Shown here one piece after another: positions 1 through 64,000 of a stretch of 64,000 nucleotides of DNA (positions are counted from its first letter, which is position 1; the number at the start of each line of letters is the position of its first letter). A program made the position numbers and the translations under genes. The DNA comes from a virus (taxonomy: Duplodnaviria > Caudoviricetes). The DNA is taken from the IMG/VR virus record IMGVR_UViG_2510461076_000001, positions 2,162 to 66,161 of that record. One strand, given 5' to 3'. A model generated the notes under the pieces. It was not told where the DNA came from and made no database searches. It was given only the letters and a program-made list of their open reading frames with translations.

Positions 1-17
1 CGTGAATTCGCGGCGGC

Positions 18-251
18 TCATTGCGCACCCCCGCTCATGAAGCAATCGTTGCAGATGAGACCACCGCGAATATGCTCCCCGCTGAGTTCCTGCGGGAATT
101 TATAGCGGCCGCACTTCGGGCACTTCGCCTGGCGAAGTCCGGCGCGAAGCTGGACGCGCGCCCATTCGTGCCATTCGAGATAGCCGGTCGGCGCCGGATC
201 GCCGCCTCGATAGGTCGGGATGATGTGGATGTGCGCGAAGTCGCGGTTCAT
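18..251 (-). CDS. Small Cys-rich (CxxC..CxxC) phage protein
   Basis: CPKCG and CNDC motifs; ATG 251 overlaps the upstream stop (ATGA). Confidence 0.65.
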   Translation of the reverse strand: MNRDFAHIHIIPTYRGGDPAPTGYLEWHEWARVQLRAGLRQAKCPKCGRYKFPQELSGEHIRGGLICNDCFMSGGAQ

Positions 252-436
252 GCGCGCCTCCCGAACCACGGCATAAAACGGCCGATGATCGACTTGCGCG
301 TCGGCCGCTTTGCCGCCTCGGCTGCTTCAAGCTCTCTCTTGAGCTGCTCGACGACAGCGTTGCGGCGATCGATGAAGGCGATGGTGCTGGGCCTGGCGCT
401 GGGATGCTTGCGAAGGTAGTCGGCTGCGGTTCTCAT
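248..436 (-). CDS. Hypothetical phage protein
   Basis: MRTAADYL..., ATGA-coupled on both sides, AGGAGG upstream. Confidence 0.65.
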   Translation of the reverse strand: MRTAADYLRKHPSARPSTIAFIDRRNAVVEQLKRELEAAEAAKRPTRKSIIGRFMPWFGRRA

Positions 437-1083
437 GCTGCCTCCTTCGACATGGCGTCGATGTTGCAGTGGTGGACGGTGTAGGTGTAGCAGGCCACCC
501 AAGGGTTTTTTGCTGCCGCGCCGGCGCCGTTGATGTGATCCCAGAGGGCGAAGTAGCTTTCGCGCGGGTCCCCGTTCCAGGTCGAGGCAATCCCGGGGAT
601 GCCGTAAGTCGGAGCGACCCACTCAAGCCCTTCGGCGATGGCGTCTTCCCGGCTGATGTCCTTGAGCCGTTCGATCTTCACACCGGTGACGATCAGCGTC
701 ATGCGAGAGAACTCGCGCGGCATATGGATCGAAGGCCAGAACTTGGCCTGCGGATATTCCGGGTTCTCGTCGGCTTGGTAGATTGCGTGGCCGAAAGGGC
801 ATCTACGCGCTTCCGAGATCGAGAACACATGATCCCCGGTATGCGACCAAGTCTCGCGGACCCAAAGGCGATCGCCCTCTACAATGCGCACTTTGGCGTA
901 CGCATGAATGATGCCACCCAAGGCATATTGCCAATTGGAAGGCTCTTGCGGGAATGGCCTATACCAACTGCCGTTCTTCAGCACTTTCGGCTGAGGCTTC
1001 AGCTCCCGGCGGGTGTTGGTCTTCAGGCCTCGACGGTTGGAGCGGATCATGGAACCGCTGAAGAGGATAGGGCGGTCGGTCAT
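433..1083 (-). CDS. ASCH/PUA-like phage protein
   Basis: MTDRPILFSGSMIR..KTNTRR, GDRLWVRETW and WPSIHMPR motifs typical of this phage family. Confidence 0.7.
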   Translation of the reverse strand: MTDRPILFSGSMIRSNRRGLKTNTRRELKPQPKVLKNGSWYRPFPQEPSNWQYALGGIIHAYAKVRIVEGDRLWVRETWSHTGDHVFSISEARRCPFGHAIYQADENPEYPQAKFWPSIHMPREFSRMTLIVTGVKIERLKDISREDAIAEGLEWVAPTYGIPGIASTWNGDPRESYFALWDHINGAGAAAKNPWVACYTYTVHHCNIDAMSKEAA

Positions 1084-1486
1084 GCTGCTCTCCTTGCCAA
1101 GGTGAAGGGAAGGCGGCTCGACAGCACCCACATGTGATACATGTCTGCCTCGTCGATCAGTTCGGACGCCGGCGGCATGACCTGGACGGCCGTTGCCTCT
1201 TCCCCGCAGATTTCGTTCTTGATGCGCTGCATGTCGCGCCACGGCGGCTCAAGCTGTGAGGCGGTCCGGATGGCGAGGTGGATCACCTCGTTGCCCTGCT
1301 CGTCGACGAAAGGGCGGACCAGCACGACATAAAGATTGTTTGCCTGGACGCGCCGGACTTCCTTGTTCCAGCCCTTGCCGCCTGGAATACCGTCGGGCAG
1401 GTCGGTGATGCGCCAGAGGCCCAGTCACCTTTCAGGCCCCGGCGTTCGAAGGAGCGGGCGGCGCGGCGTTGCTGACGGGTGCTCAT
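1080..1486 (-). pseudogene. Frameshifted hypothetical phage gene
   Basis: N-terminus MSTRQQRR..KGDW in one frame continues as GLWRITDLPDG..IHLAIR..WRDMQRIKNE in the -1 frame at a GGG run near 1420; both ends ATGA-coupled. Confidence 0.65.
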
Positions 1487-2142
1487 GCCGGCAACCCCGC
1501 AAGATATTCCTTGGCGGCTGCAAGCTCGGCCTCGTATCGAGGGCGATCGATGACGACGATCCGCTGCGTGTCGATGAAATAGCTTTTGAGCTGGGTTTGC
1601 TTCGCGGACCATGCCGTCCAGAAATCCCAAAGCTCCTTGGCATCTACCAGCCAGTCGCGGGCGTCTTCATGGTGGTTGTCGGCAAGATAGTTGTCGAGCA
1701 CTTCCTCGAGGTCGAAATCAAATCCGTCTTCGCGGCAGCAGAAGGCCCATGCCGGAAGCTGCGAGGGGATTTCATCGTCCGGCACGCCGCCCCACGAAAG
1801 CCTGTCGCCATGCTTTTCCAGGAGCTCGGCCACGTCCTGGGCGTAATCATCCTCGTCGCCGGTCGTCGTGACCCAGCCGTCGTAGTTATCGATGACCTCG
1901 GCGCGGACGAGACGGGAAGCCTCCATCCGCTTGCGGCTGCCTTCCTTATACTCCGGCGAATCCATCTCCATGGCCTTCGCGGCCCATTCCTCGGAGTTGA
2001 AGACGCGCTTTCCGTCGGCGGTCGCCCAGAGGTTCGGATTGCGGGTGTCCCTCTTCAGCCGAAGCGGGACCGGCTTTGATTTGTCGTGCTTTCCGGTGAT
2101 CTTCACGGAAACGAATTGGCAGTTGGCGTCAATCGCGGTCAT
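1483..2142 (-). CDS. Hypothetical phage protein
   Basis: 219-aa ORF coupled to both neighbours by ATGA overlaps. Confidence 0.75.
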   Translation of the reverse strand: MTAIDANCQFVSVKITGKHDKSKPVPLRLKRDTRNPNLWATADGKRVFNSEEWAAKAMEMDSPEYKEGSRKRMEASRLVRAEVIDNYDGWVTTTGDEDDYAQDVAELLEKHGDRLSWGGVPDDEIPSQLPAWAFCCREDGFDFDLEEVLDNYLADNHHEDARDWLVDAKELWDFWTAWSAKQTQLKSYFIDTQRIVVIDRPRYEAELAAAKEYLAGLPA

Positions 2143-2969
2143 GCGGTCACCTCTGGGAAAGCATTGTGGGTGACGCCGTCGATCGTCCGACCGGACAGCT
2201 TCTTGCCGATGCGTCGGACCGTTGCGCCGTCGTCGAATTGGAAATGAACGCCGGGACCGGCGACTTCCGAAACGGAAACCCATTCGCCGTTTTGCTTGTG
2301 GTGAAAAGCCGCTCCGGCAGCTGCCGCCTGATCTCGCAAGCTGCGAAACCAGTCCGGGTGCGTCGGGCGAGCCTTATGCCCGCCCTGATCAGTTTCCCCT
2401 CCGGTGATCACCCAATCCGGCATGAACGCCGGCGGCACGATGATATCGCTTATGAGCGGTTCGAAGCTTCCGAAGGTGAATAGCGGCCGCAACTCCATTT
2501 TGGCCACCTGCAGCGCAGGCAGGTTTTTGTCAGCGCGCGGCTGATCCTCGCAAGTTGCGCCGAGGGCGGCATTCTCCGGCAGCCCGCCGGCCGCATCCGC
2601 CATCTTTACGATGTTCTGCGGGCGCTTGGTCAGCAGCAAATAGACGAGGCGCGGCGTCTTGCGCATCACCTCGAAGGCTTCGGCGCGCCACTGTGGATCA
2701 ACCTGGTTGTCGAAGATGTCGGCGAGGCTGGAAGAAAATACGAATGGTCGATCGCCGTCCTTCTCAGCCTGGCGCTGCCAGCGGAACGGATCGTTCCAAG
2801 TATGGGCGCCGGTGCGCACGCGCGGATGATTGCCCCACTGCACCTTGCCATAGCGCTTGTCCATCATGGCTTCGGCATAGCAGCCGTCGCATGCCGGACT
2901 GACCTTGGTGCAGCCCATCCACGGATTCCATGTGTGGCGGGTCCATGAGATTGCCGAGTTCTCAGCCAT
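2139..2969 (-). CDS. Gp37/Gp68 (DUF5131) family radical-SAM-like protein
   Basis: TWNPWMGCTKVSPACDGCYAE, SLADIFD, LLTKRP, WVITGGET motifs. Confidence 0.85.
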   Translation of the reverse strand: MAENSAISWTRHTWNPWMGCTKVSPACDGCYAEAMMDKRYGKVQWGNHPRVRTGAHTWNDPFRWQRQAEKDGDRPFVFSSSLADIFDNQVDPQWRAEAFEVMRKTPRLVYLLLTKRPQNIVKMADAAGGLPENAALGATCEDQPRADKNLPALQVAKMELRPLFTFGSFEPLISDIIVPPAFMPDWVITGGETDQGGHKARPTHPDWFRSLRDQAAAAGAAFHHKQNGEWVSVSEVAGPGVHFQFDDGATVRRIGKKLSGRTIDGVTHNAFPEVTA

Positions 2970-3424
2970 TATGCCGCTCTCCGCTTCAAATCTTCTGGAT
3001 TGGTGAGGACGAGGCCCTGCTCCGAATAGTGACGGTGGACCGTGTCGAGATAGATCGTCTTCTGCCGCGTCGTCATCAGACGGGTAACGCCGAAGTCGAA
3101 CGGCACCATCATCAGCTTGAGCTTGTGCTCGTAGGGGAGCGGCATGATCACAGCGTCATATTCGGCCTTGAACACGTCGTTTTCGTTCCGAAGGATCGGC
3201 ACGCCGAAATGCAGCTTGCAGTATCCCCGGACCTCTTCCGGCGACTGGTCGCCGAGTTGGGCGGAGACCTCCAGCACCCACAGGCGCTGAAGCTTGTTCT
3301 GATCGCTGGTCCGATGCTTGCCGTCGGTGATCGAGCAGGTGAAGGGCATGGTCTTGCCCATGATGTATTTCACCAGCATGTCGCGGGCTTGGTCGGTGTC
3401 GACGATGCGGTTGTTCGTGGACAC
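2969..3424 (-). CDS. NinB/YbcN-like recombination accessory protein
   Basis: RTSDQNKLQRLW and CKLHFGVPIL motifs; next to the recombinase. Confidence 0.6.
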   Translation of the reverse strand: MSTNNRIVDTDQARDMLVKYIMGKTMPFTCSITDGKHRTSDQNKLQRLWVLEVSAQLGDQSPEEVRGYCKLHFGVPILRNENDVFKAEYDAVIMPLPYEHKLKLMMVPFDFGVTRLMTTRQKTIYLDTVHRHYSEQGLVLTNPEDLKRRAA

Positions 3425-3425
3425 G

Positions 3426-4499
3426 TCAGCCTCCGTTCAACGAAGAAAGCTGCGCGAGGCGGCGCGTCTTGATGGCGAACGCTGCTTCGATCATGTCGGC
3501 GTGGCCTTCCGTCTCGAGCACGGCCGGTGCATCGAAGTCGTTCCAGATCTCCTCGACGTCAGCCTCGTCCTTCGCGCCGGCCACAGCCGTCTCGATCTCG
3601 TCGAGGAAATCGCCAAGCACGAACTCGGAAGCCTCAGAAGGCTTTTCGTCAGGTTCTGCCTCGATCGTTTTCGCGGACGGCGGCGCCGGCGGCTTGGGAG
3701 GCTTGGGCGGCGTCGGCTTGCTCTCGACCGATTCTGCCAGCGGGGTGATGTCGCGCATCGCCTCGGCTTCGGCGATCTCGCGCACCTCGAACTCGTCGCG
3801 GATACCGCCGAGCACGTCGCCGAACAGCTCGCGCAGGCAGTAGCCGGCCGATCGCCAAGCTAGCATTCGCTTCTGGAAGCGATACCATGGGGCGTCGTTC
3901 GGCTGATCGTCCTTCCAGATCTTGCTACCGTTCTCCCAAACCTGCTTTCGGACGGTGGCCCTGTCATCCCAGAGCCGCGCGTGTTTGGCGTCGGCTATGC
4001 TGAAGATGACAGTTTTCTCCTCGCCCGTGTCTGAGCGCTTCGCCGCGCAATATCCGAATGTCCGTTCATCCTGGGACAGTGCCGCAAAGGCCTTGGCAGT
4101 GATGCCAGGCTGTGCCAGTTCCGATTCTTCGCTGGGGAGCACGCCAGCATCGCGCAACAGCTTCATATCGTCTTTGGCAAAGCCGGTCCGGAGATATGCG
4201 ACCTTGCCGGACATGCGGACGACGTTGATCAGTCCGTCGCCGTAAAGTGCTGGCCTGCCATTGATGACGGTGAAGCTGCGAAGGCTGACCATCGGCTTCA
4301 GGCCAAGCTCGGCGCCGGACATGATTGCGACCGCAACAGCCGCAGCGGCATCATCGCCGGTCAGCTTGCCGATCAGCGCAGACGGGGCGAGGCCTGAGGC
4401 CACGACGGCGCGACCGATGCGCATCGTCTCCTCGAAGGTCTGCGGGACGATGGCGAGGACATTGCCGCCGCCGGAGAGGGTGGGAACGTGAGAATTCAT
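3426..4499 (-). CDS. RecT-like single-strand annealing recombinase
   Basis: GAELGLKPMVSL..VINGRPALYGD and PW..F.KRML.WR...YCLRELF.DVLGG motifs; Pro-rich linker. Confidence 0.75.
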   Translation of the reverse strand: MNSHVPTLSGGGNVLAIVPQTFEETMRIGRAVVASGLAPSALIGKLTGDDAAAAVAVAIMSGAELGLKPMVSLRSFTVINGRPALYGDGLINVVRMSGKVAYLRTGFAKDDMKLLRDAGVLPSEESELAQPGITAKAFAALSQDERTFGYCAAKRSDTGEEKTVIFSIADAKHARLWDDRATVRKQVWENGSKIWKDDQPNDAPWYRFQKRMLAWRSAGYCLRELFGDVLGGIRDEFEVREIAEAEAMRDITPLAESVESKPTPPKPPKPPAPPSAKTIEAEPDEKPSEASEFVLGDFLDEIETAVAGAKDEADVEEIWNDFDAPAVLETEGHADMIEAAFAIKTRRLAQLSSLNGG

Positions 4500-4508
4500 G
4501 GCGATCTC

Positions 4509-4841
4509 CTATCGGTCGACGTCGTCGAAGATCGATCGGTTGCCCTTTTCATCGAGCAACGTCCGATCTTCCGAGTACTTGCGCTGTCCGTTGGGATATT
4601 TGGCCTGCTTCTCTTCATCGGTGCGCAGATCTTCGACCGGGCGAAGGGCGGCAGCCGAAGCCATTTCGGATTCGGTCTTGATCTCAACGATCTTGACCTT
4701 CGCCTCGCCGCGCTTGGTTGGCACGTAGATGCGCTGTCCAACCTCGACGGGGAAATCCGCGAAGTAGTCGTAGGATTTGTCGCTTTTCTCCCATGAAAAC
4801 TGAACGGCGACGATCGTGCGGGTGGTTGCCTCGGTCATCAT
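4509..4841 (-). CDS. Hypothetical phage protein
   Basis: 110-aa ORF in the early operon. Confidence 0.6.
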   Translation of the reverse strand: MMTEATTRTIVAVQFSWEKSDKSYDYFADFPVEVGQRIYVPTKRGEAKVKIVEIKTESEMASAAALRPVEDLRTDEEKQAKYPNGQRKYSEDRTLLDEKGNRSIFDDVDR

Positions 4842-5848
4842 GCTGCCCTCTGTTCGGAACGGATTGCCATCCCGGCAAGCTCGACACCGGAGCGCGCGGC
4901 CCGGTTCGCCAGCGTGTCGACGACTTCCTTGATTTCGGCGCGATCCTTCAGCGCCAAAAGCAGCGCGTCGAAATCGGTGATCTCGGCAAAGACGAAGGTG
5001 CGGAGAGAGACCTTGGCGCCAGTCCGGCCAGCCGACGCGTTGCGGGCCTGAGCGTCGCGCTCAGCTGCGGCCGCCTGCTGGGCAAGCCGCTCGGCTTCGG
5101 CGATGGCATTGTTCTGCGCTGCGATGGCCGCCGCATCGTTGTCGTTGATCGCAGCCGCTTTTTCCGCAGCGACGCGCGCAGCATCGGCCTCGCGCTGAAT
5201 GCGGTCGGCTTCCAGTCGCGCCGCCGCCTGGCGCTCGCGCTCCTTGCGTGCTTCCTCCTGCAGGAAAGCGTCCATGTGCCGCTTCAGCTTCTTGCTGATG
5301 GCGTCCGGCTCTTCTTTGAGTTCGCGCCACTTGTTGTCGACGTTGCGGCCAGCATCGAGATGCGGCTGTTTTTCGACCTTATGCAGGTCGGTGGCTTTCT
5401 TGGCGATCGTCGACAGGCGCTTGGACCAGATCGCGGCACGGTCGGCCTCGGCCTGCGTCGTGATCGGCTTCTTCATGAAGGTCTCGGCCTGCTCGCGCTC
5501 GGCGGCGAACTCGACCTGCAGAGCCTCGAACGGGTCGGACGGCAGGTTGTGGCCGATGGCAGGAGCTTCCGGCTCGTCATCCCAGCCCGCGCCCTCGATC
5601 GCCTTGGTGTAGGCCTCATAAGTGATCGGGTTCCGGCAGCACCAGGTCCAGATCTCCGAAGCATCGACCTGGCGATCGCCGCGCATGGCGTGCCACTTGC
5701 CGTCCTCGAACCAGATCGCGACCGGCTCCCACGGCTTATCCTTGAAGCGCGTGCGATAATAACCCTGCTGAGGGTCGCCGTCGTGGATCGGGCCGATGTT
5801 GCCGGCGAGGGCGTTCTGCCACCAAGCCCAAATATTCACTTCTGCCAC
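4838..5848 (-). CDS. Coiled-coil phage protein (recombination-module associated)
   Basis: Trp-rich N-terminal domain followed by a long Ala/Glu-rich helical region. Confidence 0.75.
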   Translation of the reverse strand: MAEVNIWAWWQNALAGNIGPIHDGDPQQGYYRTRFKDKPWEPVAIWFEDGKWHAMRGDRQVDASEIWTWCCRNPITYEAYTKAIEGAGWDDEPEAPAIGHNLPSDPFEALQVEFAAEREQAETFMKKPITTQAEADRAAIWSKRLSTIAKKATDLHKVEKQPHLDAGRNVDNKWRELKEEPDAISKKLKRHMDAFLQEEARKERERQAAARLEADRIQREADAARVAAEKAAAINDNDAAAIAAQNNAIAEAERLAQQAAAAERDAQARNASAGRTGAKVSLRTFVFAEITDFDALLLALKDRAEIKEVVDTLANRAARSGVELAGMAIRSEQRAA

Positions 5849-6054
5849 GTGATTTGCTCCTGATTGATGACGGCGCCGGCCTTGAAGCTCTGCTCGGTCG
5901 GCGCGATAGCGATGAAGGTGAGGACGCCGAAGGCGGCCATGGCGAGGATGAGGGTGACGGCCTTGTTGACAGCGTCGGTAAGGCGGGCATGCTCTTCGAG
6001 GACAGGGGCGACTCGGCGGTTGATGTCAGCCAAACGGGCTTGGATGTCGGTCAT
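5836..6054 (-). CDS. Small membrane protein
   Basis: One hydrophobic segment VTLILAMAAFGVLTFIAIA. Confidence 0.55.
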   Translation of the reverse strand: MTDIQARLADINRRVAPVLEEHARLTDAVNKAVTLILAMAAFGVLTFIAIAPTEQSFKAGAVINQEQITWQK

Positions 6055-6061
6055 GTTCCCC

Positions 6062-6505
6062 TCAATCCGTGTAAGCGATGAATTTGAAGCGGCCATTGCC
6101 GAAGCTTTCGAAGCGCCCGCCGAACGTGCCGTCGACGACCGCGCGCACCTCGGCTTGCGTCGTTCCTTCCGGATAGACACCTTCCTTGATCATCGAGGAG
6201 TTGCTGTGAGACTTCGAATGCCAGTCGATCCTTGTCGGATCGAGCGGACGAGGACGCCAGTGCGTCCATGCGCCGTCTGGATTTACGGGACCGACGAGGA
6301 AGCCGTTGAATGGCTTCTCATCGTCCATGAGCTTCCAGCCGCACTGAGGGCACCACTCGCGCGGCTCGGTGCACGAGCTGCATGGAGGGCTGATGTGGCA
6401 AGAGCAATTCCTATCTCGGTCGTTCTCTTCGATGATACCGGCGCAGCCGTCGCGGCTGCAAACCTGGCCAACACCAAAGCCGACTTCTTCGCAGGCGATG
6501 CTCAT
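6062..6505 (-). CDS. Cys-rich hypothetical phage protein
   Basis: CSCHISPPCSSC and CPQCG motifs. Confidence 0.7.
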   Translation of the reverse strand: MSIACEEVGFGVGQVCSRDGCAGIIEENDRDRNCSCHISPPCSSCTEPREWCPQCGWKLMDDEKPFNGFLVGPVNPDGAWTHWRPRPLDPTRIDWHSKSHSNSSMIKEGVYPEGTTQAEVRAVVDGTFGGRFESFGNGRFKFIAYTD

Positions 6506-6840
6506 AAGATATCTCCCATCCGGAGTTCGTCGCGGCGGGCCTCGGCCTTCGCGTCCAGAGCGGCTTCGTGCTGGGCGGCAGCTTCGTACATCAGCCAGTC
6601 TTTGAACCCGTCACCGCTGGTGAAGCGGTCGGCGATCGACCACGGCAGCGTGAGTTCGTCCTTGCCGTCGAAGAACTGAACCTTGTCCACTTCGACGCTC
6701 GGCTCTTCGCCTGGCTCAGTCAGCGTCTGCTTGCAGCCGGGGTGGACCGTGAAAGCGACGACCATCTTGAGTTCGATTTCAGTCCCGCATTCGGAACCGC
6801 TGATCAAAATGTGCTGGTGCGCGCTGAATTTCTTACTCAT
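6502..6840 (-). CDS. Hypothetical phage protein
   Basis: Coupled ORF in the early operon. Confidence 0.65.
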   Translation of the reverse strand: MSKKFSAHQHILISGSECGTEIELKMVVAFTVHPGCKQTLTEPGEEPSVEVDKVQFFDGKDELTLPWSIADRFTSGDGFKDWLMYEAAAQHEAALDAKAEARRDELRMGDIL

Positions 6841-7055
6841 CAGATCCGTGCTCCCTGAACGAGAGCAGACTGAAGCGCCGGAACCTCGCCGCGGAAGTCT
6901 GCGGCGCGAGCGGTCGGCTGCTTCTCCCAGCCCGACATTTCCTTGATCCGCTCGACGTCCATCCGGTCGCGAGAAGGCAACTGGTCTTGGACCGTATCCA
7001 AGAGGTCGAGAGCTTCGAAGAGCATGTTGCGGAGGGTGGAGGGGGAAATGGTCAT
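6840..7055 (-). CDS. Hypothetical phage protein
   Basis: GAGG RBS upstream of ATG 7055; stop overlaps the next start. Confidence 0.55.
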   Translation of the reverse strand: MTISPSTLRNMLFEALDLLDTVQDQLPSRDRMDVERIKEMSGWEKQPTARAADFRGEVPALQSALVQGARI

Positions 7056-7065
7056 GGTCCCGCCC

Positions 7066-7329
7066 TCACGAATAGATCTGGTCGGCGTCGGTAACGCCGA
7101 GGATTTCACGGGAATAGCGGTAGTGGCCCTCGACCTGAGAGCGGTAGCCCTTCATGAAAGAGGGGCCTTTGATGGTGTTCTGCGGCGCATACATCTTCTC
7201 GAAGCCGAGAGCACCGCTGCGCTGAGCCTCAATCGCCATGTATGCGTCACAGTCGGCGAGGGTGCGGGCTGCATTCCAGCGAGCGTCGCGCTTGCTCTGT
7301 TCAGTTTCTATGGAGCGAATGTGCTGCAT
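7066..7329 (-). CDS. Hypothetical protein, first gene of leftward early operon
   Basis: Directly downstream of the OL/PL region. Confidence 0.7.
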   Translation of the reverse strand: MQHIRSIETEQSKRDARWNAARTLADCDAYMAIEAQRSGALGFEKMYAPQNTIKGPSFMKGYRSQVEGHYRYSREILGVTDADQIYS

Positions 7330-7370
7330 GGCTTGCGTCCTAATCGCCGTGGTTGGCTTGTGTGATAGGA

Positions 7371-7440
7371 CTATAGGAAAATTCCTATTTTGCTGTCAAT
7401 AGGAAAAATAGGAATTAGCCTATTGCGGTAGGAATTTTAT
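7371..7440 (-). promoter_or_regulatory. PL promoter with OL operators (ATAGG-N6-CCTAT)
   Basis: Palindromes ATAGGAAAATTCCTAT (7373-7388) and ATAGGAATTAGCCTAT (7408-7423); minus-strand TTGACA at 7399-7394. Confidence 0.75.
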
Positions 7441-7451
7441 TTTGGGCAAAG

Positions 7452-7483
7452 AAAAGCGCCGGCGGGAAGATCCGACCGGCGCT
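7452..7483 (-). terminator. Intrinsic terminator downstream of the Arc-like gene
   Basis: AGCGCCGG/CCGGCGCT stem followed by a T-run on the minus strand. Confidence 0.6.
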
Positions 7484-7517
7484 CAAGAGGGGAATTTCTT
7501 TAGATCAGCAATAGGGC

Positions 7518-7796
7518 CTAGGTTGTCTCATTTCGCAACGTATCCAGCCTGTCGAATACGGTGCGCCAAACGTCCGCTCTTTTTTCAGCCGGAAGTTTGC
7601 CCACGAGATCGGCGATATCCTGCAGGTGTTCGTCAAGCTTGGTCTCGTCGGGGTAAGTGCGATCAAGGAGAACAAGCAGTTCGGCGTTCACGGACCGGTT
7701 GTTGGAATCTGCGACGCGCTTGATGCGATCTCGCATTCCTTCGGGAACGCGAATGATGATTTTGTCGAGGAGGCGGCTAGGGCTTTGATCGCTCAT
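7518..7796 (-). CDS. Arc-family ribbon-helix-helix DNA-binding protein
   Basis: DKIIIRVPEGMRDRIKRVADSNNRSVNAEL motif. Confidence 0.85.
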   Translation of the reverse strand: MSDQSPSRLLDKIIIRVPEGMRDRIKRVADSNNRSVNAELLVLLDRTYPDETKLDEHLQDIADLVGKLPAEKRADVWRTVFDRLDTLRNETT

Positions 7797-7917
7797 GCAA
7801 AACGCATACAAGCCGCGCTTAACCAAATAAATATTGGCCAGTGGCCATACACGCAGACGGCGCTATGTTCGTTTCTTCATACTTAAAAGAGCACTGCCAA
7901 GTGCCATGGAGCAGCGA

Positions 7918-8274
7918 ATGACTGATCTATTTTCCTCCCTCACATCTTCAGAAGACGTTTTGTCCGGACGGTTCCGCGTTCATCCTGTCGTTGGTGACGA
8001 GATGGAGCCGGAACTCCGGGGCGGCCGGGATTACGTCCTGGCTGCGCCGGTGACCAGTTATGAGGGGGAGGGCATTTACCTGGTGGATGTGGGGCTCGGA
8101 ATAGAACTGTTCAGGGTTTCGAACACTCTAGGGCCGGCGGGCGAGTTGCTTCTAACGCGAGGAAACCCGCACTATGCTCGGCACCGCTTGGCGCGGCGGC
8201 AATTCTGCGAGGCAGTGGTCGGGATCGTCGTCGCTGATATTCGGACGCGCGAAGAGCGATTCCTCAAATCGTGA
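7918..8274 (+). CDS. Stand-alone S24-like domain lacking catalytic Ser/Lys
   Basis: GDEMEP / DYV / GIYLV / ELFRV / GNPHY aligns with the CI C-terminal domain GDSMLP / DVV / GVYAL / VVKRL / DNPRH; GGAG RBS. Confidence 0.7.
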   Translation: MTDLFSSLTSSEDVLSGRFRVHPVVGDEMEPELRGGRDYVLAAPVTSYEGEGIYLVDVGLGIELFRVSNTLGPAGELLLTRGNPHYARHRLARRQFCEAVVGIVVADIRTREERFLKS

Positions 8275-8944
8275 AGCGGCCGATGTAGCGGCCGATGATC
8301 TGGATTTCGTCGATCGTCAGCGTCCGCGTCGTGTGGCGCGGGTTGTCCGACGAAACCTGGACCGTGATGATCTCGTCGCCCGGCCTCGATACCACCTCGA
8401 GACGCTTGACGACGACGCCGCCGAACTCATCGGCCAGAGCATAGACGCCTGGCGGCGATGGAACGCGGTGCCGCGTGTCGACGAAGACGACGTCTCCGTC
8501 GTCGATTGTCGGCAGCATCGAATCCCCCTGCGAAGGAAACGCCTTGATATGCTGCGGCCGCGCATTGAAGCGGCTGAGCATCCATTCCGGCAGGCGCCAG
8601 ACGTCTCGAACGGCTTCCTTGTGGAAGGTTATGCCGTTTCTGGTCGTGTTCTCGATAATGGAAAGGCCACCTCCGCCCAGGCCAGCCGTCACGTCAATCT
8701 CGTCGATGTTGCCTTCACCCTCTTCCTTGTCCGGCGCCGAGGATGGCGACCCTAACAACTCGTCCTCAAGATCGAGCAGCTCAGCGAGCTTTCGGAGATC
8801 CTTTTCCTTCAGCTCGCTCGGAATGCCGCGCTTTATGTATTGCTGCACATAGGCGTGGTTCTTCCCGAGCGCCTCGGAAAGCTCCTTGTAATCCAGGTTT
8901 CTTTCGAGGCGACGACCCTCAATGAGTTTTCGAATCCTATCCAT
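8264..8944 (-). CDS. CI-like prophage repressor (HTH + S24 autopeptidase)
   Basis: N-terminal HTH (ELSEALGKNHAYVQQYI), GDSMLP and VVKRL catalytic motifs; divergent from Cro. Confidence 0.93.
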   Translation of the reverse strand: MDRIRKLIEGRRLERNLDYKELSEALGKNHAYVQQYIKRGIPSELKEKDLRKLAELLDLEDELLGSPSSAPDKEEGEGNIDEIDVTAGLGGGGLSIIENTTRNGITFHKEAVRDVWRLPEWMLSRFNARPQHIKAFPSQGDSMLPTIDDGDVVFVDTRHRVPSPPGVYALADEFGGVVVKRLEVVSRPGDEIITVQVSSDNPRHTTRTLTIDEIQIIGRYIGRFTI

Positions 8945-8958
8945 AAAAAATCACTGCC

Positions 8959-9022
8959 ATAGGAATTGACAGCAATCTAATAGGAATGTACCTATCGCAA
9001 TAGGAATAGTCCTAGTAGGAAG
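8959..9022 (+). promoter_or_regulatory. PR promoter with OR operators
   Basis: TTGACA 8966-8971; ATAGGAATGTACCTAT 8980-8995; ATAGGAATAGTCCTAG 9000-9015; same consensus as OL. Confidence 0.75.
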
Positions 9023-9029
9023 TCTGGCA

Positions 9030-9230
9030 GTGACAGAGATCGACGCATTCAAGGCCAAGGTGGAGAGCTTCATCGCCGAACAGGCAATGACGCCTACCCA
9101 GTTCGGCAAGCAGTTCGCCGGCGACCCGCTGTTCGTCTTCCAGCTGCGGGATGGCCGCGAGCCGCGCACGCAAACACGCCAGCGGATCTTGGCGGCGATG
9201 GAAGCATATCCGACCGGGGTGGCAGCATGA
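9030..9230 (+). CDS. Cro-like regulator
   Basis: 66-aa HTH-like protein divergent from CI. Confidence 0.75.
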   Translation: MTEIDAFKAKVESFIAEQAMTPTQFGKQFAGDPLFVFQLRDGREPRTQTRQRILAAMEAYPTGVAA

Positions 9231-9574
9231 GCGGCCAGAAAATCATCGACGGCTTGAATGAGGCGATTGAAGTCGTCCAAGCCCAGACAATCCCCGAAGA
9301 CATCTTCCAGACCGCATGCGGCATCGTCATGAACGCCAAGTCGCTTAAGAGCATGCTCAAGCACAAGGACGTGGTTGACGCTATTGCCCTTGCGCTGGCT
9401 GCCGAGCGCGAGCGCTGTGCTTCGATCGCCGGCTACTACGCGCAAGCGTGCCTCGAAACCGAGAGCGACGGGTCCGGCTATTACGCATGTAGCGGCCTCA
9501 TCGATGAAATTCGCAATCCAAAACCTCCTCAGCCGCCGGTGCCCGCCATCGACGACAATGACCTTCCGTTCTGA
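9227..9574 (+). CDS. Hypothetical phage protein
   Basis: ATGA-coupled to Cro. Confidence 0.65.
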   Translation: MSGQKIIDGLNEAIEVVQAQTIPEDIFQTACGIVMNAKSLKSMLKHKDVVDAIALALAAERERCASIAGYYAQACLETESDGSGYYACSGLIDEIRNPKPPQPPVPAIDDNDLPF

Positions 9575-9583
9575 GGTTTGACC

Positions 9584-10657
9584 ATGACCGCTGACAAGCA
9601 GCTCAAAGCCTATATCGACCGCGTTCTCCGTTTGAAGGAAGAACAGGACACGATCGGCGACGACATCCGTGAAATCTATGCCGAGGCAAAGGCTGCCGGC
9701 TACGACAAGACCATCATGGGCAAGCTCGTCGCCCACCTGCGCAGGGAATTGAAGCAGGGTGCCGGCGCGGTCGCCGAGGCCGAAAGCATCTTCGACACCT
9801 ACCTCAATGCCTATCAGCGCGCATCTGGCACGCCAGTTGCTACGCATACGCATGAGGAAGAATTCGACCCGATCACGGGGGAATTCCTCGACAAGCCGGT
9901 CAATGCGAAGCTGGTCGCCACGGTCGCGACCGGCATGCAGACCGAGACCGGCCGCAAGGCGCTGATCGCTGCTGTCGACATCATGATCGCCCGCGAAGAT
10001 GCGGTGGAAACTCCCTCGGCGGACATACGCGCTGAGGGCAGGGAGGTCGGCCCTGCCGTCTCCCTTCGTGATCCCGTAGCGAACGCTGGGGAGGAGGCTG
10101 CGGACGAGAGCGCCGCAGTTTCTGTTGATCCGGCTAGTAGGGCCTCTGAGGAGAGCGAGCGTCAGCGCGCCTCGATGGTCGGCTTTACTGACGATTGCCG
10201 CACGGGAGGCAAGGAACAGGTAGCTGCGGCTCCTGTACCCGTAGGGGAGGCCGACGCACGTAGTCTCCCCGCCAATTCGCCGGAAGCGGCAACGACGCAG
10301 CGAGCAAACGTCCCACCTCAGCATGAGGCCGGCAACGGTCAAGCAATAGTGCAAAATTCGGGCGTGACGGTTGTCGGTACCGAGAGAGGAACCGTCTCCA
10401 ATTCTCAGTTCGATCCGAGTGAGGATCGCAAAGAAGACCACAGCCTCGACGGAAACGCCGACGCCAGCGTAGGAGGCCGTCATGTAACCGCTCAAGCAAA
10501 TCGCGCCGCAACGGCCGGGGCTCTCGTTCAAGTCGCTCCGGCCACCAAACCTCTTAGGCCACATTGCCGGAACCCCGGCGAGCACTGCGGTGGATATGGA
10601 AGCAATCATTGCCACTCCTGCCTTCGTGCGTCGAAGGAAGCTGAGGTGGCAGCATGA
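9584..10657 (+). CDS. GapR/DUF2312-family DNA-binding protein with long C-terminal extension
   Basis: QLKAYIDRVLRLKEEQDTIGDDIREIYAEAKAAGYDK motif; C-terminal C-x6-C-x6-H-CxxC cluster. Confidence 0.8.
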   Translation: MTADKQLKAYIDRVLRLKEEQDTIGDDIREIYAEAKAAGYDKTIMGKLVAHLRRELKQGAGAVAEAESIFDTYLNAYQRASGTPVATHTHEEEFDPITGEFLDKPVNAKLVATVATGMQTETGRKALIAAVDIMIAREDAVETPSADIRAEGREVGPAVSLRDPVANAGEEAADESAAVSVDPASRASEESERQRASMVGFTDDCRTGGKEQVAAAPVPVGEADARSLPANSPEAATTQRANVPPQHEAGNGQAIVQNSGVTVVGTERGTVSNSQFDPSEDRKEDHSLDGNADASVGGRHVTAQANRAATAGALVQVAPATKPLRPHCRNPGEHCGGYGSNHCHSCLRASKEAEVAA

Positions 10658-10974
10658 TCACGGCTCCGCACATCAAATCCCGATCCGAACTGACGTCGAT
10701 GATCATCGACTTCACGGCAAACGGCGGCGAGGTCCGCACCTTCAAGCGCGGCCACACAAGCGACTGGACCTATCTGCGGGATATGTTCGCGGGCTTTGGC
10801 TACGAGCTGAAGATAGACCGATCCTTCTACATCGTCAGGAAGATCGGCGAAAAGGGCAGGCCGAAGCGTCTCACGCGAGTGCAGGCGATCCGCGAGATCA
10901 ACGAGGTTCTCGTCGCCCACGGTCATCAGCCTTTCATGATCACCAAACACGAATTTTTGGAGGCACGTCCATGA
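10654..10974 (+). CDS. Hypothetical phage protein
   Basis: ATGA-coupled ORF. Confidence 0.65.
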   Translation: MITAPHIKSRSELTSMIIDFTANGGEVRTFKRGHTSDWTYLRDMFAGFGYELKIDRSFYIVRKIGEKGRPKRLTRVQAIREINEVLVAHGHQPFMITKHEFLEARP

Positions 10975-11147
10975 CAGTCGCCATCGATGCCGCACGCCGA
11001 ATTCAGAAGCAGGACGTTCGTTTCGCGACGTTTCACTGCTGCCCCGCATGCGACCGCGTCCTCTCGATACCCGAAATCATTGAGCGCCACTGCGAACGCT
11101 GTGACGCGGCGATAAACCCAACGGAAGTTAGGGAGAAGGCGGCATGA
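10971..11147 (+). CDS. Small zinc-ribbon protein
   Basis: CPAC...CERC; coupled at both ends. Confidence 0.6.
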   Translation: MTVAIDAARRIQKQDVRFATFHCCPACDRVLSIPEIIERHCERCDAAINPTEVREKAA

Positions 11148-11302
11148 GCATGGTTCTCGGTCACCTCGGTGCGGCTCTCATCGTCGGCCAATTCGTCTTC
11201 TGCACAGTCTTCGCTCTTGCGGCGGCGCGTGGCTCCAGCCGCATCAGCCGGAACGAGGAAGTTGAACTCTACAAGAGCCGATATCCGGCCAACCAGAACT
11301 GA
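11144..11302 (+). CDS. Small membrane peptide (52 aa)
   Basis: ATGA-coupled ORF MSMVLGHLGAALIVGQFVFCTVFALAAA..., not in the ORF track. Confidence 0.45.
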   Translation: MSMVLGHLGAALIVGQFVFCTVFALAAARGSSRISRNEEVELYKSRYPANQN

Positions 11303-11659
11303 CGGGTTACCCCCTCCGCCCGTCACAGCTAGCTCCGGTCATCCTCCCAAGCACCGGGGCTAGCAACCTTCAACCTCAACCTGCTGTTTCGGATGCGCAA
11401 AACGACTGCGCTCACGGCCTGGCCAAGAGGTTCGAAATTAGCAGGTGGCGACGGCGGATCGCCACCTGCAGCAGACCCGACTAACGCGGCGGAAGTGTCG
11501 GCTCTGCGAGTGAATGGAATGACGGCATCCAGGCGGCGGTCTGAGCCGACGGCAGAGGGTGAAGACCCTGCAAGGTTTTCTTCTCTGCCGTCATCAATCG
11601 TCCTGCGCATCTGAAGTCTCCGTGGAACGAGATCAGGTTTAGCGCAGGAGAAAGCCAAG

Positions 11660-12034
11660 TTGTCGGCAATGAGTGACAAGAAAAAAGTAAACAGGGCCAA
11701 GGTTATGAGTGACGCTTTTTACGCACAAAACCTTTTGAGAGAAGCATTTCCCGAGCGCCGTTACGGCTCGGTGAAAGGCGCGATCTTTGCGGCATACCGG
11801 TTCGTCAGCCCCAAGGTTTCGAAGGAACTGACCCCGAGAAGAATTCGATCGATCCGCGATGGGACAGCCCGCCGGATCGATGCTGAGGAAATGGAAGCGC
11901 TCAAGGCAGCGATCATCGAGGAGGCCCACCGTGAGCAACAGGAATTACGCGCCCGTCTGGCTGCGCTGGACAAAAAGGTTGCCGCTTTCAGCGAGAGCGT
12001 GGCTGGCCGCTCGGTGGCGGGCGCGGGCGAATAA
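11660..12034 (+). CDS. Putative transcription regulator (CII-position protein)
   Basis: Helical basic protein upstream of the methylase/replication cluster; function inferred from position. Confidence 0.6.
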   Translation: MSAMSDKKKVNRAKVMSDAFYAQNLLREAFPERRYGSVKGAIFAAYRFVSPKVSKELTPRRIRSIRDGTARRIDAEEMEALKAAIIEEAHREQQELRARLAALDKKVAAFSESVAGRSVAGAGE

Positions 12035-12079
12035 GTGGGCCGACCGGGCCGAATGGATCATGGGCGAGGACTGAGATGA

Positions 12080-12481
12080 ATGTGGCTCTATTCGGACCAG
12101 TGGGCGGCGGGCTTCTTCGATGGGGAAGGCTGCATCCAAATCGAACCTCGCAAGAGCGGGTACGGCATGAGCTACTACCTGAATATTCAGGTGACGCAAA
12201 ACGATCGTCGCCCGCTGGACGAGTTGCAGAAGCGATGGGGCGGAAACGTCACCAGTGCAAGCCGCCACGCGCGAGATCGGTGCTTCCGCTGGCGCATGAG
12301 TTCAACAGCTGCGGCGACGTTCTTAACCGCGATCCTTCCTCACCTACTAGTCAAGAGGGAGCGGGCGCTACTCGCTTTGGGAATGCGAGAACTGATGGGG
12401 TCGAAGGGTGTCCCTGCAACGGACGCCCAACGAGTTGCGAGGTCATCAGCATATGAACGCTTCCGCGAGACATTCTCATGA
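12080..12481 (+). CDS. LAGLIDADG homing endonuclease (single motif)
   Basis: WAAGFFDGEGCI motif, then YLNIQVTQND..L..WGG. Confidence 0.85.
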   Translation: MWLYSDQWAAGFFDGEGCIQIEPRKSGYGMSYYLNIQVTQNDRRPLDELQKRWGGNVTSASRHARDRCFRWRMSSTAAATFLTAILPHLLVKRERALLALGMRELMGSKGVPATDAQRVARSSAYERFRETFS

Positions 12482-13668
12482 CATGGCTTTACGTTCCGAG
12501 CATCTCAACATCCTCTCCATCTGCACCGGAGGCGGCGGACTCGATCTCGGCGTTGAGCTGGCAGTTCCAGGCGCTCGAAGCGTCTGCATGGTCGAGAGGG
12601 AAGCCTTCGCGGTCGCGCAACTGGTATCAGCTATGGAAGCGGGCCTCATGGCTCCAGCGCCTATATGGAGCGATGCCAGAACCTTCGACGGCCGCGCATG
12701 GCGTGGCGCAGTGGACGGCCTCATTGGCGGCATCCCGTGCCAGCCTCATAGCCTCGCCGGCCGCAAGCAAGGGCAGAACGACGAGCGCGACCTCTGGTCT
12801 GACGCCCGTCGCATCATCGTCAGATCCCGCACATGGTTCGTCCTCATTGAAAACGTCGCCGGGATGCTTGCCGCAGGCGCTGACGAAATCGCTGGAGCGG
12901 AACGGGTTCACCGAGACCTTCGGAAGCTTGGCTTCCAGGTGGAGGGAGGATTGTTCACGGCGGCAGAAGTCGGCGCGAGCCATCAGCGTGAACGAGTCTT
13001 CATCCTCGGTGTGGCCGACTCCTGGGACGGAGGAGCGGTCGGAGAATCCGGAGACCTTCGCCAAACGTCGCGCGGCGATCGATCCCTCCAGAAGAATGGG
13101 ACCGAATGGGACGTTGGGCATGAAGGTGCAGGCTTGGACGACGCCTTCAGCCACCGACGGACAGCGCGGCGGGACTATAACGGAAGCCATGTCAGGGACG
13201 AGCTTGGCGCAGCAAGTCAATACGCTTTGGTCGACGCCGAGAGCATCGGACGGCGAGAAGGGCGGCCCGAACCAAGCTTTCGGGGCCGGAGGGATTCCGC
13301 TTCCAGCGCAGACAGTACAGTGGTCGACACCATCGGTAGCGGACGTTCAGGGAGGCAGGATGTCGAGGTCGAAGGAGCGCAGCGACGAGCTCGTGTTGAA
13401 CGGACAGTCGGCCCGGCTTTCCTCTTCGCTCCAGGACCGGATCATTTATCCAGTTGGGCAGGTGTCCTCGCATCCTCGCCGGAGCTTGAACCCGCTTTTC
13501 GTCGAGTGGCTGATGGGCTGGCCTCCCGCATGGACATTGGTCGCGTGGACCGACTTCGCATGCTCGGTAACGGAGTTGTCCCTCTTCAAGCAGCGTATGC
13601 GCTCCGCACTCTTGTCACTCGGCTTGCCGCGCGAGGCTCCGCCGGCGCAGCTCGCCTTGTTCGGATGA
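12478..13668 (+). CDS. Putative beta polypeptide of split C5-MTase (alternative frame; WxTP repeats + motif IX-like)
   Basis: 396-codon open frame; ATG overlaps the LAGLIDADG stop (ATGA); four W[PTS]TP repeats; LNPLFVEWLMGWP. Confidence 0.7.
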   Translation: MTWLYVPSISTSSPSAPEAADSISALSWQFQALEASAWSRGKPSRSRNWYQLWKRASWLQRLYGAMPEPSTAAHGVAQWTASLAASRASLIASPAASKGRTTSATSGLTPVASSSDPAHGSSSLKTSPGCLPQALTKSLERNGFTETFGSLASRWREDCSRRQKSARAISVNESSSSVWPTPGTEERSENPETFAKRRAAIDPSRRMGPNGTLGMKVQAWTTPSATDGQRGGTITEAMSGTSLAQQVNTLWSTPRASDGEKGGPNQAFGAGGIPLPAQTVQWSTPSVADVQGGRMSRSKERSDELVLNGQSARLSSSLQDRIIYPVGQVSSHPRRSLNPLFVEWLMGWPPAWTLVAWTDFACSVTELSLFKQRMRSALLSLGLPREAPPAQLALFG

Positions 13669-13685
13669 TGGAGATCGACGAATGA
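12483..13685 (+). CDS. C5-cytosine DNA methyltransferase alpha polypeptide
   Basis: Motif I LSICTGGGGLDLG, IV GGIPCQPHS, VI IENV, VIII HQRERVF, X RLRMLGNGVVP; no recognisable motif IX in this frame. Confidence 0.9.
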   Translation: MALRSEHLNILSICTGGGGLDLGVELAVPGARSVCMVEREAFAVAQLVSAMEAGLMAPAPIWSDARTFDGRAWRGAVDGLIGGIPCQPHSLAGRKQGQNDERDLWSDARRIIVRSRTWFVLIENVAGMLAAGADEIAGAERVHRDLRKLGFQVEGGLFTAAEVGASHQRERVFILGVADSWDGGAVGESGDLRQTSRGDRSLQKNGTEWDVGHEGAGLDDAFSHRRTARRDYNGSHVRDELGAASQYALVDAESIGRREGRPEPSFRGRRDSASSADSTVVDTIGSGRSGRQDVEVEGAQRRARVERTVGPAFLFAPGPDHLSSWAGVLASSPELEPAFRRVADGLASRMDIGRVDRLRMLGNGVVPLQAAYALRTLVTRLAARGSAGAARLVRMMEIDE

Positions 13686-13882
13686 CCCCTCCCGAAGAGA
13701 TGATCAGTTGGCTCGATCGCCGCATCGCCTCCGCCATGGCTTGGCTCGACGACCATGGAAAAGGCTCGCGCCGTCCTCGTCCTCAGCACGAGATCGAAAC
13801 CAAGGAATACGACATCGCCCGCTTTGAGGAGATCAAGGCGGCGTATGTGAAGGCTCTCGAGCGTCGGGAGAGTGCGGCATGA
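13682..13882 (+). CDS. Hypothetical phage protein
   Basis: ATGA-coupled at both ends. Confidence 0.7.
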   Translation: MTPPEEMISWLDRRIASAMAWLDDHGKGSRRPRPQHEIETKEYDIARFEEIKAAYVKALERRESAA

Positions 13883-15258
13883 ACCAGCTTATCACCCGCG
13901 CTTCGATCGCTGAGATTGCCAGACACCGCGACGCAGCTCTTTCCGCTTTTCAGCGGGCGAGGGCGGCCGAAGCTGAAGCCAAAGAGCAGATGGATGAAGC
14001 CGTCGCGATGCTCAAGGTGGCAGCGCCATTCGCCGCCGGCCTGTTCTCGACCAGAGAGGTCAAGGATCTGACCGACCGTCACTACATCGACGGGCGCGTC
14101 TGGGACTCGGTGATCCACTCGACCGAGCTCAACCACCTCATGGACAAAAAGGCGAAGGACGATCTGCGCCAGCAGCTGATGACCGACGCCCCTGAGTTCA
14201 CCGAAGAAAACGCATACGCCACGATCGAGCACTTCGCGGCCGAAGCCGGGATGATCTTCCGGCGCGGTATCGCGGAAATGTTTTCGAACCTCGATCGGCG
14301 CTTCCGCTCGCACTCAGGCTGGAAGATCGGCAGCCGCGTCATCCTGAACAATATGTTCGGTGTCGACGGCTGGTGGAACTATCATCGAGACCATCGGTCA
14401 ACCTTGCAGGACATCGAGCGCACTTTCCTCATTCTCGATGGGCGAAAGCCTGTCGCTGATTATGCCGGCATTGTCGGCGAACTGGATAATGCCCGCCGCC
14501 TCGATGGTCGCGGGGCTCGGCAGACGGAAGTGCATAGCGAATTCTATACCGTCCGGATCTTCAAGAACGGCAACGCTCATCTGTGGTTCAAACGTGACGA
14601 TCTGGTCGCCAAGGCGAACCGCATGATTGGCGAATACTACGGCGAGGTGATCCCGGAAGAGCGCAAGCATGAGGACGACGGCGGCCTGCATAATCCTAAA
14701 AGGGAGATGGCGAAGAATTTCGGCTTCTTTCCGACGCCCGATAGCCTCGCAGAGCGCACGATCGACCTCGCCAGCCTGTATCACCGCGAGGGCACCCTTC
14801 GCGTTCTGGAGCCATCCGCTGGCACCGGGCAACTTTCGAAGCGAGCCCGGCGGGAAGGGATCGTTGTTGACTGCATCGAATGCCAGCCAGACCTCGCGAA
14901 GAATCTGAAAGCGGCCGGCATCTACGGCCGCGTGGTCTGCGCCGACTTCCTTGCGATCAATCCGTCGGCGACCGGCCTCTACGACCGCGTCATCATGAAC
15001 CCGCCGTTCGATCGCGAGCGCGATATCGACCACGTCATGCACGCCCTCAAGTTCCTCAAGGATGACGGTCTGCTGGTCGCGATCATGTCGGCCCACACCG
15101 AGTTTGCAGAAACCCGCAAGGCCGTCGCTTTCCGCGAGCACATCGCCAAGCTCAACGGCGTCTTCTCCGATAATCCGATGAATTCCTTCGCGAGCGTGGG
15201 GACCAACGTCAACACCATCACGCTGAAGGTCTGGAAGAGCGGGAGGAAGGTCTGGTGA
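13879..15258 (+). CDS. DUF4942-type amino-methyltransferase (NPPF, likely m6A)
   Basis: GFFPTP, VLEPSAGTG, VIMNPPF motifs in the C-terminal half. Confidence 0.85.
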   Translation: MNQLITRASIAEIARHRDAALSAFQRARAAEAEAKEQMDEAVAMLKVAAPFAAGLFSTREVKDLTDRHYIDGRVWDSVIHSTELNHLMDKKAKDDLRQQLMTDAPEFTEENAYATIEHFAAEAGMIFRRGIAEMFSNLDRRFRSHSGWKIGSRVILNNMFGVDGWWNYHRDHRSTLQDIERTFLILDGRKPVADYAGIVGELDNARRLDGRGARQTEVHSEFYTVRIFKNGNAHLWFKRDDLVAKANRMIGEYYGEVIPEERKHEDDGGLHNPKREMAKNFGFFPTPDSLAERTIDLASLYHREGTLRVLEPSAGTGQLSKRARREGIVVDCIECQPDLAKNLKAAGIYGRVVCADFLAINPSATGLYDRVIMNPPFDRERDIDHVMHALKFLKDDGLLVAIMSAHTEFAETRKAVAFREHIAKLNGVFSDNPMNSFASVGTNVNTITLKVWKSGRKVW

Positions 15259-16517
15259 CCGTAACAACTAGGTCCATCCTCGACGGCCGCTGCAAGATCC
15301 ACGTAGGCGATTGCATCGAGGCTATGCGCTCTATGCCGGCGAATTCGGTCGACTGCGTGGTGACGAGCCCTCCCTACTGGGGCCTTCGCGACTATGGCGT
15401 TGCCGGCCAGATCGGGCTTGAACGGACGCTCGGCGAGCACCTCGAGGTGATGGTCTCCGTTTTCCGCGAGGTCTGGCGCATCCTGAAGCCGCGCGGCACG
15501 CTCTGGCTGAACTACGGGGATTGCTACGCGGCTGCTCCGAATGGCAAGAGCGCGGCTGCCTACAAGGCCGACGGCACGGACGATAGGACGTTTCGAGACA
15601 AGCCATTCTCGACGGTCGGACCAATCTACCAGGCCGATCGCCATGGTGATCGCGGCGTGCGTGGAAACGTACATCGCCGAGCTGCTGGCGTGAGTTCACC
15701 TGGTGCAATAGTCGCCGGCGGGACGTTGAAGCCCAAAGACCTCTGCATGATCCCGAACCGCTTGGCGATCGCCCTTCAGGATGATGGATGGTACGTCCGT
15801 TCGGAGATTATTTGGCATAAGCCGAACCCCATGCCGGAAAGCGTCTATGACCGTCCGACATCGGCGCACGAGAAAATCTGGCTGCTCACCAAGGGCGAGG
15901 ATTACTTCTACGACCATGAGTCTATCCGGGAGCCGACGACCGGCACCGCCCATGCTCGCAAGCCAGGCCCGAACAGCCGCCAGAACGTCGATCGAGTGCC
16001 GGTGTCCAAGAAGGCCGGGACCGGTGTCGGCTGGGGTCGGCTCGACAAGATCAACCCTTCCGAATCCGATCGAGGCAGAGACCGCATCAGCAAAGTAGCA
16101 GATGAGGCCGATCCATTCCGCAAGTCAAAGCCCTCATTCGCCGCGGCGACCGGTGACTTGGTCGACACCCGCAACGCGCGGAACGTTTGGTCTATTGCCC
16201 CTCGCGCCTTCCGGGACGCCCACTTCGCCACATTCCCGCCGGCGCTTGCCGAGCGGTGCATGAAGGCCGGAACGCCAAGGACGGTCTGCGGATGCTGCGG
16301 CGCTACGGAAGGATGCGGCCCGATCTGCGAGATGTACGACCGCGAGCCCGGTCTCGTCTTCGATCCTTTCGGCGGAGCTGGCACGGTCTCGCTTGTCGCT
16401 GAGCAGCTTGGCCTTCGCAGCATCATGATCGAGCTGAACCCTGAATATGCGGACATCGCCCAGCGGCGGATCACCGGCGCGCCGATTCCGATCGAGGAAG
16501 ACGAGGTGGCAGCATGA
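15255..16517 (+). CDS. Beta-class N4C/N6A DNA methyltransferase
   Basis: VVTSPPY near the N-terminus, HFATFP, DPFGGAGT near the C-terminus. Confidence 0.9.
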   Translation: MTVTTRSILDGRCKIHVGDCIEAMRSMPANSVDCVVTSPPYWGLRDYGVAGQIGLERTLGEHLEVMVSVFREVWRILKPRGTLWLNYGDCYAAAPNGKSAAAYKADGTDDRTFRDKPFSTVGPIYQADRHGDRGVRGNVHRRAAGVSSPGAIVAGGTLKPKDLCMIPNRLAIALQDDGWYVRSEIIWHKPNPMPESVYDRPTSAHEKIWLLTKGEDYFYDHESIREPTTGTAHARKPGPNSRQNVDRVPVSKKAGTGVGWGRLDKINPSESDRGRDRISKVADEADPFRKSKPSFAAATGDLVDTRNARNVWSIAPRAFRDAHFATFPPALAERCMKAGTPRTVCGCCGATEGCGPICEMYDREPGLVFDPFGGAGTVSLVAEQLGLRSIMIELNPEYADIAQRRITGAPIPIEEDEVAA

Positions 16518-16672
16518 TCACCTTCCTCGAAGCCTACGCTCTCCACGGGCCCGACGTTGAGCGCATCGCCGAAGCCCTCGGCATCACTCATCCTGAAGCC
16601 GACCGCCTCATCAACGAAGCGATGGAGCGCCGGTACCAGCAGCGCGTCCAGCGCGGCCGGAGGCGCGCATGA
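16514..16672 (+). CDS. Small hypothetical protein
   Basis: 52-aa ORF MITFLEAYAL..., ATGA-coupled at both ends. Confidence 0.55.
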   Translation: MITFLEAYALHGPDVERIAEALGITHPEADRLINEAMERRYQQRVQRGRRRA

Positions 16673-16923
16673 CGAGCTTTGATCCGTATCCCAGAGACGG
16701 GAAGGACGTTCACTGCCCATGGCAGATGATCGCCCTGTGCCCGCTGTACATCGCCAGCCACGAGGGCAAGGGCTTCGGTTGCGTCGACGATATGGCGCGC
16801 CCTTGTATCGTCGCGCGCGGCGAAGCCTCGTATCATCGCCTTGTCATCGATCTCATCAGCGCCGGTTTCGTGCCGGATGACGCGGGACACCTGGAAGCCC
16901 TTCCAGCTGCGGGTGCGGCATGA
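16669..16923 (+). CDS. Hypothetical phage protein
   Basis: ATGA-coupled ORF. Confidence 0.55.
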   Translation: MTSFDPYPRDGKDVHCPWQMIALCPLYIASHEGKGFGCVDDMARPCIVARGEASYHRLVIDLISAGFVPDDAGHLEALPAAGAA

Positions 16924-17240
16924 AGGAAAGCCAGATACACAAGGCAGTCGTCGCCCATTGGAAAGCGCTGGCCTTGCCAGGCACGTTCCTCGGCACCATT
17001 CCCAACATGGGAGCGATGGGCCAGCACGGTCTGACCAAGGGTTTGCCGGACCTGATCGTCATCGGCCCGAAGCTTCACGGCTATCTCGAATTGAAGACAG
17101 AAAGCGGCAAGCTCACCGGACCGCAGCGCGACTTTCAAGCCCTCTGCGAAGCCCACGGTATTCCCTTCTACGTCACCTATGGCAGGGACGAGCCTATCAA
17201 GCTGCTCGAAGATCTTGGAATTGTCAGGAGGGCAGCGTGA
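16920..17240 (+). CDS. VRR-NUC domain nuclease
   Basis: KGLPDL...YLELKTESGKLTGPQ..F motif. Confidence 0.85.
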   Translation: MKESQIHKAVVAHWKALALPGTFLGTIPNMGAMGQHGLTKGLPDLIVIGPKLHGYLELKTESGKLTGPQRDFQALCEAHGIPFYVTYGRDEPIKLLEDLGIVRRAA

Positions 17241-17980
17241 AGATTTGCTCGAAATGCGGGGTATCCAAGCCGCTTCACGATTTTTCTAAGAAAACCAAAA
17301 ATCCATCCGGTTTGAACCCGAGCTGCAGAGCCTGTGTGTCTGAGAAATCCAAGGCTTATTATCTTGAAAATGCAGGCCAGGCCAAAAAGCGGGCGAAGGC
17401 GTGGAGAGAGAAAAATCTCGATCGCGCAAAGGAACTCGGAAAGGCTCGTTATGAACGGACCGCTGACGTCGTGAAAGCCAGGTCCGCAATATGGTCTGCA
17501 ACCAATCCTGAGCGGCGAAAGACAATTGTCGAGGCATCCGCCCTGAAGAACCTCGAAAAGAAAAGAGCCGCTAACAAGGCCTATCGGCAGATTAAGGCTA
17601 TTACCGACCCAGAATCTGTCCGCGAGGAAAACCGTATGCGCGCTTCTATCAGAAGAAGCCGCGAGGTCGATAATGGCATATCGATCACCAGAGGAGAGTG
17701 GAGATCGCTAATCGATCTGTTTGAGTTTGGCACCTGCCTATATTGCAGAACATCAGGTCATAAGTTGACAGTGGATCATTGGTTGCCAGTCAAGCTCGGT
17801 GGGCGCACTGAGATGGGCAATCTCATACCATGTTGCAAATCTTGTAACTCCAAGAAGGGGGCCAAACACCCCGACGAGTGGAAGCTGATTATAGGGGCTG
17901 CTGAAAACCCAGCGGAAGGGATTTCAATCGAGCAATTCCTAGAGTGCTGCCGCCTTGATGAAGATGAGGTGGCAGCATGA
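17237..17980 (+). CDS. HNH endonuclease
   Basis: GTG start; KICSKC..CRAC N-terminus; CLYC..TVDHWLP..GG..NLIPCCKSCNSKK. Confidence 0.88.
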   Translation: MKICSKCGVSKPLHDFSKKTKNPSGLNPSCRACVSEKSKAYYLENAGQAKKRAKAWREKNLDRAKELGKARYERTADVVKARSAIWSATNPERRKTIVEASALKNLEKKRAANKAYRQIKAITDPESVREENRMRASIRRSREVDNGISITRGEWRSLIDLFEFGTCLYCRTSGHKLTVDHWLPVKLGGRTEMGNLIPCCKSCNSKKGAKHPDEWKLIIGAAENPAEGISIEQFLECCRLDEDEVAA

Positions 17981-18759
17981 GCAACCGCGCCTGGATGCCG
18001 CTCCATATCGCCGATTATCTGGCGGACACCGGTCACCTGACCGCGACTGAGCACGGCGCATACCTGTTGCTGATCATGCACTACTGGCAGAATGGCCGGT
18101 TGCCAGAGAACGAGCGTGTCATCGCCCGCATCGCCAAGCTGACGCCGGAGCAGTGGGAAGAGAGCCGGGACATGCTCGCCATGCTCTTTGGTCCTGGTTG
18201 GACTCATAAGCGCATCGACGCGGAGCTTTCGAAAGCCGACGATATCATCGAGAAGCGCCGCGCCGCCGCAGAATCTCGATATTCGAAGGGGAAAAACCAG
18301 CCATCAGATGCAAATGCAGTGCATGTGCAAAGCAAAAGCAGTGATACGGGCGTGCCACCGACAACCTCTGACCTATCCTCACTTCGTTCGGATCAAACTG
18401 AAAAAGAAACGCGCGAGCGCGACCAATTTTCGGATTGGTTTAATTCATGGCCTTCGGCTGCCAGCGACAACGACGATGATGCATTCGCGGCATGGCGGGA
18501 GCTGACGGACGCTGATCGTTCCGAAGCCAAGGCGAGATCGGCCGCATATGTCGAAGCAGCAAAGGGCGGAGGGCGTACCGCTATCTGCTCGGCCGCGAAG
18601 TACCTCCGCAAGCGGATGTGGAAGCGATTGGACAATCTCAAGCCCCCTGACAAACCGCCTCCGAAGGCCAACGGCCTTGCTCACCTGCAGAAACCTCAAA
18701 CCCGAGAAGAATACCTTGCTGAAGAGCTTGAGAAATCAGAACGGAGCTTCAAACGATGA
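17977..18759 (+). CDS. YdaU/DUF1376-family replication initiation protein
   Basis: WMPLHIADYLADTGHLTATEHGAYLLLIMHYW motif. Confidence 0.85.
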   Translation: MSNRAWMPLHIADYLADTGHLTATEHGAYLLLIMHYWQNGRLPENERVIARIAKLTPEQWEESRDMLAMLFGPGWTHKRIDAELSKADDIIEKRRAAAESRYSKGKNQPSDANAVHVQSKSSDTGVPPTTSDLSSLRSDQTEKETRERDQFSDWFNSWPSAASDNDDDAFAAWRELTDADRSEAKARSAAYVEAAKGGGRTAICSAAKYLRKRMWKRLDNLKPPDKPPPKANGLAHLQKPQTREEYLAEELEKSERSFKR

Positions 18760-19214
18760 TTGTTTCAGCCATGGAATTCACAAGCGCAGCGGAGATGCGA
18801 GCCCATGCAGCGGCGGTCCATGCCCGTTGTTTCAATCCTCCCGTCCGGCTCGTCCCGAAGCTTGAGCCTATCGTCGAGGAGCCGGCAATCCCGGTCTTTG
18901 CCAGGCAGCTTCCGACCTGGGAGGCGATAGCAACCAGCTTCGACGCCCATGTTGTCCAATGGAGAAACCGAATGGGCAACCAGCCCAAGGCCTACCTGAA
19001 GGATCGCTGCCGCGAGCTTGGTATCCCGTATGCGGTTATGGTCGGGAAAGACCGGCGGCGCAAGGTGTCAGACGCCCGTCATGTTCTGGTATGGGAGATC
19101 CACAACAAATTCGGCATGAGCTTCCCGGCGCTGGGCCGGCTGTTCGGTGGCAGGGACCACACGACAGCGCTCTATTCCGTTCGCAAGGTCGAAGCGATGC
19201 GAGGTGCAGCATGA
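18756..19214 (+). CDS. DnaA C-terminal HTH-domain protein
   Basis: SFPALGRLFGGRDHTTALYSVRKV. Confidence 0.85.
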   Translation: MIVSAMEFTSAAEMRAHAAAVHARCFNPPVRLVPKLEPIVEEPAIPVFARQLPTWEAIATSFDAHVVQWRNRMGNQPKAYLKDRCRELGIPYAVMVGKDRRRKVSDARHVLVWEIHNKFGMSFPALGRLFGGRDHTTALYSVRKVEAMRGAA

Positions 19215-19501
19215 GCACCGTCACGATCAGCGAAGACGAGTTTCTCCGCCTGAAGGAAAAGGCGGGTGAGACGGTCAAGCAAGGTGATCCAGCCCATTGC
19301 CGCGAACACGGCCACACGTGGAAATTCTTCGGTGGCGCCAATGCCGGATGCGGGCGCGATTGCGGATGCTCTATCGACGTCCATGTGTGCGTTGTCTGTG
19401 GCGATTGCGACTATGGCGAAACGGAAGAGGCCGAAGAGATCCGCGCAAAATGCGAGGAAGAACACGGGCCTTGGCCTTCTGAGGAGGAGATCGCAGCATG
19501 A
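19211..19501 (+). CDS. Cys-rich hypothetical protein
   Basis: ATGA-coupled ORF with multiple Cys/His. Confidence 0.6.
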   Translation: MSTVTISEDEFLRLKEKAGETVKQGDPAHCREHGHTWKFFGGANAGCGRDCGCSIDVHVCVVCGDCDYGETEEAEEIRAKCEEEHGPWPSEEEIAA

Positions 19502-19965
19502 CCCGTCTCGCTCGCGTCGACATGGATGCCGTCGCTCCGCTCTATCCAAGTGACAAGGTCGCCGGCCGGGTGGCCGCACGTGGGGAGCATTTCGAATGGG
19601 AGCCGGCTCGCTCTGGGAAAGTCCATTCCGATCTGCCATTGGCCCACCGCGCGCCGACGGAACGGGAATTGGCTGATCCGACATATGTCGACCTCAGTGG
19701 TGCCACGATCGGCCGGCTGAAGGTCATTGGGGTCGCGGCCGACGTCACGTCCCGCGGCAATCAGAACTGGGTCGTGCGCTGCGTCTGCGGTGCCTACGAG
19801 ACCCGGAAGGGTCGCTACATCAAGGCCTGCGCCGCCGGCAACAATCCGGGAAGCAGCGAGCCAATGTGCGACGCCTGCGGCTACACCCGCAAGCTCCAGC
19901 TTGGTTACCACAATCCGAAGAAGGCGGCCGCGGCTGCCGAGGCTATCCAGAACTGCATTCGATAA
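19498..19965 (+). CDS. Zn-binding hypothetical protein
   Basis: DLSGATIGRLKVIG..WVVRCVCG and CDAC motifs. Confidence 0.7.
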   Translation: MTRLARVDMDAVAPLYPSDKVAGRVAARGEHFEWEPARSGKVHSDLPLAHRAPTERELADPTYVDLSGATIGRLKVIGVAADVTSRGNQNWVVRCVCGAYETRKGRYIKACAAGNNPGSSEPMCDACGYTRKLQLGYHNPKKAAAAAEAIQNCIR

Positions 19966-19995
19966 CCGAGCGGCGGCTCACGAGAGGAAATTAAA

Positions 19996-20619
19996 ATGGC
20001 GGTGAACGAACAGTGGTATGTGATCCGGTGCGCTCCAGGGTCTCAGCGGAACGCGAGCGGCCAAACTGGCAAGCTGGGCGAGCCGGAAAGCATGATTGAG
20101 CGAACGTTGAGGAACGAAGGTTTCAGCGTCTTCATGCCGACGGTTCACTATGAGGTGCGGCACAATCGCACGAAAAAGTGGATCGAGCGCCGATACCCGC
20201 TGCTGACAGGATATGCCTTCGTCGACATGGCCGGTCGGAATTTTGAGGATGCTCGCCAGGTGGAAGGCGTGATGTGCTTTCTGCGCCGGTCGCGGACCTC
20301 CGGACCATACCGGATGCCGTCCCACGACATCGCAGTCATGCGCGCGGTCGAGGAAGAAAACCGGAATCTGATCTACACGCAGCGCGCCGAGCGTGAGGCA
20401 AGGGAGCGCAAGGCGCTTCACCTGACGACGCGCAAGGATCGGGAGAAGATCATGCCCAAGGACACGATAGCGATGATCTGCGGGCGCAATCCTTTCGCCG
20501 GGCTGATCGCGCGAGTTCTCGGACCGTCATCGCGCGGCAAGGTCAAGGCCGTGATCGAAACGCTGGACAGCTTGGTGGAAATAGACATCCCGCTTGAAAA
20601 TCTAGAGGCGGTAGCCTAG
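19996..20619 (+). CDS. NusG-family transcription antiterminator (phage late regulator)
   Basis: WYVIRCAPG, FMP, PLLTGYAFV, C-terminal KOW-like GPFAG-like segment; sits just before the late genes. Confidence 0.85.
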   Translation: MAVNEQWYVIRCAPGSQRNASGQTGKLGEPESMIERTLRNEGFSVFMPTVHYEVRHNRTKKWIERRYPLLTGYAFVDMAGRNFEDARQVEGVMCFLRRSRTSGPYRMPSHDIAVMRAVEEENRNLIYTQRAEREARERKALHLTTRKDREKIMPKDTIAMICGRNPFAGLIARVLGPSSRGKVKAVIETLDSLVEIDIPLENLEAVA

Positions 20620-20622
20620 TGT
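20594..20622 (+). promoter_or_regulatory. Putative late promoter in the 3' end of the nusG-like gene
   Basis: TTGAAA (20594-20599), 17 nt spacer, TAGTGT (20617-20622). Confidence 0.5.
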
Positions 20623-20629
20623 TATCGCA

Positions 20630-21110
20630 ACTGATTTGCCGCCTGATCCATCGGGGCTCTCAATGCCGACCGAGGGGCGCGCCCTTAAGCCGCTTGACGC
20701 GGTGTCTGGCGCGTGCGGTTTTCTCCCAAATCGCCTGCCATAGACGAAGCCTTGCGTTCCACGTGGGGTATTGATGTAGGCCTTGGTGGGTGCATTGAAA
20801 GCACCGGGAGCGCTATACCCGGAGAGACGTGGAAAGCGTCTCGTCAGCCCGCCCGGTTCGCCGAGGCGGGCTTTCTAGTATCCCAGAGGGGCCAAGGGCA
20901 AGCCGGATGACGACCGGCCGCTTCCGTGGCAAAGGCGGCACAAAGTGCCTGGCCCCGTTTCCCGAAGCCGTTCGCCGGTGAGCCATGTAGCCGGAAGGAA
21001 GATACGCGGGTCAGGCCGACCGCACGTCGAGGCACCAAGGACCAAACAAGCCCGCCGAAAGCTCTCGGGGCGTTATCGAGAGGCGGAGGTCTGCAAGCCT
21101 CCACAACCAT
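20630..21110 (+). ncRNA. Candidate structured late-leader RNA
   Basis: Dense series of hairpins and long-range pairings seen by eye; no plausible coding ORF with RBS. Confidence 0.4.
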
Positions 21111-21123
21111 CAGGAGAAGACGC

Positions 21124-21345
21124 ATGAGCGCACCCACAGTAAGAGCAAAGTTTCGTTGCAGCGGCAAGGAAGGCAACACCTGCTTTTTCCACACCGTCTG
21201 GTCCGAAGATATCCAGTCCGAGAACGGCCGGTTTACCGTCGCCACCCCATGGGGCGAGCTTCGCATGACCGTCGACAATCCGAGCGCTGCCATCCAGTTC
21301 GAGCCGGGGAAAGAATATTACCTCGACTTCACGCCGGCCGCCTGA
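21124..21345 (+). CDS. Hypothetical phage protein
   Basis: AGGAGA RBS; MSAPTVRAKFRC..ATPWGELRMTVDNP..FEPGKEYYLDFTPA. Confidence 0.75.
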   Translation: MSAPTVRAKFRCSGKEGNTCFFHTVWSEDIQSENGRFTVATPWGELRMTVDNPSAAIQFEPGKEYYLDFTPAA

Positions 21346-21363
21346 GATCGGAGAGGAGCGTCC

Positions 21364-21489
21364 ATGTCAAAGACCACCAGGGCGCTCCTCATCCTCGCCA
21401 TCGTGATCGCTGTCGCTTCGTTCGCGGCGACCCTCGTCGGCTGCGTCAGCTACCAGCCGCCCGGGCGGGATCTGTGGCGGGCGCTCTGA
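21364..21489 (+). CDS. Small lipoprotein (41 aa)
   Basis: GAGGAG RBS; MSKTTRALLILAIVIAVASFAATLVGC with lipobox LVGC; TGATG overlap with the next gene. Confidence 0.65.
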   Translation: MSKTTRALLILAIVIAVASFAATLVGCVSYQPPGRDLWRAL

Positions 21490-22109
21490 TGAACATGCCG
21501 CAGCGGCCCATGCCGCCAGAGGACATGAACGAGGCAGCCGAGATCCGGTTCGAGCCCGCTCATGATCTTATCGAATGGGCGCGGTCATCCTTCATCGATG
21601 AGGCAGCCGACCTCCTGAACGAGGATCATGCCCATCTCCGCTTCGCTTCGATCGGCGCCCTCTGGACAAACGTCCCCAATGGCAGGGCAGGCCGCCGGAT
21701 CATCGGTCAATGCGAGATGGGCTTACCGCCGGCCGGCAAGTGGTCGCGCGCCCGGATCGAATTGCAGTTGCAGCAGTGGTTCGGCGCAGTGCCCGACTTC
21801 CTGCTGACCTTCGATGCCCATTATGCATCAGTATGCTCGGATGCCGAGTTCTGCGCCCTCGTCGAGCATGAGCTCTACCATGCAGGACAAGAGCGCGATG
21901 TGTTCGGCGCCCCGAAGTTTCGCCGCGATGGCAGCCCGGCATTCGGCATGAGGGGACACGACGTAGAAGAGTTCGTCGGCGTCGTCCGCCGCTATGGGGC
22001 AGATGCCGCCGGCGTCCGTGCTCTCGTCGATGCAGCAAACAAGCCGCCTGAAGTATCCCGGGCCAGCATTGGCCATATATGTGGGACATGCCAGTTGCGT
22101 GTCGCGTAA
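21489..22109 (+). CDS. Phage putative metallopeptidase
   Basis: LVEHELYH HExxH motif; HDVEEFVGVVRRYG. Confidence 0.8.
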   Translation: MNMPQRPMPPEDMNEAAEIRFEPAHDLIEWARSSFIDEAADLLNEDHAHLRFASIGALWTNVPNGRAGRRIIGQCEMGLPPAGKWSRARIELQLQQWFGAVPDFLLTFDAHYASVCSDAEFCALVEHELYHAGQERDVFGAPKFRRDGSPAFGMRGHDVEEFVGVVRRYGADAAGVRALVDAANKPPEVSRASIGHICGTCQLRVA

Positions 22110-22130
22110 TTCCTGATGGTTTCCTGAAAC

Positions 22131-22589
22131 ATGGCAAAACTCAACCGCGAGCAGCAAACCTATGCCGTTCAGGCTCTCGCATGCTTCGATTCTCCGTCGG
22201 TTGTCGCTGCAGCTCTCAGGAAAGAGTTCAACGTCGTACTGACACCGCAGTCGGTAGAATCGTACGACCCGACGAAGAAGGCCGGTCGTAACCTTGCCGC
22301 TCGCTGGAAAGCCTTGTTCGAGGAGACGCGCAAGACCTTCCTCGAAGACACCGCCTCGATCGCGATCAGCCATCGCGCTGTCCGTCTCCGAGCTCTTCAG
22401 CGCATGGCCGACAAGGCAGAGACGCAGGGCAACATGGTTCTGGCATCATCGCTGCTCAAGCAGGCGGCGGAGGAGGTCGGCGGCAGCTACACCAACCGGC
22501 GCGAGCTGACAGGTAAGGACGGAAAGGACTTACCGGTACCAGTCTCGCCGGTGACGATCTTCCAGTTGCCCGACAATGGCAGGAGTTGA
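22131..22589 (+). CDS. Terminase small subunit (DUF2280 type)
   Basis: VQALACFDSPSVV, YDPTK motifs; ELTGKDG C-terminal motif; precedes TerL. Confidence 0.8.
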   Translation: MAKLNREQQTYAVQALACFDSPSVVAAALRKEFNVVLTPQSVESYDPTKKAGRNLAARWKALFEETRKTFLEDTASIAISHRAVRLRALQRMADKAETQGNMVLASSLLKQAAEEVGGSYTNRRELTGKDGKDLPVPVSPVTIFQLPDNGRS

Positions 22590-23979
22590 GGCGGGCGCGG
22601 CAGCCCAGACAGTCATCCGGCCGCAACCGGGCCCACAGACGACATTCCTATCCTCACCGGCCGATATCGCCATCTATGGCGGTGCAGCTGGCGGCGGCAA
22701 GACTTGGGCTCTCCTCATGGAGCCGCTGCGCCACGTCAGCAACCCAGCCTTCGGCGCGGTCTTCTTTCGTCGCAACCTCACGCAGGTCCGAAACGAAGGC
22801 GGTCTCTGGGACGAAAGCGAAAAGCTCTATCCGCATCTGAGCGCGTCACCGCGATCGGCGCCGGACCTGAGCTGGACATTTCCTTCAGGGGCGGGCGTCT
22901 CGTTTGCTCACCTCGAGCACGAGAAGACGATCTATAACTGGCAGGGATCTCAGATCCCGCTCATCTGCTTCGACGAGCTGACGCATTTCAGCGCAAAGCA
23001 GTTCTGGTACATGCTCAGCCGAAACCGATCGATGTGCGGGGTTCGGCCATATGTTCGGGCAACCTGCAATCCTGATGCGGATAGCTGGGTTGCCGAATTC
23101 ATATCCTGGTGGATCAATCCGGAGACCGGATTTGCCATCCAGGAGCGCGCCGGCGTCCTTCGCTGGTTCATTCGCATCGGTGACACGATCATATGGGCGA
23201 GCAGCCCGCAGGAGCTTGAGCACCACGTCAATCCGCTGACCGGCGAGCCTATTCCGCCGAAGTCAGTAACGTTCATCCCGGCCAAGCTCAGCGACAACGC
23301 TCTGCTGATGGCGGCCGACCCTGGCTATCTCGCCAACCTGATGGCGCAGCCGACCGTCGAGCGGGAACGTCTCCTCGGCGGCAACTGGAAGATCCGGCCC
23401 GCTGCCGGGCTGCTATTTCAGCGCGGTTGGTGCCAAGTCGTCGACACGATCCCGGCTGGCGTCCGCTGGATGCGAGGATGGGACTTGGCGGCAACGCCGA
23501 AGACGGAAGGCAATGATCCTGACGGCACGGCCGGCACGAAGGTCGGCAAGCTTCCGGATGGTCGCTACATCGTCGGTCACCACGTCAAGGCATTCATGTC
23601 GCCGAACGGCGTCGAGACCCTGATAAAGAATACCGCCGCCCAAGATGGTGACGAGACTGAAATCTCGCTGCCGCAGGATCCTGGTCAGGCGGGTAAATCT
23701 CAGGTCGCGAGCCTGATCAAACTCCTTGCGGGCTACACGGCAAGGGCAACACCGGAATCCGGCGACAAGGTCACGCGTTTCAGCCCGTTCTCAGCGCAAG
23801 CCGAGGCGGGGAATGTCCTCGTTCTGCGGGCGCCATGGAATGAGGACTGGTTCACGGCGTTGGAAGGCTTCCCTGAAGCAACCCATGACGACGACGCGGA
23901 CAGCACGAGCAGGGCCTTCAACGCTCTTATCAACGATCCGCCGACCGTTGCGATGTTCCTGAGGAATAAGAACCGATGA
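22576..23979 (+). CDS. Terminase large subunit
   Basis: Walker A GGAAGGGKT, Walker B ICFDE, RATCNP, C-terminal HDDDAD nuclease motif. Confidence 0.93.
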   Translation: MAGVEAGAAAQTVIRPQPGPQTTFLSSPADIAIYGGAAGGGKTWALLMEPLRHVSNPAFGAVFFRRNLTQVRNEGGLWDESEKLYPHLSASPRSAPDLSWTFPSGAGVSFAHLEHEKTIYNWQGSQIPLICFDELTHFSAKQFWYMLSRNRSMCGVRPYVRATCNPDADSWVAEFISWWINPETGFAIQERAGVLRWFIRIGDTIIWASSPQELEHHVNPLTGEPIPPKSVTFIPAKLSDNALLMAADPGYLANLMAQPTVERERLLGGNWKIRPAAGLLFQRGWCQVVDTIPAGVRWMRGWDLAATPKTEGNDPDGTAGTKVGKLPDGRYIVGHHVKAFMSPNGVETLIKNTAAQDGDETEISLPQDPGQAGKSQVASLIKLLAGYTARATPESGDKVTRFSPFSAQAEAGNVLVLRAPWNEDWFTALEGFPEATHDDDADSTSRAFNALINDPPTVAMFLRNKNR

Positions 23980-25364
23980 GCAATGTCCTGAGGCTGGCAA
24001 ACTACGCCCAGCGCCGGCTCGGCAGCATGTTCCCGGCCTTCTTTCCCGGCGCGAACGTCAAGCACGACTATTACAAGGATTTCGGCTGGCCCGAGACGCT
24101 CAGCTTCGACCAGCTCTATCGCATGTACCTCCGCAACGGCGTGGCGACCGCCGGCGTGGACAAGACCGCGCTGAAGACCTGGCAGGACGCGCCTTTCCTG
24201 CTCGAACAGGAGCGAGACGGTTCAGAGAGCGGCCCGCAAAAGGAAACGGATCTCGAAAGGGAGATCCGCAAGAAGTTTTCTGCGCTGCGCCTATGGGCAA
24301 AGCTTACCGATGCAGATCGCATGGCGATGGTTGGCGGATATTCCGGCGTCATCCTTCGGTTGAGGGACGGCAAGGTGTTCGACCAGCCAGTCGACACGGT
24401 CCCCGGCGGTCTCGATGGCCTTTATAAGGTCGACCCGGTTTGGAAGGGCCAGTTGACCGTCGCGGAATACGATACCGATCATCGATCGGAAACATACGGC
24501 GAGCCGGTCATGTACCAGTTCAACGAGGCAGCCATGACCGGCGACGCGAAGCAGAATCGCCAGCTTCGCATCCATCCCGATCGCGTCCTGATCTGGTCGG
24601 ACGACGGCACGATCTATGGCCGGTCGATCCTTGAGCCTGGCTTCAACGACCTGATCGACATGGACAAGGTCAAGGGCGCTGGTGGCGAGGGCTTCTGGAA
24701 GAACGCCAAGTCGGCACCGGTGCTCGAAGTCGACAAGGAAGCCAAGATTGCCGACATGGCGAAGGCGATGGGCGTCACGGTCGAAGAGCTCGCCGACAAG
24801 ATGAATGACCAGGTGGCCGACTATAACGCCGGCTTCGATCAGCTCCTGATGCTCATGGGCATGCAGGCGAAGCAGCTCAACGTCACGCTCCCATCGCCTG
24901 AGCACTTCTATGGCGTGCCGCTCCAGTCCTTCGCCGCGTCGATCTCCATGCCGGTGAAGGTCCTGGTGGGCATGCAGACGGGCGAGCGGGCCAGCCAGGA
25001 GGATGCGGACGAGTGGGCGCAGACCTGCATGTCGCGCCGGGCCAACGTCACGCACCCGAACATCATGGAGTTCGTCACCCGCCTGCAGCGCTTCGAGATC
25101 CTGCCGGAGAAAGACTGGTTCATCGACCAGGCCGACCTTACCGAGGCGTCGATGGGCGAGAAGATCGATCGAGCCGTGAAGATGGCTGACGTCAACCAGA
25201 AGACCGGGACCAGCGAGTGGGTGTTCACCCCCGAGGATATTCGCGGCGCGGTTGGATACGAGCCGTTGGACGAGAGCGACAAGTATCGAGATGAGGCCAC
25301 CGACGAGGAGAACGACGCCGCAGCCGGAGGCGTCACAACCAAGCCGAATGGGGGCAAGCCATGA
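23976..25364 (+). CDS. Portal protein (DUF1073 type)
   Basis: 462 aa directly after TerL; helical/beta pattern typical of the family. Confidence 0.8.
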   Translation: MSNVLRLANYAQRRLGSMFPAFFPGANVKHDYYKDFGWPETLSFDQLYRMYLRNGVATAGVDKTALKTWQDAPFLLEQERDGSESGPQKETDLEREIRKKFSALRLWAKLTDADRMAMVGGYSGVILRLRDGKVFDQPVDTVPGGLDGLYKVDPVWKGQLTVAEYDTDHRSETYGEPVMYQFNEAAMTGDAKQNRQLRIHPDRVLIWSDDGTIYGRSILEPGFNDLIDMDKVKGAGGEGFWKNAKSAPVLEVDKEAKIADMAKAMGVTVEELADKMNDQVADYNAGFDQLLMLMGMQAKQLNVTLPSPEHFYGVPLQSFAASISMPVKVLVGMQTGERASQEDADEWAQTCMSRRANVTHPNIMEFVTRLQRFEILPEKDWFIDQADLTEASMGEKIDRAVKMADVNQKTGTSEWVFTPEDIRGAVGYEPLDESDKYRDEATDEENDAAAGGVTTKPNGGKP

Positions 25365-25648
25365 GCGATACCATTGATCACATGATCGAACAGTATTTCT
25401 TCAGCAGCGAGCCCCACTCTGCGTGGGTGACGAAAAACAAGCGTGACACGATCGCGTTCATTCAACAGAACACCGGCGATCTCTCGCTAGTAGAAGAAGA
25501 TGGCCGTCAGAAATGGATGGCTCGACTACTGGGCGGTCAGAACATCGGCGACGCCTGCCTTGCCGCCTACTATTTGACGTCCGCGTCCAAAATACCGGTC
25601 CAGTTTGACGCAAACGGCACTCGATTTCTGATCGCAGAGATCGGTTGA
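25361..25648 (+). CDS. Hypothetical moron-like protein
   Basis: 95-aa ORF between portal and head genes. Confidence 0.55.
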   Translation: MSDTIDHMIEQYFFSSEPHSAWVTKNKRDTIAFIQQNTGDLSLVEEDGRQKWMARLLGGQNIGDACLAAYYLTSASKIPVQFDANGTRFLIAEIG

Positions 25649-25669
25649 AGCCGAATTAAAGGAAATCCC

Positions 25670-26794
25670 ATGCCCCAGGTGCGTGTGAACGTCAGGTCGC
25701 TGGCGAACGTTAAGGCTGTCCGCAAGGAAAAGCGCAATGGCCGCGATGTCGTGATCGTGCCTTCGGCAACCCTGCCGGACGACATCATCATGAACGGGAT
25801 CAAGTATCCGTCCGAAGAGATCGAGAAGAGCTATCTGACGCTCAACCGGTCGCCGGCGCCGCTCGGTCACCCGCTCGTCAACGGCAAGTTCATCTCCGCC
25901 CGCGACCCGGAAGGCGTCAACATCGGCCATATCGGGGCATGGAACGAGAACGTACGCCGGGAAGGCGGCCGGGTGCTGCTCGACAAGGTGATCGACGTCG
26001 AGGTCGCCAACCGCACGGAAGGCGGCAAGGCTGTTCTGGCTGCGATCGAGGCCGGCGGCCCAGTTCACACCTCGACTGGCCTGCTCGCCACCATGGAAGC
26101 CGTCAACGCCGCCGATCACAAGCGGATCGCCCGCAATATGGTGTTTGACCATGACGCAATCCTCATCGGCGAGGAGGGCGCAGCCACCCCCGACCAGGGC
26201 GTCGGCATGCTCGTCAACGCCAAGGGCGAGATGGAAGATATCGAGGTCGTCAACTCCGCTCTGACGGATGCCGCCGATCAGGAAATCGACTGGGCGGGAA
26301 CTCGCCTCGTTGAAGCTCTCATGCGCCGAAAGAATGTCGGCCTGTGGGAAAAAACCAAGACCGCAATGATGGAAGCCTTGGGCTTCAACGAGCGGGAATC
26401 CTCAACCAACACGAAGGAAGACGAGATGCCTGTCACCGACGAGCAGTTCAAGTCGCTTTCCGATGAGGTCAAAGCCCTCTCGGGAAGCATGGCGAAGATT
26501 GGCGAGACGATCGCCAACTCCGTAACCGCCGCCCTCAAGCCGGTGCTCGACGCACAGGCTGAGATGGTCGCCAACCAGAAGGCCAAGGATGACGCCGAGC
26601 ACGCCACGCTCGTCACCAAGGTCGTCAACGCCAAGCTTCTCGATGAAGCGACCGCGAAGGCAACCCCTCTCGCCACGCTGCGTGCGCTGGCGCCTTCACC
26701 ACAGGCCGAAAAGAAGCCCGCAGCAGCGCTGAACTCCGCCTTCAAGGGCAGCGAACAGAGCTCGGGCTTCAAGCTTCCGAAGGGGGACAAGTAA
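25670..26794 (+). CDS. Head maturation/scaffold protein (DUF2213 type)
   Basis: PAPLGHP, DHDAILIGEEGAA motifs; helical C-terminal scaffold. Confidence 0.75.
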   Translation: MPQVRVNVRSLANVKAVRKEKRNGRDVVIVPSATLPDDIIMNGIKYPSEEIEKSYLTLNRSPAPLGHPLVNGKFISARDPEGVNIGHIGAWNENVRREGGRVLLDKVIDVEVANRTEGGKAVLAAIEAGGPVHTSTGLLATMEAVNAADHKRIARNMVFDHDAILIGEEGAATPDQGVGMLVNAKGEMEDIEVVNSALTDAADQEIDWAGTRLVEALMRRKNVGLWEKTKTAMMEALGFNERESSTNTKEDEMPVTDEQFKSLSDEVKALSGSMAKIGETIANSVTAALKPVLDAQAEMVANQKAKDDAEHATLVTKVVNAKLLDEATAKATPLATLRALAPSPQAEKKPAAALNSAFKGSEQSSGFKLPKGDK

Positions 26795-27241
26795 ATGGCT
26801 CGCTATAACAAGATCTTCGGCGGCCCTGTTCAGGAGAACATGCCGCAGGTGCACGAGGCGATCTGCGATACCGCAGTTCTGCCGGGCACTCTCGTCGTCC
26901 GCACCGCGGGCAAGTTCGTGCCCGCTGTAGCAGCCAGCAAGGGTCGTATGTTCGTCGTCCAGGACAACTATCTCGCCCTGAAGGACGTCGACACTGCTTG
27001 GCTGGCCGGTGACCGCATCATCGGCATGGAACTGATCGACGAACTTCTGTTCCGCGGTCGTGTCCCGACCGCCACCAGCATCACCCAGGATGCCCCGCTG
27101 TCCGCTAACGCGGCCGGCAAACTCATTCCGGCGACCACCGGCACGTTCGTCGTCGCGTTCGCGAACGAGACCTACAACAACATTTCTGGTGCAGACCAGC
27201 TTGTCAGCGTTCGCGCTGCCAAGGGCTACACCTTCGCATAA
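26795..27241 (+). CDS. Head decoration protein
   Basis: 148-aa beta-rich protein between scaffold and capsid. Confidence 0.65.
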   Translation: MARYNKIFGGPVQENMPQVHEAICDTAVLPGTLVVRTAGKFVPAVAASKGRMFVVQDNYLALKDVDTAWLAGDRIIGMELIDELLFRGRVPTATSITQDAPLSANAAGKLIPATTGTFVVAFANETYNNISGADQLVSVRAAKGYTFA

Positions 27242-27253
27242 GGAGCGACCGAC

Positions 27254-28294
27254 ATGCGCTATTTCGACGAACAGCTTGTCGCGAACTCTCGCGATCATGC
27301 TCGCTGGTGGGGAGAGGTCACGGCAGACCGTGAACACTTCCACCGTATCGAGGACCACATGGCGGAGCTTCACAACTCCGCTGCCATCCTGCCGCGCGAT
27401 GCATGGCAGGAACTCGACGATACTACCCGCCGCGTGATGCGCTCGGACGAAGGTTCTGTCTGGATGGACGACCTGATGCCGCTCGCAAAGCCGGTAAACA
27501 TCGGCAAGATCGTGGTTCTCAACCGCGTTTCCGGCGACGCCGGCGTGGTCACCCGGTCTCTCTCCGGCCAGGTACCGGTCGGCCTCGATAAGGTCGGCTA
27601 CGACTACCGGGGCACTGTCGTTCCTGTCTTCTCGTCTGGCTACGGCCGCGAGTGGCGTGAGTGGAACACCCTGCAGTCCGAGAACTTCGATGCTCTCTCC
27701 GACGACCAGGAAGCCATCACGGCGAAGATCCGCCGCGACAACGCGCTCTTCTGCCTCAATGGTGACCCGACCATCGTGTTCCAGGGTTACACGGCTTTCG
27801 GCATTAAGAACTCGCCGTATTCCAAAACGATCAACCTCGGCGCTGGCGCCGGCGGTGCCAACATCGACCTGACCACGGCCACGTGGGCGCAGCTTGATGC
27901 GTTCTTCACCGGCCCGTTCGGCGCGATGCTGGATGCCAACCTGATTGCTGGCCCGGTCAACCTGTATGTCTCTCCGGAGATCATGCGAAACCTCGATGCG
28001 CAGATCAACCCTTCCGCCGGATCGACGCTGGGGACTCGCCTCGAGCAGCTTATGAAGAACCGCCGCATCAAGAAGATTGCGGTATCCTTCGAGCTGACGG
28101 GCAATCAGTTCTTCGGCTTCGTGCCGTCGGCTGATTACATCCGCCCACGCGTCGGCATGGCAACCAACACGACCGCGATCCCGCGCAACATGCCGACGGC
28201 AAACTACCAGTTCCTCGTCATGAATGCGCTGGGTATCGAGATTCGCGCCGACATCAACGGTCGATCCGGCGTCTTCTATTCGGTCGTCGTCTGA
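27254..28294 (+). CDS. Major capsid protein
   Basis: 346 aa, strong AGGAG RBS, position in the head module, followed by a terminator. Confidence 0.8.
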   Translation: MRYFDEQLVANSRDHARWWGEVTADREHFHRIEDHMAELHNSAAILPRDAWQELDDTTRRVMRSDEGSVWMDDLMPLAKPVNIGKIVVLNRVSGDAGVVTRSLSGQVPVGLDKVGYDYRGTVVPVFSSGYGREWREWNTLQSENFDALSDDQEAITAKIRRDNALFCLNGDPTIVFQGYTAFGIKNSPYSKTINLGAGAGGANIDLTTATWAQLDAFFTGPFGAMLDANLIAGPVNLYVSPEIMRNLDAQINPSAGSTLGTRLEQLMKNRRIKKIAVSFELTGNQFFGFVPSADYIRPRVGMATNTTAIPRNMPTANYQFLVMNALGIEIRADINGRSGVFYSVVV

Positions 28295-28299
28295 TCTTT

Positions 28300-28325
28300 A
28301 GCCTCGCCAATCACGGCGGGGCATC
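28300..28325 (+). terminator. Hairpin after the capsid gene
   Basis: GCCTCGCC-AATCAC-GGCGGGGC stem-loop. Confidence 0.4.
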
Positions 28326-28349
28326 CCCTCATAATTCAGGAGAAATCCC

Positions 28350-28685
28350 ATGCGCATTCGCATCAAAGCGCCTGCGGGCCTTTCCTCGTCTGGCATCTAT
28401 GGTGCCGACGGCAAGGAACTCGCCATCGGCACGGAACTCGACGTCGAGAAAGAACCGACCGATCTGGTCGGCCGCTACGAAGTCGTTTCCGGCTCGACCG
28501 AAGGCAAGGAACCTGTCCTCAACTCCGCCTACGCTGTCGAGAGCAAGGGCGGTGGCTATTCCGTCATCACGAAGGACGGTGAGCCTGTCACCAAAGGCCT
28601 GCGCAAAGACGATCTCGAAGGCTTCGACACCCTGTCCGAAGAGGACAGAGCAGCCTTCGTCGAGCTTCACAAGAAAGACGCCTAA
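28350..28685 (+). CDS. Small head-associated protein
   Basis: AGGAGA RBS; acidic 111-aa ORF after the capsid gene. Confidence 0.7.
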   Translation: MRIRIKAPAGLSSSGIYGADGKELAIGTELDVEKEPTDLVGRYEVVSGSTEGKEPVLNSAYAVESKGGGYSVITKDGEPVTKGLRKDDLEGFDTLSEEDRAAFVELHKKDA

Positions 28686-28729
28686 CCCTTCCTACCTCCC
28701 GAAAATCCAGAGCAGCCAAGGAGATCACG

Positions 28730-30619
28730 ATGGCTCTTTCACCGAATCTTATTGCTGCTCTGGTGGGGGCTGGCGTTATTGCGCAGGGCGGACAGCTCAC
28801 GCTCGCAATCCGTCCAATTGCCAACCGCACCAAGCAGACATGGGCAACTGCTGGCGGTTCTGATGGCGTCAACACCTATGGGAAGTATCTTTCTCGCCAT
28901 AAGGTGAACAAGGGAGGCTGTTTCGGTCAGTTCGGCGCAGCTTACTGCAACCGGCGAAGCGAGGCCGTAGGTTTCAATTCGATTACTGTTTCCGCTCGCT
29001 ACCGATATCCTTCTGGAACGGGCAATTGGGTAGACGCCACATTTGGCGGCAACCCTTCGGTCACGCTGGCAAACAACGCCTCTGACGTGTGGATTGATCC
29101 GATTAATCTGCCAATGTCTGAGAATGCCTATTTTGATGAAGAGGTAACCGTCAACGTAGTGAGTGCCGGACAGAAGTGGCCCACGCTTGAGCGCGTTTCT
29201 CTTGCCGCTGCGAATGGGGAAGGCTCGCTTCTGTCGACATCGCCCATCGCCGGTACGCCGACGCCGCTGGACACGACTGAATTCTATGGTGCTGTCGCGT
29301 TTAGGGGCCTATCAACAGCTCCACGCGCCGTGGCAGTTTTCTCTGATAGCATCGGAAACGGCAACTTCGATGACCCGACGCGGGACCGGATAGGGTTTAT
29401 CCAACGCAAGTTCGGGGACTTGTTCCCGGTTCTGCAAGTTGGAACTGGCGGTGAGCTTGCATCTGATTGGTTGGTATCCCACTCTAAGCGCCTAGCCCTT
29501 GCTCTCGCCTCCGGCTGCACTGATGCATGGGTGCCGATCGGCACCAACGATATAGGTCCCACGGATTACGCAACGATGCGCACGCGCCTCAGTGCGATGA
29601 TCGCGGTTCTCGCTGGGGCTGGCTTTGCTGTTTCCGCGCTTCCAATATTGACCGTAACCGTAGGGAACATATCAACTCCCAAATCAGGCTATGAAGTTGG
29701 TGGCGTTGCCGATCAGCTTAATGCTTACTTTCAATATCTGGCATCAGGCGGTGGCGGCCTGCTATCTGGATTTATCGATACACGTCCAGGGTGGCAGAAT
29801 GCCGCCAACCAAATCTTGTCTGCGGCCTATACTGATGATTTCTTGCACCCGAATGTTGCTGGTCACGCAGCCGTTGCGGCGGGCATCGTAGGTGGATTGC
29901 CGGCATCCCTTCCGGCCGCTCCCATTCCCCCGGCATTCTGGACGGCATCGGCGACCTATCTGCGTGCGGAAAGCCTGAAGGCTCTCTATGCAGATGGAGC
30001 GGCCGTTACGGCTTGGTCGGACATCGACAACACCATGACGGCAGTCGAGGCCACCAATGCGCCCATTCTGGACTATGACGGCGCTCCCAATGCGAAGGCG
30101 GCGTTGCTGATTAGCGGCAATAAGCGACTCGTTGCTCCCGCTGGTGGACCTGGCGCGAACATCTTTGCAACGGACGGCCTGATGTTGATCGCATATAAAG
30201 CGGCAACGACTGGCGGGGGAGGTTTCGGCAGGCTTTATGAGGTAGGTGCCGAGCGTATCGGCCAGGCCGACGCCACTCGCATTTCGACCAACCTCGACTA
30301 CTCAACGACGGATGCAACGCAAAATATCACGTCGAGTTTCAACGTGTGGCACTGCCTCGCCCAGCGCTATCAGTCCGGCGTGTACCCCCCCGCGGTGGCC
30401 TTCGACAGTTTCAGCTTTGTGAACTCAGTAACGCCGGCAGGGTCACCGGTCGATAACAGCGCTTCACCGTTCTACATCGCCAACGCAGCGACCAACAATC
30501 GAGCATTGGACGGGGCGATCGCGGGGATTGCCTGGTTCAAGGGCGCCTCCCTTTCCGAAGACCAGATCGCCGCCGCTATAGCCTATTTCCGTGCTGATAC
30601 AGGGGTAGTCCTGTTATAG
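28730..30619 (+). CDS. SGNH/GDSL hydrolase with C-terminal LamG/ConA-like domain
   Basis: FSDSIG (block I), IGTND (block III), DFLHPN..GH (block V); beta-sandwich-like C-terminus; looks lower in GC than its neighbours. Confidence 0.75.
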   Translation: MALSPNLIAALVGAGVIAQGGQLTLAIRPIANRTKQTWATAGGSDGVNTYGKYLSRHKVNKGGCFGQFGAAYCNRRSEAVGFNSITVSARYRYPSGTGNWVDATFGGNPSVTLANNASDVWIDPINLPMSENAYFDEEVTVNVVSAGQKWPTLERVSLAAANGEGSLLSTSPIAGTPTPLDTTEFYGAVAFRGLSTAPRAVAVFSDSIGNGNFDDPTRDRIGFIQRKFGDLFPVLQVGTGGELASDWLVSHSKRLALALASGCTDAWVPIGTNDIGPTDYATMRTRLSAMIAVLAGAGFAVSALPILTVTVGNISTPKSGYEVGGVADQLNAYFQYLASGGGGLLSGFIDTRPGWQNAANQILSAAYTDDFLHPNVAGHAAVAAGIVGGLPASLPAAPIPPAFWTASATYLRAESLKALYADGAAVTAWSDIDNTMTAVEATNAPILDYDGAPNAKAALLISGNKRLVAPAGGPGANIFATDGLMLIAYKAATTGGGGFGRLYEVGAERIGQADATRISTNLDYSTTDATQNITSSFNVWHCLAQRYQSGVYPPAVAFDSFSFVNSVTPAGSPVDNSASPFYIANAATNNRALDGAIAGIAWFKGASLSEDQIAAAIAYFRADTGVVLL

Positions 30620-30634
30620 CCCTTGTCTTGGATT

Positions 30635-30937
30635 TTAGGATCCAGGCTTGATCTGCTTTTTGACGAAGGAGATAAAGCGACCCAGTATCGTCGTCCTGTC
30701 GACTCCTAGCACGGCCCATCCGTCCTTCGTCAATCGGACGTGCATATAAACGCCCATGGTGTCGCCCTGGTCACTCTTGATCAGACCGGCAACTTCGGCA
30801 GCCTGATAATAGACGTTTGCTCGAAACCTTTCGAATTCCGCGTCGAACATGGCGGCATCACCGCCAACGTCTGCAATTTCTTGAAGATATGATCGCATAC
30901 CAGCGTGAAGCCGGCTCTTAGGCAGGTTTGTCGTCAT
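30635..30937 (-). CDS. Counter-oriented hypothetical moron
   Basis: 100-aa ORF on the opposite strand inside the late operon. Confidence 0.55.
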   Translation of the reverse strand: MTTNLPKSRLHAGMRSYLQEIADVGGDAAMFDAEFERFRANVYYQAAEVAGLIKSDQGDTMGVYMHVRLTKDGWAVLGVDRTTILGRFISFVKKQIKPGS

Positions 30938-31051
30938 CTAGGTTCCCCAACCGAAGCGCGAACTAACACCAAAAGGGCGAGTGATAACAAGTGCAACATT
31001 TAGCCATTTCGCGGAATGGTTACTTAGTCGCAACATGTAGGAGATACCCCC

Positions 31052-31123
31052 ATGGCACTGACCGCTGTACAGGTTGCTGTCCTCGTGGCAGTCGGCGTCA
31101 TCACGCCTCCTGCTCAGAACTGA
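31052..31123 (+). CDS. 23-aa peptide MALTAVQVAVLVAVGVITPPAQN
   Basis: AGGAGA RBS at 31039-31044; resembles the N-terminus of the 28730 gene. Confidence 0.55.
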   Translation: MALTAVQVAVLVAVGVITPPAQN

Positions 31124-31137
31124 TCGGATAACCTCAC

Positions 31138-31647
31138 ATGGCTGGATACGGCGACGATGCAGGCTTCACGGCCTGGCTGAGTGATAACGGCTATTCTCTG
31201 CCGACGGACCCGGCGCCGCCGTCGGCGGCCGTCTTGCGCAACCGTGGCAGCAACTACATCGATGCGGTCTACGGCTCCCGCTTCCTCGGCTCTGTCGTGG
31301 ATGCCGCGCAGGAGCGTCAGTGGCCGCGCGAGGGCGCGATCGTCAACGGCAAGCTGCTGGCTTCGAACGTCGTTCCGGCCGCCGTGATCAATGCCTCGTA
31401 TCAGGCGGCTTATCAGGAAGCGGTGTCGCCCGGTTCGCTGTCGGTGGTCGGGTCCGCCTCGTCGGCGGTGAAGCGCGAAAAGGTCGGCCAGCTCGAAGTC
31501 GAGTACCAGAGCGCACAATCCGACGGCACGGCATCCGGCATCACGCCGCTGATCTCGATCGTCGACGGCATGCTGGCGCCTTACCTGCGCTGCGAGGATC
31601 TGGTCTATCTCGGCATCCTCTCGATCGGTGGCTCTCGCTGTGGCTGA
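31138..31647 (+). CDS. Head-tail adaptor (DnaT-like domain family)
   Basis: YIDAVY..RF.G....QERQWPR, KREKVGQLEVEY motifs. Confidence 0.75.
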   Translation: MAGYGDDAGFTAWLSDNGYSLPTDPAPPSAAVLRNRGSNYIDAVYGSRFLGSVVDAAQERQWPREGAIVNGKLLASNVVPAAVINASYQAAYQEAVSPGSLSVVGSASSAVKREKVGQLEVEYQSAQSDGTASGITPLISIVDGMLAPYLRCEDLVYLGILSIGGSRCG

Positions 31648-32008
31648 TCCGCTCTTCATTCGCCTGCAGGCGACCGCGCAGCGCCTCATCACCAAATACG
31701 GGCAGGCTGGCAAGATCCGCAGGGTGACGCCGCCTGACCCAATCAACGGCGGTGACGGCACCCCGACCGATTACGACTGCCGCCTGTTTCCGGCCACCTA
31801 TGACCGGCGCTATGTCGACGGCACGAACATCCTCGCGTCCGACAAGCATCTCTACATCGGCTCGATCGGGATTGGCGTCGCGCCGAAGGTCGGAGATCTC
31901 GCGATCGGCGCCGACGGCACGGAATATCACATCGTGGCGGATGACCCGCAAAATTACGATGGGATCATCAATGTAGTTTTCATCTGTCAGGGGAGAACGG
32001 CTCCATGA
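31640..32008 (+). CDS. Head-closure/head-tail joining protein
   Basis: Size, position, LITKYG and PKVGD motifs. Confidence 0.65.
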   Translation: MADPLFIRLQATAQRLITKYGQAGKIRRVTPPDPINGGDGTPTDYDCRLFPATYDRRYVDGTNILASDKHLYIGSIGIGVAPKVGDLAIGADGTEYHIVADDPQNYDGIINVVFICQGRTAP

Positions 32009-32199
32009 AGCCAACAGAGCTTTCCATCGCCATCGACCACACTTCGGTTGAGGCAACAACCGCAGCCTTCGAGAAGCTCAAGGGAGCCATCGAAGCGGTC
32101 AACGCAGAACTCGAAAAGCTGGGCGACAAGAAGCACGGCGGCATCATCATCGATGCCGTCGGCGCTGTCGTCTCCTGCGAAATCAAGCCTGCAGCCTGA
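32005..32199 (+). CDS. Small hypothetical protein
   Basis: ATGA-coupled 64-aa ORF. Confidence 0.55.
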   Translation: MKPTELSIAIDHTSVEATTAAFEKLKGAIEAVNAELEKLGDKKHGGIIIDAVGAVVSCEIKPAA

Positions 32200-32211
32200 A
32201 AGGACAGCAAC

Positions 32212-32382
32212 ATGACGAACGTCTTGCTCACCAAGAAGTACAAGGGCCGGGAAGCCGGTTCGATCCTGATGGACCTTGCCGACGGCGAGGCGACCGCGCT
32301 CGAAACCATCGGCGTCGGGCAGAAGCTCAAGGAAGAGCAGCCGGCGCCGAAAAAGAAGGGCGAGAAGGAAGGCACGGAATGA
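32212..32382 (+). CDS. Small hypothetical protein (56 aa)
   Basis: AAGGA RBS; MTNVLLTKKYKGREAG...; ATGA-coupled to the next gene. Confidence 0.55.
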   Translation: MTNVLLTKKYKGREAGSILMDLADGEATALETIGVGQKLKEEQPAPKKKGEKEGTE

Positions 32383-32708
32383 ACCGGCGCTCTTTCATGA
32401 AGGGCGCTGCCGGCGCGGTTGCCGTCGCCCCGGTAATAGCTTCGGTAGCGGTCGCAAAGCCGAATGGTCTTCGCGTTTCGTCGGAAGAAGGTGATGCCGG
32501 CTACCGGCCTTACTGTATCGCGCATGGCGACAGCAAGAAGGTGCGCATTTATCTCGATGGCATTGAGCAGAAATATGCTGTCATGGCAGATGAAACACTT
32601 GGCGCAGTCAAACGCGTGGTGCTGACGCCTTCGGATAACTTTGCCCACGACGGCCAAAATATCCTTTATGAGGAAGTCTATGGCGACGTCAGGATCGCAA
32701 TCGAATAA
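32379..32708 (+). CDS. Protein with twin-arginine signal peptide
   Basis: MNRRSFMKGAAGAVAVAPVIASVAVA. Confidence 0.65.
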   Translation: MNRRSFMKGAAGAVAVAPVIASVAVAKPNGLRVSSEEGDAGYRPYCIAHGDSKKVRIYLDGIEQKYAVMADETLGAVKRVVLTPSDNFAHDGQNILYEEVYGDVRIAIE

Positions 32709-33760
32709 TGGCAACCCTTCGCCAGCAGCTCCTTGAGCTCGTCGACAAGCTGTCACCGACGCTTGAGAAAGCCTTCCTCGACGCGATCGACGACATCAAG
32801 AGTGAGATCGTGCTGCGCGAGGTCGTGGCGAAGCTTGAGGCTCGTGACGTCGAGGGCGCCATACAGGCGCTGCATATCGACCCGGCGGCGTTCCGGCCGC
32901 TGTCTGAGGCGATGAGGCAGGCATATGATGCCGGCGGCCTGCTGACCTCGCAGAACATGCCACGCCTTTCCGATGCCTTCGGAAACCGCGTCGTCTTTCG
33001 CTGGGACGTGAGCAACCAAGGCGCAGAGGCGAATATCCGCAATCTATCGTCGACGATGATCACCAACATCAGCGAGCAGACGGTCGCGGCGGCTCGGCAG
33101 ACCATCGTCGAGGCCTATTCTCAAGGGGCAGGACCGAACAAGATCGCTCTCGACTTGGTGGGCCGGAAGTCGGCGACCACCGGCAAGCGGGAAGGCGGGA
33201 TCATCGGCCTGAACGGGCCGCAAGCAGAGCTTATCGAGCGGACGCGGATCAACCTACTGTCGGGCGATCCGGCGCTGATGCGGAAGTATCTGACGCTCAA
33301 GACGCGAGACAAGCGGCTCGACAACGCCGTGCAGCGCGCGATCGCCGCCGGCAAGCCGCTGGATAAGGACACACTCGACAAGGTGCTGATGCGCCTCCGA
33401 GACCGGAACTTGCGCCTGCGAGGCGAGACGATCGCCCGAACCGAGACCGTCACCGCGGTCATGTCCTCGAAGCATGAGGCATTTCAGCAGGCTCTGTCGA
33501 AGTCGGGCAGGGATGCCACCCTCGTTACCCGCAAGTGGCGGTCGGCCGGCGACCGGAACGTCCGCCATACGCACGTGGTCCTGAACGGCCAAGAGGTGAG
33601 GGGCATGGATCTCGCTTTCCAGTCTCCGAGCGGCGCGCTGCTGCGTTATCCCGGCGACACGTCCCTCGGCGCCGGCGCTTCCGAGGTCGTCGGCTGCCGC
33701 TGCGACGTCGAATACAATTTCGACTTTGCAGAAGCCTATGCCCGCTCAAGGGGCCGCTGA
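32708..33760 (+). CDS. Phage minor head morphogenesis protein (Mu gpF/SPP1 gp7-like)
   Basis: ETIARTET, KWRSAGDRNVRHTH, L.YPGD, GCRC motifs. Confidence 0.85.
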   Translation: MATLRQQLLELVDKLSPTLEKAFLDAIDDIKSEIVLREVVAKLEARDVEGAIQALHIDPAAFRPLSEAMRQAYDAGGLLTSQNMPRLSDAFGNRVVFRWDVSNQGAEANIRNLSSTMITNISEQTVAAARQTIVEAYSQGAGPNKIALDLVGRKSATTGKREGGIIGLNGPQAELIERTRINLLSGDPALMRKYLTLKTRDKRLDNAVQRAIAAGKPLDKDTLDKVLMRLRDRNLRLRGETIARTETVTAVMSSKHEAFQQALSKSGRDATLVTRKWRSAGDRNVRHTHVVLNGQEVRGMDLAFQSPSGALLRYPGDTSLGAGASEVVGCRCDVEYNFDFAEAYARSRGR

Positions 33761-34227
33761 TGGCCACCGAAAACCTTTCGTTCGCCGCCCAGGTATCGGA
33801 ATGGGCGATATCCGAGCTGGAGCGAAGTCAGGCGGTTTTTCAGACCGCTGCGCAGGAAGTCGCCAACGAAGTTCGGACGCCTGTGGCTGAGGGCGGGCGG
33901 ATGCCGCTCAAGACTGGCAATCTTCGCCGATCGCTGATGGCATCAACCGCTGACATGCCGAGGATACAAGAGGGCAAGACGACATTCTCGGATAGTGGGA
34001 TCGAGATGGTCATCGCCGGCGCCGAGCTCGGCAGCACGATCTACCTCGGCTTCCAGGCAGCCTATGCGCGCCGATTAGAGATGGGATTTGTAGGCGCCGA
34101 CTCTCTTGGGCGCCTATACAATCAAACTGGGTACGGCTTCGTTGCAGCAACTGCTCAGAGATGGCCACAAATAGTTGCGCAAGCCGAGCAAACGGTCCGT
34201 TCTCGCTTTGATCACGGTGGGACTTGA
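33760..34227 (+). CDS. HK97 gp10-like tail completion protein
   Basis: MPLKTGNLRRS, AYARRLEMG motifs. Confidence 0.75.
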   Translation: MATENLSFAAQVSEWAISELERSQAVFQTAAQEVANEVRTPVAEGGRMPLKTGNLRRSLMASTADMPRIQEGKTTFSDSGIEMVIAGAELGSTIYLGFQAAYARRLEMGFVGADSLGRLYNQTGYGFVAATAQRWPQIVAQAEQTVRSRFDHGGT

Positions 34228-34300
34228 GTTATAAAAAACGAGCCGAGAAGCTGCGCTAACAGCGACCCGGCTCTAACCGAAACGATCGTTGGTGGATCGA

Positions 34301-35209
34301 ATGGCTGAGGCGACTCTATTCGCAGCTCTTCCCGTGAGCAATAAGGGCAAGAACAAACCCAAGAAATTCAATGTGGACCCTCAGTGGTTCTATCAGAAAT
34401 ATGCAGTCGACCTCGTTCCGACATATCAGTTGGCGGACGAAATAGGATGCGTTAACGAGCACGTCAATTTCCTTGCCCGGCGTTTTGGCATTCCCATCCG
34501 TCCGAGACAGCCTAAAGCGAAGACGGTTGTCCGGGTCGAGTTTGATTTGAGCCGCGCCGCTTGGCTCTACGAGGTCATGAGGGTTAGCTGCAACGACATT
34601 GGCGAGCAGCTTGGGGTAAGCGGCTGCACTGTTCGCAAGCGCCTTCGGAGAGCTGGCTTCAACATCCGGCATCACAACGACACAAAGCGCGGAGCGAAGG
34701 CCAAAAATAGGATTGAGCTAGATGCAAAGAAGGTCATCAAGCTTTACCTAAAAAAGTACGAGAGTTCGCAGTCAGTCGGCGTCAAGTTTGGTGTGACGCG
34801 CTTCGTGATAGACCGTATCCTCAAAGAAAACGGCGTGCCGACCAAACCGATGTCAGAGGCGCGAAACCAATGGGGCGAGAAATCGCCGAACTGGCGTACA
34901 GACCTTACCGAACAGGATCGCGCCAAGCGGCGGGACATGTACCAGCAAGCGGAGTGGCGCGCGAAGGTCTACGCTCGCGACAACTACACTTGCCAGAAAT
35001 GCGGAAACGATGATGGCGGCAATCTTAACGCCCATCACATCGACCCGCATTGTCGAAATCGAGAAGCCGCATGGGATGTCGAAAACGGGATCACGCTATG
35101 CGCTCCCTGCCATCGTGCGTTTCATAGCCGGTATGGCTTAAAGCGCTGCACTAGGGCTGATCTTGCTGAATATCTTGCCGAAGCGGGTCCCGCCCCTCAG
35201 TCAGGATGA
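34301..35209 (+). CDS. HNH endonuclease with three HTH-like repeats
   Basis: YTCQKC..LNAHHI..NGITLCAPCHRAFH; three 'I...LGV....V...L...G' repeats. Confidence 0.88.
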   Translation: MAEATLFAALPVSNKGKNKPKKFNVDPQWFYQKYAVDLVPTYQLADEIGCVNEHVNFLARRFGIPIRPRQPKAKTVVRVEFDLSRAAWLYEVMRVSCNDIGEQLGVSGCTVRKRLRRAGFNIRHHNDTKRGAKAKNRIELDAKKVIKLYLKKYESSQSVGVKFGVTRFVIDRILKENGVPTKPMSEARNQWGEKSPNWRTDLTEQDRAKRRDMYQQAEWRAKVYARDNYTCQKCGNDDGGNLNAHHIDPHCRNREAAWDVENGITLCAPCHRAFHSRYGLKRCTRADLAEYLAEAGPAPQSG

Positions 35210-35363
35210 TCAAGGCCTTCTGCAGGACTTCGAGGTTAGCGACGGCTGCGCTGAGCACCGAATGAGCGTTCTGCGTCCGGACCGTTTTCTTGCTCAACAG
35301 CATCAACGCCTGATGGATCAGGTCGTAGACTTCCTCGTCGCTGAGCGGGTGATTATCGGCCAT
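35151..35363 (-). CDS. Counter-oriented small hypothetical protein
   Basis: 70-aa helical ORF. Confidence 0.55.
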   Translation of the reverse strand: MADNHPLSDEEVYDLIHQALMLLSKKTVRTQNAHSVLSAAVANLEVLQKALIILTEGRDPLRQDIQQDQP

Positions 35364-35380
35364 TGGCCAAGGGTTAGCAG

Positions 35381-35812
35381 ATGGCCGACACAGTGGAAAT
35401 GAAAATCTACCAGGCGCTGCTCGTCAGGTGCCAGGAGTTTGCGCCACCGCCCGGCGTCACCATGGTTCTGCCGGGCGTCACGTTCACGCCGACGGCTCAG
35501 AGCAAGTTCGTGAGCGTCGAGGTCCATTTCAATCGCTCGATCGAGACAGACCTGTCACTTGAGATGGACCCGATCAGGCAAGGCTTCATGCGCACCAACG
35601 TCATGTGGCCGAAAGCCGCGGCGATCGTCGACGGCTATAACCTCGCCGGCCAGCTGCGCGCCCATCTCCGCCGGGGCACGAAGCTGCTCCGCGCAGACAC
35701 TCAGGTCCGCATTGATGAGGATCCGGAGATCGGCGTCCTCGTCACGGGCGAAACGCACCACAACATACCCGTCACCACCCGGTGGCTTTGCTATCCGCAA
35801 GTTCCGGCCTGA
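35381..35812 (+). CDS. Tail terminator-like protein
   Basis: Size and position immediately before the tail tube gene. Confidence 0.7.
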   Translation: MADTVEMKIYQALLVRCQEFAPPPGVTMVLPGVTFTPTAQSKFVSVEVHFNRSIETDLSLEMDPIRQGFMRTNVMWPKAAAIVDGYNLAGQLRAHLRRGTKLLRADTQVRIDEDPEIGVLVTGETHHNIPVTTRWLCYPQVPA

Positions 35813-35872
35813 TTGGCCTGCCGTCCCTTTCGCGCCTTCGGCAAGCGCAATCAGACATGAGAGGTTACCAAC

Positions 35873-36613
35873 ATGCCGCAGCTTTACCCGGTTGCAGGTG
35901 CCAAGATCTATATCGGCCCTGCCGTCAACACCGTGCCCGACGATGCCGACATCGATGCTACCGACTTCGCTTCCGTCACCTGGACCGAGCTCAAGGGCTG
36001 GCAGACGATGGGCGCGATCGGCGATGCCGCGACGCTCATCTCGGAAGACGTCATCTCCTCCGGCCGCACGCTGAAGGCAAAGGGCACGCGCAATGCTGGC
36101 TCGATGCAGAACAACTTCATCATCATGCCGAACGATCCCGGCCAGATCGCGCTGATCGCCGCCGAGAACACGGATTTCAACTATCCCTTCAAGCTGGCCT
36201 TCGATGATGCGCCGCCTGTCGTCTCCGGCACGGCAACGATCACGATCGCCGCACCCGGCGTGGTCACTTGGACCGGCCACGGCCGCCAGGTCAACGACCC
36301 GGTCAAGCTCGCGACCACCGGCGCGCTGCCGACGGGCCTGACCGCCGGCACCACCTATTATGTGAAGACGGTCACCGACGCGAACACGATCACGCTTTCG
36401 GCCACTCCGGGCGGCGCGGCGATCACGACCACGGGCACGCAGTCCGGCGTTCACACGATCTCCACCGTCCCCGCCGGCACCACGAAGTTCTTCTATGGCA
36501 TCGTCATGACGGCGCAGGAGAACGGCGGCGGCGCAAATACGGCTCGCCTACTGCAGGGCAATGTCGAAATCAACAGCCCGGTCATCACCGTGGCTCCCGT
36601 AGGCGGTGCTTGA
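35873..36613 (+). CDS. Major tail tube protein with inserted domain
   Basis: GAKIYIG..W..L.GW..MGAIGD..KAKGTRNAGSM; Thr/Gly-rich insert ~36220-36470. Confidence 0.85.
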   Translation: MPQLYPVAGAKIYIGPAVNTVPDDADIDATDFASVTWTELKGWQTMGAIGDAATLISEDVISSGRTLKAKGTRNAGSMQNNFIIMPNDPGQIALIAAENTDFNYPFKLAFDDAPPVVSGTATITIAAPGVVTWTGHGRQVNDPVKLATTGALPTGLTAGTTYYVKTVTDANTITLSATPGGAAITTTGTQSGVHTISTVPAGTTKFFYGIVMTAQENGGGANTARLLQGNVEINSPVITVAPVGGA

Positions 36614-37047
36614 TGACCACTGAAGCATTCGCCGATCTCTCCGGCCTCGAATCCCTCATCCAGTCTCAGGAGCAGGGGATCGAGGTCGAAATCCTCAATG
36701 AACAGGGCAAGCCGATCGGTCTCAGGATCGGCATTGTCGGCCCAGACAGCGATCGCATGCAGAAGGCAATGCGTGATGTCACTGCGGAGTTCGCCAAGGC
36801 AGCGGCCGAGCGTGGAACTCTCGAAGCTGCCACAGATGATGGCGATGGCCGCATGGTCGCGATCCTCGCCAAGGCAACTACCCACTGGACGCCAAATCCG
36901 AAAATAGCTGGCCAGGTGATCCCGTTCTCGGAGGAGAATGTCCGCAACCTCTATTCAAAGTTCCGCATCATTCGGGAGCAGGTTGAGGTTAGGGCGGTCC
37001 GCCGCAGCTCTTTTACCAAAAGCTCATCGCCGGCCTCTGCCGACTGA
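36613..37047 (+). CDS. Tail assembly chaperone (G-like)
   Basis: Follows the tube gene; overlapping -1 frame downstream. Confidence 0.75.
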   Translation: MTTEAFADLSGLESLIQSQEQGIEVEILNEQGKPIGLRIGIVGPDSDRMQKAMRDVTAEFAKAAAERGTLEAATDDGDGRMVAILAKATTHWTPNPKIAGQVIPFSEENVRNLYSKFRIIREQVEVRAVRRSSFTKSSSPASAD

Positions 37048-37373
37048 TTGAAGATCAGCACAACGGCAAGAAGATTGCCGTTCCGGTCGCCGGTGAGCAG
37101 GTTTGGTATTGGTTTCGTGAGCTTGATTGCCAGCGCACCAGCAACGGCTTCGGGCCGAATGCGTTGGGGTTTCAAGCAATAGGGGAGTGGTCTCGCCTCC
37201 GCGGCATCACTCTCCTGCAGTGGCAACTCGATGCCATCATCTCCATGGACCTGAAGCGCCGAGAAGTGGTTGCCCAGAAGGCGGCGGACAAGGAAGAGCC
37301 CGAACAGCAGGTTTCCGAGCGCCCGCTCACCAGCAGATTGTTCGACGCCATCTTCCCCAATAAACGGAAGTGA
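37011..37373 (+). CDS. Tail assembly chaperone frameshift extension (T-like)
   Basis: Open -1 frame FYQKLIAG..WYWFRELDCQRTSNGFGPN..EW with no own RBS/ATG. Confidence 0.6.
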   Translation, partial: FYQKLIAGLCRLIEDQHNGKKIAVPVAGEQVWYWFRELDCQRTSNGFGPNALGFQAIGEWSRLRGITLLQWQLDAIISMDLKRREVVAQKAADKEEPEQQVSERPLTSRLFDAIFPNKRK

Positions 37374-37377
37374 CCTC

Positions 37378-40269
37378 ATGTCAGAAGCCACCCTTGGGTT
37401 CAAAATCGACAGCTCGCAGGCATCGTCTGCAGCTGCCGATCTCGACCGGCTGACGTCTGCTGCTGCTCGCACTCAACAGGCTGCGGATAAGCTAGAAGCA
37501 GAGGCCGCTGCTCTCGGCGGCTCCCTGTCCCGCGCTGCTGATGGTGCCAGCAAGGCCGCTCCTCCCATGGAGCGCATGGCGAAGTCTCTGGCCGACCAAG
37601 ACGATCACGTTCGCGCCTTCCGCATGGAAGTCGAGCGCCTGACGTTAAAATATCAGCCGCTTGCGCAGGCCACCCGCAATTATGAGGCCGCGATCGGCGA
37701 GATCGAGCGCGCTCATAAGGTCGGCGCGATCAACGCTCAGCAGATGACACAAGCCCTCGATCGCGAGCGCTTGGCTTTCGAGCGCCTGAAGACTTCGGCA
37801 AGCACGGCCAGCGCGGCGGTCAAGGCCGCGAACAGCAATGGCGGCGCATCGCGCAGCTTCAACACATCGAACCTTGCCGCGCAGGGCTTCGATATCGGCA
37901 GCACTGCCGCTTTCATGCCCTGGTACACGGTCGCTTTGCAGCAGGGTCCGCAGGTCTCCCAGGTGTTCAACGACATCAAGGCGAGCGGGCAGGCTATTGG
38001 CCCGGCTGTCGCCGGCGCCTTCATGCAAATCCTCAATCCGATCTCGCTTGTTACGATCGGCGTCATCGGTGGCGTAGCCGCCCTCGTCCAGTATTTTACG
38101 ACCGCTGAAAGCGGTACCGGCAAGACCAGCAAGCTCTTCGAGGAGCAAAATGAAGTCATCAGACGTGCTGCCGAACTTTGGGGCGATGCCACCCCGGCGC
38201 TTAAAGCCTATGTCGACCAGCTAGACCGAGCCGACAAACTCACGCAGGGCCGCGAGGCTGGCGAAATCCTCGCTGGTCGCGAGCTTGATGGCCTCTCCGC
38301 AAATCTGGACACTATCCAGAAGCAGGGCGTGGCTGCTTTTCGCGCCTTGCAGGGCGACCCGAACAATGCAGTCGTCATTCGCGACCTGCGTGAGGCGTGG
38401 GGCGATCTGCGTGACCGACTGAATGACGGCACGGCCTCGATGGCCGATCTCAACCGCGTTCAGTTGGAATTGTCGAATGCGGTTTCGCAATATGGCGTTC
38501 CGGCTGTTCTGGACTTCCGTGACGCCTTCGACAAGGTCACGGACTCCATCTATCGCGGCGTCGAGGCTGCCCAGAAGGCCCGCACCGAATGGATCAAGGC
38601 TATTGCCGGCGGCTCTAATGTGCAGGACATCCTTTCCGGGTCGACCTTCACCGATGGCGGGCGCACCTATCGACCCTCTGATTTCATTCCGCCGAATGTT
38701 CCCGTGCCAGGGCGCAGGCCTCTCGATCTCGATCAGGACCCAGGCGCGCCCACGATCCTGAACAGCGATGGCCGGCTGACGAATGTCCCGGTGCCAGGTC
38801 AGAAGCCCAACTTCTTTGAAATCGAAGATCAGACGGAAAAGGTAGACGACCTTGAAAAGGCATACCGGCGCGCGCAGGAGGCAAAGGCTGACTTCTGGCT
38901 CGACATCGGCTTACAGCAGCGCCAGTCCGAGCGCAGCGCCATGGATCAGCAAGTGGCGGGCACCCTCAATCGTTACGGCTTCAATGAGGATCTGAACTCG
39001 CCTGAGGCACAGGCTATCCGCCAGCAATTGCGCGGCCAGCAGGCGAAGGATCTCGCCAAAGGCTTCGGCGATGCCTTCAGCAGCGAGTTGATCTCCGGAA
39101 GCCATGACATCGGAAAGGCCTTTCTGAAGGGTTTCGAATCCGCCTTGACGAGTGAGGCCTCGAAGCTCTGGGAGAAGTTCTTCGATGGCATCGGCAATAT
39201 CTTCGCCGACATGCTCACGGGAACGAAGGGCAGCGGGGCGGCGTCTGGATCGGGTGTAAGCGCGATTGCGTCTGCCGTCATGGGTACGGCTGCCAATGAC
39301 AACCTCGGGAAGGCTCCGGTCACTCCCGTCACGCGCGCTCCGCTTGGAGACATTGCCTCCTACATCAGCCAAGCCGCTGCAAAGCGTGGCATCGACCCGG
39401 ACATTGCTCTTCGAGTGGCGAAGTCCGAAGGCGGTCTGAATTCGTGGAATATGCAGTCGAACTTCGTCAAGAACGGTGTGCAGGAACCTTCCTTCGGGCC
39501 ATTCCAGTTGTACAAGGGCGGTGGTCTCGGCAACGACTTCATGCGCAAGACCGGGCTTGATCCGGCGCTCGCAGCCAATGGCCCTGCCGGTGTTGACTTC
39601 GCCCTCGATCACGCATCGAAGAAGGGATGGGGTGCTTGGTATGGCGCTGGCAAGGCAGGCATCGGCAACTTCGATGGTATCGGTGCCGGCGCAGGGGCTG
39701 GCGGCGCGGCCGACGCCGTGAACAAGCTGGCGAGTTCGGCTGGCGCCGCTACCAAGGGTCTCGATACCTTCGGGGGCGGGCTTGGTAAGATCGGCTCGGC
39801 ATTGTCGAGCTCTTCATTCCCGGCTGCTCCCGCCGCGTCTGGTGGCGGTGGTGGCGGCGGCCTGTTCGGTTGGCTCAGCGGGCTCTTCGGTGCCTTCAAG
39901 CCGATCGGTGCGCAAGCAACGCTGGCGGCATCAGGCGGAATCACCGGACTGTTCGCCGACGGCACGAACTATGCGCCGGGCGGCATGGCGATCGTCGGCG
40001 AGCGCGGCCCGGAACTGGTGAACCTGCCGCAGGGCTCGCAGGTGTTCAACACCAATCGCAGCGCACAAATGATGGGCGGCAGCAACGACAATGCGGCGTC
40101 TGCTGCGCCTCGAAAGCTGGAAGTCCATGTCCACGGCGGAAGCGGGGACGAGCATGTCCGCGAGCTCGCCCGGCAGGGCGCGCAGGAAGCGCTCTATCAG
40201 GACAAGATCGATCAGACGCGCGGCGGCTTCGGCAACACGCAGAAGAAATTCAATTCACGGGTGGGCTGA
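37378..40269 (+). CDS. Tail tape measure protein with lysozyme-like insert
   Basis: ~963 aa Ala-rich; ALQQGPQV motif; GIDPDIALRVAKSEGG..GPFQL segment; ERGPEL C-terminal motif. Confidence 0.92.
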   Translation: MSEATLGFKIDSSQASSAAADLDRLTSAAARTQQAADKLEAEAAALGGSLSRAADGASKAAPPMERMAKSLADQDDHVRAFRMEVERLTLKYQPLAQATRNYEAAIGEIERAHKVGAINAQQMTQALDRERLAFERLKTSASTASAAVKAANSNGGASRSFNTSNLAAQGFDIGSTAAFMPWYTVALQQGPQVSQVFNDIKASGQAIGPAVAGAFMQILNPISLVTIGVIGGVAALVQYFTTAESGTGKTSKLFEEQNEVIRRAAELWGDATPALKAYVDQLDRADKLTQGREAGEILAGRELDGLSANLDTIQKQGVAAFRALQGDPNNAVVIRDLREAWGDLRDRLNDGTASMADLNRVQLELSNAVSQYGVPAVLDFRDAFDKVTDSIYRGVEAAQKARTEWIKAIAGGSNVQDILSGSTFTDGGRTYRPSDFIPPNVPVPGRRPLDLDQDPGAPTILNSDGRLTNVPVPGQKPNFFEIEDQTEKVDDLEKAYRRAQEAKADFWLDIGLQQRQSERSAMDQQVAGTLNRYGFNEDLNSPEAQAIRQQLRGQQAKDLAKGFGDAFSSELISGSHDIGKAFLKGFESALTSEASKLWEKFFDGIGNIFADMLTGTKGSGAASGSGVSAIASAVMGTAANDNLGKAPVTPVTRAPLGDIASYISQAAAKRGIDPDIALRVAKSEGGLNSWNMQSNFVKNGVQEPSFGPFQLYKGGGLGNDFMRKTGLDPALAANGPAGVDFALDHASKKGWGAWYGAGKAGIGNFDGIGAGAGAGGAADAVNKLASSAGAATKGLDTFGGGLGKIGSALSSSSFPAAPAASGGGGGGGLFGWLSGLFGAFKPIGAQATLAASGGITGLFADGTNYAPGGMAIVGERGPELVNLPQGSQVFNTNRSAQMMGGSNDNAASAAPRKLEVHVHGGSGDEHVRELARQGAQEALYQDKIDQTRGGFGNTQKKFNSRVG

Positions 40270-40271
40270 GG

Positions 40272-41003
40272 ATGGCCGTCTATACCAGTCAGCCGATGTT
40301 CCCCGTGGATTTTCTGCGGCCGACGCAGGCGAAGTTCGATAATCCAGGCAGTGGCTTCGAAGGCGGCGTCAACGGCGTTGGCGAGCCGATCAGCATCGAG
40401 ACATCAGGCGGCGGCATCATCACCGCCACCTACTCGGGGATGGTTCTGGAAGGACCTGACGAGCGCTTCGAGGTGTTGAATTGGTTGGGCGCGCGGCTCA
40501 ATGGCGGGTTTCGCTTCATCAACGTGCCGATCGTCAACGACAAGATCGGCCCGTTCCCGGTCATCAATGGCACGCGCCGGCCGATCATCACGGGCATCCC
40601 GCATTCGGATAGTTCATTGCACTCTGATGGCTCGGGCTATTCGCAGGCGACGGCCTATGGCGAGGTCACCGAGGATACTGCACTCAATGCCGGGATCATC
40701 TCGATGCGCGTCTACGGGGCGGCGCGAGACCTCCGCTGGTCTGACTGGTTTTCGATCTATCACCCGACCAAAGGTTGGCGGGTCTATCGCCATTGGGACG
40801 TGCTCGACAAGACGGATGAGGAGAACCCGGTCTATCGCCTCGCTATAAGCCCGCCTCTGCGCGAAGCGGTGACGGCCGGCACTCGCGTCGAGCTCGCGCG
40901 GCCGCGCTGCGTGATGCGCCTACCTAAGGGCGTCACCATCCCTTGGGAATATTCGGGCTGGTATTCAGCGCGCCCGACGGTTCAGTTCACGGAGGCGTTC
41001 TGA
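40272..41003 (+). CDS. Distal tail protein
   Basis: Position after the tape measure gene. Confidence 0.7.
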   Translation: MAVYTSQPMFPVDFLRPTQAKFDNPGSGFEGGVNGVGEPISIETSGGGIITATYSGMVLEGPDERFEVLNWLGARLNGGFRFINVPIVNDKIGPFPVINGTRRPIITGIPHSDSSLHSDGSGYSQATAYGEVTEDTALNAGIISMRVYGAARDLRWSDWFSIYHPTKGWRVYRHWDVLDKTDEENPVYRLAISPPLREAVTAGTRVELARPRCVMRLPKGVTIPWEYSGWYSARPTVQFTEAF

Positions 41004-41617
41004 TGGCCTATTCCGTTCAGTATGTGCCGGCGAACGTCGTCGACGAGATGCGCGGCAGCCATCAGCTCGGCGTGTTCCTCCGGATCGACACGAACCCGGC
41101 GCTGCATATGTGGTTCGGTGTCAACGATGTGCCGATCGGCTTCGACGGCATCGACCCGGATGGAACGGTCTATCTCGGCGGCGGCCGTCTTGTCGGCGTG
41201 CCATCGCTCGAGGTGCTGGTCAACGGGACGTCGGATGCTGTGGACTTCTCGGTCTCCGGCATAGATCCGGCGACCGGCTCGGCCATGCTCGACAGCATTC
41301 CTTCCGTGCGCGGGAAGCTGGTGCAGGTCGGATTGACCACGCTCGATCAGTATTACCAGCCGATGAGCCAGATCATCCCGATTTGGACAGGGATTGCTTC
41401 GCATCCGAAGGAATCCCGCCCGCCTATCCGGGAGGGAGAGACCGCAACCCTGTCCCTAAGCCTGGCAGTCGTCGCCGGGGAAAACACGAGATCGCGCCCA
41501 TCAAAGGCGCTCTGGTCCGACGCCATGCAGCGATCGCTCTATCCCACCGATGCGTTCTGCAACGGGACGGGCAGATTGGCGCGCGGCATCCAGCCGAAGT
41601 GGCCAGTTTTCAGTTAG
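41003..41617 (+). CDS. Tail tip/hub protein
   Basis: TGATG-coupled; GTVYLGGG motif. Confidence 0.65.
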   Translation: MAYSVQYVPANVVDEMRGSHQLGVFLRIDTNPALHMWFGVNDVPIGFDGIDPDGTVYLGGGRLVGVPSLEVLVNGTSDAVDFSVSGIDPATGSAMLDSIPSVRGKLVQVGLTTLDQYYQPMSQIIPIWTGIASHPKESRPPIREGETATLSLSLAVVAGENTRSRPSKALWSDAMQRSLYPTDAFCNGTGRLARGIQPKWPVFS

Positions 41618-41627
41618 CTGAGGCATC

Positions 41628-42044
41628 ATGGACATCCATCATTTTCTTGCGCTCCCGCACCAGTTCAGGTGGGGCGGGGTGAGCGGCGACGATTGCATGA
41701 CCTTCCCGGCTTCCTGGGCACTCAGGTGCATCGGGATCGATCCGGCAGAGGACCTTCGCGGGACCTATCGGACCCGGGACGAAGCCCACGCCATCGTCGA
41801 AAGCTATGGAGGCGAATTGCCGTTCATGGACCGCCACCTGGCCAAGATCGGCGCAAAGCGCGTCCAGCATCCCGAGACCGGCGATATCGGCCTCATCAAG
41901 GCAATGACCTGCGAGACGTCGGCCGACCAGGTCGAGACGCAGATCGGCGCTATCCGTTTCGGCCCGCTATGGGCCTGCATCCATCCCGCCGGTATCCGCG
42001 CGACGCCGGCCGAATTCATCGCCGCATGGAGATTGCCCGCATGA
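41628..42044 (+). CDS. NlpC/P60-like tail assembly protein
   Basis: FRWGGVSGDDC..F, GDIG motifs. Confidence 0.7.
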   Translation: MDIHHFLALPHQFRWGGVSGDDCMTFPASWALRCIGIDPAEDLRGTYRTRDEAHAIVESYGGELPFMDRHLAKIGAKRVQHPETGDIGLIKAMTCETSADQVETQIGAIRFGPLWACIHPAGIRATPAEFIAAWRLPA

Positions 42045-44242
42045 GCCTGAAGGCGACGTATGAGAGCGTCCCGAGCGAAGCGGAGCACTACTTCCAGCAG
42101 CATCGGTGGGAATGGCAGGATCGCTTTTTGCGTGGCAGCACCGCGCTTTACGACCCGATCTTCACGCCGTTGTTCACGAGCTTGTTCACGGCACTGAATT
42201 TCTCTGCTGCTACCGCGGCTTTGCTCGGTGCTGGTGCGGCTGCAATCGCGACGACAGCTTTGGCGATCGGCATCCAGGCGCTTCTCGCTCCGAAGCCGCC
42301 GAGGCCTGAAGATGGCAAGATCCCAAAGGTTCAATCGGTGCCCTATCGGCAGTGGGGCGTCGGTCGGGCGCGCCTTGCAGGCGCCTACATGCTTTGGGAA
42401 GCCGTCGGCAAGAACCTTTATTCTGTTCAGGCCATTGCCGGCCACCGGATCAAATCGGTCAATCGCTATTGGCTGCATGACGATGAGGTGACACTGCAGC
42501 CCGGCGGCACGATCAATTCAGGCACCAACTACAATACGAACGTCCAGATATTCAGCCGCCTCGGCCTGGTCCCAGAGACCGATTATCCGCCAATCACGTC
42601 GGCTCTCTCAGGCCAGGGCGTGTGGTCGAGCAGTCACAGGGGAGACGGTCAGGCTTCTCTCGGAATGATCTGCATCAGTTCGAACGCCGAGAAGCAGCAA
42701 AAGAGATTTCCATATGGGCCTCCGCAGCTCTCCGTCGAAGCCGATCTCGCGCTCTGCTGGGATTTTCGCGATCCGCTGCAGGATCCTGAAGACCCGGATA
42801 CATGGGAATGGACGCGCAACGCTGCACTCATCATGGCCTGGCATCAGTGCTTCAACGAGTTCGGCCATCGTCGGGATTATAAGCGCGCGCTCCTTCCCGT
42901 TCTCGATATGTGGCAGGAAGAGGCGGACGTCTGCGACGAGTTCGTTCCGCTGGCCGGTGGGGGCTTCGAGCGCCGCTATGAATGCAACGGCTTCGACACC
43001 ACCGAAAACGACCCGAAGGCCGCCACCAATGCGATCCTGGCCTCGTGCGATGGCTGGATATGTGAGCGCGGAGACGGGGCGCTTCTCTTCATCGTCGGGA
43101 AGTTCCGCGGCAAGTACATCACGACCCTGACAGATGCCGATATCGTCGGGCACCAGGTCGAGTATGACGTGCTCTTCGAGGACGAGTGCAATCGCCTGAT
43201 CCCGAAGTTCAACTTTCCTGAAATCGGATATGCCACGTCCGATACCGACTTTTTCGAGGATGTGGCGGCGCAGTTGGTCTCCGGCCGGGTCCTGGCGCAG
43301 GAGGCGAATTATCAGTGGGTGCAGCAGTGGCGGCAGGCCCGCCGGCTCGGAAAGCGCGACTGGTTGCGCATTCAGGAGAAGGTGACCGGCCAGCTCAATG
43401 TTCGGCTATCCGGCATCAACTCGGTCTATAGCCGGTGGGTTCGGCTCGTCACGCCGAACACGCTGCCGAAGTTGGACGGCAAGATCGTCGAGAACCGAAA
43501 GTCAGTGCTGTCGCTACTTCAAGGCGGGTTCGTCATGGACATCATGAAGCACCCCGACGACATCGACGCGTGGAACCCGGCGACCGATGAAGGGCAGATG
43601 CCGTCGACGCCTCCGAAGACGGATGCCGGCGGAATCCTGACGCCGGTGATCAACCTGGTGCAGGCGCGGCCGAACGCCGACAGCGTCTATATCAGGGTGC
43701 TCATCATCGATCCCGACGACGACAGCCTCATTCCGGTTGTCAGGTATCGGCTTGCAAATGCAGGCGCCGGCTCGCCCGGGCCATGGATCGAGCAGCGGTT
43801 CCCGAATCCGGTCCCGTCCGGCGGCTTCATCGACATGAGCACCAATATCGTGCCGTCGAACAAGCTTCATGACATCCAGGTCGCGTTCATCGCCTCCGAC
43901 GGCGACTACGGGCCCTGGTCGATCACGGCGAACGTCACGTCTACCGTTGACCCCGTCGCTCCCGGCACGCCGATCAACATGTCGACGGTTAATGCCTCCG
44001 GCACTGTCACCATCAGCGCCCAGGCCGCCAACGACAACACCAAGGTGCTGATCTTCAAGCGGGGCACAACGGGGCAGAGCTATGCCGCTGCCTCGCAGAT
44101 CGCCACCCGTAATGTGGTGGCGAACCAGGTGATCACCATCACCGACCCGCCAGGCGCGGGCACTTGGAAATACTGGTGCAGCGCTGAAAACAGCTCAGGC
44201 ATCCCGTCTGCAGCGCAAGCTTCTTCAACCGTCACCGTTTAA
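42041..44242 (+). CDS. Central tail tip/host-specificity protein
   Basis: 733 aa; GRARLAG motif; FN3-like C-terminus. Confidence 0.75.
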   Translation: MSLKATYESVPSEAEHYFQQHRWEWQDRFLRGSTALYDPIFTPLFTSLFTALNFSAATAALLGAGAAAIATTALAIGIQALLAPKPPRPEDGKIPKVQSVPYRQWGVGRARLAGAYMLWEAVGKNLYSVQAIAGHRIKSVNRYWLHDDEVTLQPGGTINSGTNYNTNVQIFSRLGLVPETDYPPITSALSGQGVWSSSHRGDGQASLGMICISSNAEKQQKRFPYGPPQLSVEADLALCWDFRDPLQDPEDPDTWEWTRNAALIMAWHQCFNEFGHRRDYKRALLPVLDMWQEEADVCDEFVPLAGGGFERRYECNGFDTTENDPKAATNAILASCDGWICERGDGALLFIVGKFRGKYITTLTDADIVGHQVEYDVLFEDECNRLIPKFNFPEIGYATSDTDFFEDVAAQLVSGRVLAQEANYQWVQQWRQARRLGKRDWLRIQEKVTGQLNVRLSGINSVYSRWVRLVTPNTLPKLDGKIVENRKSVLSLLQGGFVMDIMKHPDDIDAWNPATDEGQMPSTPPKTDAGGILTPVINLVQARPNADSVYIRVLIIDPDDDSLIPVVRYRLANAGAGSPGPWIEQRFPNPVPSGGFIDMSTNIVPSNKLHDIQVAFIASDGDYGPWSITANVTSTVDPVAPGTPINMSTVNASGTVTISAQAANDNTKVLIFKRGTTGQSYAAASQIATRNVVANQVITITDPPGAGTWKYWCSAENSSGIPSAAQASSTVTV

Positions 44243-44256
44243 GAGAAAGATCAGAT

Positions 44257-46728
44257 ATGCCCGAGAGCGCCGTTGCCATCTGGGCCGATGGGCCAACCTC
44301 AAGCCCGTACGAGCCTGACAAAGCCCAAATCCGCATCTGGGGAAGCTGGGTAGAGAATTCGATCAATGCGCTCTCATCGGGCGGGACGCTGTCCTATACG
44401 ACGCTCGCGGCGTTGAATGCCGACCTTGCTCATCCGGCCTTTACCTTGGCGTGGGTGAACGGCGATCCTGTCGCTAATAACAACGGCATCTACAGGAAGC
44501 TCGGCGCCAGCGGCACAGGCTCGTGGGTGCGGTTTGCAGATCTGCCCTACTCGTTCATAGCCGCAACGGCGACGGGTGCAGGCACGCCGAGCGCGATCGA
44601 GGCAGTAACTGGCATCCCGGTGTCTTCCTCGGCGATGATCGTGCTCGACCTCATCGACGAGAACGATGCTTCTCCGGTCACGGTCTCGTTCAACGGCGGC
44701 GACCCGCTGACCATCAAGTCGAACAGCGGCAACGATATCGCGCCAGGCGGACTGCTCGCCGGCATGCGCGTGCTCGGTACCATCATCGATGACACCTTCA
44801 GGCTCATCACCGATCAGGTCAGCACGGCGATCGTCGCCGAGGCCGAAGCAGCCATGACGGCGGCCATTGCGGCCAGGGACGGCGCCGAGGAGTGGGCCAA
44901 CAATGATTTCGGCGACGCGGTATCTGTGCCGGCCGGCGGCGATGGGTCGACGACCTTTTCAGCCAAGCATTGGGCGGAAGTCGCGCTGGAAGGCGGGACG
45001 ATCCTGCGCGGCTATCTCTATGGCGGCGAGATCAGCAACAACACCAGCGACCTCACCAACGATTTGGACATTGCTGCCGGCGTGGCAGCAACGGATGACG
45101 CCACTCCAGTCCTGATGGTCTGGTCAGCTGTGACGCGCCAATTGGATGTTGCGTTCGGCTCTGGCAACGGTGGCCGATTCGATAGCGCCATTGCCGATGG
45201 CAGCTGGCATATCTTCGCCTGCACGAATGGCACGACGACCGTGATCGGGATGTCGCAAAGCCTGAACCCCACTGGCGCGCCGAACTATCCTTCCGGCTAT
45301 ACCAAATATCGCCGCATCGGCACGCGCGTGCGAATGTCTGGCGTCCTGCGTCGAGTTGTCCAGCGCGGCGATCGACACATTCTCTATGACCCACTCATTC
45401 AGAACGGCGGATCGGCGATCGCGACGACGACGACCGCAGCGACGCTCACGCTTTCCGGGATCCCGCTCGGCATAGAAGTCGATGTAAAGATCATCGCCTC
45501 GTACACATCAGCGACGGTATCATCCGGCGCGCTCATCACGTCGCCGCATGCAAATGATCCCACGCCAGGGGCAAGTCAATCAGGCATCAACGTCGGCCAC
45601 ATTCAGGTTGCCAGCGCGTTCGCCGCCGATGAGGTCCGGGTCCGAACGAACACTTCGGCCCAGATCCGGCATCGAGCCGGCGCGTCCGGCAGCCTTTACC
45701 TCGCCGTTCACGAATGGACCGATGACCGCGGCGCAACTGTCTTCAAAGGCGGCCCGTCCCTTGGTTCTGGTGGAAGTTCTGGCAGCGAGGTTCACTCCTC
45801 CTCCTACGCCACCTTGCAAGATGCCATCACCGCGGCCGCCGGCAAGCGCCTGGTGATAGAGGCTGGAAGCTATACCACCACAGGCTTGACCGGCGTCTCG
45901 AATATCGAGATCACGACTAATGGGCCGGTGACGATCTCGACGACATCGAACGCGCCTATCCTCGACATGACCAACTGCGTGAATTGGTCCATCCGAGGGC
46001 AGCTACGTCTGGTTGGTAACGCCACACCTTATACCGGCTACCCTGGCTCTCTGGCAGACACCGGTCAGAAGGGCATCAAGATCTCGAATTGCGATCGCTA
46101 TCTCATCGACGGCATGATCGAGATGGAGAACATCAACGGCTCCGGCCTCTTTGTCGAGCTGAGCGCCGGCAGCTGGCAGCACAAGGGCGTAATCAAAGGA
46201 CTTCGGATAAAGAGCTGCTATCACGGCATTCGTTACACGAACTTCGCAGAATACGATCAGGTCAATGATTTCTCGATCGACAACTGCGCGTTCGCCGTTC
46301 GCGTCGAGAGCGGCAACATCATGTTTGCGAACGGGAAGATGAACTTCAATTCCGTTTGCGTCAGCCTCGCGACGTCGAGCGGAAACGAAGCTCATGGCGA
46401 ATTCGCCAACTGCCAGATGAACCATTCTGAATATGCAATCAGCGCATCAGGTATCACGCTGGGTGAGGCGTTCAACGGCTGCATCGCACTCGGAAACCAG
46501 GCCGGCGCAGGTCACGGGAAGATCCAGATCATCAACTCGGTCGGTATCCTGTGGAATGGCGGGCAGGTCGGCGGGGATATCAGCCTTGATGCCACCTCGA
46601 AGATGGCATTGATGAACGCCTATATCCGAACTGACTTGACCGCTGCGCCAGCGGTAACGTCTGGCGGCGTGTTCACGGCGAAGAACAATATCGCAAACAC
46701 TGGCGGGCTTTGGGCCTACAATAACTAG
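44257..46728 (+). CDS. Tail fibre/spike with C-terminal beta-helix (putative depolymerase)
   Basis: 823 aa modular; YATLQDAITAA then repeating parallel beta-helix pattern. Confidence 0.75.
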   Translation: MPESAVAIWADGPTSSPYEPDKAQIRIWGSWVENSINALSSGGTLSYTTLAALNADLAHPAFTLAWVNGDPVANNNGIYRKLGASGTGSWVRFADLPYSFIAATATGAGTPSAIEAVTGIPVSSSAMIVLDLIDENDASPVTVSFNGGDPLTIKSNSGNDIAPGGLLAGMRVLGTIIDDTFRLITDQVSTAIVAEAEAAMTAAIAARDGAEEWANNDFGDAVSVPAGGDGSTTFSAKHWAEVALEGGTILRGYLYGGEISNNTSDLTNDLDIAAGVAATDDATPVLMVWSAVTRQLDVAFGSGNGGRFDSAIADGSWHIFACTNGTTTVIGMSQSLNPTGAPNYPSGYTKYRRIGTRVRMSGVLRRVVQRGDRHILYDPLIQNGGSAIATTTTAATLTLSGIPLGIEVDVKIIASYTSATVSSGALITSPHANDPTPGASQSGINVGHIQVASAFAADEVRVRTNTSAQIRHRAGASGSLYLAVHEWTDDRGATVFKGGPSLGSGGSSGSEVHSSSYATLQDAITAAAGKRLVIEAGSYTTTGLTGVSNIEITTNGPVTISTTSNAPILDMTNCVNWSIRGQLRLVGNATPYTGYPGSLADTGQKGIKISNCDRYLIDGMIEMENINGSGLFVELSAGSWQHKGVIKGLRIKSCYHGIRYTNFAEYDQVNDFSIDNCAFAVRVESGNIMFANGKMNFNSVCVSLATSSGNEAHGEFANCQMNHSEYAISASGITLGEAFNGCIALGNQAGAGHGKIQIINSVGILWNGGQVGGDISLDATSKMALMNAYIRTDLTAAPAVTSGGVFTAKNNIANTGGLWAYNN

Positions 46729-47069
46729 ATGATGCGGTCCATCTGCTCTTCGATCGTCTCGGGATCCTCAGCGTATTCCCACTGATCATCCGACCTTCGG
46801 CGACGGCGCCACAATGTGCCGTTGCCTGACCATCCGCCATCGATGAGACGGACCTTCGGCTGAAAAAGCGTCTCGCTTTTCGACCAATGATAGTCACCTG
46901 GTCGGACGGTCTCAGGGACGAAAAGGCGGAAGAGGCGGCGGGGCACGGAATCCATCGCGTAAGCCAGCCAATTGAGAATTTCGAGGATCAAGACCGCGCT
47001 CCCGTGGCAACAAGTTACCACGCACCGTTGAAAATAGAGCTTTCTACCCCCGCAACCGGGTTCTTGCAA
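46725..47069 (-). CDS. Counter-oriented hypothetical protein
   Basis: ORF convergent on the tail fibre; true start probably internal. Confidence 0.45.
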   Translation of the reverse strand: MQEPGCGGRKLYFQRCVVTCCHGSAVLILEILNWLAYAMDSVPRRLFRLFVPETVRPGDYHWSKSETLFQPKVRLIDGGWSGNGTLWRRRRRSDDQWEYAEDPETIEEQMDRII

Positions 47070-47091
47070 TATCTACAATCTGGAGTTTCCT

Positions 47092-48243
47092 ATGAACCGC
47101 GAAATATTCTACGCGGCGCTGCGGCGCCGTGGGAGTGGCGTATTCGGCACGTCGCTGAAGCCATCTCAGAAAGCAGGCCTTGAGGCGGTGCTCGACGAGG
47201 CGGAGAAGCGAAGCGCGCCGATCGCTCACCTCGCTTATATGCTCGCCACCGACTATCACGAGACGGCGCGCACCATGCAGCCGATCGCTGAATACGGCAA
47301 AGGCAAGGGCAAGCCCTACGGCAAGAAGGGGAAGTATGGGCAGGCGCAATATGGTCGCGGGCTCGTGCAACTCACATGGGACCGCAATTACGAGCGCGCC
47401 GACAATGAGCTCGGCCTCAAGGGCGCGCTCCTGAAGAATTTCGATCTTGCCATGACGATGAAGGTCGCTGTCGCGATCATGTTTTCCGGGATGGAGGAAG
47501 GCTGGTTCACCGGCAAGAAGCTTTCCCAATATTTGTCCGGGTCGAAGAAAGACTATGTCGGCGCGCGTCGGATCATCAATGGCACCGATAAGGCTGCGCA
47601 GATCGCCGAGTATGCCCGCTCCTTCGAGGCGGCGCTGGTTGAGGCCGGATATGCCGAGACTGCGACCAAGCCCGCTCCTGTCGCGCCTATGGCTCTCGCC
47701 GCTGTCCCGGAAGCCAAGACGGACAAGACCACCGTCGAGATCGTTCAGCGCAAGCTGTTCGAGAAGGGCTATACCGAAGTCGGCAGCCGGCGCGCCGACG
47801 GTTCCTTCGACGGCGAGATGGGCAAGATGACGCGCGGCGCCATCACGGTTTTCCGCCAGGAGAACGAATTGCCGCCCGGCGACTTCATCGACCAGGACCT
47901 GCTCAACGCGCTGGACACCGCGCCGGATCGGAAGCTCGCCCGCAATGATGCCTCGGCCCAGACGGTCCGCCAGGCGGTGCCCGAAGTCCGTTCCAACTGG
48001 CTGGTGAAGATCGGCGCGGTTATTGCCGGGGCCTTCTCCAGCATCGGCGCCTTCTTCGATGGGATCATGGGGAACCTCGGGATTGCTCGGGGCTATGTCG
48101 ACAACGTCAAGGACTATGCGGCCGACGTGCCGGGCTACGTCTGGATGGGCGCCGTGGTGGCGGTCGCCGGCGGCGTCTACCTCGTGGCGCGGCACGGCGA
48201 GCGCAAAGGAGTCGAGGCGTATCAATCTGGAGAACGCAGGTGA
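47092..48243 (+). CDS. Endolysin: GH19-like domain + peptidoglycan-binding domain + C-terminal hydrophobic helices
   Basis: YMLATDYHET, YGRGLVQLTW..NY, ARRIING; VQRKL..GY..DG.MG..TR.AI..F. Confidence 0.85.
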   Translation: MNREIFYAALRRRGSGVFGTSLKPSQKAGLEAVLDEAEKRSAPIAHLAYMLATDYHETARTMQPIAEYGKGKGKPYGKKGKYGQAQYGRGLVQLTWDRNYERADNELGLKGALLKNFDLAMTMKVAVAIMFSGMEEGWFTGKKLSQYLSGSKKDYVGARRIINGTDKAAQIAEYARSFEAALVEAGYAETATKPAPVAPMALAAVPEAKTDKTTVEIVQRKLFEKGYTEVGSRRADGSFDGEMGKMTRGAITVFRQENELPPGDFIDQDLLNALDTAPDRKLARNDASAQTVRQAVPEVRSNWLVKIGAVIAGAFSSIGAFFDGIMGNLGIARGYVDNVKDYAADVPGYVWMGAVVAVAGGVYLVARHGERKGVEAYQSGERR

Positions 48244-48533
48244 TGAGCGTCGGAGACATCCTCAAAATCGGCACGGGAGCCGTTTGCGGCGCTCTGCTGA
48301 CATTCGCCATCTACGGCACGTTGAACGCCATGGTGTGGCTTCCTGCTGCTGAAAGACATGGCCGCGAGCTGGAAGCTGCCGATCTGACGGCTGCCACCAA
48401 CAAAGCAATCGGAGAGTTGAGCAATGCAGCTGATCAAGCTCGCGTTCGTCGTCGCCTGTGCTCTGAGCGCGGCGGCATGTACGACTTCGCAAAAAGTGAG
48501 TGTGTCGAAGCAAAACCTGTCGGGAACGACTAG
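48243..48533 (+). CDS. Rz-like inner-membrane spanin
   Basis: N-terminal TM segment then helical periplasmic region; follows the endolysin. Confidence 0.6.
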   Translation: MSVGDILKIGTGAVCGALLTFAIYGTLNAMVWLPAAERHGRELEAADLTAATNKAIGELSNAADQARVRRRLCSERGGMYDFAKSECVEAKPVGND

Positions 48534-48681
48534 GTCCATCGTCGGGACTTCCCTTATCGGGGCTCAGGGCGCAACGCCTCGAGATCAAGAGAAGATCGAC
48601 GATACCGCGGCCGGCCTTTGCGGAGCCGGAATTTGGACCTCTGCGGAGTGCCGTGCGCACGGTGACGCATCGAAACGGTAG
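48424..48681 (+). CDS. Rz1-like outer-membrane lipoprotein spanin
   Basis: Signal peptide with LSAAAC lipobox, overlapping the Rz-like gene in another frame. Confidence 0.6.
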   Translation: MQLIKLAFVVACALSAAACTTSQKVSVSKQNLSGTTRSIVGTSLIGAQGATPRDQEKIDDTAAGLCGAGIWTSAECRAHGDASKR

Positions 48682-48687
48682 CATCGA

Positions 48688-48954
48688 ATGGAACAAATCA
48701 GCGGCGAAATCGGCGCCTTTCTCGTCTCTCAGGGGCCGATCGGGGTCTTGGCCCTGATCATGACCGGCCTCTACGTCTACGAGCGGAAGGGACGGACAAA
48801 GGACAGGGAGGATTTCGACGACGAGCTGAAACAGGCTCAGTTGGCGAATGTCGAGACCCTGAAAATCATCCTTCCTCTGGTGCAGAAGCTGACCACCACC
48901 ATGGACACAGTTCTTCCCCTCTTGATGCGGAACCTCGACAGGAGGCAGGGATGA
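48688..48954 (+). CDS. Putative holin (one TM)
   Basis: QGPIGVLALIMTGLYVY TM segment within the lysis cassette. Confidence 0.5.
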   Translation: MEQISGEIGAFLVSQGPIGVLALIMTGLYVYERKGRTKDREDFDDELKQAQLANVETLKIILPLVQKLTTTMDTVLPLLMRNLDRRQG

Positions 48955-49133
48955 GCTTGTCCTCATGGCTGAGCCGAAAGCCGGCGGTTGATCACCAAAT
49001 CAAGCAGATCGAGCAGGAGAAACTGGAGCTTCAAGCGGAGCTGGCGCAAGCCTCCGTTACGTTCGAGCGCCGGCGGCACCGTGTGCAAGAGATCGCAGAG
49101 CAGGCCATAAAAAGCATGAGAGAAGGGCAGTGA
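48951..49133 (+). CDS. Small coiled-coil protein
   Basis: Coupled ORF in the lysis cassette. Confidence 0.55.
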   Translation: MSLSSWLSRKPAVDHQIKQIEQEKLELQAELAQASVTFERRRHRVQEIAEQAIKSMREGQ

Positions 49134-49612
49134 TGATGAGGAGGTTCAAGAAGAGCCTAGCAGCTTGGGGCGTCCTCGCCGCCATATTGTCCTTTTGGGT
49201 GCTGTTCGCGGTGCTGCGGCAGGACCTGTTGACGAAGGTTTCCTACAGCCTGGCGCTCGGCGCCATCTTCGCCGTCCTTGTCCGATACACCAAGGACGCT
49301 TTTTATTCCCTTCGCGAGGGCAGGCAGGGTTACAACTTCCTGGTCGTCGGCGTCTACCTGACCTTCGTCATCCTCTTCTGGCAGAGGGTATGGGCGATCG
49401 TCCTCGACATGTACGACCGGCCGGACATCCTGGTCTATTCACCCGTTTCCCCGTTCATCTCCTGGATGCTGATGATCTCATCGGCTCTGGTGTCCATTGC
49501 CCCGGACGTTGATAACGGGAAAGTGGCGAATGCGAGCCTGGTGCGTCTTGGGATCGCGCTTTTCATCGCCGGGCTGATCTCCGGCGTCAGCATCACGAGC
49601 TTCCTGTCTTAA
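49130..49612 (+). CDS. Multi-pass membrane protein (lysis cassette)
   Basis: Four to five hydrophobic segments. Confidence 0.7.
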   Translation: MMMRRFKKSLAAWGVLAAILSFWVLFAVLRQDLLTKVSYSLALGAIFAVLVRYTKDAFYSLREGRQGYNFLVVGVYLTFVILFWQRVWAIVLDMYDRPDILVYSPVSPFISWMLMISSALVSIAPDVDNGKVANASLVRLGIALFIAGLISGVSITSFLS

Positions 49613-49823
49613 TATTCCACCGAGATACCGCCCGCCACGTGTCGTGCTCCAGCTGCGTGGCGGCGTCGCGAAAGAACGGTGATGGCTCGGCGGTGACGTT
49701 CGCTCCGCATCGCTGGCACGAGATGCGCGCCGTGGCGTCATAGATCACTCGCGCCTTACCGCCGCAGCTGCATTTCTTCAGGGTCGGCGTCGTATCGTCG
49801 ATCCTCGTCGGCCGCCAGCGCAT
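49593..49823 (-). CDS. Lar (restriction alleviation)-like zinc-ribbon protein
   Basis: LKKCSCGGKA..ISCQRCGA..AVSRWN; TGATG-coupled. Confidence 0.55.
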   Translation of the reverse strand: MRWRPTRIDDTTPTLKKCSCGGKARVIYDATARISCQRCGANVTAEPSPFFRDAATQLEHDTWRAVSRWNIKTGSS

Positions 49824-50062
49824 CAATCTTCCCCCGCAAAATGCCCGAATCTCAACTTTCCCGCCTTCGCCCCGCAAGTGGCGCATTTCAAGTGCGGTTC
49901 GATCTCCTTGATGAGATGGTGCTGCATGCTTGCCGGCAAGGACTTTCGGTCGAATCGCCTCTGCTCTCCGCATGCCTGGCATTCTGCCATGATGTCTACG
50001 TGCTGTGGCGCGACGTTGATATATCCCGGCGACCAGTCTTTGATTTCCATAAATTTCGGCAT
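49823..50062 (-). CDS. Zinc-ribbon protein
   Basis: CQACG and CATCG motifs; GAGGAG RBS. Confidence 0.7.
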   Translation of the reverse strand: MPKFMEIKDWSPGYINVAPQHVDIMAECQACGEQRRFDRKSLPASMQHHLIKEIEPHLKCATCGAKAGKLRFGHFAGED

Positions 50063-50129
50063 GGATGTTCTCTCCTCTTGCGAGGTTGATCTGAGCCGCA
50101 TGTGTGAAAAAAGCTCCCGCCAGAGCGAT

Positions 50130-50163
50130 GTTCTCAATACGTTCTCATCGTGTTCCGAGTCAA
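50130..50163 (-). promoter_or_regulatory. Tandem alphaproteobacterial LexA boxes over a leftward promoter
   Basis: GTTC at 50130, 50141 and 50152 (two GTTC-N7-GTTC); minus-strand TTGACT 50163-50158. Confidence 0.7.
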
Positions 50164-50214
50164 TAATCATTCTTGGTAAATTGCTTTTTAAGTGATTGCT
50201 GATGGGATGGCGGC

Positions 50215-51258
50215 ATGACAAAGCCGCCGAAAACAAAGCCGCTCCTGCAGGATCCTGATAAGCCGGTTCGATCCCGGCCGCGCAAGCCGCGAAATCCCGC
50301 GCAGCCGAATCTTCCCCTCGACCCTATGCCAGACCGCGTTGAGCCATGTCTTGCACTTCTGAAAGCCAGACCGCCGAAGGGCGACGACTGGGTTTATGAA
50401 ATCAAATGGGATGGCTATCGCCTGTCCGTTCATGTCGGGCCGACGGGCATTCGCATCCTGACGCGTGGCGGCCACGACTGGACTGATCGTTTCCCGGCGA
50501 TCAAACAAGCGGCACTGTGGCTTCCTGTTGGCTCAGCCATCCTCGACGGCGAGGCCGTGGTCCTCGACGAGCAGGGCCGGTCGGATTTCGGCCTGCTGCA
50601 ACAATCACTCGGCGGACGGGGCGGCAAGAAGAGGTCAAGCGACGCCATCTTCATGGCTTTCGATCTGCTCTATTTCGACGGGCACGACCTCAGAAACTCC
50701 GAACTCGACATGCGCCGACATCTGCTCGAGGACCTCGTGCCGGCCGGCGAGCTGGGCGATATCCGGCTTTCGGAGGAGATCGAGGCCGACGGTGATCAGC
50801 TGCTGGCGAGCGCATGCGAACTTGGCCTTGAGGGCATCATAGCGAAGCTGCGGCGCGCGCCATATCGTTCCGGCCGGGGTGGCGACTGGGTAAAAATCAA
50901 ATGCGTCCAAAGCGCGGGCTTCGCGATCGTCGGCTATGAGAAGTCGACGGCATCGTTCGGAGGCATCGGCCGGCTGCTGCTGGCCGCGCGCAAGGGGGGC
51001 GACCTAGTCTATGTCGGGGGAGTGGGGACGGGGTTTAACGAACGATCCGCCGCCGAGCTCCGGGTGCAGATGGACAAGCTGATCATCGGGAAGCCAGCTG
51101 TCGATACCGGGAGGAAGCGGAATGCGGTCTTCGTCCGGCCGGAGCTTGTTGCTGAGATCGAATATCGGGCGTGGACACATGACGGGAAGCTCCGGCACGC
51201 GTCTTACAAGGGGATTCTGGAGGAGCAGGATATGGCCGAAGTTTACGAGCTGACCTGA
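50215..51258 (+). CDS. ligD: ATP-dependent DNA ligase, LigD ligase-domain type
   Basis: EIKWDGYR motif I, LDGE, FDLL, EGIIAK, WVKIK, C-terminal OB domain LRHASYKG. Confidence 0.88.
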   Translation: MTKPPKTKPLLQDPDKPVRSRPRKPRNPAQPNLPLDPMPDRVEPCLALLKARPPKGDDWVYEIKWDGYRLSVHVGPTGIRILTRGGHDWTDRFPAIKQAALWLPVGSAILDGEAVVLDEQGRSDFGLLQQSLGGRGGKKRSSDAIFMAFDLLYFDGHDLRNSELDMRRHLLEDLVPAGELGDIRLSEEIEADGDQLLASACELGLEGIIAKLRRAPYRSGRGGDWVKIKCVQSAGFAIVGYEKSTASFGGIGRLLLAARKGGDLVYVGGVGTGFNERSAAELRVQMDKLIIGKPAVDTGRKRNAVFVRPELVAEIEYRAWTHDGKLRHASYKGILEEQDMAEVYELT

Positions 51259-51368
51259 TCCTGTTGGAGCCGGGAATGGTTTACATCGTGCCCGGATTAT
51301 TCAACAAAAAGCGGGTCGGTAATTGTAAACGGATTTGATGCAGGCCCTGCAAATGCTGGGTTTAATGT

Positions 51369-51417
51369 CTGCCTTCTAAGCAGGTTGTCGCAGGTTCGAT
51401 TCCTGCAGGGGTCGCCA
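51369..51417 (+). repeat. att site: 3' half of tRNA-Arg(UCU)
   Basis: CTGC-CTTCTAA-GCAG anticodon arm, GCAGG-TTCGATT-CCTGC T arm, CCA end; no D arm or 5' acceptor strand upstream. Confidence 0.88.
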
Positions 51418-51759
51418 TCCATTTTTCAAGTATATGTTTTTGCTTTATTTTCAGTCTTGAACCCCTCATCGGATTTGGTTTGAGGGGTTAGGCTGTTCTC
51501 GTTAAGTTTCGCAGCGCCCGAAATCAAAGTGGCGGCATGACCAATCCACCTCGCATGCCTCCAAAACCGCTGCCGCACGAAGGTGCGCTGCAAGTCTGGC
51601 GAAACCGCAGACACAAAAAAAGCCCCACTACGGAGCGGGGCTAAGGTTGAGGTGGGTCGCATAGCGAAGTGTAACGAATCTCCGCACGGCCCGAAGGTTT
51701 TACGATCAACAGAGCATATTGTTCCCGTGCCGACAGATTTTCTTTAATCAGTCGCACCA

Positions 51760-52092
51760 TTAGTTCGGCCTCTTCGGGCTCCAGGTGCGCGCGAAGCCTT
51801 CCGTGAGCAGTTTCTTCCCGATCTTTTCCCCGTTCGTCCGATAGATGTTGACGAGCGGACGGTGAGACAGGGTTTTGTCGACTGCGCCGCTCAATACGAT
51901 CCGCAATCCCTTTTCAGCCAAAAGCTCTTCCAACCTTCCCTTGGCGATCAGCGCCAGCTTCCGTTCCTTGATGCACTTCGCGTGCGATCCAATCTCCGGC
52001 GTATCGATGCCCGTGACGAACGGAATACCTTCCCCCAGCAGTCGCATGTTCTGCCCGCTCAGCGATGCGCAAATAACCAGTCCGGCAATCAT
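51760..52092 (-). pseudogene. Thermonuclease (SNase)-family remnant
   Basis: GIDTPE motif and LLTEGFAR present; N-terminal VDGDT motif absent. Confidence 0.55.
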
Positions 52093-52408
52093 GAACCTTC
52101 TCCCATGCTCGGCCGATAAGACCGCGCAGACTTGATCGAAGCGGGCCGATCCATTCGCGAACCGACCCGCCGATGAAACACAAGTGCCGACCTGTCATAT
52201 TGAAACGCTGCCATCATTGCGGCGGCATTGTCGGTGGTCAGCAAACCACCATGCCCATGGTGCGTTTCGCCGAGCAACGGCCCTACAATTATGCCTGTGC
52301 TCAACACCTGCGCCCTTCCGGTATTCCGTGCTCGCTCTTGTCGTTTCCAACAGGTCTTCATCTTAGCGTTTCACCAACCTGTAATCTGAGGACGATTGAT
52401 GCATTAAC

Positions 52409-53450
52409 TCACGCCATCGTCCCAACGTCGACGGTGCCTCCAGGCTTGATGTAATTGCCGCCCCTTATCAGCAGAGCCCAAACTATTCGCGCGGTCTTGT
52501 TGGCCAATGCTACTGCCGCCACTTTAAAAGGGCGCCGCTTCCGAAGCTTTGCTAGCCACGGAGAGACTCGTTCAGCTGTTTTGGCGCTCCGAATAACCGA
52601 CATTGCTCCGGTTACAAGCAGAGTTCGGAGGTGGCTATTTCCCATCCTGGAAATATTGCCCAGCGCCTGGCTCTCTCCGCTCGAATGACTTTTCGGAGTT
52701 AGGCCAATCCATGCCGCAAAATGGCGGGCCGATTTAAATCCACTAAGGTCAGGAGCAAGCGCTGTGATGGCGACTGCAATTATAGGCCCGACGCCAGGGA
52801 TGGTCATGTGTCTCTTGATATCGGCGTCGTTCTTCGTTCGAGCTAGGATTTCGCGATCAAGTCGTGCGATGTATTCGCCCAGAAACTCAATCTGTTTAAG
52901 AATTTGCTGCAAGGCGAAGCGAGCGGAAGCCGGAATGCGACCGTCGTGCTCATCGTTTGCGATGGCGATAAGTGCCTTCAAACCAGTTGTACCTTGGGCG
53001 GTCGCGACCCCCAGTTCAGCCAAATGGGACCAAGTGCATTAATCGCTTGCGTCCTCTGGCGTATGGCCAGGGTGCGCGCCCGGAAGATCATGCCCGATGC
53101 CTGTTGTTCAGCAGATTTGACGGGGACAAATCGCATCGTCTTTCGCGTCAAAGCTTCGTTGATCGCTTCCGCGTCATTGAAATCGCTCTTTCCCCGCTTC
53201 ACAAAGGGCTTCACATAGGCTGGATGGACCAACGGACCTCATGGCCGAACTCGGCAATGCGGCGAGCCCAATGATGAGCGGTACTGCAGGCCTCGAGACC
53301 GACCAGGCACGGTGGCAATTTCGCGAAGAATTCGAGAAGGTCTGCCCGTTTTATTTTCCGATTGAAAACCGTTGAGCCATCAGCGTCGGCAGCATGCACT
53401 TGGAAAACGTTCTTCGCTATATCCAGTCCGATAGTCGCTATTTTCTTCAC
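52409..53450 (-). pseudogene. IS110-family transposase, two frameshifts
   Basis: GLDIAKNVFQVH and LEAC (53450-53211); KSDFNDAEAI (53232-52978); IPGVG, SSG, AAVALANK (53023-52409). Confidence 0.88.
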
Positions 53451-53699
53451 GACACAACTCCTCAGGTTGGTGAACAACGGCGAGGATTTTGTCGTTTGTT
53501 TCACGTCGACGGCAAGAGGGTGCGCCGGCCTCTGATCGAGGATCTTGTGCCTGCCGGCGGGGGACGGACGACGGCAAGCTGCGGCATGCTTCTTGTAAGG
53601 GGCTGCGCGAAGCCGCTGATCAACTGCCGGTTTATGAGTTGGACGACATACGCTAAGGTTCAACACCGGCCAGCCTCGTCGATCGGCAAACAGCCACCC

Positions 53700-54317
53700 T
53701 CAGTCTTTGCTAGTAACTTCCACTTGATCCCTTCTGTTCGGCCTTTTGATTCTCTTGGCCAGCAAAACCGTCGACGAGATCCCACCGCTCAGCATCTTTA
53801 GAAAAAGTATATTGAAAAAGGTGAGGGAATACGCATTTCCGACAACTGTTGTCGAAGCGCCTGCACCGTAGATCGGCAAAGGAGTGAGAAAAATTAAAGA
53901 AACGAAGGTGAGCACGGATGCCAAGTCCGCTTTCACAACTCTTTTTAGATCGGCAACTATAATTTCTCGGCTCAAACGGGAGGAAATGATATAAATCGAA
54001 AACAATAGTGTCTTCACGACCGTAAATGTGATCAGAGAAAACGAAAGGCATGTATAAAGGGCGACCTGTTCTGGATGGTTCTCCGCCAGCCATGGCAGTT
54101 CATAGTGGTATTTCGGTAGAATAACCAACAAGTATCTTAGGTGCGGGGCGATGTAATCCAGTACGCCTCCTCTGGTCAGCCAAAGAAACAAGATCGACAT
54201 AGACAAAACAGCCATATCGAGGGGCGGACCGCTAATATGGCTCTCATATCGTTTGATAAAGTTCTGATTTTGAAGGCGAAAGAAAAGATCAACCCCGGCT
54301 AAACTTTTAAAAATCAT
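53700..54317 (-). CDS. AT-rich multi-pass membrane protein
   Basis: 205-aa ORF with several TM segments, visibly AT-rich. Confidence 0.6.
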   Translation of the reverse strand: MIFKSLAGVDLFFRLQNQNFIKRYESHISGPPLDMAVLSMSILFLWLTRGGVLDYIAPHLRYLLVILPKYHYELPWLAENHPEQVALYTCLSFSLITFTVVKTLLFSIYIISSRLSREIIVADLKRVVKADLASVLTFVSLIFLTPLPIYGAGASTTVVGNAYSLTFFNILFLKMLSGGISSTVLLAKRIKRPNRRDQVEVTSKD

Positions 54318-54418
54318 TTACGTCCAGCCTTTGCCCCGAACTATGCCTGAAAAACCCAATCGAAGGGGCGGGGCGCGTCTTAATGGGAGTGGGCGGAGTC
54401 TGTCAAGCATAACGCCCG

Positions 54419-54704
54419 TCAACCATTCCCGTCGACCTCTCCATCTTCGTCGAGCTCGTGCACCGGCAGATAGGTGTTTCTTCTCCATTCACTCCCGCAC
54501 GATATATTTGATGGCGTCTTCTCGCGTCAGCATCAGCTCGCTCGAGACGTTCCGTAGGGCCTCTTCAGTATCGTCGTCGAGAGCGATGGAACCGAAGTTG
54601 CGCACGAGCAAGGCGGCGCGACGCAGCATGATCTGCAGATCTGCCCGGGAAATGTCGGCGATGCGATCGGCGGCGTCTTCAAGGAGGGTGGGCATATCGG
54701 GCAT
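54419..54704 (-). pseudogene. RHH/CopG-like protein remnant
   Basis: LLEDAADRIADISRADLQIMLRRAALL; premature TGA then a frameshifted continuation TYLPVHELDEDG. Confidence 0.55.
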
Positions 54705-54908
54705 GGTCAGGGTTTCTCCGGCGCCTGAGGTCCTTCTGAGCCGATTAGCATATCGGAGTGGCGAAGGCACCCACAGACGATGCTAACCTTCTGCCCCGTC
54801 GTCAAAAGCGTACGCGTCATTATTCCGAGGAAGAGGCGGGAGCCGGACGGTTGTCATACGCACCTTCGCGTGCAATTCTGCCGCGTAGGCTGTTTAAGCA
54901 AGGTGCAC

Positions 54909-55406
54909 ATGGCGGTAACAACATTCGCATCTCCACCCTGGTGGAGAATTGCCGTTGCAGTAATTGTAGTGCCTTTGGCGGCATCCTTCGCATATGCGGT
55001 TTACAGCCCAGCCTATCAGGGCTTGCCGGATATGATGGAGCGCGTTGTCCAAACAACTGAAGTCGTCGCATTCTTCGGTGCTTATCCGCCAACTGTTGCC
55101 TTGGGAATTCCATTGATACTCTATTTCAGGGGACGAGTAAGGGCGTCCCTTGCAAATTGTGCGATGGCCGGGGCCTCCGTTGCTACCTTCCCGTGGTTAT
55201 GCCTAACTGTATTTTTCGGCCCGGATAAGGCCTACACGAATGATCACATCACCTATCAAAACGGAATGATGACGTGGTGGGGGTTGCTGGAAACTACCGA
55301 ATTGCTCACAGAAATAGCTGTATTCGGAATTGCCGCCGGTGGACTGTTCTGGCTAATCGCCGCGGCCGGCATCAAAAAACAGCCCCCTTCTAAAGTGTTT
55401 GATTAG
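54909..55406 (+). CDS. Membrane protein
   Basis: Four hydrophobic segments. Confidence 0.65.
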   Translation: MAVTTFASPPWWRIAVAVIVVPLAASFAYAVYSPAYQGLPDMMERVVQTTEVVAFFGAYPPTVALGIPLILYFRGRVRASLANCAMAGASVATFPWLCLTVFFGPDKAYTNDHITYQNGMMTWWGLLETTELLTEIAVFGIAAGGLFWLIAAAGIKKQPPSKVFD

Positions 55407-55419
55407 CGGCTCTCGATAT

Positions 55420-55556
55420 TGCCCGATCGCGATCGATCCAGAGCTGCGCAACAGCAGCGCCGCGCGGCGGAGCATGATCTGAAGATCCGATCGCGAGAAA
55501 TCTGCGATCCGGTCGGCGGCGTCCTCGAGGAGGGTGGCGGTATCGGGCGTTGTCAT
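55420..55556 (-). pseudogene. Second, truncated copy of the RHH/CopG-like gene
   Basis: LLEDAADRIADFSRSDLQIMLRRAALL, near-identical to the 54704 copy. Confidence 0.55.
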
Positions 55557-55775
55557 CGGCTCCTCAATGCTCCACGCATATGTCTCGTGCCGGCGACAAT
55601 CCGCGGCGGTTACCTTGATGGTAACCGCCCGCAATCGCAGTCTAACCGATACGCCGGACGTGAGGAAACTCAGGGGCAGTCGATAAATTTCCGCAGCGGA
55701 CTCAATGGCGTCAAACTACCCCTCAAATCCGAGCATATTCACTGAAATCACTGCATAAATTGTGATTCTTGGCAA

Positions 55776-55792
55776 TCCTGCAGGGGTCGCCA
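55776..55792 (+). repeat. Second tRNA-Arg 3'-end copy (old att)
   Basis: TCCTGCAGGGGTCGCCA identical to 51401-51417; both are followed closely by TTTTTCAAGT. Confidence 0.8.
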
Positions 55793-55960
55793 TTTTTCAA
55801 GTGTCCATCCATGCAGCATGCCGTTCGCCAAACAGGTAGAGCGGCTTCCGTAAAACGAAGTTGCTGGGCCGTGGACCGTCTATCCGATTGGAACACGCAT
55901 CTACGGCCATGTCTTCGGGCGACATGATTATCAACGAAAACTATGTAGGTGTCGCGAAAG

Positions 55961-56536
55961 ATGGGTGTCCGCATCGTGCTCATAGGCTTCCCGGGCGTTG
56001 GGAAGTTGACCATCGCGAAAGAGTTGAGCGCCATGGTTTCGGCAAAAATTGTCGACAACCACTGGGTCAACAACCCGATTCTGCGTCTGCTGGATGAGGA
56101 CGGAACGGCCCCGCTTCCAAAGGGAATATGGGAGTTTACAGGTCGATTTCGACAAACCGTCCTTGATGCAATCACCGCTTACGCGCCGTCCGCCAATTTC
56201 ATTTTCACGCATGCCGGCTTGGAGGGTGATGAGCGGAGCCTTCGTACCTTTCAACAGATCGTCGGTGCTGCCGAAGCCTGCGACGCCGTTTAGGTGCCGG
56301 TGCGTTTGCTGTGTGATGAAGAGGATCTGGCTCGCCGGGTTTCGAACCCCGAGCGACGCCAAAGGTTGAAATCCACGCACGTGGCAGCCTCGAGGGATCG
56401 CAGTCGGAGGGCGGGGGTTTTCGATCCACTCCACCCAAACACATTGGTGCTCGACGTCACTTCCGCATCACCGGGAAAAACGGCCATCGCGATCCGAGAG
56501 CATATTCTAAAGGTCCTTGGCGACCTGTCAGCCTGA
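55961..56536 (+). pseudogene. P-loop kinase (AAA_33-like) with in-frame TAG
   Basis: GFPGVGKLT Walker A; TAG at 56291-56293; reading frame continues VPVRLLCDEEDLARRV. Confidence 0.7.
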
Positions 56537-56764
56537 AATTCGTCGGAGTTGATTCTATTCGCGCTACGATCGTCGATACGCCTGATGGCGGGAGGTGAGG
56601 CGTTCTGACGAGCTATCGGTTTACGCAAAGCCGGCCCGAAAGGCCGGCTGACGCCTGTCGAAAAATCGCAGCGCGCGGATGGGGCTCCCTCATCCGCGCG
56701 CCGAAGTAGCCGACTTTTGCGGCCAGCGTGTTGTGGCGATCGGACGACCGCCACAACGCTATCG

Positions 56765-58801
<2,037 letters not shown>

Positions 58802-59497
58802 GGTCTTGTTCCTCAACCTTAGCGTTGTCTTTGTCGATACTATTTTTGGTTAATCAGGCGTTACGGCGAGGGGTTATAGGACGCGATCCTGGAGGGTGCA
58901 ACAGTAGAGCGACAGTAAGTGCTTGAGAAACATAGCCATATTGCTGCCACATTATCCAAATCGGACTGAAGTTACGTTTTGAAATATTTAGTGAATTTCG
59001 ATTCGCCCGAATTGAGGCAGTATAAAGGTCTCGCATGCCGTGAATTATTCTTTCTACAACTACAGCGATATGCGTCCCTTGAAAACATTAGAAAAACCTG
59101 TTGGGCGTGATTGGATTCCTCCCGCCAAGGGCGGAATCGACATTTTTTCTGAATTTGGCGATTTTAGGCAGCGTCGACTTACCGATTGGTACTGAACGAG
59201 ATGGTAAAGGGAGCAAAGCACGACTCAAAATACGTGCAGTCTCGACTGTCGACGAGGATAGGATCTTCGCCCTGCCAAGCGTCCATACCCGTCTTCCTTG
59301 GCCTCCGGTGAGAAAAACCGCGGCTTTGAATATCCACGCCTGCGTACTTCGGGAAAACCTTCGACGAGAGCTGGAATGCCGAAGAGGTCAGCCCTGATCT
59401 CGTCCTCGCTCAGCGCTTATTTTTTTGAGAAGCAGGAAATCGCGGCCGACAAGCGATCCAACGCGCTTATTGCTTCTCGTCGGAAACAGCGGTGATC

Positions 59498-59761
59498 TCA
59501 GTGAACGACCGAGAGGTAGCGGATGCCGGCTTCATCAGCCGCTCTCATCAGCGCTTCCCGCGCGGCGTTTGGGGGTGTGGTGCCGCGGATGGCGTCGAGG
59601 CATGTCCTCACCGCCACGACATACTCCTCGCCATCATCCCCAGGCCATTCGGAAATGAGCATGGTGGCTGCGTCGCCGAGTGTTCTGACGACGCTGTATT
59701 TATCTTGGCCGCTCATGAGCATCCTCAGTGCGGGAAACTGATGCGATGTGTACCGATTCAT
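59498..59761 (-). CDS. DUF982 family protein
   Basis: VRTLGDAATMLISEWP..AVRTCLDAI..AREALMRAADEAGI. Confidence 0.8.
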   Translation of the reverse strand: MNRYTSHQFPALRMLMSGQDKYSVVRTLGDAATMLISEWPGDDGEEYVVAVRTCLDAIRGTTPPNAAREALMRAADEAGIRYLSVVH

Positions 59762-59911
59762 GACATTTGGTCCTTGCATCATCAACATATTAGTAACCTT
59801 GCAAGAAGCGTTCCAACCGGAACTGCTGCATGATCATCCGCGGATGGTTCCGCAAAAACAGTCGGCAACTGAACGGGAAGATCGATGCAGTCGCAGAGCA
59901 GTCAAGCCGAT

Positions 59912-60259
59912 CTACGTCAAAGCGCGGCCGAGCAGATCCGAATTGGTCTTCGGATGCTTGTCGGATGGATGATAGGCTCCAATGAGGGCTGCCGTTACCA
60001 TGATCGACACCGAAAGGAATGATGCGACGATGCTCAACACGGGAACCGGAGACATGCGACCCGCCCAGAAGAAGACAAAGCCAGCCGCGAACGCAAAGAA
60101 CCAAAAGACCAGGACTTCGCCCATTATCCTCGCGAATATCTCCAATGCACCGGAGGACACCGAAACCACTGTGTCCAATCCTCCAAGCCACAACACGAAG
60201 TTCAGCACCATATCCGCGATGAAGGCCAATACCATCGATCCTATCAAAAACCGTGACAT
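59912..60259 (-). CDS. Small membrane protein
   Basis: Three TM segments. Confidence 0.6.
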   Translation of the reverse strand: MSRFLIGSMVLAFIADMVLNFVLWLGGLDTVVSVSSGALEIFARIMGEVLVFWFFAFAAGFVFFWAGRMSPVPVLSIVASFLSVSIMVTAALIGAYHPSDKHPKTNSDLLGRALT

Positions 60260-60712
60260 CTCGTTTCTCCGTTGAAATCTTAAGTTGTTGTTTTGTCAGG
60301 CGCAGCTTTCGATCAGATTATCTGGATTGTTAAAATGCTCAGGGCCTTGCCCTCTTGTCCGATTGGGCAGCAATTCGAGGCAATGCCTACACAACCAAGT
60401 GGCCGGGAACTTGTTTTAAACACATTGCCGTCTTATTGATTCTTCTATCGAAATTGCTTGTCGAGCTTGGTTTGCGCCCTTGGCGTCCCAGCTGATCTTT
60501 CCTTTCAAAATCGATTTCTGCGCCGTCCGGCAGCCGCCGGAGGGTGATTGTCATGCCGGTTGAGGGGGATCGTCATGAACGCGGGCAATTCTTTGATCGA
60601 CGCAAGCCTCCGCCAAACACCCATCGTCGCTGCCTGATATGCCTTCGGTCTTTGACCGCGGATGTCAGTGGCGGCATTCAGGCTGGGTTTTCCAGCCATT
60701 GAGGAGAATTTC

Positions 60713-60892
60713 ATGAGCAAGACCAATGCAGAAGCACTGTTGCGCAAAATGCAGCGCCAGGTCGCCAATACCAGTGGCGGTGGCCATCTCGGCGGCACCA
60801 ACTTCGGTCAGGGCAATGACGCCAAGACCTCGTCCGGAAGCGGCAATCGCCCGGCAGGCAAGGGCAGGCCGCCAAGTGGCGGCAAGCGCTGA
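60713..60892 (+). CDS. Small Gly-rich hydrophilic protein
   Basis: GAGGAG RBS; followed by a terminator. Confidence 0.55.
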   Translation: MSKTNAEALLRKMQRQVANTSGGGHLGGTNFGQGNDAKTSSGSGNRPAGKGRPPSGGKR

Positions 60893-60965
60893 CGACAGCG
60901 CCGCGCGTCTTTTAAGCCGCGCAAAGGACGCTGTAGCACTTTGAATGGCTGCATCGCGATTGAAG

Positions 60966-60996
60966 ACAACCCCGCCATAATGGCGGGGTTTTTGTT
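60966..60996. terminator. Bidirectional intrinsic terminator
   Basis: AACCCCGCC-ATAAT-GGCGGGGTTTTT between convergent genes. Confidence 0.8.
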
Positions 60997-61044
60997 TGAT
61001 GGGCCTCTGAACGCCTACGGCGGATTGGATCTGCTCGGCTCTTC

Positions 61045-61356
61045 TCAGCGATCCAGGAAATGATCGAAGTAGACCTTGGGGATGGGGTAGGCGTAGACGC
61101 CCCTGTCGACGAAACTGTACCTGTAGAGGCAACTTCTGAGAGCCGCGTTGTAATAGAGGCTGTGCGGGTCCGTTGAGCCGCGTCGCCATGAGCCTGCCTC
61201 CGGCACGCACCGCTGGAGCGCTTTATCGTATCGAGCCAGGAGCACCGGGTCGGTATCGACCCGAATGCCGCTGTAGGATTGATAGTTTGAAGGAGATTCT
61301 GCGGCCGATATACAGCCCAGACTAAGTGCAAGACCAACGACTGTCATCAATCTCAT
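61045..61356 (-). CDS. Secreted hypothetical protein
   Basis: Signal peptide MRLMTVVGLALSLGC. Confidence 0.6.
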   Translation of the reverse strand: MRLMTVVGLALSLGCISAAESPSNYQSYSGIRVDTDPVLLARYDKALQRCVPEAGSWRRGSTDPHSLYYNAALRSCLYRYSFVDRGVYAYPIPKVYFDHFLDR

Positions 61357-61568
61357 TGGATTTATTCCCCCCTGATCGATTATCGAAGTATCGAGCAGAA
61401 TGTTATTAGTTCCAGTGCCTGCGGGCAAGGCCCGCTTGTTGCGGCCTCTACATCCGCGGCGTGATCTTCTGGATGGCCGACCGTGAGAAATGAGCGAGAT
61501 CATCTCGCCAAGCGCACCGGCGGCTTGAGAGCTGCCGCCACAGGATGGCGGCAGCAATTTTGTTCCGA

Positions 61569-61997
61569 TCAATCCAAGAGATCGGCGGGAACCTTGCCGC
61601 CATTTTCCGAAAGCCGCTTCATCAGCGCCTTGTGCAGCCACATGTTCATTTTTGCGGAATCGTTGGTGTCGCCGGTATAGCCGAGTTCAGCGGCAAGTTC
61701 CTTGCGCTCGGTCAGGCTTGCATCCATCCCGACAGCCTTCATCAGGTCCACGATCGAGTGGCGCCAATCGAGTTTTTGGCCGTTCTTCTTCACAGCCGCG
61801 TCGAGGATGGGCACGATATCGATTGTGGCTGTGGTCGGCTTGCTCTGAGCAGGAGAGGCCGCAGGCGTCGGACTGGGCGCTGCCGACGGTGAGGCAGGCG
61901 CTTGCGCTGGCTCTATCTTCGGCGCGCCGGCAGCAACGGGTTCAGCTGCTTTCGCCTCTCCGAAGATCGCATGTTTGATTTTGTCGAAAATGCCCAT
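61569..61997 (-). CDS. DUF3597 domain protein
   Basis: MGIFDKIK..LDWRHSIVDLMK..RKELAAELGY..MNMWLHK. Confidence 0.88.
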   Translation of the reverse strand: MGIFDKIKHAIFGEAKAAEPVAAGAPKIEPAQAPASPSAAPSPTPAASPAQSKPTTATIDIVPILDAAVKKNGQKLDWRHSIVDLMKAVGMDASLTERKELAAELGYTGDTNDSAKMNMWLHKALMKRLSENGGKVPADLLD

Positions 61998-62503
61998 TCT
62001 TGAACCTCCAGTTCCATCAGATGAGAACATGCTGAAACATGGCCTTCCCGCCTGATATATCCAGACGGAAGGGGAGTTATTTTTAGCAATCTAAATCGGA
62101 GGTGGAAAAGTCAATTCGGGGGCAGGGTGTAGTCGGTCTGCGCGAAAACGTTGCAAATGGATCAATCGCCGCCAACCGTATCGCAAACTGAGCTTTGCTT
62201 GCTGGGCTCCGAAGATTTCTGGCGCAATGGGGAGGAAATACTCCGCCGGCTCTCCAGTTGCTGCACGACATGTTTGCTTTCGGCACAGTCGGGCAGATAA
62301 TTCGCACTTCAATAACCGTGAATCATCATCGTACGCCGCCGAACCGACTTGCCGCGCCGTCTCGTGAAACATTCGTCATCCCTTCACGTTGCCTTGCCAT
62401 GGACGTCCTGAAGTTGCAGGCGTCCGATCGATCGAAGGCACGCGCGTTCCTCGATTTTCGACTGCCGGGCAGATCGTTCGGCGGAATGGAAACGGAGGAA
62501 AAC

Positions 62504-62962
62504 ATGACCCATAACCACCATAGACTGTCCTTTGCAGTGCTCGCATCCACCTGCGCCCTCCTTGCCATGACGGCAAGCGATGCGCGTGCGATCGATGTCG
62601 GTGTGTCGGTGAATGCAGGCAATGCCGTCAGCGCCGATGTCGGGGCTTCGATTGGCGGCTCGAACGGCGTCAATGCCGATGCGACGGCCAATGCCGGCGG
62701 CAGCGGTGTCGACGCAGACGCCAACGCCAGGCTCGGCGTCGGGCGCGGCGTCAATGCCAATCTGAATGCGCACACCGGCGGTTCGAACGGAATCGATACC
62801 AAGGCCACGGCCTCGGTCGGCAGCGGTAATGGCGTCGATGCCAATCTCGCTATCGGCCGCGTAGACGAAGCTGGCGGCAATGCCACGGCGACGCCCGGCA
62901 GCACCCTCAGCGCGTCGCAGACACCCACCCTGGAGGCCCTTCCGCAACATGCCTGTCAATGA
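62504..62962 (+). CDS. Secreted low-complexity Gly/Ala/Asn-rich protein
   Basis: GGAGG RBS, signal peptide, repeated NGV.A.A.A motifs. Confidence 0.6.
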   Translation: MTHNHHRLSFAVLASTCALLAMTASDARAIDVGVSVNAGNAVSADVGASIGGSNGVNADATANAGGSGVDADANARLGVGRGVNANLNAHTGGSNGIDTKATASVGSGNGVDANLAIGRVDEAGGNATATPGSTLSASQTPTLEALPQHACQ

Positions 62963-63072
62963 CCAGCGCAAGATGCTCGTCCGTTGCGCCGATATCTCCG
63001 CCTCTGGCGGTGATTCCGGCCTTGCCGGTCTCTGCAGTCTGCTGCAGGCGACAGCCTCCCGCTGAACATGCA

Positions 63073-63106
63073 AAACCCGCCGAGCCAGCGGCTCGGCGGG
63101 TCTTTT
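63073..63106 (-). terminator. Terminator downstream of aapP
   Basis: CCCGCCGAGCC/GGCTCGGCGGG stem with flanking T/A runs. Confidence 0.75.
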
Positions 63107-63127
63107 CAAAGGCTGCTTCGATCTAAG

Positions 63128-63230
63128 GCATGTTGCGCAAAGGTGTGCAGCGGTTTTGCGACAACGACATGCGCAACAACAAAGGCCTAAAGCGCGGGGA
63201 GCGAATCCGAAAGATCGTGACGCGCTTTAG
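63128..63230. repeat. Rhizobial intergenic palindromic repeat (RIME-like)
   Basis: Two palindromes: GCATGTTGCGCAAA..TTTGCGACAACGACATGC and CTAAAGCGCG..CGCGCTTTAG. Confidence 0.65.
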
Positions 63231-64000
63231 TGCAGGATCTGGCTGAGGAACAGCTTGGTGCGTTCGTGCTGCGGATTGTCGAAGAACTCGGCCGGTGAAT
63301 TCTGCTCGACGATCTGGCCCTGGTCCATGAAGATGACGCGGTTGGCGACCTGGCGGGCAAAGCCCATTTCGTGCGTGACGCAGAGCATGGTCATGCCTTC
63401 CTCGGCAAGACCCACCATGGTGTCGAGCACTTCCTTGATCATTTCGGGATCGAGCGCCGAGGTCGGCTCGTCGAACAGCATGATCTTCGGGTTCATGCAC
63501 AGCGACCGGGCGATCGCCACGCGCTGCTGCTGGCCGCCGGAGAGCTGGCCCGGATATTTGTTGGCCTGCTCCGGAATCTTGACCCGCTTGAGGAAGTGCA
63601 TGGCCACTTCTTCGGCCTGCTTCTTCGGCATCTTGCGCACCCAGATCGGCGCCAGCGTGCAGTTTTCGAGGATCGTCAGGTGCGGGAAGAGGTTGAAGTG
63701 CTGGAACACCATGCCGACTTCGCGCCGGACTTCGTCGATCTTCTTCAGGTCGTTGGTGAGCTCGGTGCCATCGACGATGATGTTGCCCTTCTGATGCTCT
63801 TCCAGGCGATTGATGCAGCGGATCATCGTCGACTTGCCCGAGCCCGACGGACCGGCGATGACGATGCGCTCGCCACGCATGACCTTCAGGTTGATGTCGC
63901 GCAGCACGTGGAAATCGCCGTACCACTTGTTCATGTTGATGATCTCGACCGCCACTTCCGTTGCGGAAACGGTGAGCTTTTTCGCTGGAGCTTCAGCCAT
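63227..64000 (-). CDS. aapP: General L-amino acid ABC transporter ATP-binding protein
   Basis: [33 protein letters not shown]; N-terminus recognised as rhizobial AapP. Confidence 0.92.

What the first reader, a model, noticed from the sequence alone, without database searches (positions are those of the whole stretch)
12478..13685. C5-methyltransferase split across two almost fully overlapping ~400-codon frames
Seen: frame A (12483-13685) has C5-MTase motifs I, IV (PCQ), VI (ENV), VIII (QRERVF) and X (GNGV), but about 190 aa of low-information sequence where the TRD and motif IX belong. Frame B (12478-13668) is open over the same ~1.19 kb. Its ATG overlaps the upstream stop (ATGA). In exactly that gap it carries four W[PTS]TP repeats (13012, 13135, 13228, 13321; spacing 123/93/93 nt) and LNPLFVEWLMGWP, which resembles motif IX (RxLTxRExxRLxGFP). 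Known: M.EcoHK31I is a heterodimer whose beta chain, carrying motif IX, is encoded in an alternative frame inside alpha. Inference: this is a phage heterodimeric MTase with an unusually long, possibly fully overprinted beta chain. The tandem WxTP units may be variable target-recognition modules, giving multispecific or evolvable anti-restriction methylation. Standard annotation would miss frame B.
Basis: partly seen in the sequence, partly recalled or inferred. Interest (0 to 1): 0.88.

Follow-up and report, generated by a model that had tools for sequence, protein, structure and literature searches.

The report
Two-frame phage cytosine methyltransferase gene
One 1.2-kb stretch of this prophage is kept open in two overlapping reading frames that between them hold the parts of a single DNA cytosine methyltransferase, a layout proven so far only for one E. 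coli enzyme but conserved here across well over a hundred phage and bacterial loci and usually half-annotated.

Summary
Frame A (12483-13685, 400 aa) and frame B (12478-13668, 396 aa, one base downstream of A) are both stop-free. A carries C5-methyltransferase motifs I, IV, VI, VIII and X. B carries four WxTP units and motif IX.

This is not chance. In loci chosen by A's catalytic domain alone, most of 80 viral and 45 of 56 bacterial loci keep B open end to end. The +1 frame holds about 1 stop (B's own), against 10.5 in the +2 frame and 7.7 in the +1 frame of single-frame control methyltransferases.

Purifying selection alternates between the frames along the gene: A catalytic core, B cassettes, A 314-333, B motif IX, A motif X. 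Single-chain actinophage enzymes hold A(8-177) and B(178-354) in one frame, which ties B's product to the enzyme.

Both ORFs start within 5 nt of each other, at the stop codon of the upstream gene. No conserved slippery site was found.

The best reading is two polypeptides, alpha (catalytic) and beta (recognition cassettes plus motif IX), like M.EcoHK31I but overlapping along the whole length.

The scan had already noted this layout on other DNA, in at least 26 genomes. I found no paper on this family.

The parts
12080..12481 (+). Upstream LAGLIDADG-type endonuclease gene. Its TGA (12479-12481) overlaps the ATG of frame B.
   Evidence: PF00961 E 1.2e-7 and phrog_5046 E 2e-23; sequence read
12478..12485 (+). 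Shared initiation region ATGACATG: B's ATG at 12478, the upstream stop at 12479-12481, A's ATG at 12483.
   Evidence: The family norm is RTGA-ATG-TGG, with A's start, the upstream stop and B's start within 4 nt.
12483..13685 (+). Frame A ORF (alpha, 400 aa): C5-methyltransferase large domain plus motif X.
   Evidence: hhalign of A 8-177 to single-chain methyltransferases, probability 99.8%
12478..13668 (+). Frame B ORF (beta, 396 aa): N-terminal region, four WxTP cassettes, motif IX and a tail.
   Evidence: The family profile finds 27,854 cluster representatives at E<=1e-3.
12513..13010 (+). Frame A motifs I (12513-12551), IV PCQ (12726-12752), VI ENV (12843-12857) and VIII QRERVF (12984-13010). 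This segment is constrained in A.
   Evidence: Invariant columns of alignment A2; omega_A 0.2-0.3
12535..12741 (+). Frame B residues 20-88: confidently predicted helices, overlapping a stretch where A's synonymous rate is lowered.
   Evidence: AF2 pLDDT 85-93. dS of A is 0.49-0.57 in codons 1-90 against 0.90-0.97 in codons 91-150, and the control is flat.
13012..13476 (+). Frame B WxTP cassettes of types J (13012-13134), H (13135-13227), A (13228-13320) and B (13321-13476). Frame A here is a neutral linker (A residues 178-312).
   Evidence: omega_B 0.65-0.71 and omega_A 0.85-1.10; cassette typing; hhalign to in-frame repeats of single-chain enzymes
13422..13481 (+). Frame A residues 314-333, LFAPGPDHLSSWAGVLASSP: constrained in A and neutral in B.
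   Evidence: Invariant P317, P319, W325, P333; omega_A 0.49 [0.30-0.78], omega_B 0.91
13477..13536 (+). Frame B motif IX, RRSLNPLFVEWLMGWPPAWT (B residues 334-353).
   Evidence: omega_B 0.10 [0.03-0.22], omega_A 0.72; aligned to NPRLxAAFxEWMMGWPxGW of single-chain enzymes
13542..13589 (+). Frame A motif X region, RVDRLRMLGNGVVPLQ.
   Evidence: Invariant L361, G362, N363, G364, V365; omega_A 0.18; hhalign to motif X of single-chain enzymes, probability 94.9%

Best explanation
The locus is a same-strand, full-length overlapping gene pair that encodes a two-polypeptide phage C5 DNA methyltransferase.

Alpha (frame A) is the AdoMet-binding and catalytic large domain. It holds motifs I-VIII, then an unconstrained linker of about 135 aa, then a conserved LFxPGP..W segment, and finally motif X.

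Beta (frame B) starts 5 nt upstream of alpha, at the stop codon of the preceding gene. It reads through a loosely constrained N-terminal region of about 178 aa, then supplies a variable set of WxTP cassettes (here types J-H-A-B) and motif IX. In a single-chain enzyme these parts make up the variable/recognition region and the core of the small domain.

Inferred, not shown: ribosomes that terminate or land at the shared initiation region pick one of the two neighbouring start codons. Alpha and beta then assemble into an active enzyme that methylates phage DNA, most likely as protection against host restriction.
For: - Both frames are open in the window.
- Three cultured phages of cyanobacterial and betaproteobacterial (Acidovorax, Burkholderia) hosts also have both frames open end to end.
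- Of 80 IMG/VR loci picked by A's N-terminal domain alone, most keep B open over the same span. Fifty-five non-redundant loci passed a strict two-frame filter. Of 56 complete bacterial loci, 45 keep both frames, down to 43-47% identity in Planctomycetota, Myxococcota and Dehalococcoidia.
- Stops in +1: 1.09, against 10.5 in +2 and 5.1 after synonymous shuffling. Controls have 7.7. GC3 is 0.63, about the same as overall GC at 0.65.
- The start geometry RTGA-ATG-TGG is conserved, with a purine-rich stretch upstream.
- Constraint alternates in five segments: A core, B cassettes, A 314-333, B motif IX, A motif X.
- Fusion ('Rosetta stone') evidence: in actinophage single-chain enzymes A 8-177 (probability 99.8%), B 178-354 (98.5%) and A's motif X (94.9%) lie in one frame. 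The model of such an enzyme matches M.HhaI at E 1e-16.
- A second methyltransferase lineage (SEN5, Tunturi_1, PhiXhv-5) shows the same two-frame layout in most of 77 loci, with B starting 16-35 codons inside A.
- Gene callers have predicted B-like proteins in thousands of clusters.
Against: - No direct evidence that either frame is translated.
- The DNA order of the parts is collinear with a single-chain enzyme, which is also what a frameshifted single product would need.
- The WxTP region is predicted disordered both in beta alone and in a single-chain relative, so its role as a recognition domain is inferred from position and homology only.
- B's N-terminal 178 aa show only weak sequence constraint: omega_B 0.5-0.8 against a control bias of 0.89.
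- The selection estimates come from a home-made OLGenie-style count on non-independent pairs, and the cassette alignment is uncertain.
Confidence: 0.7

Rival explanations
1. A single polypeptide is made by programmed frameshifting: +1 near 13010 and -1 near 13540. This would rebuild a canonical enzyme with motifs I-VIII, the variable region, IX and X in order.
For: Homology to single-chain enzymes passes from A residue 177 to B residue 178, and from B residue 354 back to A, with no gap at the DNA level. The broad selection pattern is A, then B, then A.
Against: - There is no conserved slippery heptamer, stop codon or rare codon at either junction, and indels in multiples of three occur right there.
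- Frameshifting does not explain why B stays open for 178 codons upstream with a conserved ATG, why A stays open through about 135 neutral codons, or why B's tail stays open. All three hold in over 100 loci.
- The fine map has four switches of constraint, and A 314-333 would be lost from a double-shift product.
- In the SEN5-type lineage B has its own internal start.
Confidence: 0.1
2. Beta is a real protein but not a subunit of the methyltransferase. It might be a regulator or a counter-defence protein that happens to be overprinted on the gene.
For: B's N-terminal region has no known family. In phi1026b the B frame reads on into a ParB-like gene. The cassettes are predicted disordered.
Against: B 178-354 is homologous to the segment that lies between motifs VIII and X within single-chain enzymes. 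Frame A lacks a constrained motif IX of its own, with omega_A 0.72 there. In the L082 variant, B carries motif X and A lacks it.
Confidence: 0.1
3. Only frame A is a gene, and frame B is a chance or compositional shadow ORF. Alternatively, the locus is a frameshifted pseudogene or an assembly error.
For: G+C is 62-65%, which lengthens shadow ORFs. A few homologous loci do have broken or swapped frames: L030, L046, L080, L280.
Against: High-G+C control methyltransferases carry 7.7 stops in +1. B is open in most independent loci down to 43% identity. B's motif IX has omega 0.10. The same layout recurs in isolate phage genomes and in complete bacterial chromosomes.
Confidence: 0.03

Closest known systems
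M.EcoHK31I (E. coli HK31, YGGCCR): alpha/beta C5-methyltransferase with the beta gene nested in another frame of alpha (Lee, Kam & Shaw 1995, as described in PMC2836561 and PMC3404938)
   Same: The C5-methyltransferase motifs are divided between two same-strand overlapping frames. [quoted passage not shown]
   Different: In M.EcoHK31I, beta is a small chain nested inside alpha and alpha keeps the TRD. Here beta is as long as alpha (396 against 400 aa) and starts at the same initiation region. It also carries the variable cassette region, and alpha's centre evolves neutrally. Sequence relatedness to M.EcoHK31I was not tested because no sequence was at hand.
M.AquI (CYCGRG): two-subunit C5-methyltransferase, alpha with motifs I-VIII and beta with IX-X (PMC3404938)
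   Same: The enzyme is split within or next to the variable region into two chains that must assemble.
   Different: According to PMC3404938, M.AquI's smaller subunit carries motifs IX and X. Here motif X stays with alpha and the genes overlap fully. The distant variant L082 is closer to M.AquI, because its B frame carries X, but its frames still overlap.
Single-chain actinophage C5-methyltransferases (e.g. Mycobacterium phages Shauna1 gp67 and DLane gp65)
   Same: They are homologous to A 8-177, to B 178-354 (LPTP/WPTP repeats and motif IX) and to A's motif X. The fold matches M.HhaI.
   Different: All parts lie in one frame, and their +1 frame carries 7.7 stops on average. Two fossil cassettes remain in the +1 frame just after motif VIII.
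Multispecific Bacillus phage C5-methyltransferases (SPR, phi3T type; from general knowledge, not checked here)
   Same: A variable region built from several tandem modules between motifs VIII and IX.
   Different: In those enzymes each module is a proven TRD within a single chain. Here the modules are 31-50 aa WxTP units of unknown function, in a separate frame, and predicted disordered.

Membership tests
C5 DNA methyltransferase (PF00145 / TIGR00675) | Motifs I (AdoMet site), IV (PCQ with the catalytic Cys), VI (ENV) and VIII (QxRxR) in one chain | tested here: met
   Frame A: PF00145 at 91.4 bits against a cut-off of 22, but only profile positions 2-164 of 324. TIGR00675 scores 70.1 bits, below its cut-off of 100.65. 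The motif residues are invariant in alignment A2.
C5 DNA methyltransferase (PF00145 / TIGR00675) | Variable region, motif IX and motif X in the same chain as motifs I-VIII | tested here: not met
   Motif X is in frame A, and motif IX and the cassettes are in frame B. A's centre has omega about 1.
M.EcoHK31I-type nested two-chain C5-methyltransferase | Second chain encoded in another frame of the same DNA and carrying motif IX | tested here: met
   Frame B 12478-13668, with motif IX at 13477-13536 and omega_B 0.10.
M.EcoHK31I-type nested two-chain C5-methyltransferase | Alpha retains the target-recognition domain | tested here: not met
   The only constrained sequence between motifs VIII and IX is in frame B. 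Frame A is neutral there apart from residues 314-333.
M.EcoHK31I-type nested two-chain C5-methyltransferase | Both polypeptides are made and both are needed for activity | not testable with these tools
   This needs expression and methylation assays.
Programmed ribosomal frameshift gene | Conserved slippery or shifty site at the frame junction, with the zero frame closing downstream | tested here: not met
   No conserved heptamer or stop at either junction, and both frames stay open throughout.
M.AquI-type split C5-methyltransferase | Beta chain carries motifs IX and X | tested here: not met
   GNGV lies in frame A. Only the distant variant L082 has it in frame B.

The most novel reading that the evidence does not exclude
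This would be one of the longest conserved same-strand dual-coding regions in prokaryotic viruses. Two full-length proteins would be made from one initiation region by a choice between start codons 2-5 nt apart, with functional constraint hopping four times between the frames.

In this reading beta's N-terminal region, overprinted on the catalytic core (helices at residues 20-88), is a de novo domain that has gained a function such as docking beta onto alpha. The freely shuffled WxTP cassettes would then reprogram the enzyme's target specificity.
Probability: 0.3. Interest if true: 0.9.

Novelty: new variant of a known kind. Interest (0 to 1): 0.8.

Why it matters
If both chains are made, about 1.2 kb of DNA encodes two 400-aa proteins in the same direction, conserved across phages of many phyla. 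That is far beyond the short nested beta gene of M.EcoHK31I, which is the only proven precedent.

Three consequences follow.

- It would be a natural, abundant system for studying how overprinted genes arise and are maintained, how one initiation site sets subunit stoichiometry, and how a methyltransferase's recognition part can be swapped as cassettes.
- Annotation pipelines record only one of the two proteins, call B 'hypothetical', or name either frame 'DNA methyltransferase'. Phage methylome predictions and protein family databases are therefore systematically incomplete for this family.
- Cultured phages carry the same layout (phi1026b, SEN5, Alfacinha1, Yong-M2-251, PhiXhv-5), which makes it directly testable.

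Tried and rejected

Searches that gave nothing useful:
- Foldseek of the beta model against the PDB: no match.
- Protein Atlas look-up of B 1-178: only viral hypothetical clusters at scores of 0.90 or less.
- Pfam and NCBIfam on frame B: no family.
- Literature searches found no description of this family beyond M.EcoHK31I and M.AquI.

Ideas considered and dropped:
- Independent homology of B's N-terminal region between the window-type and SEN5-type lineages. hhalign extends to B residue 83, but the aligned stretches lie over A's conserved motifs IV and VIII, so the similarity may be a by-product of A. It was not used as evidence.
- A's ELEPAFRRVADGLA as a second motif IX. It aligns to motif IX of single-chain enzymes, but A is nearly neutral there (omega_A 0.72). 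The shared L, P, F and G come from runs such as CTTG, CCCG, TTTC and GGGC that read alike in both frames. It was rejected as a by-product.
- A chimeric A-B-A translation for folding was not attempted, because altered sequences are not accepted.

Full report
**Observation**

The window holds two same-strand ORFs that overlap almost completely. Frame A is open from 12408, with its most likely start at ATG 12483, to 13685. Frame B runs from 12478 to 13668 and lies one base downstream of A's register. The third same-strand frame is full of stops.

Frame A has C5-methyltransferase motifs I, IV (PCQ), VI (ENV), VIII (QRERVF) and X (GNGV). Pfam PF00145 covers only A residues 9-180, which is the first half of the model.

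Frame B has no Pfam or NCBIfam family. It does hit PHROG families, one of them named DNA methyltransferase. WPTP, WTTP, WSTP and WSTP start at 13012, 13135, 13228 and 13321, and LNPLFVEWLMGWP follows. B's ATG overlaps the TGA of the upstream LAGLIDADG-type endonuclease gene.

**Context**

The window is part of a 66-kb IMG/VR provirus record that CheckV rates complete. Nearby genes include:
- two further methyltransferase genes directly downstream;
- an HNH/endonuclease VII gene;
- a primosomal protein and an antiterminator;
- an IS-type transposase;
- the large terminase and the portal protein.

The nearest bacterial relatives of the gene are in Rhizobiales.

**Is it more than chance?**

I collected homologous loci using only A's N-terminal catalytic domain as the query, so the sample is blind to frame B.

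- Of 80 IMG/VR loci, most have frame B open over the same span as A. Fifty-five non-redundant loci passed a strict two-frame filter.
- The clear exceptions carry a single stop or frames swapped by an indel: L030, L046 and L080. L082 is a distinct variant.
- Of 56 complete loci in representative bacterial genomes, 45 keep the layout. These include Planctomycetota, Myxococcota and Dehalococcoidia at 43-59% identity.
- In 55 non-redundant loci the +1 frame has 1.09 stops on average, which is B's own terminator. The +2 frame has 10.5, and shuffling synonymous codons within each gene gives 5.1.
- Sixty-nine single-frame actinophage C5-methyltransferases of similar G+C have 7.7 stops in their +1 frame, as their own shuffles predict.
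- GC3 in the two-frame family (0.63) is no higher than overall G+C (0.65), as expected when no codon position is free.
- Three cultured phages show both frames open end to end: Synechococcus phage Yong-M2-251, Acidovorax phage Alfacinha1 and Burkholderia phage phi1026b.
- A profile of frame B finds 27,854 cluster representatives at E<=1e-3 and 2,972 at E<=1e-30 among 1.84 billion. More than 100 database proteins match B over 99% of its length, and the few that carry a name are called hypothetical.

**Start region**

In most loci the junction reads RTGA-ATG-TGG-CTC-TAC. The RTG is A's start. The TGA is the stop of the upstream gene. The ATG directly after it is B's start. A purine-rich stretch lies 8-16 nt upstream.

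The window and four other loci have the variant ATGAC(A/C)TGG, in which B's ATG overlaps the upstream stop and A's ATG lies 5 nt further on. One initiation or re-initiation site thus serves both frames.

**Which frame is constrained where**

I used an OLGenie-style count on pairs of aligned loci. It gives five segments.

| Segment (B residues) | Content | omega_A | omega_B |
|---|---|---|---|
| 1-178 | A catalytic core | 0.2-0.3 | 0.5-0.8 (same statistic on controls: 0.89) |
| 179-330 | B cassettes | 0.85-1.10 | 0.65-0.71 |
| 300-333 | A's LFxPGP..W segment | 0.49 | 0.91 |
| 334-353 | B motif IX | 0.72 | 0.10 |
| 354-376 | A motif X | 0.18 | 0.48 |

A's synonymous rate is lower in codons 1-90 (0.49-0.57) than in codons 91-150 (0.90-0.97). 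The control family shows no such 5' dip. This coincides with B residues 20-88, which AlphaFold2 predicts as confident helices with pLDDT 85-93. I take this as modest evidence that part of B's N-terminal region is more than a read-through leader.

These estimates rest on non-independent pairs and on an uncertain alignment in the cassette region.

**What B's parts are**

Profile-profile comparison with single-chain actinophage methyltransferases gives three matches:
- A 8-177 aligns to their motifs I-VIII (probability 99.8%).
- B 178-354 aligns to their LPTP repeats and NPRLxAAFxEWMMGWPxGW motif IX (98.5%).
- A's C-terminus aligns to their motif X (94.9%).

In those enzymes everything lies in one frame. 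A model of one of them (pTM 0.76) matches M.HhaI and M.HaeIII at E about 1e-16. This is fusion evidence that B's product works with A's product in one enzyme.

The repeat region is predicted disordered even in the single-chain model, so its role in recognition is inferred and not shown.

The cassettes fall into about ten recurrent types. Almost every homologue has a different combination, and the window has types J-H-A-B.

**Breadth**

A second C5-methyltransferase lineage has the same two-frame layout in most of 77 loci. Its members include Salmonella phage SEN5, Tunturiibacter phage Tunturi_1 and Xanthomonas phage PhiXhv-5. In this lineage B starts 16-35 codons inside A.

Annotation varies from record to record. 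Phi1026b names frame A, Alfacinha1 and Tunturi_1 name frame B, and PhiXhv-5 lists both overlapping CDSs.

**Mechanism**

The two-polypeptide model explains every conserved feature:
- B's conserved start codon;
- B's open 178-codon leader and 43-codon tail;
- A's open but neutral linker;
- four switches of constraint between the frames.

A double programmed frameshift would reproduce the canonical motif order, but it fails on four counts:
- There is no conserved slippery site, and indels occur at both junctions.
- It gives no reason for the extra open stretches.
- It would drop A 314-333 from the product.
- It does not fit the internal B starts of the second lineage.

A chance shadow ORF or a pseudogene is excluded. 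An unrelated function for beta cannot be excluded, but the fusion evidence argues against it.

**Comparison with known systems**

M.EcoHK31I is the only proven case of a C5-methyltransferase whose second chain is nested in another frame (PMC2836561, PMC3404938). In that enzyme alpha keeps the TRD and beta holds only motif IX.

Here the split runs between the domains. Alpha is the large domain plus motif X. Beta holds the variable region plus motif IX. The overlap also spans the whole gene. M.AquI splits differently, with beta carrying motifs IX-X. I found no paper that describes this family.

The scan itself has noted the same layout on other DNA in at least 26 genomes. Those notes agree with this report but are not independent evidence.

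**Limits**

Translation of either frame, binding of alpha to beta, and target specificity are untested. Three tools could not be used: complex prediction, the look-up of encoding contigs and the look-up of sequencing runs.

Noticed in passing
window 12080-12481: A LAGLIDADG-type endonuclease gene sits directly upstream of the two-frame gene. Its stop overlaps B's ATG as ATGA, whereas most homologues have RTGA-ATG-TGG after a different upstream gene. It may be a mobile insertion that reshaped the initiation region.
   Followed up: partly
window 13879-16517: Two more methyltransferase genes follow directly: DUF4942 plus an N6-type methyltransferase domain (13879-15258) and a phrog_67 methyltransferase (15255-16517). 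That makes three DNA methyltransferase genes in a row.
   Followed up: partly
window 21156-22109: An IS-type transposase gene (phrog_513, E 4e-74) lies between the antiterminator (19996-20619) and the large terminase (22576-23979) of the provirus.
   Followed up: no
L003 (Burkholderia phage phi1026b) 1847-3967: Frame B has no stop at its usual end and reads on into the ParB-like gene, giving a 706-aa ORF. Related Burkholderia phage records annotate the DNA under the frame-B match as 'chromosome partitioning protein'. This may be a beta-ParB fusion.
   Followed up: partly
L082 2499-4408: This is a distant variant at 49% identity. Its frame B holds the N-terminal region, the WPTP cassettes and motif X but no motif IX, and its frame A lacks motif X. 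The split resembles M.AquI, but the frames still overlap.
   Followed up: partly
L085 (Shauna1) and L167 (DLane), just after motif VIII: These single-chain mycobacteriophage methyltransferases keep two cassette-like units (LPTPRASRG..., LMPTPRATDGTKGGPNQ...) in the +1 frame before a stop, while frame 0 reads the same DNA as filler. This hints that single-chain and overlapping forms interconvert by frameshifts.
   Followed up: partly
window 13482-13524: The DNA for B's motif IX encodes L, P, F and G at the same positions in both frames. The runs CTTG, CCCG, TTTC and GGGC read alike when shifted by one base, so frame A shows a faint motif-IX-like string (ELEPAFRRVADGLA) even though it is nearly neutral there.
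   Followed up: yes
window 13682-13882: A small downstream ORF of 66 aa starts with an ATG that overlaps A's stop (ATGA). All substitution classes are low in the last 20 codons of B, which may reflect signals for this downstream gene.
   Followed up: no
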